A stretch of DNA of 64,000 nt from Escherichia phage phi456. Numbering within the stretch: position 1 is the first letter of the stretch; the number at the start of each line of letters is the position of its first letter. The stretch lies in the sequence record OR339795; one strand, written 5' to 3'. Made by a program: the position numbers and the translations under genes. Under the pieces are notes generated by a model. The model was not told where the DNA came from. It was given only the letters and a program-made list of their open reading frames with translations, and did no database searches. Below, one piece after another: positions 1-64,000 of this stretch.

Positions 1-24
1 GTAAAAGCATCCTTGCTCCTTAAT

Positions 25-636
25 TCAAAGAGAAAAGCTAAAGCCCAGAAGGGAAGCCAAAGAACTTGAGGATTGGTTAAACGTGCTGTGCAATGCGAAG
101 GTCATTGGGAATGACTTAAATTCAGTAACCTGATCTCGCGCATAGGTGACATCGCCGGTAGTGACCGGGAATACCGTCATCTCATTTTCCAGTTTGGTTA
201 AGCCGGAAGACAGCAACCGATAAATACGCACATTGAGCAAATATTTAGACGGTATATTCCCGGTACCGTCCGGATTGATCACCCGACTTTTTGCCGTCTT
301 AAACCAGTCCAAAACGAGGCCATCAACGGTATCCCTGACCATCATTGTTATCTGCCCAGGCGAACGCTCCGTTGGTTGAAGGATATTCCCTCCGCCGATT
401 TTAATCGTTTCATATTCGATGCTGTAATCGTGGTAGGTAATGTCTTTGGCAAAGAAGTCTGCCCCCTCCAGTCCATCAACTTCGACAGAGAACTGCCATC
501 CTTGCGCGAACAGCATTTTGTTCATGATGATTGACGTCAGCTTACCAACTTCCCGCTCACCAACGCCGGAGCCAAATAATGTCGTCGTTAATGCCGAAGA
601 TACATAAGACTTTACTGAAGCAACATTAAGCCCCAT
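25..636 (-). CDS. hypothetical phage protein, possibly a tail component
   Basis: 203-aa ORF ending the minus-strand gene run left of immI; no motif recognised. Confidence 0.3.
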   Translation of the reverse strand: MGLNVASVKSYVSSALTTTLFGSGVGEREVGKLTSIIMNKMLFAQGWQFSVEVDGLEGADFFAKDITYHDYSIEYETIKIGGGNILQPTERSPGQITMMVRDTVDGLVLDWFKTAKSRVINPDGTGNIPSKYLLNVRIYRLLSSGLTKLENEMTVFPVTTGDVTYARDQVTEFKSFPMTFALHSTFNQSSSSLASLLGFSFSL

Positions 637-646
637 ATCAGCCCCC

Positions 647-1252
<606 letters not shown>

Positions 1253-1293
1253 AGTTGTCATTTGTGACAGTATGCTCGCAATCGTAGTGATTA

Positions 1294-1833
1294 CTACCAC
1301 CAACTGCTAGCTTTCTTCTCTCTAGCTTTTCCTTCGCTTTGCAGTAAATCTTTACTTCCTGTAGAAATATTTCTATTTGCATCAGCCTCAGACTGAATTA
1401 CATCTGTCTTAGCTGCTCTCTCCTTCAACTCCTGCTCTATAAAATCGTTTTCTCGCTGGACACGAGCCGCTTTTGCTTGCAGTTCGAGCTTCATGCTTTC
1501 GAGTTGCAGCTTGCGAAGCTCATCCTCATAAGCTTGATCTCGCTTCTTGTCATTTGCTAGCTCGGCTTCTCGTTTCGCTCTACGTTCATTTTCTGCAGCA
1601 ACACGCTGTTTTTCGCGTGCAGCAGCGGCAGATGCTGCTTTTTCTCTTCTAATACGTTCAGCTTGTGCTTGTTGGCGAATAAGTTCTTTTCTGGCATCCT
1701 CAGCTTGCTGCTCTTTAGCTCGCCCTTCATTTTCCGCTTGAGCAATAGCAGCAATTTGACTTTGCAACGAGTTAGCCAAGGCAGTGCCTACACTAAACGT
1801 AGAAAAGATTAGAAATAAAATAATTTTATTCAT
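1294..1833 (-). CDS. secreted coiled-coil protein with TolA-like K/E/A/R-rich helical region
   Basis: N-terminal signal-peptide-like segment MNKIILFLIFSTFSVGTALA followed by a long charged helical repeat region. Confidence 0.5.
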   Translation of the reverse strand: MNKIILFLIFSTFSVGTALANSLQSQIAAIAQAENEGRAKEQQAEDARKELIRQQAQAERIRREKAASAAAAREKQRVAAENERRAKREAELANDKKRDQAYEDELRKLQLESMKLELQAKAARVQRENDFIEQELKERAAKTDVIQSEADANRNISTGSKDLLQSEGKAREKKASSWW

Positions 1834-1836
1834 AAA

Positions 1837-2358
1837 TTATTTCTTTTCTGGACAAGTAGCATTTGGCTGAATTCGAGTTTCATTATCTTTAGTTGAAATA
1901 AGCACAGCAAGCCCCGTTGTAAACTGGCATGCTTTACCAACTTGAGTTGAAGTGAACACCTTAGTTCCTTCTTTATAAGTCAGTGAAACACCTTCAACAA
2001 TTGTTTTATCACTAACCAAAGAACCAGCCGCTGCACCAAGAGCCGCACCACCAGTACCGCCAGCTACAGCACCCAGTGTCGATGTGCCTTTAACATTATA
2101 ACCGGCAACGCCCCCAGCAACAGCTCCCAGTACCGCACCAAATGTCTGTGCCGCTTCTTTATTAGCTTTATTATCAACTTTCACTTTAGCTGGAAGCACA
2201 GAGATAATATTGACTGTCTTTGTTTCCTGCTTCGAATTCAATTGAGCGGTATCATAAACATCGGCAGCATAATCAGCACCGCTAGATTGACACCCAGAAA
2301 GAAGAATTGCAGATACAACAAGAGCGCATAAAGTATACTTTTTAGACATAAGAATCAT
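1837..2358 (-). CDS. lipoprotein with glycine-zipper domain
   Basis: Lipobox LLSGC after a hydrophobic N-terminus; GxxxG/AxxxG-rich segment GAVLGAVAGGVAG...GAVAGGTGGAALGAAAG. Confidence 0.55.
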   Translation of the reverse strand: MILMSKKYTLCALVVSAILLSGCQSSGADYAADVYDTAQLNSKQETKTVNIISVLPAKVKVDNKANKEAAQTFGAVLGAVAGGVAGYNVKGTSTLGAVAGGTGGAALGAAAGSLVSDKTIVEGVSLTYKEGTKVFTSTQVGKACQFTTGLAVLISTKDNETRIQPNATCPEKK

Positions 2359-2639
2359 CCCAGAAAAACAAAAACCGGCGAGAAGTTACCACGAGAACGG
2401 AAAGTAAACAAGAATACTCCCATTGACTTATATCAATTAATCAACTTTTTATAAGCTATCCCTAACTTATTGTGTATAGCTGAAAAGTCAGAGACAAGTT
2501 CACCATCTGCATTATTTCTTAAGTTAATAGTTTATTGCTAACTTAATTTATGCATCGACTATTGATATCCATCTTAAAGTTACAATATCCCTCTGCATTA
2601 TTTTTCATCACAAATAATATATCTATTGCACGACACTAA

Positions 2640-2656
2640 TCTGCTCTAATAAATTT
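2640..2656 (+). promoter_or_regulatory. C1 repressor operator-like site (Op51-like) upstream of immI
   Basis: tgctctaataaattt matches 15/17 of the P1 C1 operator consensus ATTGCTCTAATAAATTT. Confidence 0.6.
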
Positions 2657-2825
2657 GTATTTTTAAGTCGCGAATGCTATCTTTTCGCATCATATTGACC
2701 TTTTAATCGTTCAGGCTTATAGTTTCGCCGTCGTAGCAAATTCTGCGACCGGGTTTAGCAGCCTGAATGATTGTGCGGACAGCCGCAGATATCCGATATT
2801 GCGGTATTTTTGTGTCCGTAAAACC

Positions 2826-2905
2826 GCGTTACGCCCAAATTATGGTGGGGCGTGATGGGGAGGCTTCGGCCTGCTGGTTTCACAATCGCCAGTCTGCTAA
2901 CCCCG
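2826..2905 (+). ncRNA. c4: candidate c4-like antisense RNA region of immI
   Basis: Position between Op51-like site and icd; stem cgccc/gggcg (2832-2852) and aggc-UUCG-gcct tetraloop hairpin (2861-2872); boundaries not determined. Confidence 0.25.
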
Positions 2906-2970
2906 TCACGTCCTGCCACCTGTTTAGCAGCGGGTAGCAGGTTGTTAAACCTGATTGTGAGGCCGTAACT

Positions 2971-3192
2971 ATGGTTAATGCCAATCCTTGCGCACGCCAA
3001 GAATTCATCTGGCGTTTCTATTCCTGCAAAAAACACCACTATCACTTCGTCATCGCAGCAACAGAAGACGAAGCACGCTCTCAATTGCCTGATGGCCCCT
3101 GCATTTTTACTGCCCGTTTTTCAACTAACTCGCGCAATTCACTTAGTTACTGGAACCTCCCCTTCTCTGCCGACGTTCAGGGGGGTTTATGA
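2971..3192 (+). CDS. icd: Icd-like small protein of immI
   Basis: 73-aa ORF whose stop overlaps the ant start (ATGA), as in P1 icd-ant. Confidence 0.55.
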   Translation: MVNANPCARQEFIWRFYSCKKHHYHFVIAATEDEARSQLPDGPCIFTARFSTNSRNSLSYWNLPFSADVQGGL

Positions 3193-4223
3193 AAAAACCT
3201 CTCGTCACCCGTAATGAAATAGCCGAAGCGATCGCCCTGCATACAACCTGTATGCCGACACGGGAGATCCCCGGCGCAATTGCTAACTATTTCATGATAA
3301 CCAGACGTTTTTATACCCGAACAGATAAGGCTGTGATCAGCAGGCTACTGATAGCCGAGATCAGGGATTATTTGATTGAACAAGGACGTCTACGTTACGC
3401 AACAGTGGCAGCAGAAATGAGAAAGGAGGCACATAGAATGACCGGTAATAATTTAAATGTTGAAAAACCAGCACCTGTTGCTTCAGCTACGCCAGCACCA
3501 GCCCTGAATGTCATCTCCAACACCGGAGACACAATCGACAGCCAAACATTGTTGAAGATGGTCAATGAGGCACGGAAATTATGTAGCGAAAAACCAGTTC
3601 GCAACAATGATTTCATTGCCAGAGTTAAGGATGAGCTTGAAGGAGAAACCTACGAAATTTTCGTAGGTCAAAAAAACGGCGCAGAAATAGATATTATAAC
3701 CATGACCTACAAACAAGCCCTGCGAGTTGCCGCGCGCGAGTCAAAAGCGGTCCGCCGTTCGCTGATCGACAAACTGGAAGAATTACAGCAGGCAAACTCC
3801 CCTACCCCATCGATCCCCCAGACATTACCAGAAGCCCTACGCCTGGCTGCCGAGTTAGCAGAACAGAAAATGCAGTTGGAACAACAGCTGGTGGCCGCAG
3901 CCCCTAAAGTCGATTTTGCCGACCGGGTATCAGTGGCCAATGGAATCCTGATCGGGAACTTTGCAAAGGTCGTTGGACTTAAGCAAAACGCCCTTTTCTC
4001 ATGGTTGCGCCAGAACGGCATTCTCATGGCTTTTGGAGCGCGCAAAAACGTACCGCGCCAACAGTACATCAACGCCGGGTATTTCACGGTGAAAGAGGTG
4101 GTGCTGGATGATGAAAATGGCTACCAGATACGGCTGACGCCCCAATTAACGGGTAAAGGCCAGCAGTGGTTAACTCGCAAGCTACTTGATGCTGGTTTGT
4201 TAAAACCAGTAGCAATAGGTTAA
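3189..4223 (+). CDS. ant1: antirepressor Ant1 (ANT/KilA-C C-terminal domain)
   Basis: 344 aa; C-terminal PKVDFADRVS...GNFAKVVGLKQN...GYFTVKE motif of phage antirepressor C-domain; immI synteny. Confidence 0.7.
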   Translation: MKKPLVTRNEIAEAIALHTTCMPTREIPGAIANYFMITRRFYTRTDKAVISRLLIAEIRDYLIEQGRLRYATVAAEMRKEAHRMTGNNLNVEKPAPVASATPAPALNVISNTGDTIDSQTLLKMVNEARKLCSEKPVRNNDFIARVKDELEGETYEIFVGQKNGAEIDIITMTYKQALRVAARESKAVRRSLIDKLEELQQANSPTPSIPQTLPEALRLAAELAEQKMQLEQQLVAAAPKVDFADRVSVANGILIGNFAKVVGLKQNALFSWLRQNGILMAFGARKNVPRQQYINAGYFTVKEVVLDDENGYQIRLTPQLTGKGQQWLTRKLLDAGLLKPVAIG

Positions 4224-4234
4224 CAAAAGAAAAA

Positions 4235-4261
4235 ACCTGCCAGCTAACTGGCAGGTTTCTG
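4235..4261 (+). terminator. rho-independent terminator after ant
   Basis: Hairpin acctgccag-ctaa-ctggcaggt followed by tttct. Confidence 0.55.
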
Positions 4262-4300
4262 AGCAGATCGTCCAACCCGATCTGGATCGAGTCAGAAAAA

Positions 4301-4317
4301 TTTGCTCTAATAAATTT
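4301..4317 (+). promoter_or_regulatory. C1 operator-like site (Op53-like) in front of kilA-repL
   Basis: tttgctctaataaattt, 16/17 match to the C1 operator consensus, about 70 bp upstream of kilA. Confidence 0.65.
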
Positions 4318-4386
4318 CGTTTTCTAAGTGCAAAGAATCACCATTTCGAGCTGGTGATTGAAGGTTGATGCAAATTTGGAGAAAAA

Positions 4387-5187
4387 ATGCAACAAACATT
4401 CAATGCGGATATGAATATATCAAACCTTCATCAAAATGTCGATCCTTCAACCACTCTGCCCGTTATTTGTGGTGTTGAAATTACGACCGACCGCGCTGGC
4501 CGTTACAACCTTAATGCTCTACACAGAGCGAGCGGACTCGGTGCCCATAAAGCGCCAGCTCAATGGCTAAGAACGCTGTCAGCTAAACAGCTCATCGAAG
4601 AGCTTGAAAAAGAAACTATGCAGAATTGCATAGTTTCGTTCGAAGGCCGTGGCGGCGGCACTTTTGCCCATGAATTGCTCGCTGTGGAGTACGCAGGCTG
4701 GATTTCTCCCGCGTTTCGGCTGAAGGTAAACCAGACATTTATCGACTATCGAGCTGGAAGATTACAACCTGCTATTCCGCAGAGTCTCCCTGAAGCTCTC
4801 CGTTTGGCTGCCGACCTGGCAGAGCAAAAGCAACGGCTGGAGCAAAAAATGCTTATGGATGCACCTAAAGTCGAATTCGCCGAACGCGTTGCTACCGCCA
4901 GCGGGGTTCTAATCGGCAACTATGCCAAAGTGCTCGGCCTGGGCCAAAACTATCTCTTCACTTGGTTGCGTGATAACGGAATTCTGATCGCAACCGGTGA
5001 ACGCAGGAACGTCCCCAAACAAGAATACATATCCCGTGGGTACTTCACCCTCAAAGAAACCGTGATCGATACAAGCAATGGAAGCAGGATTTCTTTCACG
5101 ACTCGTATAACCGGTAAAGGTCAGCAGTGGCTTATGAAGCGATTGCTTGATGCTGGTGTGCTGGTACCTGTCGCGGCAACGCGCTAA
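4387..5187 (+). CDS. kilA: KilA (KilA-N domain plus ANT C-domain)
   Basis: 266 aa; C-terminal ANT-like domain; sits directly upstream of a RepL-sized ORF, as in the P1 lytic replicon. Confidence 0.65.
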   Translation: MQQTFNADMNISNLHQNVDPSTTLPVICGVEITTDRAGRYNLNALHRASGLGAHKAPAQWLRTLSAKQLIEELEKETMQNCIVSFEGRGGGTFAHELLAVEYAGWISPAFRLKVNQTFIDYRAGRLQPAIPQSLPEALRLAADLAEQKQRLEQKMLMDAPKVEFAERVATASGVLIGNYAKVLGLGQNYLFTWLRDNGILIATGERRNVPKQEYISRGYFTLKETVIDTSNGSRISFTTRITGKGQQWLMKRLLDAGVLVPVAATR

Positions 5188-5216
5188 CAAACGTAGTAAG
5201 AACCACCAGCATTGTA

Positions 5217-6062
5217 ATGCTGGCTAAAGTCACTTTCCTGAGCTGTATAACGATGAGCGATTTTACTTTTTCTGGCTATGAATTGGCCTGCTTTGTAACA
5301 CACTCCGGTCTATCCCGTAGCGCCGGGCATATCCTGTCGCAATGTGCAAATCTCGCGGCAACAACCAGTGAATACTTCATTCACAAGCCTCACCGCCTGA
5401 TCGCGGCAGAAACTGGTTATAGCCAATCAACCGTCGTTCGTGCATTCCGTGAAGCTGTAAACAAAGGAATTCTGTCTGTAGAGATTGTTATCGGCGATCA
5501 CCGTGAACGTCGCGCTAACCTGTACCGGTTTACACCATCATTTTTGGCCTTCGCACAACAAGCCAAAAATGCGCTGATTGAAAGCAAATTAAAGATCTCT
5601 TCAGCGGCAACCAAGGTTAAAGCTGTTCTCGCTAAGACATTGGCTTTATTTAATTTTTTATCCACACCCCCATGTCAAAATGATACCCCCTCCCCCTGTC
5701 AGGATGACGTGGCAATAAAGAATAAGAAGTCACAAGTTAAAAAAACAGAAAGATCAGTTTCCGGCGGTGCCGGAACGACCAGACTCAAAAAATTGACTTC
5801 ATGGATCGCTGAGGCAAAAGCAAAGGCTGACAATCTGCGGTTATCCAAAAAACGCGCTCAAAAACATGAGTTCAAGCAGAAAGTAGAGGCGACAGCGCGG
5901 AAATATGCTTACCTGAAGAACAAGCGTTCTCCTGATATTGGCGGGGTATCAAACTTCGATAATCTGCCGCATTGCATGACGGTAAACGAAGCTCTTAATG
6001 CGGTTTTAGCCAAAAATAAAGATAACGAACAATGGGGTATACCGGCAGGATTCAGAGGGTGA
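5217..6062 (+). CDS. repL: lytic replication protein RepL
   Basis: 281-aa ORF immediately after kilA; size and position as P1 repL. Confidence 0.65.
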   Translation: MLAKVTFLSCITMSDFTFSGYELACFVTHSGLSRSAGHILSQCANLAATTSEYFIHKPHRLIAAETGYSQSTVVRAFREAVNKGILSVEIVIGDHRERRANLYRFTPSFLAFAQQAKNALIESKLKISSAATKVKAVLAKTLALFNFLSTPPCQNDTPSPCQDDVAIKNKKSQVKKTERSVSGGAGTTRLKKLTSWIAEAKAKADNLRLSKKRAQKHEFKQKVEATARKYAYLKNKRSPDIGGVSNFDNLPHCMTVNEALNAVLAKNKDNEQWGIPAGFRG

Positions 6063-6112
6063 TAGATTGCTCTAATCTGGAGTCACCTGGCGTTTTCAGT
6101 TTGAGGTCGGAG

Positions 6113-6358
6113 ATGCAATCTGATTTTTTACAGTTAGCGATCGCTTTTGCAGGATATGTTTGTATTGGCTTCTGTGTATACATGATCAGCCGAAAAATGC
6201 TTGTCGATATCGACCGCAAAGAACAAGCAGAGGAGATCTTAGTATGGATTTTCTTTGGCGCGGTCTGGCCATTAGGGATCATGTTTGCTGCAACATTTCT
6301 TCTGATGTGGATATTCACCCTTCCAGGTGATTTCTATAGAAAAAAAGCCAGACATTGA
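6113..6358 (+). CDS. small membrane protein
   Basis: ATG at 6113 with GAGG RBS; two hydrophobic helices; the longer ORF 6032-6358 probably over-extends the N-terminus. Confidence 0.4.
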   Translation: MQSDFLQLAIAFAGYVCIGFCVYMISRKMLVDIDRKEQAEEILVWIFFGAVWPLGIMFAATFLLMWIFTLPGDFYRKKARH

Positions 6359-6439
6359 TACAATCGTTGCGGGTGCTTGAGGCTATCTGCTTCAGGCATT
6401 ACCCGAAAAGCAGATAGAAGAAAGCCCCAGATAACATTA

Positions 6440-6510
6440 CGCGTCCTGCAAGACGCTTAACATTAATCTGAGGCAATATCTATGCTTAGCATACGTAGAT
6501 TAGCCTCTTA
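6440..6510 (-). ncRNA. sok: candidate Sok-like antisense RNA
   Basis: Placed by analogy to hok/sok loci, antisense to the mok start region; boundaries unverified. Confidence 0.3.
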
Positions 6511-6688
6511 CCGACCAAAAGGTCAAGGAGAAGCAGGCTATGAAGCAGCAAAAAGCGATGTTAATCGCTCTGATCGTCATCTGTTTAACCGTCATTGTGA
6601 CGGCACTGGTAACGAGGAAAGACCTCTGCGAGGTACGAATCCGAACCGGCCAGACGGAGGTCACTGTCTTCACAGCCTACGAATCTGA
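6482..6688 (+). CDS. mok: Mok-like reading frame overlapping hok
   Basis: 68-aa ORF overlapping the hok frame in a different register. Confidence 0.5.
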   Translation: MLSIRRLASYRPKGQGEAGYEAAKSDVNRSDRHLFNRHCDGTGNEERPLRGTNPNRPDGGHCLHSLRI

Positions 6689-6695
6689 AAGGTAA
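6540..6695 (+). CDS. hok: Hok/Gef-family membrane toxin
   Basis: 51 aa MKQQKAMLIALIVICLTVIVTALVTRKDLCEVRIRTGQTEVTVFTAYESER; resembles Hok (hydrophobic helix, RK.LCE.R motif, AYES C-terminus); below the ORF-track length cut-off. Confidence 0.75.
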   Translation: MKQQKAMLIALIVICLTVIVTALVTRKDLCEVRIRTGQTEVTVFTAYESER

Positions 6696-6770
6696 GAGAC
6701 CTGGCGGGGAGAGATCCTCGCCACTCTTCGTGTGTCAGGTATCCTCAATGCACCCTTTCCTCTCCAAATA

Positions 6771-6797
6771 AAAAAGCTCCCGAAGGAGCTTTAAAAT
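6771..6797. terminator. bidirectional-type terminator hairpin
   Basis: agctcccgaaggagct hairpin flanked by A-run and T-rich sequence; ends the minus-strand structural operon and the hok transcript. Confidence 0.6.
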
Positions 6798-6811
6798 ACA
6801 AGGGATGACTC

Positions 6812-7321
6812 TTAATCCCACTCAATCCAGTTGTAGACGATACGAAGTGACGGGCGCACAGCGGCAGTCACATCTTCGGTACTAAAGTCGATTGCATCAC
6901 TGTAGATTTTGCAGTCCAACATTTCAATTGTTGTAGCAGCTTTTGTCACAGCGTTAACCCCGGAAGATTTGGATTCAGGGGTAGCAGCCATCGTGATATC
7001 AACATAGTCCTTCGCCGCAATGCGATCCTTGATGAACTGAAGAATATCGCCTTCGATAGTCTCCACGCACTGGACCTGGATTTCCCCAGAGTTTCGAATT
7101 GGTCCGTGCTGGTTGAACTTCACACCATTCGGACCATAGTCCTCCACATCCTCGCGGGTCATTTCAGGAATTTGCGACGTGCGAACCAGTACGCTGATAT
7201 CTTCATGGCCTGCAAAAGTGAGCTGGAATTCAGAAGATACCAGTCGTTCGCCTTTGGCCGCGTTGGCAGTATAGCGGCCCTTAATAAATTTACGGTTTCC
7301 CTTAGTGTTATTGTGCCCCAT
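6812..7321 (-). CDS. phage virion structural protein (tail tube or baseplate class)
   Basis: 169-aa ORF at the end of the structural operon; family not resolved. Confidence 0.4.
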   Translation of the reverse strand: MGHNNTKGNRKFIKGRYTANAAKGERLVSSEFQLTFAGHEDISVLVRTSQIPEMTREDVEDYGPNGVKFNQHGPIRNSGEIQVQCVETIEGDILQFIKDRIAAKDYVDITMAATPESKSSGVNAVTKAATTIEMLDCKIYSDAIDFSTEDVTAAVRPSLRIVYNWIEWD

Positions 7322-7332
7322 ATAAAATCCTT

Positions 7333-7914
7333 TTACTGGAACGCCCGAACAATATCGGAGCTGTTATATATCGAAGAACCGGTCAACTGGAGGTTGACGG
7401 TGTTTTTCAGGAAATGCCCATTGCTGTCCCTGGGCGCATCGAGATCGAAACTTATGTCCTGGATAGCGACATCAATGATGTTGATCCGGCGACCAATGTT
7501 TAGCGTCACACGCTCCGGGATTCGACCACCAATACTGGCATCTTTAAGTTCCGGGCTAATCATCGCTGACAATGCGGCGATAGCGCCTGAAACTTCAATG
7601 AATGGATTGTTCAAAGCAATGAAAGTTACAGGCAGCGTGAACGTCGGCGGAGTCCCCCCTTCCCAAACCATTAAGCTATTCCAACGGGCAACCGACGTTG
7701 TTTCAGTACCTACTTGCACAAAACCACCCAGAGCACCAGAAACAGATCCCATGGACATACCGGTAAACGGCGCTTCCCAATTCTGGGCCATGTTCATTGC
7801 CGCTCCCTGGCTGATATATCCGGTAACCTGGTACTGAGAGTTCGTTAAAGTAACTTTCAGATATGGCGATACACCGTCAGCCTGGCTGTAAACCCCATAA
7901 GCTATAGGAGCCAT
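7333..7914 (-). CDS. phage virion structural protein (tail-associated)
   Basis: 193-aa ORF, tightly packed in the structural operon. Confidence 0.4.
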   Translation of the reverse strand: MAPIAYGVYSQADGVSPYLKVTLTNSQYQVTGYISQGAAMNMAQNWEAPFTGMSMGSVSGALGGFVQVGTETTSVARWNSLMVWEGGTPPTFTLPVTFIALNNPFIEVSGAIAALSAMISPELKDASIGGRIPERVTLNIGRRINIIDVAIQDISFDLDAPRDSNGHFLKNTVNLQLTGSSIYNSSDIVRAFQ

Positions 7915-7949
7915 TCAAGTTAAAGGCCGGAGTTCTCCGGCCTCCTCCT

Positions 7950-8765
7950 TTAGCCAAGGCGCTTACGGCGCAGTTTCATTGACTTTTTGCGGGCAAGTTT
8001 TGCCGCGCCGGTCTGGGCTTTTCGACGCGCTTTTTTCAGCGCCGATTTTTGAGCCGCAGTCAGACGTTTTTTACGCAGGCGTTTACGGATGAGTTTGATC
8101 TCACCGTTACGAACAACCTTCTTAAATGCTTCAGTCAGCATTTCATCAGAAGTGCCAGCAACAACAAACGCCGCTTCCAGTTCGTCGCGGTCGTCGCTAT
8201 CTAAACCAGCGATAGAGGCACCAACATCAGCAGCTGCGTCGTCGTCTTCATCGTCAGCCAGTGCTTCGATCAGGTCATCATCTACACCGCATGCTGCGAG
8301 GAAGTCAGCAACATTTGCCCATGCTTCGTTATAGGCATCGTCCTGTTCTTCTGTAACTTCGGAGTCGTCGTCATCAGAGATACCAGCGATAGCCTGAACG
8401 AAACCATCAAGGGAGTCGAAAGTCAGATCACCGCTATCAGCCCAGGCGAAAACGGCGTCGGCCGCATCACTCAACGCATTCTGCATAGCACTTCGATTTG
8501 CAGCTTCCAGAATCATCTGGTGCGCCTGTTCGACGGTCCATTCTTTACCGTCTTTCTCTTCCAGGATTTGCTCAGGAGCCGTGGCAGATGGAGCGTTATC
8601 GTTAGTCTGTGCCGCCGGTTCCGGATTATTATTAATAACCGGATCTGTTGTCGGTTCGGCGCTTGCTCGGGCAGACTCCATCAACTGCACAGGATCAGAG
8701 TTCAAAGCGAAACGAGACAGTCCATTCCCCAAAAATGCCCCGGATTGAAAAAAGTTTTTGCTCAT
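7950..8765 (-). CDS. acidic protein with strongly basic C-terminal tail, virion-associated candidate
   Basis: 271 aa with D/E-rich blocks and a C-terminal RKRLRKKRL...KLRRKRLG tail. Confidence 0.35.
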   Translation of the reverse strand: MSKNFFQSGAFLGNGLSRFALNSDPVQLMESARASAEPTTDPVINNNPEPAAQTNDNAPSATAPEQILEEKDGKEWTVEQAHQMILEAANRSAMQNALSDAADAVFAWADSGDLTFDSLDGFVQAIAGISDDDDSEVTEEQDDAYNEAWANVADFLAACGVDDDLIEALADDEDDDAAADVGASIAGLDSDDRDELEAAFVVAGTSDEMLTEAFKKVVRNGEIKLIRKRLRKKRLTAAQKSALKKARRKAQTGAAKLARKKSMKLRRKRLG

Positions 8766-8774
8766 TGTATTTCC

Positions 8775-10364
8775 TTACTTAATAAGCAGCGGTACGCCCT
8801 GGATACGACGGGCTACGCCAGTCGGGCAGCAGGCCCAGACTACTTCCCATTTATCGAATTCCGCCTGCGTAACTTTCAGCACATACGGTTCTGTACCGTC
8901 AGCATCAGGATCACGAGGAGCCACCAGAGCGCCGGAGGCGACAAAGCGATCCAAAAGTTTGGTCATCCCTTTAGTCAGGCCAGACTCAGTAATACCGTCC
9001 GGGTTATGCTTCATCTGTCGGGCTAACTGGACAATGAAACGGCTGATTGCGTTCATCAGGGATGGGACGTGCTGGAAATGCAGATAGTTGTCCTGCGTGC
9101 AGCAAGTTAAAGCATCATCGATGATCATCTGGCCCGAAGTACCTACAGATACTTTATTGAGTCGGCCCTTGACCATAGCTTCTTCGTCCGGGGTGTCTTC
9201 AGGATACAGCGGCTGAAGTGATGCACGAGCAATGACGGCACGTTCTTCACCAGCCGGTGAGTAATGCCAACCGCCGACATCGGAGTTTTTCTTGACGCCA
9301 CGAGCTTTCGCCGCATACGCCGCGCCAGACAGACCGAAGACCACGCGGGATTGGGTCCATTTGTCTTTGCAGGAGAACGGGAAATGATAGACAGCACAGC
9401 TTACATAATCGGTACCAAGTAAACCGGTATCTTCAACAGCAGAGATCGCTTCCGTGTACGTCAATGTCGGTTTGACATCAAAGAAGCCATCAATCAAGCG
9501 ATCAGAACAGATATTACCTAACGCAGTGATCGCCGCATTGTCATAGCAACCCAGGCCGAGAACAGCGGTGTACATGTACGGCGCATTGTTCAGCACTTTC
9601 ACCGCACGCAGGTAAGCAGCAGTGGAAATGTTCGACTGATCGCCGTTGGTACCGCCAGTGAACGCCAGCGATTTTTTATTTGTTACTTTCGCCGTCGAAA
9701 TCAGCTCTTCATTAACAACCGCGCGCAGATATTTAGAACGGGCTTCCAGAGCCGTAGGCAGATAACACAAGCGGCCCATGTCATCTTTCGCTTCTTCCGC
9801 CAAAGACACAGTGTGTGTCTCCAGGGTCGTTACCACACCGAGCGAAGTCGTCTGGGTCAGTTTTAAGAGGAAGCGTTCATTACCCGCGCTGTCCGCTGTT
9901 GCCGTTTCGATGGTTAACTCACGGGTAGGAGAAATACACGGATCACCATCATCAACGTAGATAGCAAAGGCTTCGCCGCTATCAAGTTCAATTTCAGAAC
10001 CGTATGGCAACGCACTGTAAGCCGGTTCGCCTGATTCATCGAACATAATAATCGGGAACTTCGCATCATCCGGAACAGCACGGACAACATAACCAGACGT
10101 TTGCTGAATAGCTTCGTACACATGGCGAATTGGTTCGAACTGTGAGCCGGAGGACGGCTTCAGCGGTTCGCCGAGAACATCTTCGTAATTGGACTCAGTA
10201 ACCGCAAGAACAGTAAACGGCTTGCCACGCGCAAATACGCCAATACCAGCCCACAAGCTGCTATTTAATACAACACCGGTAGATAACGTCGCATCGGCAT
10301 TGATCGGGCTAACAGCGACACCTGATGCATTACCTAATGACTGTTGAATTGAATATTGAGACAT
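8775..10364 (-). CDS. contractile tail sheath protein candidate (P1 gp22-like)
   Basis: 529-aa ORF between the capsid-like gene and the smaller tail genes; assignment by size and synteny only. Confidence 0.45.
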   Translation of the reverse strand: MSQYSIQQSLGNASGVAVSPINADATLSTGVVLNSSLWAGIGVFARGKPFTVLAVTESNYEDVLGEPLKPSSGSQFEPIRHVYEAIQQTSGYVVRAVPDDAKFPIIMFDESGEPAYSALPYGSEIELDSGEAFAIYVDDGDPCISPTRELTIETATADSAGNERFLLKLTQTTSLGVVTTLETHTVSLAEEAKDDMGRLCYLPTALEARSKYLRAVVNEELISTAKVTNKKSLAFTGGTNGDQSNISTAAYLRAVKVLNNAPYMYTAVLGLGCYDNAAITALGNICSDRLIDGFFDVKPTLTYTEAISAVEDTGLLGTDYVSCAVYHFPFSCKDKWTQSRVVFGLSGAAYAAKARGVKKNSDVGGWHYSPAGEERAVIARASLQPLYPEDTPDEEAMVKGRLNKVSVGTSGQMIIDDALTCCTQDNYLHFQHVPSLMNAISRFIVQLARQMKHNPDGITESGLTKGMTKLLDRFVASGALVAPRDPDADGTEPYVLKVTQAEFDKWEVVWACCPTGVARRIQGVPLLIK

Positions 10365-10423
10365 AACTTTCCCTGTTATGCGCCCCGCACGGGGCGCTAT
10401 GTTAAACGGAGAACTTCCCCTGA

Positions 10424-12151
10424 TTACTCAGAGTCACCGGCATCAATCGTGTCGCCGCTTATAAAGTTAAGCCCGCCTTTTTTGGCCATTGTCAGCGTTA
10501 CACGAGTGAAGTAATCAGCGCCGTTGCGTGGGTGCATATCGTTGATAGCCGAACCCCACAGCGTGGTACGGTTGACCAGCGCCGGAGTGGTCGGATGCTG
10601 GAACGGGATGGCCGGGACAGCATCACCAGTCACGAAGCCTGCTTTACCCGGATTTTCATCACGGACGTAGCACAGCACATCCATCGAGCTGAACTGAATG
10701 TTCTCTGTCGTTAAGTTCTTACAAATACCAGCAGGTACTTCGTACACTTTCACGTTACCGAACAGGGTACCGATGTAGTGAACATACGGAGTCTGGATAT
10801 AGTCTTCGGCTGGCTGGAAGAAATCCTTCGGCAACTGTTTGAAGAAAGATGCTGCATCAGCACCAGCAAACATCCCCATCGCACCAGAAGATTTAACGCG
10901 CTCAATAATGTCGCGATATACAGTCTGGAATTTGCCACGAATGATGGTTGCCCATACATCAAAGGACTGGTTAACCGGCAGAGCGATGTCAAAGGTGACG
11001 GTCGCAAGAGTACGCCAGATCATGATGTGAAGACGCAGCATATCCTGTTCATGAGACAGGTATTCCTTCAGGGTGCGGAACTGTAGGGAACCCAGGTCCA
11101 GACCAAATTCACGCTGTGCTTCATACGCCGCCTGTACCGTGTGCTCAGCCGCGATAACGAACTGACTTGGGAACAGGGTGTATTTCTTCATTTCGTGGTT
11201 GATCAGCGGGATCAGCTCAGGAGCGGCTTCAATATTGATTTCCGTCTCAATTGCGATCTCAGTGCCTTTATCCGGCGCTTTGGAGAACGACAGGGCAATC
11301 TGACCAATGTTGTAGTTCAGAGAGCAGGTAACAGTGATTTGCTCACCAGCAGCATTAGTAAACGAGTGAAGTAGGCTGCCGGAACCGTTATCAACAACAG
11401 ACTTAATACGGTTAACGTAGATGTTAGTGCGACCTTTTCGGATTGGTACATTCTGGCCTTCGAAGTCTTCCATCTTGAAGGTTGCGGTTTTGCTGGTGCC
11501 ATCGGAGCTTGCCACCAGCACATAGCGGCGACGTAACTGGCTGTACACACCGACGGATTGCATGTCCAGAACATCACCAGCAGCATAAGAACCAAAAGAT
11601 GAACCTGCCACGTTAAAGACTTCATAGATGTCGGACTGGTCACGCGTAACCGGAATGAAGGTACACGCATCAGCGGTAGCTGCCCCCAACTGAACAGGCA
11701 GGATCATCGCGAGGAATAAAGGCAGACGCATAACACCGTCAGAAACGCTCATCATCTCTGCTGCGACGGATTCCAGCATCGCTTTATTAGTGGCATCCAT
11801 GCTATTGCGGGTGGACTCAATCAGGCAGTTTTCCAGCGTCTGGTGGCAGGAGGCCAGAATTTCCGGACGCGGCATAGATTTATGTGCTGCGGCGTAGTCA
11901 GCCAGTGCACTTGCCCACGCTGTAGCGATTTGAGCGGTGGCATTATCAGAGATACCCGCAAAAACCGGGTCTTTACGTGCAGCTTCAAGGATAGATGCGG
12001 CACGCGCGGCATCATCTTTAATGAATTGGTTATCAGTACCGAACTGCGCAGTGCTTGCCCAGCCAAGCACAGCTTTAGAGCGTTTTGCGATATCTGCAAT
12101 ACGATTCTGGTATTCGCGTAAGTTACTCAATTTACTCTTCCTTAAACACAA
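10424..12151 (-). CDS. major head protein precursor candidate (P1 gp23-like)
   Basis: 575 aa (about 63 kDa), adjacent to parS as P1 gene 23; long N-terminal helical region consistent with a processed propeptide. Confidence 0.5.
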   Translation of the reverse strand: MCLRKSKLSNLREYQNRIADIAKRSKAVLGWASTAQFGTDNQFIKDDAARAASILEAARKDPVFAGISDNATAQIATAWASALADYAAAHKSMPRPEILASCHQTLENCLIESTRNSMDATNKAMLESVAAEMMSVSDGVMRLPLFLAMILPVQLGAATADACTFIPVTRDQSDIYEVFNVAGSSFGSYAAGDVLDMQSVGVYSQLRRRYVLVASSDGTSKTATFKMEDFEGQNVPIRKGRTNIYVNRIKSVVDNGSGSLLHSFTNAAGEQITVTCSLNYNIGQIALSFSKAPDKGTEIAIETEINIEAAPELIPLINHEMKKYTLFPSQFVIAAEHTVQAAYEAQREFGLDLGSLQFRTLKEYLSHEQDMLRLHIMIWRTLATVTFDIALPVNQSFDVWATIIRGKFQTVYRDIIERVKSSGAMGMFAGADAASFFKQLPKDFFQPAEDYIQTPYVHYIGTLFGNVKVYEVPAGICKNLTTENIQFSSMDVLCYVRDENPGKAGFVTGDAVPAIPFQHPTTPALVNRTTLWGSAINDMHPRNGADYFTRVTLTMAKKGGLNFISGDTIDAGDSE

Positions 12152-12264
12152 GGCACTTGTGTGAATCCCTTTTCGGAAGAGATTTTATTGAAAGTCACTT
12201 GTTGACTTTCTCGTGACAAGCAATTTTTTTATTTTTTTCGGGAGTAGGGGAGGAAGGTAAAATC

Positions 12265-12355
12265 CAAGGTGAAATCGTGGCGATTTCACCTTGAAATTTT
12301 AGATGGATTTACTTTAAAAACAGTAGTTTAATAGTGAAATTTGAATGGCGAAAGT
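12265..12355. promoter_or_regulatory. parS: parS partition site
   Basis: ParB box motifs gtgaaat/tggcga/atttcac (12269-12290) and tagtgaaat...tggcga (12332-12353) flanking an AT-rich IHF-like core, just downstream of parB. Confidence 0.75.
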
Positions 12356-13357
12356 TTAAGGCTTCGGCTTTTTATCGAGGCTCTTTCTAAGGATATGCCC
12401 AATCATCCTGTCGAGTTCTTCCTGTAGCTCTTTTGAAAGTCGATTAAACTCATAAGAAAATGCACGGCCTTTCACGCGCTTCCTTGCAAAGCGATCCTTG
12501 TCCTCAAATTTCCATAATTCAGTAACTACGGACTTATCTTTAGAACCTTTATCCGTGAGTAGTGAAGCTTCCTTTGTTATCAAGCGCAGGATTTTATTTT
12601 TAACTTCATCTTCGGCCATTTCTTCAATGGATAAGATGTCGTTTATTTCCGGGGATATGTTTTGAATAAGCTGATCAAACTCTAAATTCTTGTTCCCCAT
12701 TTCGTCGCCAACAGCACAAAGCGTTTTGTAGTCCGAAAAGGTTAATTCCGACTGCACAGGGAAAAGGGCGACTAATTCTTCCGGAGCACTCGCTGCCTGG
12801 AGAGCACGCGTGACCTTCGCCTGAGATAGCCCTTCTTTGGCTGCAATATCCTTCTGACTCATCCCATCATTTTTCATTCGCATCAAACGCAGACCTATTT
12901 CTCGAATGCTGTGCTGCAATGCTGTCTGAACGTCTTTCGCTAAATTTTGCGCTTCCTGAACGCTGATCTCCTGGTCCGTGACTAAAACCCGCAACCCTAC
13001 GTTCTCTAAGATGGCAGAAGCTCGACGCCGGGAACCATCCAAAATTTCAATTTTCCCTGTAGCCCGTCTAACACCTATTGCAGGGTAAAATTGCTGATGC
13101 TTAATAGTGCTTCGGATACTTTTTAATGATTTTGGCGTAAGAGATGCCTGGTCACGCCCGTTGTTATGCTGATCAACAAAGGTATCGCTTTCTACCTGGT
13201 TCGGAGGTATTACCTCTTCAATAAATGTGGCCTGGCGACCAGTTGATAACTTGAATACCTGCTCGACTCGATCGCCAGAGGCTGAAGAACTATCAAATCC
13301 GCTTAATATTGAAGGATTAAGGGTTCGCCCAATTGTTGGTCTGTTTTTCTTTGACAT
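12356..13357 (-). CDS. parB: partition protein ParB
   Basis: 333 aa beginning MSKKNRPTIGRTLNPSILSGFDSS, recognised as P1 ParB. Confidence 0.9.
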   Translation of the reverse strand: MSKKNRPTIGRTLNPSILSGFDSSSASGDRVEQVFKLSTGRQATFIEEVIPPNQVESDTFVDQHNNGRDQASLTPKSLKSIRSTIKHQQFYPAIGVRRATGKIEILDGSRRRASAILENVGLRVLVTDQEISVQEAQNLAKDVQTALQHSIREIGLRLMRMKNDGMSQKDIAAKEGLSQAKVTRALQAASAPEELVALFPVQSELTFSDYKTLCAVGDEMGNKNLEFDQLIQNISPEINDILSIEEMAEDEVKNKILRLITKEASLLTDKGSKDKSVVTELWKFEDKDRFARKRVKGRAFSYEFNRLSKELQEELDRMIGHILRKSLDKKPKP

Positions 13358-13373
13358 GGGGGTTTCTTACTCC

Positions 13374-14570
13374 TCAGTTAGATCTGATAAATTCAATACG
13401 GTCAAAAACTGCTTTAGCAAAATCTTCCGCAGCAATTCGCGCGTTCTTCAATGCATCAGCACTACCAACATACGTTGCCGGGTTAGCTGAAATAACAGTG
13501 TCAAAAGACTCGCCGCAGCGTTCAAAACCGTCAAGGCGAGGGAGGACAACATCAAGCATATCCCCACCGAACACTTCTTTAGCCAGGCTATGGCAATACT
13601 TATGGTCTGCCTTGTTACTCAACTTGGACATAAAACCAATGTTAGTTGCAAGCTGACACTCGCAGCCTTCATCCGAAATGAGTTTCACCAACTCAGGAAG
13701 GCGGGCAACGTATTTAAGCGATGAGTGGAAATCAACCGTTGCAGGCGGCAGAGGTGTAAACAGTATATTGGCCGAGGCCAAAGCATTTTTCAGGAAGGCG
13801 TCAAGGTGAGGACCACTATCAACGAGGATAAAGTCATAATCGCTCTTCAGCTTATCAATCACATTTTCTTTCAGGACTGCATGGATGTTCTGACCCGGTA
13901 GATGCTCATTGCACAGCTCTCTCCAATCGGATGCAATAAAGGCATCGTCAATCGACGCAGGCATAACGTCAACCCCAGGTACAACAGAAGGAACAATAAA
14001 CTCCTCTAACAGCTCTTCACGGCTTACATTCTGCAACATAGCCTGTGCAGATGTTGCGTTTACGATACCAATAGAGTGTTTATGGCTTAAAAACATCGTT
14101 GCTGAAGATTGCGGATCAAGGTCAATAACCAGAATCCTTAAATCTTCCATCAGAAGATGAGGATGAGCACGCATTGCATGCGCCAGAGAAACCGTCGATA
14201 CAGTTTTTGACACACCGCCTTTAAGATTGGAGATGAAAATCACATACGCTTCGCTGTAGCGATCCCGGTATTTTGGCACTCCGCGATGTTCATATATGTC
14301 AATGATGTTCTGAATTGACATCGCATATTTCATTGAAGAGCCAGCAGGGCGTTTATCGAAAACATAACCCTTTTCTTCCATTTCACTTACGGCATAGTCA
14401 ACGTTCGCACGAGTCAGTAGAGGCAATTTTGCCAGTGCCGCTTTCGCATAGACCTGGTAAAACTCGTTCGCGTGTAGCTCATCCTTTTGCAACTGTACTT
14501 GTTCAGTCAGAACATTGAGCATTCTATTTGCTCTTTGAGCAACCTTGTGAAGCTGGCTGGAATCACTCAT
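13374..14570 (-). CDS. parA: partition ATPase ParA
   Basis: 398 aa with Walker A KGGVSKT and N-terminal regulatory domain, recognised as P1 ParA. Confidence 0.9.
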   Translation of the reverse strand: MSDSSQLHKVAQRANRMLNVLTEQVQLQKDELHANEFYQVYAKAALAKLPLLTRANVDYAVSEMEEKGYVFDKRPAGSSMKYAMSIQNIIDIYEHRGVPKYRDRYSEAYVIFISNLKGGVSKTVSTVSLAHAMRAHPHLLMEDLRILVIDLDPQSSATMFLSHKHSIGIVNATSAQAMLQNVSREELLEEFIVPSVVPGVDVMPASIDDAFIASDWRELCNEHLPGQNIHAVLKENVIDKLKSDYDFILVDSGPHLDAFLKNALASANILFTPLPPATVDFHSSLKYVARLPELVKLISDEGCECQLATNIGFMSKLSNKADHKYCHSLAKEVFGGDMLDVVLPRLDGFERCGESFDTVISANPATYVGSADALKNARIAAEDFAKAVFDRIEFIRSN

Positions 14571-14708
14571 CGAAAGCCATCCTTTATGCTGTATTTTTGA
14601 ATTTAATTAAAAATGCTGCATAAAATAATAATGTATGCGTAGATGCTTGTACATAGCATTCTCTGCATGTTTGGTTCATTTTGCACGATTGAGAGTTACA
14701 AGGAGGGC
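14571..14708 (-). promoter_or_regulatory. par operon promoter/operator region
   Basis: AT-rich interval upstream of parA between the ORF269 terminator and the parA start. Confidence 0.45.
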
Positions 14709-14710
14709 AC

Positions 14711-14731
14711 AAAAAAGCCCCGTTCAGGGGC
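14711..14731 (-). terminator. rho-independent terminator of the T5orf172-like gene
   Basis: Minus-strand hairpin gcccctgaacggggc followed by T6. Confidence 0.65.
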
Positions 14732-14738
14732 ATCAGTG

Positions 14739-15548
14739 TTATTTGCTAAGAGCAGCGAATAATCGTTCGAAATCGATAGTATCTATAGCACGCGTAAGCG
14801 CCGGAAGTTCAGCCTCAAAGTACCCGTGTCGATCGTAAAAGAAGGGACCGAAGAGCGAGGCATGTTGGATTCTACTTCGCCCCAGCCCGGACACACAGTT
14901 AAGCCCATTACCGGCTAAAAGGCTAAAAAACTTCTCTGGATTATCGTGGTAAAGCTGGGAATCAATGGTGGCGGTTAACTCTTCCATAGGGAAGCACACC
15001 CGCCCTGTATCCCAGGGATATTTAGTCCGAAGCATAAACATTGCTTTCAGCAATTCACATTGAGCGCGGATCGCGTCCGGTTCATAGCCAGATATGGAGA
15101 CATAAGCCACGTCCCTCATTCCTGCGTCATCTTTGAAAGTCACGATAGAAGTAACATCCAGCTCTTTTTCGAAAGAGCAAGCAGCATCTACTGGACGCTG
15201 AAGTAAATCATTCGACTTAATGCGCTCGAGAATCCCTCCCCACATATCATTTAGATATTCGATATGAGCCAAAACCTTATCAAGACACTCTCGTGTAAAC
15301 CATTCAGTATGCCCGCCACCGGCGCTTTTCTCCCACGGCGCATTCCAGGGGAAAAAGGTTGCGTGTAAAGCCCGCTCAAGATTAACCATTGCCAAACGCG
15401 TACCACGATAGACCCGTGAAAGCGCAAAATCGGGACTCACTTGTAGCCCTTTAAACCGTGCCAATGGACCACATGAAATGCCGATTTTAAAAGTATCTCC
15501 GTTCTCTGGCACCAGAACGTAGAGGTAGTGTTGTTTCTCTTCTTGCAT
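14739..15548 (-). CDS. T5orf172/MUG113 (GIY-YIG superfamily) domain protein with unknown C-terminal domain
   Basis: 269 aa; N-terminal YLYVL...FKIGIS...LERALHATF...GGGHTEWF matches the T5orf172 signature; own terminator; lies between parA and the incA-like iterons. Confidence 0.6.
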   Translation of the reverse strand: MQEEKQHYLYVLVPENGDTFKIGISCGPLARFKGLQVSPDFALSRVYRGTRLAMVNLERALHATFFPWNAPWEKSAGGGHTEWFTRECLDKVLAHIEYLNDMWGGILERIKSNDLLQRPVDAACSFEKELDVTSIVTFKDDAGMRDVAYVSISGYEPDAIRAQCELLKAMFMLRTKYPWDTGRVCFPMEELTATIDSQLYHDNPEKFFSLLAGNGLNCVSGLGRSRIQHASLFGPFFYDRHGYFEAELPALTRAIDTIDFERLFAALSK

Positions 15549-15582
15549 ATCAATACCACTGCTTGATGAGAACCGCGCAAAT

Positions 15583-15839
15583 GTTGACTATGCGCGAAGG
15601 TTAATGTGAATAGTTGACTATGCGCGATGTGACTACAGTCAAAAGTTGACTGTAGTCGATTTAACTCCACCAAAGATCGACTATGTAAGATATTGTCGGG
15701 AGAAACGTTGACTATACGCGATGAAATGCCCCTAAAAGCCATCTCAATAGCGACTTGCAGAATATTGACGCCAGCAAAAATCCACCAGCGTCAACGAATG
15801 TCGCCTATAGTCAACTTCTCGCTATCGCATATAGTCAAT
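15583..15839. repeat. incA-like iteron array downstream of repA
   Basis: At least six copies of GTTGACTAT(G/A)CGCGA in both orientations (15583, 15613, 15676, 15707, 15801, 15825) plus a palindromic pair at 15629-15659. Confidence 0.7.
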
Positions 15840-15840
15840 A

Positions 15841-16761
15841 TTATGGATTGCGCTTATGGATCTGGAAGCCGATTTTCCTGCCGTTTTTTATCTCTGAAAA
15901 TTTAAGATATTCAATAGCTTCCAAATCTTTCATGGCTTTTCTGATAACGCTATTTTGCACGCTAACGGATGATTTGAGATTAAGCCTCGCTCTAAGGCGC
16001 TCAATGCTGACAGGTGCCGGGTTGGCGGGTAGAGCCTCAAAGAATGTATACAGTACCTTGGCCGTCTCTTTGCGCCCTAGTTTATCCAGCATCTTCAGCT
16101 TCAGGATTCGCTTATAGTCAACATAGTAAAGTTCAGATAGCTGTTTCTGCGGCTGGATCTCGATAACATCAAGCTCGGTATTCAGGCTGCTATATGCCAA
16201 CAAGTTGACGTTAATGTTATTGAGATGACCTTTTGCCGCCGGGAAGCGGAATTTGACAACTGTCTGCTGAATGCGTGTCAGAGAGTCATCAATACTTTTA
16301 CGGAACGCCTTTGAAAGGCGCTTACGTGGATAGCCGCATCGATCGGCAAACTCGGAGAATGGCAGGGTGATTATGCCGTCATCATCAGGTGCGTAGTCAA
16401 ACAACGCGGAGGTTATGCCCACCCACACCTTAAAATCAGTATCCATATCCAGGCGTGGACCATGAATTTCAATTCCCTCATAGCCTTCCTGCTCAACAAT
16501 TTTGAGGCTTGATAGTTCTTCAGTTGCGTTCGTTGTGTTTGTTGTAACTGACGATCCGCGACGTAGCGCCACATTGGTAGATTTTAAGGTTGGCACAAAC
16601 ACACCTAAGCGCAACAAAGCGATGGGTTGTATAGTGCTGTTGTTATTGGGCTTCAGGCTGTGGATTTCTCCTGTATTTCCTGCAACTTCTTCAACGCTAA
16701 GGAAGCCTTTACTTTCTTCCGGCATCACGGTTTCTCCATGTGTGGCGCGGCCTGACGTCAA
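15841..16761 (-). CDS. repA: plasmid replication initiator RepA (P1 RepA-like, divergent)
   Basis: 306 aa with blocks shared with P1 RepA (PIALLRLGVFVP, GPRLDMDTDFK) but diverged elsewhere; flanked by iteron arrays. Confidence 0.8.
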   Translation of the reverse strand: MTSGRATHGETVMPEESKGFLSVEEVAGNTGEIHSLKPNNNSTIQPIALLRLGVFVPTLKSTNVALRRGSSVTTNTTNATEELSSLKIVEQEGYEGIEIHGPRLDMDTDFKVWVGITSALFDYAPDDDGIITLPFSEFADRCGYPRKRLSKAFRKSIDDSLTRIQQTVVKFRFPAAKGHLNNINVNLLAYSSLNTELDVIEIQPQKQLSELYYVDYKRILKLKMLDKLGRKETAKVLYTFFEALPANPAPVSIERLRARLNLKSSVSVQNSVIRKAMKDLEAIEYLKFSEIKNGRKIGFQIHKRNP

Positions 16762-16806
16762 TTTGGATGGCTGTTATCAACAGCTGTGAATATTCAGACT
16801 CTAAAA

Positions 16807-17010
16807 TCGCTTACAGTCAATGTTTCTGTCGCGTATAGTCAACAATAAATCGCGTGCAGTCAACAATAAATCGTGCACAGTCAACATAAAATCGCGTATA
16901 GTCAATGTTGATCCCATTTCAGGCCAGTAATGACGCGGCTTACAGCGATCCGGGATCTTCTTTGGATCTTCCTAGGTTCTCTTTAGGATCTGTTTATTGG
17001 ATCTATGCTG
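16807..17010. promoter_or_regulatory. oriR-like plasmid origin: five iterons, GATC cluster, DnaA box
   Basis: Iterons tcgcNNNNagtcaa(c/t) at 16807, 16829, 16850, 16871, 16892 with 21-22 bp spacing; five GATC in 16938-16994; TTATCCACA on minus strand at 17001-17009. Confidence 0.7.
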
Positions 17011-17061
17011 TGGATAAGTTGAATAAACCGGCCAACAAAGCCGGTTGGAAGGAAGTCATAT

Positions 17062-17185
17062 TATTCTACGCTTTCGATAAGAAGACCATGTTCATAACAT
17101 TTAAGCTCATCGCCTTCATACAGGAATTGGTATCCAACACCACCATCTTCATGGACATTAGGGAATAACTCATAACTCACTGAAG
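17062..17185 (-). pseudogene. 3' fragment of a backbone gene truncated by IS629
   Basis: Minus-strand open frame ending ...YEGDELKCYEHGLLIESVE-stop abutting the IS629 end, followed by hairpin aaccggcc...ggccggtt. Confidence 0.3.
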
Positions 17186-17239
17186 TGAACCGCCCCGGGA
17201 ATCCTGGAGACTAAACTTCCTGAGAAAGAGGTAAACAGG

Positions 17240-17566
17240 ATGACTAAAAATACTCGTTTTTCCCCCGAAGTCCGTCAACGGGCAGTTCGTATGGTTCTGG
17301 AAAGTCAGGGCGAATATGACTCACAATGGGCGGCAATTTGTTCCATTGCTCCAAAGATTGGCTGTACGCCAGAGACTCTGCGCGTCTGGGTTCGCCAGCA
17401 TGAGCGGGATACCGGGGGCGGTGATGGTGGGCTCACCACCGCTGAACGTCAGCGTCTGAAAGAGCTGGAGCGTGAAAATCGTGAACTGCGCCGCAGTAAC
17501 GATATCCTTCGCCAGGCTTCCGCTTATTTTGCGAAGGCGGAGTTCGACCGCCTCTGGAAAAAATGA
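17240..17566 (+). CDS. IS629-like OrfA
   Basis: 108 aa [19 protein letters not shown]... with leucine zipper; IS3-family OrfA. Confidence 0.85.
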
Positions 17567-18362
17567 TGCCACTGCTGGATAAGCTGCGTGAGCAGTACGG
17601 GGTCGGACCGGTATGCAGCGAACTGCATATTGCCCCGTCAACGTATTACCACTGTCAGCAACAGCGACATCATCCGGATAAACGCAGTGCCCGTGCGCAG
17701 CGCGATGACTGGCTGAAGAAAGAGATACTGCGCGTATACGATGAAAATCATCAGGTGTACGGTGTGCGTAAAGTCTGGCGTCAGTTGTTACGGGAAGGTA
17801 TCAGGGTGGCCAGATGCACTGTGGCACGTCTCATGGCGGTTATGGGACTTGCCGGTGTTCTCCGGGGTAAAAAGGTCCGTACGACCATCAGCCGGAAAGC
17901 CGTTGCCGCAGGCGACCGCGTAAACCGTCAGTTCGTGGCAGAACGTCCTGACCAGCTGTGGGTAGCTGATTTTACTTACGTCAGCACATGGCAGGGCTTC
18001 GTCTATGTGGCGTTCATCATTGATGTATTTGCCGGATACATCGTGGGGTGGCGAGTCTCATCGTCTATGGAAACGACATTCGTGCTGGATGCACTGGAGC
18101 AGGCGTTGTGGGCCCGCCGGCCGTCCGGCACAATCCACCACAGTGATAAAGGTTCTCAGTATGTATCGCTGGCCTACACGCAGCGGCTTAAGGAAGCCGG
18201 CTTACTGGCCTCAACAGGAAGTACTGGTGACTCGTATGACAACGCGATGGCGGAGAGCATCAATGGTCTTTACAAAGCGGAGGTAATACACCGTAAGAGT
18301 TGGAAAAACCGGACAGAAGTGGAACTGGCCACACTAACGTGGGTGGACTGGTGGATTTGCCC

Positions 18363-19268
18363 CTATATTTCCAGACACCTGTTATCACTTAACCCATTAC
18401 TGGCCTGCTGCCGCAGATATTCCCGTGGCGAGCGATAACCCAGTGCACTATGCGGATGCCATTCGTTATAATGCTCGAACGCCTCTGCAAGGTTCTTTGC
18501 TGCCGTTAACCCGTCTGGTTTAGGCATGATACTGATGTAGTCACGCTTTATCGTTTTCACGAAGCTCTCTGCTATGCCGTTACTCTCTGGACTCCGCACC
18601 GCCGTGTTCTTCGGTTCAAGCCCCAACATCCGGGCAAACTGCCGTGTTTCATTAGCCCGGTAGCATGAACCATTATCCGTCAGCCACTCTACTGGAGACG
18701 CCGGAAGCTCGTTGCCGAAGCGGCGTTCCACCGCTCCCAGCATTACGTCCTGTACTGTTTCACTGTCGAAGCCGCCCGTAGTGACTGCCCAGTGCAGTGC
18801 CTCACGGTCACAGCAGTCCAGCGCGAACGTGACTCGCAGTTTTTCTCCGTTATCACAGCGGAACTCGAACCCGTCAGAGCACCATCGTTGATTGCTTTCT
18901 TTCACGGCCACTTTGCCAGTATGTGCCCGTTTCGATGGCGGTACAGCGGTTTTTCGCTCAAGCAACAGCGCATTCTGGCGCATGATCCGGTAAACACGTT
19001 TGGCATTGATCGCAGGCATACCATCAAGTTCGGCCTGTCTGCGAAGCAGCGCCCATACCCGACGATAACCATACGTGGGCAGCTCTCCGATAACATGGTG
19101 TATACGGAGAAGCACATCCGTATCATCTGAGTGACGGCTGCGGCGACCATCTTTCCAGTCATCGGTTCGTCTGAGAATTACGTGCAACTGCGCACGCGAC
19201 ACCCGGAGACAACGGCTGACTAAGCTTACTCCCCATCCCCGGGCAATAAGGGCGCGTGCGCTATCCAC
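18363..19268 (-). CDS. insD: IS2 transposase OrfB
   Basis: 301-aa DDE transposase recognised as IS2 InsD. Confidence 0.9.
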
Positions 19269-46768: not shown

Positions 46769-46978
46769 TTATTGTGAATCTAACTGGTTAGTTGCCATGA
46801 GATATTCGATTGTGTCAGTGAGGTCATCCAGGTCGTCTTGGGTGATGCGGTACTCCTGATTGGATATCTTTGAGTAGTGTTCAGCAATGGCGCGGGCTGC
46901 GTCGGTTTCGGCAGGGTCTACAGATAAAGCGTTAGAGCAATGTCTAACGTCGTCGATGGTTGGTTGAATGAAAGCCAT
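46769..46978 (-). CDS. coi: Coi, C1 inactivator
   Basis: 69-aa acidic protein immediately upstream of c1, same size as P1 Coi. Confidence 0.7.
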   Translation of the reverse strand: MAFIQPTIDDVRHCSNALSVDPAETDAARAIAEHYSKISNQEYRITQDDLDDLTDTIEYLMATNQLDSQ

Positions 46979-47097
46979 AATTATGCCTCACTGTATTGAC
47001 AACACAGAGCCTGAAGCTCTGACCTACTGTTTCACCCATGATCCATGCTGGGGTAATCTAACAACATTGCGCTGTGTGTAAGATGAGCAATGCATAG

Positions 47098-48293
<1,196 letters not shown>

Positions 48294-48417
48294 ATAGCTG
48301 TAATGCCGTTGTATAAGGTTTCCCTGTTTGCTCATTTCCTTCTGAGCCGCTCTACAACGCTGAAGACACATTAAATAGTGAATCCAAAGTCGTATTACGT
48401 AACGGCGGCAAAACTAT

Positions 48418-48434
48418 AATTTATTAGAGCAATT
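48418..48434 (-). promoter_or_regulatory. C1 operator-like site
   Basis: Reverse complement attgctctaataaatta, 16/17 consensus match. Confidence 0.6.
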
Positions 48435-48499
48435 GTCAAACAACTATGAAAAACAATCCAGTTTTTGGCTGGTGGAGTGGGATTTTTCTCTCAAAATTC

Positions 48500-48516
48500 A
48501 TTGCTCTAATAATTAT
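48500..48516 (+). promoter_or_regulatory. C1 operator-like site
   Basis: attgctctaataattat, 15/17 consensus match. Confidence 0.6.
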
Positions 48517-48559
48517 TGATTTTTATGCGCAGCTGGACGTAAACTCCTCTTCAGACCTA

Positions 48560-48593
48560 ATAACTTCGTATAGCATACATTATACGAAGTTAT
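48560..48593. other. loxP: loxP recombination site
   Basis: Exact 34-bp ATAACTTCGTATA-GCATACAT-TATACGAAGTTAT. Confidence 0.98.
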
Positions 48594-48691
48594 ATTAAGG
48601 GTTATTGAATATGATCAATTTACCTGTAAATCCATACAGTTCAATACCTTAGCAGGTCAAATAGTGACCACTTGATCATTTGATCAAGGTT

Positions 48692-48750
48692 GCGCTACGT
48701 AAAATCTGTGAAAAATTGGCGGTGTTAGTCCTACAGATTTCGCGTAGCGC
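48692..48750. other. inverted repeat upstream of cre with flanking GATC sites
   Basis: Arms gcgctacgtaaaatctgt (48692-48709) and acagatttcgcgtagcgc (48733-48750); GATC at 48613, 48673, 48682. Confidence 0.5.
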
Positions 48751-48782
48751 ACTTAGCACCACCAATCAATCAGAGGTGAAAA

Positions 48783-49004
48783 ATGGGATATTCAACTGCT
48801 AAAGTGTCCACTCATCTTGAGCTTGAGAAAAACCGTGGTTACTGGCGGGCAAAAGGGTTTGATCGTGATAGTTGCCAACTGTCATTATCGCGCGGTGAAG
48901 AGAAAATAGAACGCACGCGCGGTCGCTGGCGTTTCTATGACGAGAACCATAAACAGGTAAAGGCAGAGCCGATCCTGTACACTTTACTTAAAACCATTAT
49001 CTGA
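48783..49004 (+). CDS. small hypothetical protein upstream of cre
   Basis: 73 aa with GAGGTG RBS at 7-nt spacing; stop 7 bp before cre. Confidence 0.4.
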   Translation: MGYSTAKVSTHLELEKNRGYWRAKGFDRDSCQLSLSRGEEKIERTRGRWRFYDENHKQVKAEPILYTLLKTII

Positions 49005-49011
49005 GTGTTAA

Positions 49012-50043
49012 ATGTCCAATTTACTGACCGTACACCAAAATTTGCCTGCATTACCGGTCGATGCAACGAGTGATGAGGTTCGCAAGAACCTGATGGACAT
49101 GTTCAGGGATCGCCAGGCGTTTTCTGAGCATACCTGGAAAATGCTTCTGTCCGTTTGCCGGTCGTGGGCGGCATGGTGCAAGTTGAATAACCGGAAATGG
49201 TTTCCCGCAGAACCTGAAGATGTTCGCGATTATCTTCTATATCTTCAGGCGCGCGGTCTGGCAGTAAAAACTATCCAGCAACATTTGGGCCAGCTAAACA
49301 TGCTTCATCGTCGGTCCGGGCTGCCACGACCAAGTGACAGCAATGCTGTTTCACTGGTTATGCGGCGGATCCGAAAAGAAAACGTTGATGCCGGTGAACG
49401 TGCAAAACAGGCTCTAGCGTTCGAACGCACTGATTTCGACCAGGTTCGTTCACTCATGGAAAATAGCGATCGCTGCCAGGATATACGTAATCTGGCATTT
49501 CTGGGGATTGCTTATAACACCCTGTTACGTATAGCCGAAATTGCCAGGATCAGGGTTAAAGATATCTCACGTACTGACGGTGGGAGAATGTTAATCCATA
49601 TTGGCAGAACGAAAACGCTGGTTAGCACCGCAGGTGTAGAGAAGGCACTTAGCCTGGGGGTAACTAAACTGGTCGAGCGATGGATTTCCGTCTCTGGTGT
49701 AGCTGATGATCCGAATAACTACCTGTTTTGCCGGGTCAGAAAAAATGGTGTTGCCGCGCCATCTGCCACCAGCCAGCTATCAACTCGCGCCCTGGAAGGG
49801 ATTTTTGAAGCAACTCATCGATTGATTTACGGCGCTAAGGATGACTCTGGTCAGAGATACCTGGCCTGGTCTGGACACAGTGCCCGTGTCGGAGCCGCGC
49901 GAGATATGGCCCGCGCTGGAGTTTCAATACCGGAGATCATGCAAGCTGGTGGCTGGACCAATGTAAATATTGTCATGAACTATATCCGTAACCTGGATAG
50001 TGAAACAGGGGCAATGGTGCGCCTGCTGGAAGATGGCGATTAG
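49012..50043 (+). CDS. cre: Cre site-specific recombinase
   Basis: 343 aa starting MSNLLTVHQNLPALPVDATSDEVRKNLMDMFRDRQAFSEHTWKMLLSVCRSWAAWCKLNNRKWFPAEPEDVRDYLLYLQARGLAVKTIQQHLGQLNMLHRRSGLPRPSDSNAVSLVMRRIRKENVDAGERAKQALAFERTDFDQVRSLMENSDRCQDIRNLAFLGIAYNTLLRIAEIARIRVKDISRTDGGRMLIHIGRTKTLVSTAGVEKALSLGVTKLVERWISVSGVADDPNNYLFCRVRKNGVAAPSATSQLSTRALEGIFEATHRLIYGAKDDSGQRYLAWSGHSARVGAARDMARAGVSIPEIMQAGGWTNVNIVMNYIRNLDSETGAMVRLLEDGD, recognised as Cre. Confidence 0.97.
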   Translation: MSNLLTVHQNLPALPVDATSDEVRKNLMDMFRDRQAFSEHTWKMLLSVCRSWAAWCKLNNRKWFPAEPEDVRDYLLYLQARGLAVKTIQQHLGQLNMLHRRSGLPRPSDSNAVSLVMRRIRKENVDAGERAKQALAFERTDFDQVRSLMENSDRCQDIRNLAFLGIAYNTLLRIAEIARIRVKDISRTDGGRMLIHIGRTKTLVSTAGVEKALSLGVTKLVERWISVSGVADDPNNYLFCRVRKNGVAAPSATSQLSTRALEGIFEATHRLIYGAKDDSGQRYLAWSGHSARVGAARDMARAGVSIPEIMQAGGWTNVNIVMNYIRNLDSETGAMVRLLEDGD

Positions 50044-50093
50044 CCATTAACGCGTAAATGATTGCTATAATTATTTGATATTTATGGTGACAT

Positions 50094-50405
50094 ATGAGAA
50101 AGGATTTCAACATCGACGGAAAATATGTAGTGCTGTCTGTAAGCACTAATATTCAGTCGCCAGCCGTCATTGTCACTGTAAAGCTGAGCGATAGAATGCC
50201 TGATATTGACTCAATATCCGTTGCGTTTCCTGTCAAAAGTATGCGTAGTGCTGAACATTTCGTGATGAATGCCACCGAGGAAGAAGCACGGCGCGGTTTT
50301 GCTAAAGTGATGTCTGAGTTTGGCGAACTCTTGGGTAAGGTTAACAATGTCCTTTCAATCAGTTCAGCAAGGTCCAAAGCGTTAACAGCTTCCATGATGA
50401 AATAA
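50094..50405 (+). CDS. cre-adjacent small protein (P1 cra position)
   Basis: 103-aa ORF immediately downstream of cre; named by synteny only. Confidence 0.4.
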   Translation: MRKDFNIDGKYVVLSVSTNIQSPAVIVTVKLSDRMPDIDSISVAFPVKSMRSAEHFVMNATEEEARRGFAKVMSEFGELLGKVNNVLSISSARSKALTASMMK

Positions 50406-50410
50406 AAAAA

Positions 50411-50430
50411 AGCCTGGCAAGGAGCCAGGC
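50411..50430. terminator. terminator hairpin with adjacent A8 tract
   Basis: agcctggcaaggagccaggc hairpin after aaaaaaaa; the strand it serves is uncertain. Confidence 0.45.
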
Positions 50431-50528
50431 TGCACAAAAGAGCGGGTTTGTATTCCGCATCCAATCAATCAAGAAGGAGTATAGCACACAGGTACTGAAG
50501 TGAAAAAATGTGATTCGCGATAAACAAA

Positions 50529-50545
50529 ATATCTATCATTGCTCT
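50529..50545 (+). promoter_or_regulatory. C1 operator-like site upstream of ref
   Basis: attgctctaattgattg shares the ATTGCTCTAAT core; a second attgctataatt element follows at 50547. Confidence 0.45.
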
Positions 50546-50652
50546 AATTGATTGCTATAATTGAGCCGCAGTTTTTGTCAACTACGAAGACGTTGCCATT
50601 ACTTCACTCCTTGACATCATTGGCGGCCATTAGGCCGCCTTTTTTTTGCCAT

Positions 50653-51213
50653 ATGAAAACAATCGAACAAAAAATTGAACAGTGCCGCAAGTGGCAGAAG
50701 GCAGCCAGAGAACGAGCGATCGCTCGGCAACGGGAGAAGTTGGCTGATCCGGTCTGGCGAGAATCTCAATATCAGAAAATGCGGGATACTCTCGACCGCC
50801 GTATCGCTAAACAGAAAGAGCGCCCACCAGCCAGCAAAACGCGGAAAAGCGCGGTAAAAATAAAATCTCGTGGCTTGAAGGGGAGAACACCAACGGCGGA
50901 GGAACGGCGCATCGCCAATGCTCTTGGCGCTCTCCCCTGCATTGCCTGCTATATGCATGGAGTAATATCTAATGAGGTGTCTCTGCACCATATCGCCGGT
51001 CGTACCGCGCCGGGTTGTCATAAAAAGCAATTGCCACTTTGTAGATGGCACCACCAGCATGCAGCTCCGGCTGAAGTAAGAGAAAAATACCCATGGCTGG
51101 TCCCTGTTCATGCCGATGGTGTGGTTGGAGGCAAGAAAGAATTCACCTTGCTGAACAAGTCAGAGATGGAGTTACTGGCTGACGCCTATGAGATGGCAAA
51201 CATCATGCACTAA
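50653..51213 (+). CDS. ref: Ref, HNH-type recombination enhancement endonuclease
   Basis: 186 aa from ATG at 50653; cysteine/histidine HNH motif (CIACYMHG...SLHHIAGR...CRWHH); the 221-aa track ORF over-extends. Confidence 0.7.
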   Translation: MKTIEQKIEQCRKWQKAARERAIARQREKLADPVWRESQYQKMRDTLDRRIAKQKERPPASKTRKSAVKIKSRGLKGRTPTAEERRIANALGALPCIACYMHGVISNEVSLHHIAGRTAPGCHKKQLPLCRWHHQHAAPAEVREKYPWLVPVHADGVVGGKKEFTLLNKSEMELLADAYEMANIMH

Positions 51214-51402
51214 TAAATATATTATTTTTAATGATAAATGATTGACAACTGACAAGTGACTTCAGTCAGAATCATCACACGCCCGGTACGGATGGATCCC
51301 TTTTCAAATATTCCATGGACGGCACAGTCTGAGTACCGGGCGCTACCTTCAGTTGTATTGCTAAGCCGCCGCTGGTGGCTTTTCTTTTTTGTAGGGGGCG
51401 CT

Positions 51403-52044
51403 ATGGATAAGAAAATATGCGTTGTTTCGATGAGCGTCGGCAAACCGGCGTCAATGACTGCTGCATGGATCAATAACGAGCTGATAATGGCTGAGCGGAC
51501 CAGCTACCCTGAACGCCGCCGCGATATGGAACTCCAGCTGCTGCGCGAATTGCGAGAAAAAGAGGAAAAGGGTTTTATCGTGCTGGTGGAAGAGGAAAAC
51601 AGCTTTATTACTGGACGAGTTGGCCAGCGTGTAAGGTTGCGTGATCCCTTCATGAACGGTAGACCGGTACTGATTGAAGCAATGCAGATTTACAAGGAAT
51701 TAGAACGCCAGAAAGCGATCAAGTTACCGCGCAAGGAATCCGGCAAATACATCCTCCACCAAAGCATCTTCGATTCCGAACATGACAAAAAAGGCGATGA
51801 ATTTTTCAACATCAACTGGAGCGAAATAACGACAGAGCACGTTCTGACGTTGTTATGCTGCTTCGCAACGGAATACAACAACGTTGCAAACTCCGACTAC
51901 ATCAGGGCAATGGCTGGAGAAGTTGAGCCACGCCAGGAACCATCGTTACTAAGCCCACTGATTAACATAATTCGCGGCACACAGAGACTTGCGGAAAAAA
52001 GCGTTCCACATGGAATCTTAACTGGAAAGGGAAACTATTTTTAA
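51403..52044 (+). CDS. mat: Mat-like protein (P1 mat position)
   Basis: 213 aa from ATG at 51403 after a GGGGG RBS; named by synteny and size. Confidence 0.45.
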   Translation: MDKKICVVSMSVGKPASMTAAWINNELIMAERTSYPERRRDMELQLLRELREKEEKGFIVLVEEENSFITGRVGQRVRLRDPFMNGRPVLIEAMQIYKELERQKAIKLPRKESGKYILHQSIFDSEHDKKGDEFFNINWSEITTEHVLTLLCCFATEYNNVANSDYIRAMAGEVEPRQEPSLLSPLINIIRGTQRLAEKSVPHGILTGKGNYF

Positions 52045-52045
52045 C

Positions 52046-52112
52046 GACCTGAGCGCCACTTCTTTCAGGTCGTGTTGGATGTCATAAAAAGGAGGTTTTC
52101 ACCTCCTTTTAA
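52046..52112. terminator. convergent terminators between mat and res
   Basis: Hairpins gacctgagcgccacttctttcaggtc and aaaaaggaggttttcacctccttttaaa. Confidence 0.65.
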
Positions 52113-52119
52113 ACTGGAA

Positions 52120-55032
52120 TTATGGTAATGCGCTCTTGATTAACTGATAAATATCATCATTAGCAAACTGCGTTTTGAATTCAACTTTAACAGACTGACT
52201 TATTTGATTGAAAAGCGCCTGGGCATGTTCAATTTTCTTTTTTTCTTCAAGCCGTAAACTATCCTTACTATCTACGTTTTTTGTTTCAATGATAAAGTTA
52301 AGATAATCACCTTCTGCTGTTTTTACAACATAAGCAAAATCGGGTGAGTAAGTGTATCCACCAGCTACCGGGATCTTAATAGAATTCTTCGGTATCTTTG
52401 AAAAAACAACAACAGACTGGATCTCTCTATCTGTTATATTACGCCTTTCAAGCTCTGAATCATAAAAAACTTCTTCAAAAAGATAAGTATCTAATGGTGC
52501 TTTTGAATTATCCTGTAATACACCAAGATCACTTGATAATACCTCGTCTAGAGGCTTACCATCAGCATTTGTGAACTTTGTGGGATGAATTGAACCCGAA
52601 ATCAAATTATATCCGAGGCTGAATTTATTAAACGAATTGTTCAACAAATACTTACTAAAACCAGATTTAATTTTTCTGATTGTTTGAATATTCAGGTATT
52701 CAGTGATATTAATAGTGTCTTTTATATCACAAAAAACTTTATGTAAAGTATCGTGTTTAACAAAAATAGTCTGTGATAAGTTATCGAGAAACTCTCGATA
52801 ACTCATTGTGTTTAGCTTAGCAAAGTCATCGTCATCACTAACAATGCTTTTCGACATTGCCATATCATTGTGGATGTAAATTTTATCAATGCGAGTATGA
52901 ACGCCTGATTTGGTAAATCGTTCTGTTTCTTCGAGCATGAATGACTTGAAAATGGATAAAAACTCATTTTCACTGTTTATTTTGTACTCAATCACCGCTT
53001 TTTGATTGATTAATTCCCATAGTTCTTTCAGCTCACTGAACTTACCAACACGCATTTTAGTGCGTCTTTTTCCATCAGTAGCTTTTTTGATTTTACCTGG
53101 TTTCACTCCTATAGGGAATGCTGCTGGATATTTGGATTTTAAGCGGCTGTAGGCATCTGAATCTTTGAAATTATCATTGTCATCAATGATTTCATCATTG
53201 AAAAGTTCATTCATTAGTGCTCTGGATGAAAGCTCAGGATACTGAGCCCTGATTTGTTCCTTAAGCTCTTGAGTAAACTTACTTGGAACCCTTTCTTTGA
53301 AAGAACTCTCATTGACCTCTTTAACAAGTGAGTCAACAAAATCCTTTTCTGTAAAATCGACATAATATTTAAGGGTAAAATTGCGGTCTTTCACTCGACA
53401 CATGTATTCATTCACAGGAAGACGCAAACCGCGCCCTACCTCTTGAAGCTTGGATGTGGTACTACCGCTCGAACGGAGCTTACAGATCTGAAAGACATTA
53501 GGATTATCCCATCCCTCACGCAACGTCCATTTGGAGAAAATGAAACGACGTGGATTATCTAAAGACAGCAAAAGCTCTTTGTCATGAAGGATTTCGTTGA
53601 TTTCCTTCTCGATTTTATCATCCTTATCACTGTTATCTTTTGAAAAATAACCGCCATGAACGGAAGATATATCTTTAACTGTTTTTTCAAGATAGTTACT
53701 ATAAAACTCATCTTTTTCTATTTTTAACAGTTCATTAGCTTCTGCCAAAACATATTCTTCGAACTTAGCTTTCAAACTTCCGGCAATATTATTACCGTCA
53801 CGATAACCTTCAATATCATCAATAAAGAAAAGAGTAAGAGGCTTTATGCGTGGCCTTTGTGTCAGAAACTCTTTTTCTAACTTAAAGTGTTCTTTGATAG
53901 CTTTCCTCATCATGCTGTCAGCAAGTGTCTGATCGTAAGAATAGGGGTTTATTGAGCAACCAATTTTTAGCTCAATACCATTACTCAACACTACTGTATT
54001 CTTGCCTAAGGCATCAAGAGTTAAATCGTGAATAGCACTATGTGTCTTAGATAGAGATTCACCTTTTGTTAACTTAAATAAAGTTTTCTTGTTATTTTCA
54101 TTTAGCTCAAATGTAACTTCTTCCCCATCAGATTTAATGAACTTTAGGTTGGCGTCACCATCACCAACAATATCCTCAATGTACGCATCAATACCTTTAA
54201 CAAGGTCTTCATTAAATGCATCCACAGCTGTAAGTCGATAAACTAAATTCTTATAGCCTTCACTAAAGGTCGCACCGTAGCGGATAATATATTGAGCATT
54301 AAACTTCTCTATATTTTCCCATGTCTTTTTACCAGTAGGAAATTTATGTGGTTCATCAATGATAATGAATGGTTTTACCGCACCAAGAGCTGAAAAGGGA
54401 GAATCAAAATGATTGTCAAGCAAGCCAACATCATAAGTGGAATTTAAATTCTTAGAGTGAATCATTCCCGTGTTAATAACAAGAACGTGTATATATTTCT
54501 TATTGAAATTACTAGCTTCAACAAAATCATGTATAGCTTGAGGCATATACGATTTTGTGCTTTTACCGGCATTTTTCTGACTTTCAACAACGTAAGTCTT
54601 TATTTCACGCTCATAATCATCTCTAAAGTGTTCTTTTAACGCATCGCTTTTCAAAAAGTTCACTGTTCCAGCTTTGATCGATAGAGTAGGAACAATAATG
54701 ATAAACTTATTAATGCCAAATGATTTGTTCAGATCAAAAATTGTTTTAGTGTAGGTATACGTTTTACCTGTACCTGTCTCCATAGAAACATCAATTACGT
54801 TGCTTCTAGCATCGTAATTATTTTTTACATGTTCAATACCATTGAGTTCCTGAACTTTTTTTATATTTTTATAGTATTGCTGTTCAGTAAGCCGTAATTC
54901 TGGATTAACTAACAGGCGAATAGAAACATTATCCTCCTGATGAGAGGTCGCGGAAACAAAAACGTTCATCACCGCATCGACACCTGCTTTCTGATGCGGT
55001 AAGTTCTTTTCGAATGTGAACCCTTTTGACAT
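52120..55032 (-). CDS. res: Type III restriction enzyme Res subunit (EcoP1I-like)
   Basis: 970 aa; helicase motif I TGTGKT and DEPH box; size and mod-res arrangement as P1. Confidence 0.85.
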   Translation of the reverse strand: MSKGFTFEKNLPHQKAGVDAVMNVFVSATSHQEDNVSIRLLVNPELRLTEQQYYKNIKKVQELNGIEHVKNNYDARSNVIDVSMETGTGKTYTYTKTIFDLNKSFGINKFIIIVPTLSIKAGTVNFLKSDALKEHFRDDYEREIKTYVVESQKNAGKSTKSYMPQAIHDFVEASNFNKKYIHVLVINTGMIHSKNLNSTYDVGLLDNHFDSPFSALGAVKPFIIIDEPHKFPTGKKTWENIEKFNAQYIIRYGATFSEGYKNLVYRLTAVDAFNEDLVKGIDAYIEDIVGDGDANLKFIKSDGEEVTFELNENNKKTLFKLTKGESLSKTHSAIHDLTLDALGKNTVVLSNGIELKIGCSINPYSYDQTLADSMMRKAIKEHFKLEKEFLTQRPRIKPLTLFFIDDIEGYRDGNNIAGSLKAKFEEYVLAEANELLKIEKDEFYSNYLEKTVKDISSVHGGYFSKDNSDKDDKIEKEINEILHDKELLLSLDNPRRFIFSKWTLREGWDNPNVFQICKLRSSGSTTSKLQEVGRGLRLPVNEYMCRVKDRNFTLKYYVDFTEKDFVDSLVKEVNESSFKERVPSKFTQELKEQIRAQYPELSSRALMNELFNDEIIDDNDNFKDSDAYSRLKSKYPAAFPIGVKPGKIKKATDGKRRTKMRVGKFSELKELWELINQKAVIEYKINSENEFLSIFKSFMLEETERFTKSGVHTRIDKIYIHNDMAMSKSIVSDDDDFAKLNTMSYREFLDNLSQTIFVKHDTLHKVFCDIKDTINITEYLNIQTIRKIKSGFSKYLLNNSFNKFSLGYNLISGSIHPTKFTNADGKPLDEVLSSDLGVLQDNSKAPLDTYLFEEVFYDSELERRNITDREIQSVVVFSKIPKNSIKIPVAGGYTYSPDFAYVVKTAEGDYLNFIIETKNVDSKDSLRLEEKKKIEHAQALFNQISQSVKVEFKTQFANDDIYQLIKSALP

Positions 55033-55034
55033 GA

Positions 55035-56975
55035 TTAGTTCCTTACCACTAAATCTAACTCAATAGATTTTTTGTTAGCATAACTTTTTAGCGCCTCATT
55101 AAGCTCCCTTTGTTTTGCACTTTCAAAGTTACAACCATAAAACACGACTTTGTTTGGGGCAAAATCTTCATCTGAATCCAGCTTTTGGAGCAACGCTTTC
55201 AATGCTTCGCTAGTAAAATTAGGTGCAATCAAATACAGACGGCCATTGCAAAAGTGTGCTGTATAGCCACTAAGATCAACATCTTCAATAGGTGTTGTTA
55301 ACAAGCTACCATCATATACACACCATGTAGTCAATAGGGCATCATACTGTTCAGGCGTTAATACCGCATCATCAAAGAATGTATGATTAGTGAGCGTAAG
55401 TTCAGACTCAACTTTTGCTCTAAAGTCATCAATAGTATGAATCACTTTGAAACCTATTTTAGCCGCATTATCACTTGTGGTTGTGCTTTTTTTAAATACC
55501 TCCTGTATCCTTTTTTTTGTTATTTCAAAAATAGATCTATAGCCAAGAGAATAGGCATTCTTTGTTTTATTTATAACTTCATCTTTTTGTATGCATATAA
55601 AATTCCTACAGCCTGAATCTTTTTCATTTAAATATGCAACAGCTTCTGCTGTCGTACCAGAGCCAGCAAAAAAGTCAAGAACTAATGAATCCTTTTTTGT
55701 TCCTATTTTTACAAGATCGGTTATAAGAGGAACAGGTTTTGGTCCTTCAAATAATTTTGCACCTAAAAGATTTTTAAGCTCAGTTGTCGCCGTGCTTGTA
55801 CTATATTCAGGTTTATACCAAATTGATTTTGGCTTTTTAGTTGGTAGCTCTCCAAGAGCAGGCCGCTGTTTTTTATAGATATTTTTACCATCTTTTATAT
55901 CTATTACTATTAGATTATAAAACTCATCATTTATTTTTTTCTTTCCCCACGACCATGAAAGCTCTTCACCCGTAGGGCTTACTGGGTAAAGTACATAGTC
56001 ATCTTCGTTAAGAGGTTTATCATCATCTGTTACATAAACCTTATTTTCTGAATTGATGAATACCGGAAACCAACCTTTTGGTCTTGATTTTCTAGAAGCA
56101 TCTTGGCCAGTACGCTTTAATGTATCAGCTCTTTTAAATAGCCCATATTCATCTTCATCCCACTCTTTTTCAACTTCACTTTCATCAATATCGAATTGCC
56201 CCAAACTACAAACATCTTTGTTTTTAGCGTATACATATATATATTCATGCGTATCTGAAAAGCCAAAGTTATCATGATTGCCTTTGAGATTCATGATTGT
56301 AGGGAGTTTTGCAACAAAATTACCTTGCCCAAATACTTCGTCGCATAATAATCCCAACTGTTTATCTTCGTTATCGTCTATGGAGATGAATATTACTCCA
56401 TCCTCTTTTAAAAGTTCACGTGCAATATAAAGACGAGGATAAATGAATGTCAGCCATGCACTATGACTGCTTGAACCCTTGGTGGTAAATTCAAGTATGC
56501 GGTTAGCCTCATCAAGCTCGATACCTGCCAGTTCAGAAAGCTGTTCTGGTGTAAACTTGCGATCATCGTTATAGACGAATCCATCTTTACCCGTATTGTA
56601 TGGTGGGTCAATGTAAATCATATTCACCTTTTCAGCATAAGCATTAACCATATGCTTCAATACTTCGAGGTTATCCCCTTTGATTAACAGGTTTTGACTG
56701 TTCTTGTTCTCTTCTTGTTGGTTATGTGTTTTATCTTCTGCCAACAACGTTTTCGGTGGTAGATTGGCCAACAAACGGGCATAAGATTTACCCAGCCAGT
56801 TTAAACTGTATGATTCTTTAGAGAGTTCAACCTCCGATGCTCTAATAATCTCAAGCAATTTTTCTTGAATGAAGGCTCCGTTTTTATCAAAACACTGTGG
56901 GAAATTAGCTTTCAACACAGCCAGTTGCTTGCTGTTAGCCGTTTCTACTTCGGAAAAAATCGTTTCTTTTTTCAT
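55035..56975 (-). CDS. mod: Type III modification methyltransferase Mod (EcoP1I-like)
   Basis: 646 aa from the MKKETIF start; DPPY motif and AdoMet motif FAGSGTT. Confidence 0.85.
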   Translation of the reverse strand: MKKETIFSEVETANSKQLAVLKANFPQCFDKNGAFIQEKLLEIIRASEVELSKESYSLNWLGKSYARLLANLPPKTLLAEDKTHNQQEENKNSQNLLIKGDNLEVLKHMVNAYAEKVNMIYIDPPYNTGKDGFVYNDDRKFTPEQLSELAGIELDEANRILEFTTKGSSSHSAWLTFIYPRLYIARELLKEDGVIFISIDDNEDKQLGLLCDEVFGQGNFVAKLPTIMNLKGNHDNFGFSDTHEYIYVYAKNKDVCSLGQFDIDESEVEKEWDEDEYGLFKRADTLKRTGQDASRKSRPKGWFPVFINSENKVYVTDDDKPLNEDDYVLYPVSPTGEELSWSWGKKKINDEFYNLIVIDIKDGKNIYKKQRPALGELPTKKPKSIWYKPEYSTSTATTELKNLLGAKLFEGPKPVPLITDLVKIGTKKDSLVLDFFAGSGTTAEAVAYLNEKDSGCRNFICIQKDEVINKTKNAYSLGYRSIFEITKKRIQEVFKKSTTTSDNAAKIGFKVIHTIDDFRAKVESELTLTNHTFFDDAVLTPEQYDALLTTWCVYDGSLLTTPIEDVDLSGYTAHFCNGRLYLIAPNFTSEALKALLQKLDSDEDFAPNKVVFYGCNFESAKQRELNEALKSYANKKSIELDLVVRN

Positions 56976-57126
56976 ATCCATTTTAAACCAGATCATTTAG
57001 CAACAAAGCGCCGCCTCCCCAGCCCGTTAGAGCCAGAAGTTGTGGCACTATCACTATCTATATGTTTGAAGAATCGTGCTTCTTTGAGCGATGCTCGGTG
57101 AGCAAACAGCCATAATTTGGGGAAGT

Positions 57127-57375
57127 TTAATCCGCATTGAGAAGCAATGCATTATCTATGATGATCTGCTCCCATTCTTCGAATGCCCGGTCACGGACGC
57201 CCTGGGGAACACTGTTTGTTTTGAAATCGACGACCGTCCGCCATTTCCCGTCCGGACGGTACATGCGCAGAGCTTTACTTCCCCCTTCCCTGCGCACCTC
57301 AACGTTATGCTTATCAGCAAACTCTTGTAATGCTCGTAGCGTCCCATGCTTTACTGTGTAGTATCGCTTTTTCAA
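57127..57375 (-). CDS. lxc: Lxc/Bof-like C1 co-repressor modulator
   Basis: 82-aa ORF downstream of ulx, size and position as P1 lxc. Confidence 0.55.
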   Translation of the reverse strand: MKKRYYTVKHGTLRALQEFADKHNVEVRREGGSKALRMYRPDGKWRTVVDFKTNSVPQGVRDRAFEEWEQIIIDNALLLNAD

Positions 57376-57812
57376 GTTTTCTCTCCAGCCTGTGCTAAGG
57401 CTTCAACTTCCAAATCGTAAGACTCAAACTCATAGTCCTGGTCGTCAACCTCTTCAGGCACTGGCAGTAAATGCCAGGCTGAGTATATCTGACCATTATC
57501 AAAACGCTCCTGGCTGTAGAGCGTCGCGGCTATGAGTGTTAGCGCCGGGCGGTCATAACGGTAAATTTTGCGAACGTCACGGTCAACGAGACGACCGAAA
57601 TTACCATAACCGCGCTCCAGTAATAATTTTTTAATTTCCGGCCAGTATGGACCATAGCTGCGGTACAGGCGGGGATTTTTCAGTAATCGCCCGCGTAGCC
57701 CTGACAGGAAGAAATCAACGTATTCGTCTTCTGTCTTTCCTAACAACGCTGTACGGAGTACCGCCTCAAGATATGTTTTATTCGGTTTTATTGTATCAGA
57801 TAGTGTGGCCAT
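57372..57812 (-). CDS. ulx: Ulx-like protein (P1 ulx position)
   Basis: 146-aa ORF overlapping the lxc start, downstream of darB. Confidence 0.45.
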   Translation of the reverse strand: MATLSDTIKPNKTYLEAVLRTALLGKTEDEYVDFFLSGLRGRLLKNPRLYRSYGPYWPEIKKLLLERGYGNFGRLVDRDVRKIYRYDRPALTLIAATLYSQERFDNGQIYSAWHLLPVPEEVDDQDYEFESYDLEVEALAQAGEKT

Positions 57813-57845
57813 ATTATGCGACGCCCGGCGAACCGGGCGCTCCTG

Positions 57846-60800
57846 TTATGCGTATTGTTGGATGACGGCCAGAACGTCCGCCACGTTGTGTTTTGTCTCG
57901 ATAATCCACCAGTTACCCGGGAAATCGCTGTTCTTCGCCTTCGCTGGCAGCCAGCGAGCGCCGAATTTCGCCTTGATTGCGTCTTTCGCACGGAAAAGAA
58001 CGCCTTTCATGCCTGAGGCTTCCTGAAGCCCAAATACCTCGCCAGCGGCGAATTTTGGTGCGTACATCATCTTCAGGTCGGCGGTGGATACGCGATAATT
58101 CAGACCAAGAGACTGAGCTATGCTGGTGGCATCACCCTGTATTGATGATAACTCTTCTTGTTTCTCGTTTCTGGCGGCAATTTCTTCCTCCGTGATGTTG
58201 CCAAGGGCCAGGTTTATCCGATCAGCGTCTGCCTGTTTCTCTTCATCGGTGCGCCCGGCAAGTACCGTGTTAATTCTGTGCAATATCTCCACATGATTCT
58301 TGCGCATGCTGAGCAATTCCGGCGTAACCTCGTTAAGGTCCACCAGCCCAAGGATGGCAAGGTCGGTAAACATTGATACCAGGTTGTAGGTCATGCGATA
58401 GCTGAGTTGCCCATAGGCTGATGGCAACTGCACCGCATCCATTTTATAGGCATCCATAAATTTAGAGCCGTCGTTTACGACATCCGCAATTGCCGGTGTG
58501 ATTTTTCCTGTGGTGGCGGCCTCCCTGATTGCTGTTACCCACGATTGAGTCAGCTCGGCGACTGCATGATTCAGATTGACTTTCCGTTCTGCTGCAATGC
58601 GCGCGCTTGCTGCGTCCATTGCCTGCTTGATCTCGTCTTTATTGCTGTAAATGCCAATGGTGCCAAACTGTGCTGTGGTGATCTCATAATCTGACGCCCG
58701 GAACTCATTGGTACCGAAAATGGCATTGGTGACTTCAAGTTCAGAATCCCCGTTACGAGTAGCCCCCTGGCTTGTTTTCTCCGGCATTCTGGCGATCGCA
58801 TCCGCTATTTTCTCCTGAATTGCTTCAGGGGATAGCGTATCTCCGTATGACGCGATTACATCGCCATAATTGGAGCCAAACAGTTCAACCAGGAATGCTT
58901 CTGCCGAACGGATCTGGCGGTTATTCCCTTCCGACATCATACCAAGCACCCATTTTGCAATTGACGACTTCAGCGCGCCGTCACGGCGATCCGGGTAAAC
59001 CGCATGCTTCAGTGGGTCCGTATAGGTACCAACAAAATCAATGCTATAGCCTGACTCTGTAGTCTGAACGCCGTATGAGTCAGTGATTTTGATCATGCCG
59101 CGCTGCTGGAAACGGTAGAAATCGTCACAGGAAACGATGTCGTTAATCCCGGCGATGGAGACGCCACCACTGATTTTCTGCATAACAGCATCTTCATCGG
59201 GAGTTACATCAACCTGTTTATCCAGCGTCTTCACATCCCAGTTACCAGATTTGGTGCCTTTGAAGGTGAAGATGATCTCCACGTCTGCGCGCTGGCTGTC
59301 GAAGTCCAGCGACTTAATGCGAACGATATCACCGGCACAATCGTAGTATTGGCCTACACGCCATGAGCGATCGCCGATAACAAGGAACTCACTCGCATGG
59401 TTAACCAGGTCAGGATCAACATCCAGAATGCCTTTATTTAATGCATCCTCCACCAGCGGGCGCAGGCGTTTGATATCCGTCGCGGCCTTCTGAGTACGGT
59501 TCAATAATTTCTCATAGCGGGAGATTGCTTGAGAGATATTAGCCTTGCGCTGAATGGCGCTTTTCAACGACGCGCGATACTGTGCTAACAACATACGGTC
59601 TGTGTGATGGACACTCCCCCAGCGTGCCTTCCAGTCTGCGTTATCCGCTGCCTTGGCCATTGCCGCCTGTTTGAATTTAGCTACCTCGGCGGTGGTCTTT
59701 TCAAGTTCCGCTTTGCTTCGCTCTAATTCAGCGGTAAGCACCTCCACATCCTCACCAGCTGCGTGCTGCGCCTTGATGTAGTTCTGAAGGTCGATAGTAG
59801 CCTGTTCTTTCTGGCGAGCGCGTTTCGCAGCTTTCGCCTTATCCATTTGAACCTGCATCATTGCCAGACGTTCGCCGTCATCCTTCGCGGTATACATCTG
59901 CATTTCGATCATGTCATTGGCGTCGGCGTTCTCCATTTCTGACTTATCTGAACGGAGGATATCGGAGATCCAGCCTGCTTTACGCTTCAGCGTCTTCAGT
60001 CGGTATTCATCGAAAGACCCCTTGCCGCAGTAGTAGTGAACGCGAACGCTTGCACGGTTGGAACCAACTCGGGCACCGCGACCGTTACGCTGTGCGATAC
60101 TGGCTGGTGTCCACGGCAACGTCAGGTGGTGGATATCCGTCGTTCCTCGATGCAGGTTGATACCCACCTCTGCCTTTTTGTTGCAGATGATGATCGGAGT
60201 CCGGCCCTCCTGGAAGTCGGCTGCAATCTTTTCCAGACCGCCCAACGACATTTCATTTTGCTGCGCGATATAGGCGTCATACAGAGCCATTTGCTCGTTG
60301 TATTTCGCTATCTGTGCATCTGTTGGTTCATCCGGTAACTCTTTCGGCGGTTTAACCGCTTTCAGTTTCTTACCGGTTTTACCTGCCTCGGCAACCGTCT
60401 GAGCATTCAGTATCCCCACCTTTGAAGGTTCAAGGTTAAGAGCATTGCAGATAATGCGCTTGAGCTTCTGGTGCTGCGTTTTTTCATCGGTGAAGATGAT
60501 TTGCTTACCTTCCGGGAAAAACTCCTTCAGCGTGGCAATCAGCTTCGCGTATTTGGGCGTAACGGGGTGAGTTACGGTCTGTTCGTCAATGCCAAACCTG
60601 GCCAGGCGCTTATTCACTTCCTGCTCGAACGCTTCCGGAACCTGCAACTGAATAAACTCGCCCTTATCTATCAGGGAGTATTGCGATTGCTGCGTGATTG
60701 AATCATCACTGTCGTCGTCTTCGCTGGTGGCTTGTTTAGGCAAACTGTCCGCCAGCTGCTGCACCGCATCGGCGTACTCCGGCAGGAAACGATAGGTGAT

Positions 60801-63800
60801 CCGGCGATAGTACAGGTCCATGTCAGTACATACGCGGTCCATATCCCTGATTATTGAGAAGATCGGACGGGCTTTCTCGTGCTCAATCACGCCGTCTTCA
60901 TTGACCGAGGTCGTTACGCCATTGTTGGCTTTGGCCGCCGCTTCCGCCTGCTGACGCAATTCTTCATACGCCGCCAGTTGTTCTTCAGTAAGTGGTGCAT
61001 CCTGCTGGTGTTCGTCCAGCTCCGGGATCTCCACGGTATCCTTAACGTCTTCCGCCGTTTTAAGCGTTACCCAGCGATGGAATATACCGCGCAGCGCATC
61101 AAGGTTTTCAAAGCCCACCAGCGCCATTTTTTCTTCAACTTCACCGCTGATTTTCTGTACCGTTTCCAGCCTGGTCTTGCCGAAGAATTTAACGAAGTCA
61201 TCAGGACCGTAGATCCCCATCTTCTGCCAGTATTCCTTCGGCAGAACATGAGAAAGCATGTTGTATGCATCGATCGGGGTGTTAACGACTGGCGTTGCAG
61301 TCAGGAGAACCGGCCCGCGCCCGCCATTCTTTTTCATCAGGTACGCGTTTTTAATTGCCATATCTCGCGCCGATTGCGCCACCGCGCTGGTGGGCAGATA
61401 GGCCAGTTGTGACGCTTCGCGACCATTTTTATAGCTATTGCGGTAGTTGTGACCTTCGTCAGCGATCACACTATCGAAGCCCATATCCTCAAAGTACGGA
61501 TACTTCTCTGCTTTTTCGGTGCCGGTATCTGAATACTCCGACAATACCCGGCGACGCGCAGCCTCTTTGCGGTGGGAGTCGGAGTCCATTGCGCTGGCTA
61601 CGCGCCCGGCGGCAACGAAGTCATAAAGCATATCCTGTGCATGCTCATCTACGGTGTCATCACGTAGCGGAATGCGGGCGTATTGTTCTTTGGTAAACAC
61701 GACTGCACGGTAATTTGAGTGCGGGATCGCGTTCATCCGCGCCGTGATAGTGGCTTCATCTGCCAGCTTAAGAGCATCGCGCATAACTGGAGTGCCATCA
61801 GTACCAAGAACAGGTTTACCGTTCTCATCGAGCACCGGCACCTGGCGAATCTGATCGCCATCCATCAGCACATCAAGACCGACGAACAGGTAGTTACTGA
61901 ATGCCTCTTCACTCAGGAATTCTTTTGCTTCGTAATACCAGTTTTCCAGCACTGATTTAGGCACTACATACGCAGTACGGGTGGAGCGACCGTTCTCATA
62001 GTTGAACGCCTCAAGCGCCAGCGCGGTCGTGGTTTTACCCAGCCCGGTGCCGAAGCCCAGGATGCCGCGCCCATCTTCGGACAGTCGGCGCACCTCGCTA
62101 TTCTGGTAATCAAATGGCTGGCGCTTACCGCTTAATCCCTTCAACCCAAGCGGATCGCCAGAGTGTTCATACGGGATATTGCTATTGAACACATCGTTGT
62201 ATTTGGCAACCAGCTCATCGTAGCGATCGTGCGTCTTGATCCACTTATTGAACTGGTCCTCAAGCAGTGCCATCTGCTCGCGGTAGCCGTTCGCCGTCGC
62301 GCTATCTTTGCCACCGATACGCGCACCATTGAGATACTTTTCCAGCTGTGCCGGGAACCCGGTCGCGTTTTCACCTGATTTACGGTCCCACTCGTAGCGG
62401 ATCTCGCCTGTTTCTTTATCCTTGCGCTGGACGACACCGTATCGGTGCCCGACGAACAGACCATCACCACCGTGATAGGTGTCAGAAACCATTTCGTCGC
62501 CTTCCAGCTGCACTGACTGCACATAGCGAAGATCCGGATAGCCGTTTTCCTGCAAAAATTCCAGAATGACGGAACGGTCGAACCAACGGCTATTGAGCTT
62601 AAAGCGGATATTCTCTGCTGGCGTCTTGATGCGCTTCTCTTCGATCGCTGCCAGCTGATTAAGGACGTTGTTCTTTACTGGACCGTCGGGGAGTGTGGCA
62701 AGGAATTCCTGTTTTGGTGCCACTATCTCGTTAATGTCGCCGCTGGTGGCGCGGGCGAACGGAACAATCCCGCCATACGGTGAAACCGCAATGCCAGGGG
62801 TGCTGGCCAATAAATTAAGCAACTCGTCATCACTGGCTGGCAGTTCGCCGGTAAACGCAAGGCGGAAATCATCGAGCTGGATTGGATCGCGAGTGAGATC
62901 ACTGTAGAGATAACGCAGGGTGTCCTGATAGCTGGTAGAGTCATAACTGGCGCTGGAATCATGCGTAACCAGTTTTCCTGTCAGCTCGTCAGAAATAGTG
63001 CCATCCAGCTTAATTGCACCACGGAAAGCAAACCAGGCGCGCGCACTGCTCCCCGATAATTTCGCTATCGGACCGCGACCGGGGTTACCAAAACGGTCAA
63101 TCTCTGCCTGCAAACGGGATACCAGAGAAAGGCGCTGCTGTTCGATTTGTTCAGCACTATGCCCGGCGGCCTTCATGTCCTGATATTCAATTAACATCCG
63201 GCCAATCATCGCCCCGCGATACAAGCGTTCACGGTATTTTTCAGGCTGGCTGTTAATCCAGTCCACCAGCTGCACCATATCGTCGCTGATTGATGTGGTG
63301 TACTTATCGCGGACATTTGCCATCTGGGTAAATGTCATGCCGAGACGGCCTTCTGTTGTAGTCAGGTTACGCTGAAGAGCCTCCCAGCTATCCGCGCCAT
63401 AACTGGCAGCATCGATCTTAAGTTCCTTCCCTGCATCAGCTTCAATCCAGCGACCACCAGCATATTTTTGCCATACGCCATTAATCAGGCGCATTTCCCC
63501 TTCACCAACAACGTCTGCGGTCGGTGACGGTTCAGCCATATCGAGCAAAGACCAGTCGATACGGCTTTCGAAACGATGAATCAGCTTCGCTTTAAGAGCC
63601 TGGTTATCAATCTGACCGTCGGCACGAACCTCAATACGCCCCTGGAAGCCCTTTTCCTGGGTGCCATGAACAAACCGGCGGCCATCCTTTTCAAACCACT
63701 TGCCAGAAATAAACGTTGACCAAAGCACATTTGCCGATTCGAGAGTGCTTTCATCCACCAGGGGGATTTTCTCAGCCATCTCTGCCGGATGTTTGCGCAT

Positions 63801-64000
63801 CAGCACCACATCTACGACCGTACTGGTCCCGTTAGCGTCAAAAGTACCGGTAGGCAAGCGGTGGGCACCAAGAAATTCAGCTTTCCGTGATAGGCGCAGG
63901 CGTAACCGCTTCATGTTTGAACCTGAAACAATGGACGGCGGCACAATCACGCACATGAATCCGCCTGGCTTTATCTTGTCCAGCATGCGGAGCATGAAGT
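57846..64000 (-). CDS. darB: DarB-like antirestriction protein (methyltransferase plus SNF2/DExH helicase), 5' end beyond the window
   Basis: At least 2049 aa open to the window edge; helicase motifs GFGTGLGKT and DEGH; N6-MTase-like region near the C-terminal end of the visible part; position next to ulx as P1 darB. Confidence 0.7.
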   Translation of the reverse strand, partial: FMLRMLDKIKPGGFMCVIVPPSIVSGSNMKRLRLRLSRKAEFLGAHRLPTGTFDANGTSTVVDVVLMRKHPAEMAEKIPLVDESTLESANVLWSTFISGKWFEKDGRRFVHGTQEKGFQGRIEVRADGQIDNQALKAKLIHRFESRIDWSLLDMAEPSPTADVVGEGEMRLINGVWQKYAGGRWIEADAGKELKIDAASYGADSWEALQRNLTTTEGRLGMTFTQMANVRDKYTTSISDDMVQLVDWINSQPEKYRERLYRGAMIGRMLIEYQDMKAAGHSAEQIEQQRLSLVSRLQAEIDRFGNPGRGPIAKLSGSSARAWFAFRGAIKLDGTISDELTGKLVTHDSSASYDSTSYQDTLRYLYSDLTRDPIQLDDFRLAFTGELPASDDELLNLLASTPGIAVSPYGGIVPFARATSGDINEIVAPKQEFLATLPDGPVKNNVLNQLAAIEEKRIKTPAENIRFKLNSRWFDRSVILEFLQENGYPDLRYVQSVQLEGDEMVSDTYHGGDGLFVGHRYGVVQRKDKETGEIRYEWDRKSGENATGFPAQLEKYLNGARIGGKDSATANGYREQMALLEDQFNKWIKTHDRYDELVAKYNDVFNSNIPYEHSGDPLGLKGLSGKRQPFDYQNSEVRRLSEDGRGILGFGTGLGKTTTALALEAFNYENGRSTRTAYVVPKSVLENWYYEAKEFLSEEAFSNYLFVGLDVLMDGDQIRQVPVLDENGKPVLGTDGTPVMRDALKLADEATITARMNAIPHSNYRAVVFTKEQYARIPLRDDTVDEHAQDMLYDFVAAGRVASAMDSDSHRKEAARRRVLSEYSDTGTEKAEKYPYFEDMGFDSVIADEGHNYRNSYKNGREASQLAYLPTSAVAQSARDMAIKNAYLMKKNGGRGPVLLTATPVVNTPIDAYNMLSHVLPKEYWQKMGIYGPDDFVKFFGKTRLETVQKISGEVEEKMALVGFENLDALRGIFHRWVTLKTAEDVKDTVEIPELDEHQQDAPLTEEQLAAYEELRQQAEAAAKANNGVTTSVNEDGVIEHEKARPIFSIIRDMDRVCTDMDLYYRRITYRFLPEYADAVQQLADSLPKQATSEDDDSDDSITQQSQYSLIDKGEFIQLQVPEAFEQEVNKRLARFGIDEQTVTHPVTPKYAKLIATLKEFFPEGKQIIFTDEKTQHQKLKRIICNALNLEPSKVGILNAQTVAEAGKTGKKLKAVKPPKELPDEPTDAQIAKYNEQMALYDAYIAQQNEMSLGGLEKIAADFQEGRTPIIICNKKAEVGINLHRGTTDIHHLTLPWTPASIAQRNGRGARVGSNRASVRVHYYCGKGSFDEYRLKTLKRKAGWISDILRSDKSEMENADANDMIEMQMYTAKDDGERLAMMQVQMDKAKAAKRARQKEQATIDLQNYIKAQHAAGEDVEVLTAELERSKAELEKTTAEVAKFKQAAMAKAADNADWKARWGSVHHTDRMLLAQYRASLKSAIQRKANISQAISRYEKLLNRTQKAATDIKRLRPLVEDALNKGILDVDPDLVNHASEFLVIGDRSWRVGQYYDCAGDIVRIKSLDFDSQRADVEIIFTFKGTKSGNWDVKTLDKQVDVTPDEDAVMQKISGGVSIAGINDIVSCDDFYRFQQRGMIKITDSYGVQTTESGYSIDFVGTYTDPLKHAVYPDRRDGALKSSIAKWVLGMMSEGNNRQIRSAEAFLVELFGSNYGDVIASYGDTLSPEAIQEKIADAIARMPEKTSQGATRNGDSELEVTNAIFGTNEFRASDYEITTAQFGTIGIYSNKDEIKQAMDAASARIAAERKVNLNHAVAELTQSWVTAIREAATTGKITPAIADVVNDGSKFMDAYKMDAVQLPSAYGQLSYRMTYNLVSMFTDLAILGLVDLNEVTPELLSMRKNHVEILHRINTVLAGRTDEEKQADADRINLALGNITEEEIAARNEKQEELSSIQGDATSIAQSLGLNYRVSTADLKMMYAPKFAAGEVFGLQEASGMKGVLFRAKDAIKAKFGARWLPAKAKNSDFPGNWWIIETKHNVADVLAVIQQYA

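What the first reader, a model, noticed from the sequence alone, without database searches (positions are those of the whole stretch)
1294..2358. Lipoprotein plus secreted TolA-like coiled-coil protein next to immI
Immediately leftward of the Op51-like operator, two envelope-targeted genes sit where P1 (from memory) carries the sim superimmunity genes, but they do not look like Sim. One is a glycine-zipper lipoprotein, the other a signal-peptide protein whose body is a K/E/A/R-rich helical repeat resembling TolA domain II. An exported TolA mimic plus lipoprotein is a plausible superinfection-exclusion device against Tol-dependent phage or colicin entry.
Basis: partly seen in the sequence, partly recalled or inferred. 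Interest (0 to 1): 0.55.

Follow-up and report, generated by a model that had tools for sequence, protein, structure and literature searches.

The report
Phage-plasmid copy of yfgH–yfgI envelope pair
The two genes are real and envelope-targeted, but they are a phage-plasmid-borne copy of the bacterial yfgH–yfgI outer-membrane module already annotated in phage P7, not a TolA mimic, and any role in excluding other phages is untested.

Summary
Two minus-strand genes, 1837-2358 and 1294-1833, encode a glycine-zipper lipoprotein and a signal-peptide, all-helical, K/E/A/R-rich protein. They fill the slot where P1 carries simABC, between late promoter LPsit and the C1 operator of immI.

They are 99.3% identical in DNA to phage P7 upf50.5 and upf50.0. 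They are paralogues of the E. coli K-12 operon yfgH-yfgI (67% and 47% identity).

The lipoprotein family matches the solved SlyB ring lipoprotein over its full length. K-12 YfgH is an experimentally described outer-membrane stabiliser. The second protein is Pfam DUF5384.

The TolA resemblance is compositional only. It scores no better than shuffled sequence, and hhalign gives 4% probability. It also falls in the least conserved part of the protein. Neither protein resembles SimA, SimB or SimC.

New here:
- The two genes are adjacent in 50 of 50 species examined.
- Temperate elements have captured the pair repeatedly, including two diverged alleles in this same P1 slot under strong purifying selection.
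- All three alleles of the slot encode exported proteins.

The most likely function is envelope-stabilising lysogenic conversion. Superinfection exclusion remains a live but untested rival.

The parts
1837..2358 (-). YfgH-like (SlyB-family) glycine-zipper outer-membrane lipoprotein, 173 aa; equals P7 upf50.5
   Evidence: ORF. 100% protein identity to P7 Upf50.5. 67% identity to K-12 YfgH, E = 6e-73. The family profile matches SlyB, PDB 7ojf, at E = 2.4e-9 over the full length.
2290..2358 (-). Lipoprotein signal peptide and lipobox LLSG|C23 (Cys codon 2290-2292), with Gln at +2
   Evidence: Read from the translation. C23 is invariant and G22 nearly invariant in 42 homologues. K-12 YfgH fractionates with the outer membrane (preprint).
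2023..2139 (-). Glycine-zipper helical hairpin, residues 74-112
   Evidence: G74, G78, G82, G104, G108 and G112 are invariant or nearly so. Glycine-zipper Pfam families hit in 34, 25 and 12 of 42 members. The AlphaFold2 model shows helices 64-88 and 95-113, at low confidence.
1294..1833 (-). YfgI-like DUF5384 periplasmic protein, 179 aa; equals P7 upf50.0
   Evidence: Pfam DUF5384 at 147.8 bits against a cut-off of 25. 47% identity to K-12 YfgI, E = 9e-46. AlphaFold2 predicts a single helix 3-178 with pLDDT 87.
1774..1833 (-). Sec signal peptide of the DUF5384 protein, residues 1-20, cleavage ALA|NS
   Evidence: Read from the sequence. The same 60-nt sig_peptide feature is annotated in the P7 record.
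1294..1548 (-). Conserved C-terminal half of the DUF5384 protein, residues 96-179, ending in the aromatic pair WW
   Evidence: Conserved columns cluster at residues 95-170. Most relatives end in WF, FF or WW. Four of 179 carry a transmembrane helix there instead.
2359..2639 (-). AT-rich upstream spacer (29-34% GC), presumed to hold the cassette's own promoter. One weak sigma-70 match at 2625-2597. A conserved palindrome lies near 2421-2438.
   Evidence: Composition. The promoter scan finds 3 sites against 3.1 expected, so it is not above chance. Patches are shared with a second P1-like allele.
2640..2656 (+). C1 repressor operator Op(c4)/Op51; right boundary of the swapped cassette
   Evidence: Two mismatches to the operator consensus; 9 such sites in the window against 0.32 expected. 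P7 annotation. Homology to P1 resumes at 2642.
1245..1264 (-). Late promoter LPsit; left boundary of the swapped cassette
   Evidence: P7 and P1 annotations transferred by alignment. Homology to P1 ends at 1265.
1266..2641 (.). The exchangeable accessory cassette; P1 has simC-simB-simA here
   Evidence: blastn of the window against the P1 locus. The sim region is variable region 4 of 8 in P1-like phage-plasmids (PMC9603915).

Best explanation
This is a two-gene envelope module carried as accessory cargo by a P7-type P1-family phage-plasmid. It is a paralogue of the chromosomal yfgH-yfgI operon.

Inferred mechanism:
1. Both genes are transcribed leftward from a promoter in the AT-rich spacer next to the C1 operator. 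They are translated as a coupled pair, 3 nt apart.
2. The lipoprotein is exported, lipidated at Cys23 and sorted to the outer membrane. There its glycine-zipper hairpin assembles into SlyB-like oligomeric rings. Such rings stabilise lipid and outer-membrane-protein domains under envelope stress.
3. The DUF5384 protein is secreted. It is a helix of about 159 residues whose conserved C-terminal half works with the lipoprotein.

The net effect is lysogenic conversion: a second, phage-controlled dose of an outer-membrane stabiliser that alters or hardens the lysogen's envelope.

Shown here: homology, export signals, strict gene pairing, purifying selection and the cassette swap with sim.
Inferred: expression in the lysogen, ring assembly, contact between the two proteins and the phenotype.
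For: - Identity to P7 upf50.5 and upf50.0.
- 67% and 47% identity to K-12 YfgH and YfgI, which sit at pdeF-yfgG-yfgH-yfgI-guaA.
- The family profile matches SlyB, PDB 7ojf, over its full length at E = 2.4e-9.
- K-12 YfgH is outer-membrane localised. Its deletion gives SDS+EDTA sensitivity and loss of outer-membrane proteins. Its overexpression rescues depletion of LptD or BamA (bioRxiv 10.64898/2025.12.22.696046; PMC3219608).
- The lipoprotein gene lies immediately upstream of the DUF5384 gene in 50 of 50 species-level loci across Gamma-, Beta- and Alphaproteobacteria.
- dN/dS is 0.05-0.09.
- The cassette is at least 99% identical in 168 PLSDB plasmids and in 164 of 5,426 complete E. coli genomes.
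- The pair has been captured independently by other temperate elements.
Against: - There are no expression data for the prophage state. The only sigma-70 match is no better than chance.
- The phage copy is only 67% and 47% identical to the characterised K-12 proteins, so its specificity may differ.
- YfgI has no defined function. The one reported phenotype is nalidixic-acid sensitivity (PMC3536626).
- The position in the sim slot, and the fact that all alleles of that slot encode exported proteins, fit an exclusion role equally well.
- The lipoprotein structure model was poor (pLDDT 49), so ring formation rests on sequence homology to SlyB alone.
Confidence: 0.55

Rival explanations
1. Superinfection or surface exclusion device. 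The ring lipoprotein and its periplasmic helical partner block adsorption, DNA transit through the periplasm, or colicin or conjugative entry. This would functionally replace Sim, much as TraT works for F-like plasmids.
For: - The cassette occupies exactly the sim slot.
- All three alleles of that slot encode proteins with signal peptides: SimA/B/C, this pair, and a 215-aa plus 158-aa pair.
- Temperate elements have captured the pair repeatedly at typical moron positions beside tail-fibre genes.
- 40 of 42 family members give sub-threshold Pfam TraT hits. hhalign against F-plasmid TraT gives 86% probability.
- TraT is a decameric outer-membrane lipoprotein with an alpha-helical barrel, and plasmids co-opted it from chromosomal homologues on several occasions (PMC11733297).
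Against: - No exclusion phenotype is known for any YfgH, YfgI or SlyB protein. No PADLOC model matches.
- The module is a core chromosomal operon in many genera that lack any mobile context.
- The TraT similarity is below Pfam's cut-off and is largely confined to the glycine-zipper hairpin.
- From general knowledge, P1 adsorbs to the LPS core, which a periplasm-facing ring would not obviously mask.
Confidence: 0.25
2. Exported TolA mimic. The helical protein would decoy or jam Tol-dependent phage or colicin import by imitating TolA domain II.
For: The composition is similar: the mature chain is 55% Ala, Glu, Lys and Arg. Both proteins are predicted to form long helices. At about 24 nm if straight, the helix is comparable to the width of the periplasm. 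Four relatives carry a C-terminal membrane anchor.
Against: - The alignment to TolA is no better than for shuffled sequence.
- hhalign gives 4% probability.
- None of 42 members hits a TolA Pfam family.
- The TolA-like stretch is the variable spacer, not the conserved part.
- There is no equivalent of TolA domain III, which from general knowledge is the domain bound by phage g3p and several colicins.
Confidence: 0.03
3. Lysis accessory resembling a two-component spanin: an outer-membrane lipoprotein plus a periplasmic coiled-coil that act at the end of the lytic cycle.
For: There is a superficial resemblance, a lipoprotein plus a helical periplasmic protein. The genes have the same orientation as the adjacent late operon, with no terminator before LPsit.
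Against: - The helical protein has a cleavable AXA signal peptide, not an N-terminal anchor.
- The lipoprotein is 173 aa with a SlyB-like fold, not a small o-spanin.
- The gene order is reversed relative to Rz/Rz1.
- The pair is chromosomal and not phage-linked in most species.
- It lies outside the phage's lysis genes.
Confidence: 0.03
4. Passenger DNA with no selected function in the phage-plasmid, merely filling a recombination hot spot.
For: The sim region is one of eight low-GC hypervariable regions of P1-like elements (PMC9603915). sim is dispensable (mentioned in PMC10695390).
Against: - Both ORFs are intact at 99% identity or more in 168 plasmids.
- A second allele in the same slot has saturated synonymous divergence yet dN/dS of 0.05-0.06.
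- Other temperate elements have captured the pair independently.
Confidence: 0.07

Closest known systems
Phage P7 upf50.5 / upf50.0 (GenBank AF503408); also in RCS47, SJ46 and JL22
   Same: The cassette DNA is 99.3% identical and the lipoprotein is 100% identical. The position between LPsit and Op(c4) is the same. P7 already annotates both with signal peptides as an 'outer membrane lipoprotein' and a 'membrane protein' similar to E. coli K-12 proteins.
   Different: Nothing of substance; this is the same cassette. Elsewhere the window is about 98% identical to P7, so it is a P7-type relative rather than P7 itself.
E. coli K-12 yfgH-yfgI operon (b2505-b2506)
   Same: The gene order, tight spacing, protein lengths (172 and 179 aa), lipobox, glycine zipper, two conserved Cys, signal peptide and conserved C-terminal DUF5384 motifs are all the same.
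   Different: Identity is only 67% and 47%, and synonymous sites are saturated, so this is not a recent capture from E. coli. The upstream region is unrelated. The pair is carried on a phage-plasmid rather than next to guaA.
SlyB (PDB 7OJF/7OJG), a stress-induced outer-membrane ring lipoprotein
   Same: The family profile gives a full-length match at E = 2.4e-9. The lipobox, strand, glycine-zipper hairpin and beta domain follow the same order.
   Different: The relationship is a distant paralogue. slyB has no DUF5384 partner gene. YfgH and SlyB do not cross-complement, and their suppressors map to different pathways (preprint).
TraT, the surface-exclusion and serum-resistance lipoprotein of F-like plasmids
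   Same: It is an outer-membrane lipoprotein with a Gly/Ala-rich helical hairpin that forms an oligomeric alpha-helical barrel. It is a chromosomal family co-opted by mobile elements. Sequence similarity is weak.
   Different: The Pfam score of 23.1 bits is below the cut-off of 31. TraT is not found in the PDB profile search at E up to 10. TraT is about 70 residues longer with a different extracellular part. TraT has no DUF5384 partner.
P1 SimA/SimB/SimC superimmunity proteins
   Same: They occupy the same slot with the same orientation, and all are proteins with signal peptides.
   Different: There is no detectable sequence similarity; the best hit is E = 0.23 against a seven-sequence database.
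TolA domain II
   Same: It is a long Ala/Lys/Glu-rich helix in the periplasm, so composition and general shape are alike.
   Different: It is not homologous. The window protein has no N-terminal anchor and no TolA domain III. The similar region is the unconserved spacer.

Membership tests
YfgH / SlyB-type glycine-zipper outer-membrane lipoproteins | Lipobox with an invariant Cys and no Asp at +2, the outer-membrane sorting rule | tested here: met
   The lipobox is LLSG-C23-Q. C23 is invariant in 42 homologues.
YfgH / SlyB-type glycine-zipper outer-membrane lipoproteins | Two-helix GxxxG glycine-zipper hairpin | tested here: met
   G74/G78/G82 and G104/G108/G112 are conserved. The window protein scores 18.2 bits on Pfam PF05433, below the 24.2 cut-off. 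34 of 42 family members match at E <= 0.01.
YfgH / SlyB-type glycine-zipper outer-membrane lipoproteins | Full-length homology to YfgH and to the solved SlyB | tested here: met
   67% identity to K-12 YfgH over 171 aa, E = 6e-73. Profile against PDB 7ojf gives E = 2.4e-9, covering 9-162 of the query and 6-153 of SlyB.
YfgH / SlyB-type glycine-zipper outer-membrane lipoproteins | Oligomeric ring in the outer membrane | not testable with these tools
For YfgH itself, rings are only predicted.
DUF5384 / YfgI | Match to Pfam PF17358 above the gathering score | tested here: met
   147.8 bits against a cut-off of 25, E = 3e-43. 42 of 42 aligned members match.
DUF5384 / YfgI | N-terminal Sec signal peptide and a gene immediately downstream of a yfgH-like gene | tested here: met
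   The signal peptide is residues 1-20. Adjacency holds in 50 of 50 genomes and in the window.
TolA | N-terminal transmembrane anchor (domain I) | tested here: not met
   The N-terminus is a cleavable AXA signal peptide, read from the sequence and annotated in P7.
TolA | Homology of the helical body to TolA domain II | tested here: not met
   Composition-corrected score 20 bits, E = 0.12. Uncorrected 50.4 bits against shuffles of 45.1 +/- 3.8. hhalign probability 4%.
TolA | C-terminal globular domain III | tested here: not met
   No TolA or TonB Pfam hit in 42 of 42 members. The model is a single helix to the C-terminus.
P1 Sim superimmunity proteins | Sequence similarity to SimA, SimB or SimC | tested here: not met
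   The best BLASTP hit is 19 bits, E = 0.23.
TraT | Match to Pfam PF05818 above the gathering score | tested here: not met
   23.1 bits against a cut-off of 31. 40 of 42 members give sub-threshold hits. hhalign gives 86% probability, mainly over the hairpin. Remote relatedness is possible; membership is not.
Two-component spanin (Rz/Rz1 type) | An inner-membrane-anchored coiled-coil protein plus a small outer-membrane lipoprotein within a lysis cassette | tested here: not met
   The signal peptide is cleavable. The lipoprotein is 173 aa and SlyB-like. The location is outside the lysis genes. The pair is chromosomal in most species.
Known anti-phage defence systems (PADLOC-DB) | Match to any PADLOC model | tested here: not met
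   No match for either protein at E <= 1.

The most novel reading that the evidence does not exclude
YfgH-type ring lipoproteins and their obligate DUF5384 partner may form a trans-periplasmic assembly that temperate phages and phage-plasmids repeatedly co-opt as an entry or exclusion barrier. This would be the phage counterpart of plasmid TraT.

The partner is a helix of about 24 nm. Its C-terminal aromatic pair is replaced by a true membrane anchor in some relatives.

On this reading the P1 'sim slot' is a dedicated site for interchangeable periplasm-acting exclusion modules, of which this pair is one allele.
Probability: 0.2. Interest if true: 0.65.

Novelty: new member of a known kind. Interest (0 to 1): 0.33.

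Why it matters
Any phenotype of this cassette would affect about 3% of sequenced complete E. coli genomes, because it sits on widespread P1/P7-type phage-plasmids that also carry resistance genes.

- If it hardens the outer membrane, it is an unrecognised lysogenic-conversion trait. It could affect tolerance to detergent, bile, chelators or antibiotics.
- If it excludes phages or colicins, it would be the first exclusion function for a SlyB/YfgH-type ring lipoprotein. It would also show that the sim slot holds interchangeable periplasmic exclusion modules.

Independently of the phage, strict yfgH-yfgI co-occurrence gives a concrete lead on YfgI. The current YfgH literature does not mention it.

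Tried and rejected
- TolA homology was rejected.
- Similarity to Sim proteins was rejected.
- The spanin idea was rejected on topology, gene order and chromosomal distribution.
- PADLOC gave no hit.
- Single-sequence PDB searches gave nothing useful. The DUF5384 profile against PDB gave only noise.
- The AlphaFold2 model of the lipoprotein had pLDDT 49, so no fold search was run on it.
- Foldseek of the single-helix DUF5384 model against PDB gave no match.
- Literature searches for DUF5384 and for upf50.0/upf50.5 returned no papers. The P1 genome paper could not be retrieved.
- Phage TL-2011b and dozens of IMG/VR 'prophages' first looked like further phage carriers. Their copy is the host's own yfgG-yfgH-yfgI flank beside a prophage integrated near guaA. 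L033 is 98.7% identical to K-12, so these were discounted.
- The promoter scan found no more sites than chance, and no terminator follows the pair on its own strand. Expression therefore remains inferred.
- The 409-aa relative P0334 was checked as a possible YfgH-YfgI fusion. It is a coiled-coil extension instead.
- The L149 plasmid-like contig has no megablast match among deposited phages, so it cannot be called a phage-plasmid.
Full report
**1. What is there**

The window starts in the tail-tube and sit late operon of a P1-family phage-plasmid and runs into immI.
- pmgC/tubA lies at 647-1213 on the minus strand.
- C4 antisense RNA lies at 2838-2923.
- icd, ant1, kilA and repL follow.

Between them, on the minus strand, are the two ORFs of the finding at exactly the stated coordinates: 1837-2358 (173 aa) and 1294-1833 (179 aa). 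They are separated by 3 nt (TAA TTT ATG).

The first has the lipobox LLSG-C23 with Gln at +2. It also has a GxxxG/GxxxG hairpin at residues 74-112 and two further invariant cysteines.

The second has a 20-residue signal peptide ending ALA|NS. Its mature chain is 55% Ala, Glu, Lys and Arg. AlphaFold2 predicts this chain as one continuous helix with mean pLDDT 87.

It has no tandem repeat and no marked heptad periodicity. It is therefore a low-complexity charged helix rather than a repeat.

**2. Identity**

The 1.6-kb region is 99.3% identical to phage P7 (AF503408). There the genes are already annotated, with signal peptides:
- upf50.5: 'outer membrane lipoprotein of unknown function; similar to putative outer membrane lipoprotein of Escherichia coli'.
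- upf50.0: 'membrane protein of unknown function'.

The same cassette is in RCS47, SJ46 and JL22.

Alignment with P1 shows homology over window 1-1265 (98.4%) and 2642-6076 (96%). The segment 1266-2641 therefore replaces P1's simC-simB-simA. The limits are the late promoter LPsit (1245-1264) and the C1 operator Op51/Op(c4) (2640-2656).

Neither protein resembles SimA, SimB or SimC.

**3. Family**

The second protein is Pfam DUF5384 (147.8 bits against a cut-off of 25).

Looking up close homologues on their contigs led to the E. coli chromosome. There the pair lies at pdeF-yfgG-yfgH-yfgI-guaA.
- The window lipoprotein is 67% identical to K-12 YfgH.
- The helical protein is 47% identical to K-12 YfgI.

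A profile of 42 lipoprotein homologues matches the solved SlyB ring lipoprotein (PDB 7ojf/7ojg) over its whole length at E = 2.4e-9.

Experimental data on YfgH:
- A 2025 preprint places it in the outer membrane.
- It is induced by outer-membrane damage.
- Deletion gives SDS+EDTA sensitivity and loss of outer-membrane proteins.
- Overexpression rescues LptD or BamA depletion.
- It is predicted to form SlyB-like rings, yet it is functionally distinct from SlyB (bioRxiv 10.64898/2025.12.22.696046).
- An earlier genetic-interaction study linked yfgH to lptD and outer-membrane integrity (PMC3219608).

YfgI has only a nalidixic-acid sensitivity phenotype (PMC3536626). The S. Typhi orthologues srgIL are SdiA-regulated (PMC11619404). 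The YfgH preprint does not mention yfgI.

**4. The TolA idea**

- With composition correction, BLASTP against E. coli TolA gives 20 bits (E = 0.12 against seven sequences).
- Without correction it gives 50.4 bits. Two hundred shuffles of the mature sequence give 45.1 +/- 3.8, with a maximum of 55.5.
- hhalign of the family profile against TolA gives 4% probability over 15 columns.
- None of 42 members hits any TolA or TonB Pfam family.
- The TolA-like composition lies in residues 36-95. This is the least conserved, length-variable part of the family.
- The conserved part is 96-179 (DKKRDQxYEDELR ... TDVIQSEADANRN.S.G ... SWW/WF). It has no TolA counterpart.
- There is no N-terminal anchor and no TolA domain III.

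The resemblance is therefore one of composition and general shape. It is not homology and not specific mimicry.

**5. New comparative results**

(a) The pair is obligate. In 50 of 50 species-level genome loci found with the DUF5384 profile, a YfgH-type lipoprotein gene lies immediately upstream on the same strand. These loci span Enterobacterales, Pasteurellaceae, Vibrionaceae, Aeromonadales, Pseudomonas, Acinetobacter, Shewanella, Nitrosomonas, Parvibaculum and Commensalibacter.

(b) The P7-type cassette is common and intact.
- It is present in 168 PLSDB plasmids at 99% identity or more.
- It is present in 164 of 5,426 complete E. coli genomes, almost always on plasmids of about 90-100 kb.
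- By comparison, 137 plasmids carry a full simABC, and about 128 more carry only the simA end.

(c) The simA-end plasmids carry a third allele. It encodes a 215-aa protein with a SimA-like signal peptide and a 139-158-aa protein with its own signal peptide. All three alleles of this slot therefore encode exported proteins. The literature lists sim as variable region 4 of 8 in P1-like phage-plasmids but does not describe what replaces it (PMC9603915).

(d) A second, diverged yfgHI-like allele (84% and 80% amino-acid identity) sits in the same slot of another P1-like contig. Synonymous sites are near saturation and dN/dS is 0.05-0.06. Its flanks are about 99% identical to the window. The slot has thus been filled at least twice by this kind of module, under purifying selection.

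(e) Other temperate or mobile contexts:
- A 73-74% allele lies beside the tail-fibre assembly gene at the end of a myovirus-type prophage in E. coli. In Salmonella it lies between a phage ORF6N gene and the tail-fibre genes.
- A 73% allele lies next to J-lom-stf-tfa of a lambdoid prophage, at a contig edge.
- A 63% allele lies beside a Rep3 replicon on a Salmonella contig of about 100 kb.
- An 86% allele lies in an IS-rich chromosomal island.

(f) In a scan of 1.84 billion representatives the DUF5384 family has 317 clusters. Nearly all are single-domain proteins of 140-240 aa.
- Most end in an aromatic pair (WF, FF or WW) 28-30 residues after the TDVIQSEAD motif.
- Four of 179 instead continue into a hydrophobic helix followed by a Lys/Arg-rich tail. 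With the N-terminal signal peptide, this is the topology of an inner-membrane anchor.
- This suggests, but does not show, that the C-terminus sits at a membrane surface. If so, the helix of about 24 nm could span the periplasm.

**6. TraT**

- The window lipoprotein scores 23.1 bits on Pfam TraT, below the cut-off of 31.
- 40 of 42 family members give such sub-threshold hits.
- hhalign against F-plasmid TraT gives 86% probability, mostly over the Gly/Ala hairpin.
- TraT is a decameric outer-membrane lipoprotein with an alpha-helical barrel. Plasmids recruited it from chromosomal homologues more than once (PMC11733297).

This is a useful analogy and a possible remote relationship. It is not family membership.

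**7. Mechanism**

The best-supported reading is lysogenic conversion by an envelope module.
- The lipoprotein goes to the outer membrane and forms SlyB/YfgH-type assemblies that stabilise the membrane.
- The secreted helix is its obligate partner.
- The phage-plasmid supplies an extra copy with its own regulation.

I put this at about 0.55.

An exclusion role is the main rival, at about 0.25, and the two are not mutually exclusive. It rests on the sim slot, on exported proteins in every allele, on recurrent capture next to tail-fibre genes and on the TraT analogy.

TolA mimicry, a spanin-like lysis role and neutral passenger DNA are each unlikely.

Weak points:
- There are no expression data, and the one sigma-70 match (2625-2597) is no better than chance.
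- No terminator separates the pair from LPsit.
- The lipoprotein structure model was too poor to use.
- No multimer prediction was available.

**8. Novelty and score**

- The genes are already annotated in P7 and belong to known families. The TolA interpretation fails.
- What is new is the strict yfgH-yfgI pairing, the repeated recruitment by temperate elements, and the allelic relationship with sim.
- This is a new member of a known kind, with modest interest (0.33).
- The exclusion-module reading would be considerably more interesting if experiments confirmed it.

Noticed in passing
window 6371-6545 (+): Rfam finds a sok antitoxin RNA (RF01794, 114 bits against a gathering score of 59) just downstream of repL. 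This implies a hok/sok-type toxin-antitoxin locus where the P1 locus has Op55 and rlfA.
   Followed up: no
window 1837-2358 and public records (RefSeq P7 NC_050152, RCS47 NC_042128, SJ46 NC_031129, TL-2011b NC_019445; phrog_1277): The YfgH-like lipoprotein is labelled 'DNA methyltransferase' in PHROGs (phrog_1277) and in several RefSeq phage records. This is an evident annotation error that has propagated.
   Followed up: partly
L032:7389-8648 (P1-like IMG/VR contig): In a P1-like relative with the diverged allele, an extra 419-aa gene is inserted between the DUF5384 gene and LPsit. It has an N-terminal hydrophobic segment and a DUF559/REase_MTES_1575-like nuclease domain, and may be a defence gene.
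   Followed up: partly
L145:2022-3140 and L146:1573-2748 (third allele of the sim slot): About 128 P1-like plasmids keep only the simA end. The slot then holds a 215-aa protein with a SimA-like signal peptide and a weak, sub-threshold PTP-like phytase hit. It also holds a 139-158-aa signal-peptide protein with no family match.
   Followed up: partly
L014 (phage TL-2011b, JQ011317) and many IMG/VR loci L033, L036-L094: Deposited or predicted prophage records include the host's yfgG-yfgH-yfgI at one end. A prophage family integrates next to yfgI/guaA and its boundaries overrun into host DNA, which gives a false impression of phage carriage.
   Followed up: yes
window about 2421-2438: A palindrome, TTGAcTTATATCAA on the plus strand, lies about 75 nt upstream of the lipoprotein start. 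It is shared with the diverged P1-like allele and may be a regulatory site.
   Followed up: no
P0266, P0284, P0307, P0332 (DUF5384 relatives): Four of 179 representatives replace the terminal aromatic pair with a transmembrane helix and a basic tail. This hints that the family's C-terminus is membrane-associated.
   Followed up: partly
window 2640, 4301, 33551, 33600, 35692, 46753, 48417, 48500, 50538: Nine C1-operator-like sites (3 mismatches or fewer to ATTGCTCTAATAAATTT) occur in the window, against 0.32 expected by chance. This is consistent with a complete P1-type immunity circuit.
   Followed up: no

Follow-up and report, generated by a model that had tools for sequence, protein, structure and literature searches.

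We found an intact hok/mok/sok type I toxin–antitoxin locus at positions 6371–6758 (+ strand) of the window, the 64,000-nt stretch of Escherichia phage phi456 (record OR339795) analysed here; sequence comparison confirmed this identity. Taken together, the evidence makes it highly probable that the locus is an intact member of the hokD/hokW subgroup, borne on a cassette of a P1-like prophage and acting by the paradigm of plasmid R1, with plasmid stabilisation as its most likely role. The locus is already known, being annotated in hundreds of related plasmids. It had initially been taken as missed by an open reading frame track; the ORF is indeed small, but public annotation already calls it hokD (the PGAP name, given in plasmids 99.8–100% identical across the locus) or MokW. 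Public records mark the toxin CDS alone and leave sok, mok, tac and fbi unannotated; the sok RNA gene, mok and tac/fbi mapped here could extend this toxin-only annotation. In the searchable literature on hok in P1-like/IncY elements we found no functional study, only a descriptive note (Venturini 2019, PMC6906374). A majority lineage of natural P1-like phage-plasmids, among them carriers of mcr-1 and ESBL genes, bears this complete module, which is absent from reference P1, and the module may aid plasmid persistence without selection, or lysis behaviour. Its significance is small, and no new question on hok/sok biology is opened.

Identity of the locus and its reading frames

The Rfam sok/hok leader model, RF01794, matched positions 6371–6545 of the + strand over its complete length (model positions 1–157 of 157) with 114.3 bits (cutoff 59, E = 3e-25), and the transcript start proposed in the initial annotation proved exact. 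Every feature which that annotation had listed for a hok/mok/sok-type locus was recovered where it had been placed or within a few bases (Table 1). Alignment to reference loci, which had been suggested as a check, revealed the same architecture in all of them, namely in the R1-type, IncI2, Klebsiella IncF and 933W hokW loci and in 30-odd chromosomal loci; the distant plasmid references comprised one IncI2 locus and two IncF loci.

Table 1. Features of the hok/mok/sok locus and of the cassette that carries it (window coordinates)
Feature	Position	Strand	Basis or detail
693-bp cassette replacing rlfA-rlfB-pmgF (1826 bp) of canonical P1	6077–6769		BLAST versus NC_005856
81-aa hydrophobic ORF, first gene of the cassette	6113–6358	+	hypothetical WP_001369095.1 in an identical plasmid
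Predicted hok promoter	6337–6364	+	TAGAAA, 16 nt, TG-n-TACAAT; promoter scan
Predicted hok mRNA, full-length form	6371–6758	+	5' end from RF01794, model position 1 = 6371
tac element, extreme 5' end of hok mRNA, GGGTGCTTGAGG = GGGUGCUUGAGG	6371–6382	+	pairs with 6743–6755 (MFE)
Inner stem-loop of 5' hairpin, CTATCTGCTT/AAGCAGATAG = CUAUCUGCUU/AAGCAGAUAG	6383–6417	+	6383–6392 with 6408–6417
Predicted sok antisense RNA gene, ~71 nt	6420–6490	-	positional homology to annotated sokW (L002 1054–1124)
sokT/mok initiation hairpin	6470–6507	+	GAGG 6470–6473, mok AUG 6482–6484, closed by GAGGC/GCCUC
mok reading frame	6482–6688	+	68 codons; starts 58 nt before hok, in another frame
Predicted sok promoter	6497–6526	-	-35 TTGACC (6526–6521), 18-nt spacer, -10 TAATCT (6502–6497), +1 G 6490
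hok toxin gene	6540–6695	+	51 codons + stop; Shine-Dalgarno AAGGAG 6525–6530
GC-rich hairpin right after hok stop	6702–6723	+	fold -16.3 kcal/mol
fbi (fold-back inhibition) element, CCUCAAuGCACCC	6743–6755	+	12 bp with tac in MFE, U6749 bulged
Hairpin AAAGCUCC-CGAA-GGAGCUUU on P1 backbone	6773–6792		T-run good on minus strand only

Both the 51-codon Hok frame and the 68-codon Mok frame exist as originally read. The hok ORF matched the Pfam profile HOK_GEF (PF01848) over its full length (profile positions 1–42 of 42; 78.7 bits, cutoff 22, E = 2.4e-22) as well as phrog_251, 'MokW-like host killing' (E = 5e-32), and it contains the TRKxLCE motif. An inactivating change, which would have spoken against a working toxin, was not found in the frame, and 47 of the 51 residues are shared with HokW, which is toxic. 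The window Hok scored under the curated cutoffs of the NCBIfam Hok and HokA HMMs, so the PGAP name hokD was presumably given via a sequence-identity rule rather than by these models.

The mok ORF matched phrog_37205 (E = 8e-21), and its GAGG Shine-Dalgarno sequence lies 8 nt before its AUG. The placement of hok inside mok holds only in that the two overlap; hok, read in the other frame, ends 7 nt beyond the end of mok. Translation of hok via mok is expected of the family, and we infer the same coupling here. The mok initiation region folds locally into the sokT/mok hairpin (-13.8 kcal/mol, z = -3.3), which is the third helix of the RF01794 consensus and which the loci of 933W and of the R1 type form as well.

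The predicted antisense gene and hok promoter

An antisense promoter had been anticipated on the minus strand near 6500–6540, and a candidate, homologous to the -10 box that was mutated in sokW, was indeed present there. Homology to both sokW and the R1-type locus led us to it; its -10 matches 3 of 6 consensus positions, and a generic sigma-70 scan, which did find the hok promoter, reported none at this place. As seen from the alignment, the window -10 corresponds to TAACCT of sokW and to TATCCT of the R1-type locus. TAACCT is the box that was replaced in the promoter-less sokW mutant (primers YO-421/422; PMC8621323). The predicted -35 overlaps the hok Shine-Dalgarno sequence. The predicted Sok would consist of a 16-nt single-stranded 5' tail over the mok AUG, a terminator hairpin (6474–6425) and UUUCUUCU, and its computed fold is stable (-30.3 kcal/mol, z = -5.3).

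The -10 of the predicted hok promoter ends 6 nt before G6371, and a -10-like hexamer is likewise placed in other hok loci. The stop codon of the 81-aa ORF (TGA, 6356–6358) provides the TG of this extended -10.

Ends and folding of the hok mRNA

Taking the 398-nt R1 mRNA as a guide, we let the hok mRNA end a few nucleotides past fbi; in the R1-type locus (L052) the equivalent span is 398 nt. The primary transcript may reach ~6797 or further. A canonical terminator on the + strand directly past fbi is absent in the window, unlike in the lambdoid relatives. The strong 3' hairpin assigned to the locus by the initial annotation does exist, but it stands on the P1 backbone, and the 3' elements proper to the family are the post-stop hairpin and fbi. 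We rejected it as part of the hok module, since P1 homology resumes at 6770. Its sequence is well suited to intrinsic termination of the bplB operon, which converges on the minus strand; for hok it could act no more than weakly, as the + strand has only UUU, followed by AAAAU.

The 5' tac element and the stem adjoining it are present and fold as originally described. The predicted pairing of the 5' and 3' ends is likewise part of the minimum-energy structure and covaries. Compared with shuffled sequences, the fold of the full-length mRNA had z = -8.8, and none of 100 shuffles was as stable. When the structure was scored over 38 diverse loci, 84.2% of cells were paired, against 39–43% in slid controls, and the covariation score was 0.192, against 0.07–0.09 in slid controls and reached by 0 of 500 shuffles; the structure came from the window sequence, which biases these comparisons in its favour over the slid controls. 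In the leader, helices 2, 4 and 5 were 85–95% paired; helix 2, the 5' inner stem, reached 91.6%, with three pairs changed on both sides. The post-stop hairpin (helix 18) was 88.3% paired, with both sides changed in 6 of its 9 pairs. It is presumed to halt exonucleolytic trimming from the 3' side and so to form the 3' terminus of the mRNA in its truncated, active form.

The tac element is near-invariant over the 38 loci. The one position that covaries forms a pair with fbi (alignment columns 4/429) that is U–A in 20 loci, C–G in 15, U–G in 2 and other in 1. Our alignment (A1) displaces the inner half of fbi by one column in loci without the bulged U, so that the inner tac–fbi pairs were scored as 'other' in several cases; for these pairs we used per-locus duplexes, and every locus tested formed its own tac–fbi duplex, at -14.6 to -25.6 kcal/mol. 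BLAST homology to lambdoid hokW stops exactly at fbi. In the full-length fold a 3' segment pairs with the region of the mok AUG, which matches the competition that Thisted and colleagues named in the title of their 1994 paper.

The isolated 5' 58 nt fold as the Rfam tac hairpin. In the truncated RNA (6371–6726), however, the 5' hairpin of the MFE structure differs from the 'active' fold of Rfam, with only local segments in agreement, so showing the refolding step takes more than thermodynamic prediction.

The cassette and its distribution

Judged by its sequence, the window element is a P1-like phage-plasmid (Punavirus, IncY). Homology to P1 (NC_005856) stops at 6076 and resumes at 6770 in BLAST, and the backbone is collinear with P1 on both sides (98% identity over 4800–6076 and 6770–7900). 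The C4 RNA with its targets lies at 2717–2923, and phd-doc, at 43368–43966, is 99–100% identical to that of P1. The position originally given for the locus, between the lytic replicon and the structural operon, was borne out, with repL upstream and bplB, convergent, downstream. Besides hok/sok the cassette contains the 81-aa membrane ORF, which matches phrog_3772 (function unassigned; E = 3e-54) and gave no match in a Pfam search.

The same substitution has been described for pSvP1, pTZ20_1P and pJIE250-3 (Venturini 2019, PMC6906374). We found the intact cassette in 227 plasmid records, out of 516 records with P1 repL, and it is 99–100% conserved over hundreds of plasmids from several genera. 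In many sister plasmids IS186B splits the cassette between hok and fbi, within the post-stop hairpin, as also noted in PMC6906374; in one locus (L057) the insertion falls at 6707–6717 in window numbering. The window copy has no IS186B in this hairpin, which is an insertion hot-spot in its sisters. Some P1-like plasmids keep only the first 147 nt of the cassette. The repL–bplB interval is a swap region, filled by rlfA-rlfB-pmgF, by the hok cassette, or by a 198-aa ORF together with a sok remnant.

Proposed mechanism and role

The steps of the mechanism we propose are modelled on the R1 paradigm and drawn from structure and homology, the fold and its covariation having been computed here. A constitutive promoter would produce a stable hok mRNA from G6371. 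In the full-length RNA, tac would pair with fbi and the mok start region with 6723–6742, and because of these pairings the RNA would, we propose, be neither translated nor bound by Sok. Slow 3' trimming to the post-stop hairpin would strip fbi, let the 5' end form the tac hairpin and expose the sokT/mok hairpin. As long as the cell keeps the plasmid, Sok, ~71 nt long and unstable, would pair with the region where mok translation starts, and cleavage of the duplex would follow; dependence on RNase III has been established for the 87%-identical hokW–sokW locus (PMC8621323). Once Sok is no longer supplied, whether the plasmid is lost or transcription is shut off, mok would be translated, and hok with it by coupling, and the 51-aa Hok peptide would go to the inner membrane, so that the cell would be killed or arrested. 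Stabilisation of the low-copy plasmid prophage, beside phd-doc, is a plausible role for such a system. The splitting of the cassette by IS186B in many sister plasmids suggests that selection for intact regulation is possibly weak.

It is also possible, though we think it rather unlikely, that the same module serves mainly the lytic cycle: upon induction Sok would be lost, Hok would hit the membrane early, lysis would be advanced and more phage released. Such a role could coexist with plasmid stabilisation. The closest characterised relative, hokW–sokW of phage Sp5, acts in this way; SokW is gone after mitomycin C treatment, HokW precedes the endolysin by ~1 h, and deletion of the locus halves the phage yield (PMC8621323). 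The nearest DNA relatives of the module are, moreover, overwhelmingly prophage-borne, and the module lies directly downstream of the C1-repressed kilA–repL lytic operon and convergent with the late structural operon. The effect in Sp5 is, however, a modest, two-fold one, P1 owns a holin, an antiholin and an endolysin, canonical P1 manages without hok, and a low-copy plasmid is the classical setting of post-segregational killing.

The position of the cassette, behind a half-retained C1 operator (6066–6076) and between kilA–repL and the late operon that faces it, might even wire Hok expression to the lysis–lysogeny switch of P1, an idea that we consider distinctly unlikely. Read-through from the induced kilA–repL operon (P53) would then collide head-on with the sok promoter, and would yield 5'-extended hok RNAs unable to close the tac–fbi lock. 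If this were true, the module would be an induction-triggered lysis accessory like Sp5 HokW, instead of or besides an addiction module, and the IS186B insertions and sok-only remnants would represent different evolutionary settings of the switch.

A main role in abortive infection or exclusion, in which shut-off by an infecting phage would deplete Sok and Hok would kill the cell first, protecting sister lysogens, appears very unlikely. Phage-plasmids often carry defence cargo, which would fit such a role, but 3' trimming activates the hok mRNA of R1 slowly compared with a T4 cycle. With R1 hok/sok in the cell, the plating of T4 fell by 42% and its plaques shrank by about 85% (cited in PMC8621323), although this effect is weak and comes from a high-copy plasmid.

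Finally, we find it very improbable that the module, though structurally intact, makes no measurable contribution and is a selfish or decaying passenger kept via recombination into a variable region: the interval it occupies does accept alternative fillings, and in a considerable fraction of P1-like plasmids the cassette is IS186B-split or cut short, but all predicted functional elements are intact in the window and the cassette is highly conserved across plasmids and genera. This explanation likens the cassette to most chromosomal hok loci. The preference of IS186 for GC-rich hairpins of this kind, noted in part in PMC6906374 and reportedly also by Pedersen and Gerdes in 1999, means that frequent insertions need not signal absent selection. 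Plasmid stabilisation remains the role that we prefer.

Comparison with known systems

In the P1-like plasmids NZ_CP055201, pMCR-1-P3 (KX518745), MH422554 and pSvP1/pJIE250-3, the region 6300–6850 is 99–100% identical and occupies the same repL–bplB position; they show no difference of substance from the window.

The hokW–sokW locus of the Stx2 phages Sp5/933W is 86.5% identical to the window in DNA over 6359–6755, a span that opens with the -10 box and closes with fbi, and its toxin is 92% identical. It shares with the window tac, sokT, the post-stop hairpin and fbi, and its sok promoter position and sok of ~71 nt correspond to those predicted in the window. HokW is experimentally toxic, and hokW–sokW is a working pair of toxin and RNA antitoxin (PMC8621323). 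Relative to 933W the window has a 1-nt insertion, T6523 (GGTCAAGG in the window versus GG-CAAGG in 933W). As a result, mok is out of frame with hok in the window (offset 58), whereas in 933W and the hokD-type relatives it is in frame (offset 57); the predicted sok -35 likewise reads TTGACC where 933W has TTGCCT, and the spacer is 18 nt long instead of 17. The 933W/Sp5 host element is an integrated lambdoid phage and that of the window a plasmid prophage, and the downstream terminator context differs between the window and the hokW loci.

The HokD-type toxin of three loci (L007, L012 and L013) is ~94% identical to that of the window, which accounts for the PGAP name hokD. The K-12-type hokD loci (relF, prophage Qin; L012 and L013) lack tac, and in L013 the upstream sequence also departs from that of the hok leader and sok region, whereas the window copy is complete. 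Several chromosomal hok loci (for example L017) have IS186 past the hok stop, in contrast to the window copy.

For hok/sok (parB) of plasmid R1 we used as stand-in the R1-type locus (L052) on the IncFII plasmid NZ_CP035872. Its Hok is just 42% identical to the window toxin, and outside the conserved boxes it is too dissimilar for BLASTN. Its tac, GGCGCUUGAGG, pairs with fbi, GAAGCGCC, with C–G where tac/fbi of the window has U–A. The architecture and the order of the elements are nevertheless those of the window, with mok out of frame at 58, a hairpin past the hok stop and a match to RF01794.

The toxin gene and its overlap with mok

The open reading frame (ORF) at 6540-6695 encodes a full-length Hok/Gef protein (Pfam PF01848, 78.7 bits versus a cutoff of 22) and matches phrog_251, 'MokW-like host killing'. 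The 51-codon and 68-codon frames of the initial annotation are both present, but its placement of hok inside mok needs a minor correction, as the two overlap without nesting. We compared the toxin with R1-type Hok of the IncFII plasmid NZ_CP035872 (locus L052, its Hok protein equal to that of R1) and with HokW of Stx phage Sp5/933W; identity was 42% to the former and 47 of 51 residues to the latter, with all four differences from HokW in the C-terminal ten residues. No inactivating change was seen in the comparison with HokW, an inner-membrane protein that arrests growth on induction and is counteracted by SokW (Takada et al., PMC8621323).

Relative to hokW/hokD-type loci, the window has one extra T at 6523 (column 179 of alignment A1 of hok loci). 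With it, mok and hok are offset by 58 nt and read in different frames, the arrangement of R1-type loci. An offset of 57 nt in 933W, hokD-type and Photorhabdus loci makes 'Mok' there an N-terminally extended Hok.

Features of the hok locus and its surroundings
Feature	Position	Strand	Basis or remark
C4 antisense RNA and a1/b1 targets	2717-2923		Rfam
81-aa hydrophobic ORF	6113-6358	+	phrog_3772 (function unknown); without Pfam match
Predicted hok promoter	6337-6364	+	promoter scan; extended -10, TAGAAA-16-TGnTACAAT; -10 ends 6 nt before G6371
tac box (5' box) GGGUGCUUGAGG	6371-6382	+	RNA 5' end
5' stem	6383-6392 / 6408-6417	+	fold
Long hairpin	6424-6474	+	opposite strand reads as Sok terminator
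mok initiation hairpin	6470-6507	+	holds GAGG and mok AUG; closed by GAGGC/GCCUC; -13.8 kcal/mol
mok	6482-6688	+	68 codons; Shine-Dalgarno GAGG 6470-6473, AUG 6482
hok	6540-6695	+	51 codons; Shine-Dalgarno AAGGAG 6525-6530
GC-rich hairpin after hok stop	6702-6723	+	-16.3 kcal/mol
fbi (fold-back inhibition) box CCUCAAuGCACCC	6743-6755	+	3' of GC-rich hairpin
Predicted sok promoter	6526-6497	-	alignment to sokW and R1-type locus
Predicted Sok RNA	~6490-6420	-	alignment to sokW

The hok mRNA and its predicted fold

The whole Rfam model RF01794 matches 6371-6545 of the plus strand (114.3 bits versus 59, E 3e-25). Named 'sok' antitoxin, the model matches the hok mRNA strand, and its final positions are the hok AUG. 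RF01794 as built thus models the hok leader, not the antisense RNA, and strand calls from it need care. Because the model runs in the sense direction and ends at the hok AUG, the match places the 5' end of hok mRNA at G6371, exactly the start proposed initially, and the tac element and adjoining stem are both present and fold. The -10 of the predicted promoter has a similar hexamer as counterpart, in the matching position, in other hok loci.

The fold of 6371-6797 is far more stable than dinucleotide shuffles (z = -8.8); the hok locus is real, far beyond chance. In the full-length minimum-energy structure the tac box pairs with the fbi box over 12 bp, with U6749 bulged, and the mok start region pairs with 6723-6742. 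The mok initiation hairpin forms likewise in 933W and R1-type loci.

For comparison we drew on 47 hok loci from species-representative genomes and on distant plasmid loci. The R1-type locus, an IncI2 locus, a Klebsiella IncF locus, 933W hokW and 30-odd chromosomal loci share the architecture seen in the window. The Rfam leader model was found in 10 of 10 complete loci submitted; no match came from two K-12-type hokD loci without a tac box, nor from a plasmid locus adjoining an ISKpn28 transposase gene. When the structure, taken from one aligned sequence (the window's own), was mapped onto 38 complete aligned loci, 84.2% of positions were paired, versus 39-43% with partners slid by 1-3 columns, and the covariation score was 0.192, versus 0.07-0.09 in the slid controls (none of 500 shuffles reached 0.192). 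The clearest covariation signal is a tac/fbi pair ~380 nt apart (columns 4 and 429), which is U-A in 20 loci, C-G in 15, U-G in two and unpaired in one; six of the nine pairs of the hairpin after the hok stop changed on both sides. In loci without the bulge, the alignment of the inner half of fbi is off by one column, a gap covered by tac-fbi duplex energies computed per locus (-14.6 to -25.6 kcal/mol). The suggested fold-back pairing of the two ends is thus borne out by both the fold and covariation.

Photorhabdus genomes hold many hok loci, two of them in tandem on one contig of Photorhabdus temperata (856-1214 and 1485-1832 of L030), and at the covarying position their tac/fbi boxes have C-G. 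Tiny contigs assembled for two unrelated genera, Acinetobacter idrijaensis (275 bp) and Xanthomonas pisi (431 bp), encode Hok segments with 100% identity to that of the window, most simply explained by E. coli or phage DNA contaminating the assemblies.

The strong 3' hairpin of the initial annotation exists, at 6773-6792, but we rejected it as the hok 3' end, since it is P1 backbone. Its T-run is on the minus strand, and it primarily serves to terminate the convergent bplB operon. Directly 3' of fbi the window has no terminator of the kind present in lambdoid relatives. Stable full-length hok RNA would be expected to end a few nucleotides past 6755, wherever transcription stops, because the equivalent span in the R1-type locus is 398 nt.

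The predicted sok antisense gene

The minus strand at the sok promoter and start reads ctccTTGACCttttggtcggtaagaggcTAATCTacgtatG. The aligned 933W sequence is ctccTTGCCTttcggcacgtaagaggcTAACCTacatgtG, in which the G is the annotated first base of sokW RNA; that RNA ends after GGGGCUUUU. In the promoter-less sokW mutant, exactly the TAACCT box was replaced, using primers YO-421/422 (Takada et al., PMC8621323), and TATCCT of the R1-type locus aligns with it. Alignment with the sokW start, the mutated box and the R1-type TATCCT places the predicted promoter and RNA as tabulated, giving a candidate for the antisense promoter anticipated near 6500-6540. In the predicted Sok, 16 unpaired nucleotides at the 5' end would cover the mok AUG and be followed by a hairpin and UUUCUUCU (-30.3 kcal/mol, z -5.3). 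The -10 box matches only three of six consensus positions, and a generic promoter scan of the window did not flag this promoter; its activity is inferred. T6523 changes the -35 box (TTGACC, versus TTGCCT in 933W) and the spacer (18 versus 17 nt), and would improve the -35 box.

The cassette and its variants

The window is a P1-like phage-plasmid. As proposed, hok lies between the lytic replicon (kilA and repL, upstream) and the structural operon (bplB-pmgG-gp21, downstream on the minus strand, convergent). The same element has phd-doc: tblastn with the P1 protein sequences matched Phd and Doc at 43368-43966 (100% and 99% identity). ARAGORN found no tRNA genes in the whole window (1-64000). Reference P1 has three, which may be absent from the phi456 variant or lie outside the window. 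Overlapping 108-aa and 291-aa ORFs at 17240-18438 (+), with an ALIL frameshift pseudoknot at 17521-17637 (121 bits), resemble an insertion sequence of the IS3 family within the phage-plasmid backbone. A full-length Rfam match to the Hfq-binding sRNA isrC (24259-24380, minus strand; 78 bits versus a gathering score of 39) adjoins a 1165-aa minus-strand ORF.

Compared with reference P1 (NC_005856), 693 bp at 6077-6769 stand in place of 1826 bp with rlfA, rlfB and pmgF, between flanks (4800-6076 and 6770-7900) of 98% identity. The left junction falls inside the P1 C1 operator Orlf/Op55 (window 6066-6082), where ATTGCTCTAAT is kept and the last 6 nt differ from P1. The 81-aa ORF and the hok module make up the cassette; the stop codon of the ORF and the extended -10 of the hok promoter overlap. 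Lambdoid hokW is homologous from the -10 box through the final fbi base (6359-6755).

P1-type repL occurs in 516 PLSDB plasmids. In 227 of them 6300-6850 is essentially complete, often with 99.8-100% identity, and 449 records have 80% or more of the module. The PGAP name of the gene is 'hokD, type I toxin-antitoxin system toxin' in the identical plasmids listed, and GenBank MH422554 annotates it as MokW. Venturini et al. (PMC6906374) describe the same substitution in pSvP1, pTZ20_1P and pJIE250-3. The cassette of the window is thus an intact copy of one already known and annotated.

An element of the IS4 family interrupts the hok cassette in many P1-like plasmids. Venturini et al. identify it as IS186B and report the insertion with direct repeat GGATCTCTCC, the reverse complement of window 6708-6717. 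The same insertion is seen in L057 (NZ_OQ534122, transposase element at 3860-5196, 11-bp overlap at window 6707-6717): it interrupts the GC-rich hairpin 3' of hok, with a ~11-bp duplication, and splits hok from fbi. L057 also lacks 6104-6240, part of the 81-aa ORF. The same IS end is found at the equivalent hairpin of a chromosomal locus, L017. The insertions may go back to a single inherited event or to recurrent hits on a hot-spot. A further variant, L058 (NZ_CP067237, 2501-3409), keeps only 6359-6505 (147 nt; breakpoint at window 6505), with the hok leader, sok RNA sequence and sok -10 and without the sok -35; a 198-aa ORF (phrog_7522, function unknown) replaces hok. Some P1-like plasmids share this truncated state, which would be a sok-only remnant. 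Since intact, IS-split and remnant fillings occur, the repL-bplB interval is a recombination hot-spot.

Function

The initial observation is confirmed and its interpretation supported, apart from the small changes made above to the 3' end and the hok/mok overlap; the feature was already known and annotated. Its role is less certain than its mechanism. Post-segregational killing would fit a low-copy plasmid prophage, one already carrying phd-doc. A role in the lytic cycle is a live alternative, as the closest studied relative, hokW-sokW, works there: induction brings loss of Sok, early appearance of Hok and a two-fold rise in phage release (PMC8621323). The locus directly follows the C1-controlled kilA-repL operon, a position that would allow induction-coupled hok expression, which seems unlikely. 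R1 hok/sok weakly excludes T4 (work cited in PMC8621323); phage exclusion is improbable as the main role here. In the literature on hok in P1-like elements we found no tests of stabilisation, lysis or exclusion. Stabilisation of the plasmid prophage, alongside phd-doc, is the most likely role, and we are highly confident that the locus works by the hok/sok mechanism. In R1 hok mRNA the pairing arrangement predicted for the full-length RNA blocks translation and Sok access, as established by the Gerdes laboratory.

Follow-up and report, generated by a model that had tools for sequence, protein, structure and literature searches.

A T5orf172-family nuclease gene at the edge of an exchanged replicon cassette in P1-like phage-plasmids

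Related nucleases and layout of the locus

T5orf172 genes are homing endonuclease genes (HEGs) enriched in ICP1, T5-like and other phages, where they adjoin essential genes and the boundaries of exchanged blocks; they trade their DNA-binding domains, and frameshifts in them are common (Barth, Dunham & Seed 2023, PMC10448857). In the ICP1 protein Odn (Gp88), a T5orf172 nuclease is joined to a RepA_N domain that is 42% identical to the PLE initiator; Odn cuts the PLE origin in an iteron-dependent manner, and the single substitution E180A leaves it catalytically inactive (Barth et al. 2021, PMC8263062). Odn-like genes arose repeatedly, E. coli phages included (PMC10448857), and a further HEG-derived protein, CapR, acts as a repressor (PMC8096241, PMC10448857). 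Our literature search found no paper linking T5orf172 or GIY-YIG to P1-like phage-plasmids. One paper remarks, without comment, on ‘2 orfs inserted between repA and parA’ in pSvP1.

We analysed a window of 64,000 nucleotides from Escherichia phage phi456 (OR339795). It is an SJ46/RCS47-type P1-like phage-plasmid, with positions 14400–16000 being 99–100% identical to Salmonella phage SJ46, Escherichia phages RCS47 and JL22 and hundreds of E. coli and Salmonella plasmids. Positions 14571–15582 make up the entire interval from the start of parA to the first iteron. A first-pass annotation, made from the letters of the window, had noted here a 269-aa gene with its own terminator, lying between parA and an iteron array and having an undescribed function. 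The gene is an open reading frame on the minus strand with six iterons beyond its ATG, a hairpin and T-run follow it, and the literature search yielded no assigned function for it. The features of the region are as follows.

13374–14570, minus strand: parA, the conserved flank (99.7% amino acid identity to P1 ParA)
14625–14653, minus strand: par operon promoter Ppar, a promoter-like site matching the annotated P1 Ppar
14672–16931, no strand assigned: replicon cassette exchanged relative to P1 (terminator, nuclease gene, iterons, repA and oriR iterons)
14707–14731, minus strand: intrinsic-terminator-like hairpin and T-run 3′ of the nuclease gene
14739–15548, minus strand: nuclease gene, 269 aa, T5orf172 family, stop codon included (ATG-start open reading frame; Pfam PF10544; PHROGs match)
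14742–15167, minus strand: nuclease C-terminal domain, amino acids ~128–269, modelled as a winged helix of the replication-initiator WH1 type
15234–15548, minus strand: T5orf172/GIY-YIG-superfamily N-domain, amino acids 1–105 (Pfam match at amino acids 8–85; invariant motif residues)
15583–15839, no strand assigned: six iteron cores downstream of repA, an incA-like array (repeat families D2 and D5 plus inverted pairs)
15841–16725, minus strand: repA, a Rep_3-family initiator (42% identical to P1 RepA)
16808–16906, no strand assigned: five oriR iterons with 21-bp spacing (repeat families D1 and D3)

The GC-rich, terminator-like hairpin, GCCCCTGAACGGGGC, runs from 14731 to 14717 on the minus strand, starts 8 nt past the nuclease stop codon and is followed by the T-run, which ends at 14707. 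The downstream iteron cores are 15 nt long, with those at 15583, 15613, 15645 and 15707 in one orientation and those at 15801 and 15825 in the other; the closest is 34 nt from the nuclease ATG. Window RepA matches Pfam Rep3_C (E 4.4e-6) and reaches 22.0 bits against the 22.4-bit cutoff of Rep3_N. In the program-made list of open reading frames repA runs to a TTG at 16761 (306 aa), and annotated homologues start at the ATG at 16725 (294 aa). Cassette limits were taken from a BLAST comparison of RCS47 with P1, transferred to the window via the collinearity of positions 10399–17185 with positions 1–6785 of locus L002, and also from alignment.

The locus shares much with the phage T5orf172 HEGs (PMC10448857): a catalytic domain with a separate DNA-binding module, an intergenic position beside essential genes, an exchanged-block boundary, a fast-diverging binding part and frequent frameshifted or truncated alleles. 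It differs in that the nuclease is N-terminal, reversing the domain order, in having a predicted winged helix in place of a CapR, DUF723 or DUF4397 zinc finger, and in its host, a phage-plasmid replicon cassette for which homing is a proposal of ours. The likeness to Odn lies in a T5orf172 nuclease fused to an initiator-type domain, here a predicted one, and the aiming of a nuclease at an iteron origin is the conceptual link; the Odn DNA-binding domain is however N-terminal and of the RepA_N type, whereas the predicted winged helix is C-terminal and has no sequence similarity to any Rep. T4 Seg and I-TevI-type GIY-YIG homing endonucleases show the same order of N-terminal nuclease, linker and C-terminal DNA-binding domain, are free-standing between conserved genes and have marker exclusion or co-conversion as the expected outcome, but their nuclease is canonical GIY-YIG rather than T5orf172, and their DNA-binding fold is different. 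Rep_3 initiators (pPS10 RepA, F RepE and P1 RepA) offer the best match, via WH1, to the predicted fold of the C-terminal domain, and the gene adjoins a Rep_3 repA and its iterons; unlike them, the protein has a single winged-helix-like domain, lacks WH2 and a Pfam Rep3_N signal, is fused to a nuclease and is not needed for replication.

Catalytic and C-terminal domains

All four motifs quoted in the first-pass annotation (YLYVL, FKIGIS, LERALHATF and GGGHTEWF) occur in the translation, and the profile search recovered the T5orf172 domain in the window protein (PF10544 at amino acids 8–85, E=4.7e-6, 27.5 bits against a 20-bit gathering score). The motifs had been read as a T5orf172/MUG113 signature; the first half of that label stands, whereas MUG113, along with Tox-URI2, stayed below threshold in the Pfam search. 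Three homologues score 25.1–28.0 bits against PF10544, so that all four proteins lie above threshold, and residues Y8, Y10, K21, G23, R31, E58, H62, E82, W83 and F84 are invariant among the four, whose identity is 25–44%. No missense change at any invariant motif residue was found in 42 alleles. We assign catalytic roles to the motif residues (the two aromatic/Tyr strands, Arg, and Glu of ‘TEWF’) on the assumption that they act as in GIY-YIG enzymes in general, and their conservation argues for an active nuclease. A Foldseek search with the full model also matched Slx1 GIY-YIG to the N-domain, with a weak E-value. In PHROGs, the full-length protein belongs to phrog_2876, of unknown function, and the N-domain falls weakly in an ‘endonuclease’ family.

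The C-terminal domain had been described as unrecognised, which holds at the level of sequence for ~160 aa: no match was found in Pfam (E≤10), in a PDB profile search or in NCBIfam, and the Rep3_N profile did not match it. Against an alignment of six RepA proteins that included the neighbouring RepA, hhalign gave a probability of 0.2%. When 1.84 billion representatives were searched exhaustively with a profile, 159 hits resulted, none of them a Rep protein. Any resemblance to Rep proteins is therefore structural only. AlphaFold2 models, built from a four-sequence alignment, reached a pLDDT of 71 for the whole protein and of 75.8 (pTM 0.74) for residues 114–269 alone. The best structural matches of the C-terminal domain were to the MSBI1.176 Rep WH1 (6h24, score 5.8, 106 of 129 residues aligned), pPS10 RepA WH1 (1hkq, 5.2), the RepE dimer (2z9o, 5.1) and RctB (5ubf, 5.0). 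With the full model, Foldseek ranked RctB, Rep WH1 and RepE54 first, all with weak E-values. In a Foldseek search of BFVD the top match was a ‘COG5527 protein involved in initiation of plasmid replication’ (E 2e-3, probability 1.00). From these models we take the domain, with moderate confidence, to be a putative winged-helix DNA-binding domain closest to Rep_3 WH1. The protein contains no CxxC motif.

Distribution and replicon exchange

The full query (the repA end, the nuclease gene and the parA start) is present in 388 PLSDB plasmids, all of which carry the gene, and about 150 P1-type PLSDB plasmids match the parA side only. No variant with window-type repA and parA but without the nuclease gene was seen among the best 60 of 547 PLSDB matches. 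Among the records listed, the product is annotated as ‘GIY-YIG nuclease family protein’ or ‘hypothetical protein’. The family comprises only four lineages among 5.8 billion proteins: the window type, with 1241 member sequences, and lineages P0004 (44% identical to the window protein), P0009 (28%, from Salmonella) and P0011 (29%, from a faecal metagenome). The exhaustive profile search added no full-length member, the other 150-odd hits sharing the N-domain only. An hmmsearch found no second T5orf172 gene in the window, leaving the idea of a HEG island unsupported.

All four lineages occupy one junction in P1-like elements, between the downstream iterons of repA and parA, and the replicons that flank them are of three types. 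RepA of locus L006 is 84% identical to that of the window, RepA of L008 is 83% identical to P1 RepA (IncY type) and RepA of L010 is 43–48% identical to all others. In three loci (the window, L006 and L008) 24–34 nt separate the last iteron from the nuclease start codon; L010 was judged by eye to have iteron-like repeats about as far ahead of its start codon.

Several observations concern relatives outside this junction. A different phage-plasmid of ~94 kb (L007; NZ_CP085065.1, 5063–5947) has a RepA 85% identical to that of the window with no T5orf172 gene downstream, its repA lying between tail genes and a pair of genes, one hypothetical and one for a transglycosylase; the window-type replicon thus also travels without the nuclease. 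The closest T5orf172 outgroup, P0012 (212 aa, phage contigs L019 and L020), is encoded beside two HNH_3 genes, an RNase H-like gene and an endolysin gene, a neighbourhood that looks nuclease-rich and of HEG type. Distant T5orf172 proteins of similar length are found in a chromosomal island with Mrr- and WYL-domain genes (P0013), on a short contig (P0014) and in a mobilisable-plasmid context (P0016), and no common rep/par theme was found among these three.

The first-pass annotation saw the gene as inserted into a conserved P1 par–rep core, a picture that comparison with P1 replaces with one of block exchange. P1 matches only the parA side of window positions 14400–16000 (query positions 1–270/273, up to ~14672), and homology picks up again within the origin, in the GATC/DnaA-box region. 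A window cassette of ~2.26 kb stands in place of ~1.5 kb of P1 (the IncY replicon) and carries the RepA only 42% identical to that of P1; the nuclease gene is its end element, the last before the breakpoint just upstream of Ppar, with the high-identity flank ending ~67 bp past the nuclease stop codon. In P1, incA iteron 1 and Ppar are separated by about 190–213 bp with no gene. No nuclease remnant was detected in this 213-bp spacer (tblastn with all four proteins, E≤10), so a simple deletion as the origin of the P1 arrangement is unsupported.

A second P1-like backbone, with parA ~76% identical to that of P1 at the nucleotide level, gave the same picture when L006 (6831–9019) was compared with L008 (6656–8944). 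Their ParA proteins are 99.7% identical, yet replicon type and nuclease allele differ, and their two breakpoints coincide with those of the P1/SJ46 pair, the high-identity flank ending 63–84 bp past the nuclease stop codon. Across the flank, RCS47 and P1 share 99.4% identity, and L006 and L008 share 98.6% (range 96–98.6%). Since the same two breakpoints occur in both backbones, the GATC/DnaA region and the junction upstream of Ppar look like recurrent exchange points. Presence of the gene is polymorphic at one syntenic site (present in four lineages, absent in P1), and in two independent backbone pairs that site is at an exchange breakpoint. The nuclease gene is real and widespread, yet dispensable.

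P1-like phage-plasmids that carry resistance genes are widespread in Enterobacteriaceae. At least three replicon types sit on near-identical P1-like backbones, and a nuclease gene that marks one breakpoint of the swapped block offers a testable mechanism for replicon exchange. The idea that nuclease genes mark exchange boundaries, which comes from lytic phages, would then also cover plasmid maintenance modules.

Decay, expression and candidate functions

The nuclease diverges much more quickly than the proteins encoded beside it. The window and L006 nucleases are 44% identical, compared with 84% for RepA and 89% for ParA, and within the nuclease the N-domain retains 64% identity and the C-part 33%. 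In 44 unselected SJ46-type loci from IMG/VR, pN/pS was 0.29 for the nuclease gene (30 nonsynonymous and 27 synonymous polymorphic codons), 0.023 for repA (3 and 40) and 0.002 for parA (1 and 50); an earlier estimate came from loci picked for protein divergence and was biased, and the unselected sample gave the same picture. Eight of 43 nuclease alleles (~19%) are disrupted, with repA and parA essentially intact. The disruptions are S112* in five loci (L043–L046 and L048), W68*, Q228* (L039) and one insertion. The Q228* allele of L039 also occurs in plasmid pA163_p0 (L004), and the sharing of Q228* and S112* indicates that knocked-out alleles circulate. Together with the invariant motif, these values describe a gene that is dispensable and weakly constrained but not neutral; a pN/pS of 0.29 reflects purifying selection, and some benefit to the carrier is likely on this reading of the polymorphism.

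Two rearranged forms were also seen. In L062 (3295–4504, IMG/VR) an element with a 389-aa open reading frame on the opposite strand, probably an insertion sequence (IS), splits the nuclease gene after nt 294. P0005, a 197-aa E. coli plasmid protein, joins an unrelated 78-aa N-terminus to nuclease C-part residues ~105–224, a chimera that points to rearrangement inside the gene in one plasmid.

The first-pass annotation had expected a promoter within or beside the iterons, which we could not find: a consensus scan and inspection by eye gave no sigma-70 promoter on the coding strand between the iterons and the ATG. Over the whole stretch from repA to the ATG neither a promoter nor a terminator is predicted, and the Shine-Dalgarno sequence of the nuclease gene is weak. 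On these grounds, expression by read-through from the autoregulated repA promoter appears more likely, and coupling of nuclease expression to RepA control is plausible.

Our tentative preference, held at slightly less than even confidence, is for a free-standing, selfish, homing-endonuclease-like gene encoding a two-domain T5orf172 nuclease at the replicon-cassette edge of P1-like phage-plasmids. Such a gene would be transcribed at a low level, probably by the read-through described above across the iteron array. Where two P1-like elements share a cell, the nuclease would cut the rival near the rep–par junction, and repair from the nuclease-carrying copy would transfer the gene and the adjacent replicon by co-conversion, which would explain an exchange breakpoint directly beside the nuclease gene. 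After fixation in a cassette type there would be no empty site left to invade, and the gene would drift and decay. Consistent with this are the above-threshold T5orf172 domain in four homologues with invariant motif residues, R31 and E82 among them; presence or absence at one syntenic site, with P1 having neither gene nor remnant; the position at the exchange boundary in two independent backbones with different replicon types; divergence beyond that of RepA and ParA, with frequent disruption; and confinement of the family to the rep–par niche, its closest outgroup lying beside two HNH_3 genes. The phage HEGs at exchange boundaries, with their domain swapping and frequent frameshifts, provide a precedent (PMC10448857). 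Against homing, P1 differs by the whole replicon on one side, so that no clean empty/occupied pair is at hand, and the advantage of a new incompatibility type could by itself drive cassette exchange, the gene being carried along. Zinc-finger DNA-binding domains are moreover found in most T5orf172 HEGs described, and the purifying selection on the gene also weighs against a purely homing history.

An Odn-like weapon that serves the carrier is unlikely, but it comes next among the explanations. Guided by the winged helix, the nuclease would cut a rival replicon (for instance a P1-like element of another replicon type, another Rep_3 plasmid or a satellite) at its origin or iterons and so destroy a competitor. 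The predicted fold, closest to Rep_3 WH1, and the repeated origin of Odn-like genes speak for it, as does a pN/pS below 1, which suggests a kept function. Competition is conceivable as well: parA is 98.8% identical at the nucleotide level between P1-type and SJ46-type elements and, if parS is equally conserved, the two types would compete by partition incompatibility. The C-terminal domain has, however, no sequence similarity to the neighbouring RepA or to any Rep, unlike Odn with its 42% identity to the RepA of its target, and no target is identifiable. It also diverges to 33% identity between the window and L006 while the iterons are alike, so it is not following its own iterons, which are an unlikely target for the predicted nuclease. 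A T5orf172 nuclease that bears a winged helix of initiator type would mean that an Odn-like architecture had been reached a second time, independently; should it cut rival origins, it would be a plasmid competition determinant of a new kind.

A broader version strikes us as quite improbable: every P1-like replicon cassette would come with a linked nuclease of its own, directed by an initiator-like winged helix against the iterons or origin of the rival cassette type. If true, replicon type and anti-replicon weapon would be inherited as one unit, and plasmids competing for the same partition system would be sorted by DNA cleavage, a nuclease-based incompatibility.

The first-pass annotation had named, as the outcome that would count against its own reading, a conserved backbone component with a replication or partition role. 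One half of this was borne out, the gene being a constant component of the cassette, but the role was not: P1 does without the gene, a related repA elsewhere does without it, and knock-outs make up ~19% of alleles although the adjacent repA and parA stay intact. An accessory or regulatory variant, in which the WH1-like domain would tune copy number, handcuffing or par expression by binding to iterons or by pairing with RepA, is correspondingly given a low probability by us. WH1 is the dimerisation domain of Rep_3 initiators, a point in favour of this variant, as are the 24–34 nt between last iteron and start codon (window, L006 and L008; similar, by eye, in L010) and the constant co-inheritance of gene and replicon. 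CapR is a precedent for a HEG-derived repressor (PMC8096241, PMC10448857). Opposed to it stand replication and partitioning of P1 without the gene, the common knock-outs, a divergence far above that of RepA and iterons, and conserved catalytic residues that argue for an active nuclease.

We consider it similarly doubtful that the gene is a functionless passenger, a decaying relic of an old insertion hitch-hiking with the replicon. The proportion of disrupted alleles, nonsynonymous polymorphic codons at least as frequent as synonymous ones, the weak Shine-Dalgarno sequence and the lack of a predicted promoter would fit a relic, but pN/pS is well below 1, and an open reading frame and motif residues kept across lineages at 25–44% identity go beyond what a neutral relic would retain.

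A single-gene anti-phage defence or superinfection-exclusion nuclease, the function favoured in the first-pass annotation, has little probability and gained no positive evidence. A nuclease domain, rapid evolution and frequent loss are typical of conflict genes, and according to published surveys phage-plasmids often encode defence system genes (PMC13221032). On the other side, the PADLOC search matched no family at E≤1, the gene keeps to a single junction of the backbone instead of occupying a variable defence island, its family does not occur outside P1-like elements, there is neither a partner nor a sensor domain, and the T5orf172 literature indicates homing endonucleases and origin-directed nucleases.

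Beyond the cassette, collinearity of the window with RCS47 stops at 17185, within an upfA homologue, where an IS3-family element begins (17186–19636 region). Its orfA occupies 17240–17566 and its orfB 17563–18438, the latter disrupted by a second IS on the minus strand (open reading frames 18363–19268 and 19226–19636). We take the two elements at 17186–19636 to resemble IS629/IS1203 and IS2.

Follow-up and report, generated by a model that had tools for sequence, protein, structure and literature searches.

The replicon at positions 15583-17017 lies in a P1-like phage-plasmid at the position of P1 repA, with gp22, gp23, parS, parB and parA on one side and upfA on the other, and the question it raises is whether it is a form of the P1 replicon or a different replicon carried in a P1 backbone. 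The phage-plasmid takes up the whole 64-kb stretch of DNA that was analysed (hereafter, the window), and its segment 9001-14672, which includes the sheath gene, gp23, parS, parB, parA and the par promoter, is 98.3% identical to phage P1 (AF234172). Upstream of the par region are a C4 antisense RNA, Ant-type genes, a hok/sok locus and the tail sheath gene. An earlier reading made from the letters alone (the sequence-only reading) had described a mosaic, in which P1-like par functions accompany a diverged RepA and iterons with a consensus of their own. Each of the elements that it named was located, either where it had been placed or a few bases away. We consider it very probable that 15583-17017 comprises the iteron arrays, repA and the origin of a p0111-type, iteron-controlled theta replicon of the Rep_3 family, which would work in a manner analogous to that of P1. 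The features are collected in Table 1.

The p0111 replicon is already known as an alternative to IncY in P1-like phage-plasmids, where it is common and routine in typing. Two replicase families at one position were typed as IncY and p0111 (Pfeifer 2021; PMC7969092), and this typing was reused in later work (PMC9603915, PMC11165635, PMC10879196), in which p0111 accounts for 63 of 119 P1-like phage-plasmids (PMC10879196) and JL22 is described as P1 with repA' (p0111) and one unknown gene in place of repA (IncY) (PMC9603915). In the searchable literature, no experiment on the p0111 replicon was found, and no paper combines "p0111" and "iterons". The present analysis contributes a map, at base resolution, of the p0111 origin and control array, of a kind that was not found in that literature.

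Table 1. Features of the replicon and its surroundings, in window coordinates
Feature	Position	Strand	Detail
parS centromere, P1 type	12269..12351	-	aligned to annotated P1 parS (L003 4913-4995)
parB, P1 type	12356..13357	-	333/333 aa identical to P1 ParB; Pfam ParB E = 1.6e-44
parA, P1 type	13374..14570	-	397/398 aa identical to P1 ParA; Pfam HTH_54 and AAA_31
Ppar promoter and operator	14571..14672	-	promoter scan: TGTACA-17-TATTAT at 14653-14625
Terminator-like hairpin after the T5orf172 ORF	14717-14731	-	inside the exchanged block
T5orf172/GIY-YIG-like ORF, 269 aa, inside the exchanged block	14739..15548	-	Pfam T5orf172 E = 4.7e-6
Distal incA-like array, five copies, opposite to origin iterons	15584..15722	+	spacing 30, 32, 31, 31 bp
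Proximal incA-like iterons, two copies, origin orientation	15800..15838	-	15800-15814 and 15824-15838; adjoin repA stop codon
repA, p0111 type, 294 aa, Rep_3-family initiator	15841..16725	-	GGAG 9 nt upstream of ATG
Two DnaA-box-like 9-mers, one mismatch each, between iterons and repA	16773..16793	.	predicted from sequence
Origin (incC-like) iterons, five direct copies	16806..16905	-	spacing 21, 21, 21, 22 bp
Cluster of five GATC (Dam) sites	16947..17003	.	16947, 16954, 16965, 16987, 17000; 4/5 in AGATCC heptamers
Perfect DnaA box TTATCCACA, outer end of origin	17009..17017	-	sequence match
Right edge of exchanged block	17018..17185	-	hairpin 17032-17048; upfA 3' remnant 17061-17185
IS3-family insertion sequence splitting upfA, outside the replicon	17186..18500 (right end approximate)	+	NCBIfam transpos_IS3, 17240-17566 and 17563-18438

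An origin of P1 layout with its own iterons

The iteron core TTGACTRTRCGCGAT has 13 matches in the 64 kb at three or fewer mismatches, and 12 of these lie within the 1.3 kb of 15584-16905; 100 shuffles averaged 5.4 matches over the whole window and never exceeded 10. The consensus computed from 11 copies is (G/A)TTGACT(A/G)T(A/G)CGCGAT, with TTGACT and CGA invariant in those 11, and it agrees with the form proposed by the sequence-only reading, GTTGACTAT(G/A)CGCGA. The P1 19-mer iteron, GATGTGTGCTGGAGGGAAA, has no match anywhere in the 64 kb at three or fewer mismatches. The claim that this replicon carries iterons of its own in place of the P1 19-mer is thus borne out.

The five origin copies (16891-16905, 16870-16884, 16849-16863, 16828-16842 and 16806-16820) are phased as had been claimed, in a spacing series identical to that of P1 incC. 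Outward of them, the GATC cluster is approximately 72% identical to its P1 counterpart, with a sixth GATC (16910) adjoining the outermost iteron, and the DnaA box follows. Both elements had been named from the letters, although the box extends beyond 17010, where the replicon had been taken to end. On the inner side, toward repA, lie two DnaA-box-like 9-mers, TTATCAACA on the + strand (16773-16781) and ATATTCACA on the - strand (16785-16793); a relative whose RepA is 85% identical (L004) has a perfect DnaA box at the matching position. Helically phased direct repeats that adjoin a rep gene, together with a DnaA box and a GATC region, are thus present here as in Rep_3 iteron replicons.

Downstream of repA, a further seven iterons, one of them degenerate, occupy 15584-15838. 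The distal five start at 15584, 15614, 15646, 15677 (the degenerate copy, 11/15) and 15708, and their orientation and phasing are like those of P1 incA copies 1-6, which likewise are opposite to the origin and spaced by approximately 31 bp (three turns). The proximal two are the counterparts of P1 incA copies 7-9. A 15-mer is also noted within repA itself, at 16107-16121.

Relatives of this replicon keep the layout of the origin, but each has an iteron core of its own. In L004, the core is TTGACTATGTGCGAT, with five copies at 21, 21, 21 and 22 bp; in L006 (RepA 49% identical), it is ATCTACTGTATGCTAC, with five copies at 21, 21, 21 and 23 bp accompanied by TAGATCC repeats; and in L007 (RepA 53% identical), it is TTGATGCTAGTCGAT, with copies phased at 21 bp. 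This is the pattern expected if initiators coevolve with their own sites, and it supports the repeats as putative binding sites of the initiator.

Compared with P1 and P7, then, the p0111 replicon has in common the gene order, the number and spacing of the origin iterons, five GATC sites in AGATCC-type heptamers, an outer DnaA box, DnaA-like boxes near repA, a downstream array with approximately 31-bp phasing in two orientations, and a Rep_3-family initiator of similar length. It differs in the iteron sequence, which is unrelated, in having seven rather than nine downstream iterons, in having one outer DnaA box where P1 and P7 have two in tandem, and in an extra T5orf172 gene between incA and Ppar, which P1 does not have. 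Because of the differences in the numbers of downstream iterons and DnaA boxes, the quantitative behavior of the replicon may differ from that of P1.

The initiator and the type of the replicon

Aligned over residues 24-294, RepA shares 42% identity with P7/P1 RepA (E = 9e-71). The sequence-only reading had described a RepA that shares only blocks with that of P1; the divergence stands, but the homology spans the whole length of the protein rather than separate blocks. Its Pfam Rep3_C (WH2) score is 27.3 bits (cutoff 21.1), while the Rep3_N (WH1) score of 22.0 bits is slightly below the 22.4 cutoff, compared with 25.7 for P1 RepA. The full-length identity to P1 RepA lends the WH1 assignment indirect support, and this homology is enough to place the protein in the family. 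A search of PDB chains with the RepA sequence gave no significant relative. When checked against P1 (IncY typing reference K02380), neither RepA (42% at the amino acid level) nor the iterons proved to be near-identical.

These comparisons bear on the possibility that the replicon is merely a diverged P1/P7 IncY allele, whose RepA still recognizes P1-type iterons and which belongs to the same replication-incompatibility group. In favor of such an allele, the genes stand in the same order as in P1, the origin is arranged and its iterons are phased alike, RepA is homologous over its full length, and the GATC/DnaA-box part is approximately 72% identical. Yet TTGACTRTRCGCGAT is unlike GATGTGTGCTGGAGGGAAA, of which the window has no copy at three or fewer mismatches, the 42% identity of RepA is to be set against the approximately 98% nucleotide identity between the replicons of P1 and P7, and typing schemes keep IncY and p0111 apart (PMC7969092, PMC9603915). 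We regard an IncY allele as extremely unlikely.

Typed between IncY and p0111, as had been suggested from the letters, the replicon is p0111. It is 98.2% identical to pO111_2 (NC_013370, from E. coli O111:H- 11128) over 14500-17185 (2686 nt), and the two RepA proteins are identical at 292 of 294 residues. We assume that the PlasmidFinder reference for "p0111" is pO111_2, and that AP010962.1 is the GenBank twin of NC_013370. AP010962.1 is given as the p0111 reference in the literature (PMC11165635). Another plasmid of this name series, pO111_3 (NC_013366), was considered as the reference and rejected, as it is an IncFII/enterohaemolysin plasmid without a p0111 replicon. RefSeq plasmids of E. 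coli (hundreds of them), Shigella and Klebsiella carry the replicon at 100% identity, and among P1-like phages the identity is 97.8-99.9% for SJ46, JL22, RCS47 and Ro157c2YLVW (97.8-98.4% for the first three). In pO111_2, SJ46, RCS47 and JL22, it occupies the same position between upfA and parA, with the same T5orf172 gene, and within the replicon there is no substantive difference; outside it, the neighboring upfA is here interrupted by an IS. Of 5426 complete E. coli genomes, 415 carry a p0111 replicon and 361 an IncY replicon.

Among 72,556 plasmids, the closest relatives of RepA group tightly together (392 records are at least 99% identical, and six are at 80-99%), and a gap down to 53% follows. 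Beyond the gap are proteins of Providencia and Proteus (53%), IncFIB-type initiators of Escherichia and Klebsiella (45-49%), and P1 RepA (42%). The major branches are pairwise 39-53% identical (the exception is P0015 versus P0011, at 65%), and since they are mutually this distant, p0111 RepA is best described as a deep branch within the P1-RepA/RepFIB family. A search among other plasmids for a donor of the cassette found none: the p0111 cluster, with a few variants at 80-95%, is followed directly by relatives at 53% or less. The 85% variant, L004, is another phage-plasmid contig of the P1/D6 group, flanked by Pmg-like and tail-tube genes, and its replicon has no other match in the phage collection.

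RepFIB replicons (IncF; P307/F/pO157 type) have initiators of the same family, and one might ask whether the replicon was recently captured, as an IncFIB replicon, from an F-like conjugative plasmid. GenBank phage records name the gene accordingly ("RepFIB replication protein A"), PLSDB/MOB-suite assigns a near-identical p0111 plasmid (L001) to IncHI1B, and RepA is slightly closer to the IncFIB-type initiators than to P1 RepA. A recent capture is nevertheless very unlikely. RepA identities above 60% are confined, among the 72,556 plasmids, to the p0111 cluster and the handful of 80-95% variants; with branches as distant from one another as given above, p0111 forms a deep branch of its own rather than part of FIB; and the closest variant, L004, is itself in a phage-plasmid. 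The iterons also differ from those of RepFIB, and the flanks are those of a P1-like phage-plasmid and not of F.

The exchanged block and its borders

The par region next to the replicon is of P1 type, as the sequence-only reading had it. In addition to the near-complete identity of ParA and ParB (Table 1), ParB boxes A and B of parS are all identical to the annotated P1 boxes, and the six substitutions in parS relative to P1 all fall in the spacer, three of them within the annotated IHF site. Partition specificity, as judged from ParB and from parS boxes A and B, is P1 type Ia, that is, incB of P1 and not of P7. The parA gene of P7 is only approximately 64.6% identical at the nucleotide level to that of L001, which serves here as a stand-in for the backbone of the window.

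Relative to P1, the exchanged block extends from approximately 14673 to approximately 17030 and includes the T5orf172/GIY-YIG-like gene. Its left junction is sharp, in that P1 homology ends at 14672 (L003 7316), 19 bp upstream of the annotated -35 element of Ppar. From there to 16922, there is no P1 homology, with the sole exception of 59 nt at 76% identity inside repA, and this stretch of 2250 bp corresponds to 1491 bp in P1. The right border is graded: homology returns weakly at 16923 (approximately 72% identity over the GATC/DnaA-box stretch, to approximately 17040), and then climbs to 86-100% from approximately 17040. The right-flank identities were computed via L001, an intact relative that matches the window at 100% over 15400-17100, and the coordinates of the upfA remnant were derived from L001 CDS 7662-8054. 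The match to both L001 and P1 ends at 17185, where the IS3-family element begins (an ALIL frameshift pseudoknot lies within it, at 17521-17637).

By sequence comparison, then, the oriR-repA-incA unit and the T5orf172/GIY-YIG-like gene are exchanged as one cassette relative to P1. The mosaic and the replicon exchange that had been proposed are upheld in this form, with P1 par kept at 98% nucleotide identity and oriR-repA-incA replaced by a homologous cassette of different predicted specificity.

The nearby IS element might suggest that the cassette is a remnant that no longer functions, and that another replicon, outside the window or elsewhere in it, maintains the phage-plasmid. The IS is 170 bp from the DnaA box, the region to its right is heavily rearranged and contains several IS copies, and the window shows only 64 kb of the element. 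The cassette itself, on the other hand, is intact: repA is complete and matches the reference (292/294), and the iterons, GATC sites and DnaA box are undamaged and match many P1-like plasmids of approximately 97 kb at 100% identity. A search of the 64-kb window for a second RepA-family gene found none, and the IS is beyond the origin, inside upfA. An inactive remnant is thus highly improbable, and we treat the p0111 cassette as the replicon of this element.

The T5orf172 ORF matches phrog_2876 (E = 1.6e-194) and, weakly, an endonuclease phrog, and RefSeq plasmid annotations call its product a GIY-YIG nuclease. In its N-terminus, we read YLYV...KIGIS...R...E as GIY-YIG-like motifs. The gene is codistributed with the replicon (401 plasmid records, compared with approximately 398 that have p0111 RepA at 80% identity or more), and the collection of 72,556 plasmids contains no relatives of it below 90% identity. 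It is intact here but annotated as two ORFs in pO111_2, which argues that it is dispensable for maintenance. A speculative and very unlikely reading of these features is that the gene encodes a free-standing, homing-type nuclease, whose cut in the IncY allele, between incA and Ppar, would lead to gene conversion of the entire replicon next to it. If so, the replicon cassette would be a selfish mobile unit, and homing could account both for the graded P1 identity on the right flank and for repeated IncY/p0111 switches, of which 17 were inferred in the Salmonella phage-plasmid tree (PMC11165635).

Control of replication, incompatibility and co-residence

Anatomy, homology, junctions, p0111 identity and prevalence are shown by the sequence comparisons above. 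The working of the p0111 replicon can be sketched by analogy to the P1 and FIB replicons, from which we infer the binding events, the copy-number control and the incompatibility. RepA, as monomers, would bind the five 21-bp-phased origin iterons, and host DnaA would bind the box at 17009-17017 (or the DnaA boxes together). The region of Dam-methylated AGATCC heptamers between the iterons and the DnaA box would be the site of opening, and would then be subject to sequestration after replication. The downstream seven-iteron array is predicted to titrate RepA and to handcuff the origin, giving a low copy number and replication incompatibility. In RepFIB, repA likewise lies between upstream and downstream iteron blocks, which are thought to act by handcuffing, and the downstream iterons of a FIB replicon by themselves displace the plasmid (PMC11983097). 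By occupying the origin iterons, RepA probably also keeps repA repressed. This autoregulation is drawn from analogy, since no convincing sigma-70 promoter was found on the repA strand: a consensus scan for a repA promoter within the iterons, where P1 has its promoter, found none, and the best candidate of a relaxed scan of that strand, TTGACT-17-GACTAT, has only 8 of 12 matches.

The sequence-only reading had expected incompatibility behavior that differs from P1, and this probably holds for the replication determinants (incA and incC) only. Because the iterons and the initiator differ, the replicon should no longer be incompatible with P1 and P7 through incA/incC, which is also the assumption made in the literature. 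Incompatibility through partition (incB) should persist with P1, since ParB and the parS boxes are those of P1, and should not reach P7, because the P7 par genes have diverged.

Complete E. coli genomes give a view of how often the two types are found together. Of the 5426 genomes, 774 contain an IncY or a p0111 replicon and two contain both, whereas 27.6 would be expected from independence. The hypergeometric probability of two or fewer is approximately 7e-11, a value that exaggerates the significance, as the genomes are non-independent samples. No single record carries both replicons, since the types occur in 415 + 362 = 777 records. A different replicon clearly does not make co-residence of IncY and p0111 elements common. 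This may plausibly be due to par functions or immunity that the elements have in common, or to superinfection exclusion.

IncY and p0111 elements, it is commonly stated, "can be maintained in one host". This statement should be taken with caution, since P1 parS and ParB are shared, and the co-occurrence of the two types at approximately 14-fold below chance in complete E. coli genomes adds to that caution.

Repeats around repA and related replicons

Apart from the twelve iterons, repeat features in and around repA include the three listed in the table. The first is an iteron-like 15-mer within the repA coding sequence, whose first 14 bases (TTGACTATAAGCGA) are kept at the same codon position in a p0111-like replicon on a 91-kb E. 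coli contig (L004, positions 4603-4618 for the repeat and 3700-5150 for the replicon; GCA_013513435.1, DABKFZ010000018.1). That replicon has just 77% nucleotide identity, yet it retains TTGACTATAAGCGA inside repA; the 15-mer could be a thirteenth RepA site, or mere coding constraint could account for it. The half-iteron palindrome of the distal array and the separate inverted repeat between the two iteron groups are each a candidate for a RepA-dimer site or a terminator.

The L004 replicon encodes a RepA 85% identical to that of the window and has the same origin layout, with iterons of the form TTGACTATGTGCGAT. It is flanked by PmgB-like and tail-tube genes, has no adjacent P1 par, and in the phage collection matches p0111 phages only (∼77%). 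It may represent a sister replicon type in another element of the P1/D6 group. A third iteron type, ATCTACTGTATGCTAC, occurs on another E. coli contig (L006, positions 3700-5050; Logan SRR29541129 contig 45), which encodes a RepA 49% identical to the window protein. Its origin contains five iteron copies at spacings of 21, 21, 21 and 23 bp and TAGATCC repeats every 11 bp, and the replicon adjoins tail-fibre-like and endolysin-like genes.

Other genes and insertions beside the replicon

The swapped block also contains a T5orf172/GIY-YIG-like ORF, whose product may be a homing-type nuclease. Plasmid records with this ORF number 401, versus ∼398 with the p0111 RepA, and the plasmid collection contains no relatives of less than 90% identity. 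The annotation of the reference plasmid pO111_2 splits it into two ORFs.

On the right (17186 to ∼30550), upfA is disrupted by an IS3-family element situated 170 bp away from the DnaA box. Beyond this element come IS2, an AraC/YdeO-like regulator, another IS3-family transposase, three IS1 copies and an AIDA-like autotransporter. The genes from mlp to dmt, which in P1 normally lie right of upfA, are missing within the 64-kb window. Because upfA of JL22, a P1-like phage with a p0111 replicon, also bears an insertion (PMC9603915), upfA may be an insertion hot spot.

In the upstream region, the table lists two RNAs and a 281-aa ORF. The latter presumably occupies the place of P1 repL, an assignment made by position and length only.

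Features in and around the replicon (window coordinates)
Feature	Position	Strand	Remarks
C4 antisense RNA with a1/b1 targets (ImmI)	2717-2923		
281-aa ORF	5217-6062		
sok antitoxin RNA	6371-6545		
Hairpin	14717-14731		accompanies T5orf172 ORF
T5orf172/GIY-YIG-like ORF	14739-15548	-	269 aa; between incA-like iterons and Ppar (par promoter)
Half-iteron palindrome	15628-15660		head-to-head; GACTACAGTCAA-AAG-TTGACTGTAGTC
Inverted repeat	15764-15797		TTGACGC...GCGTCAA
Iteron-like 15-mer	16107-16121	-	TTGACTATAAGCGAA; 2 mismatches
IS3-family orfA	17240-17566		
IS3-family ALIL pseudoknot	17521-17637		
IS3-family orfB	17563-18438		
IS1 copies	within 17186 to ∼30550		three, ∼770 bp each
AraC/YdeO-like regulator	20555-21355		
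AIDA-like autotransporter	24503-28000		

Replicon labels and co-residence with IncY

This repA is named variously across records as "RepFIB replication protein A", "replication helicase" or "RepB family", and the PLSDB/MOB-suite plasmid type is IncHI1B; all of these labels conflict with p0111 typing. Among 5426 complete E. coli genomes, p0111 is present in 415 and IncY in 361, and the two occur together in only 2, versus 27.6 expected under independence. Published statements expect the two types to be capable of sharing a host (PMC7969092, PMC11165635). A possible cause of the rarity of their co-occurrence is the retained P1-type parS and ParB.
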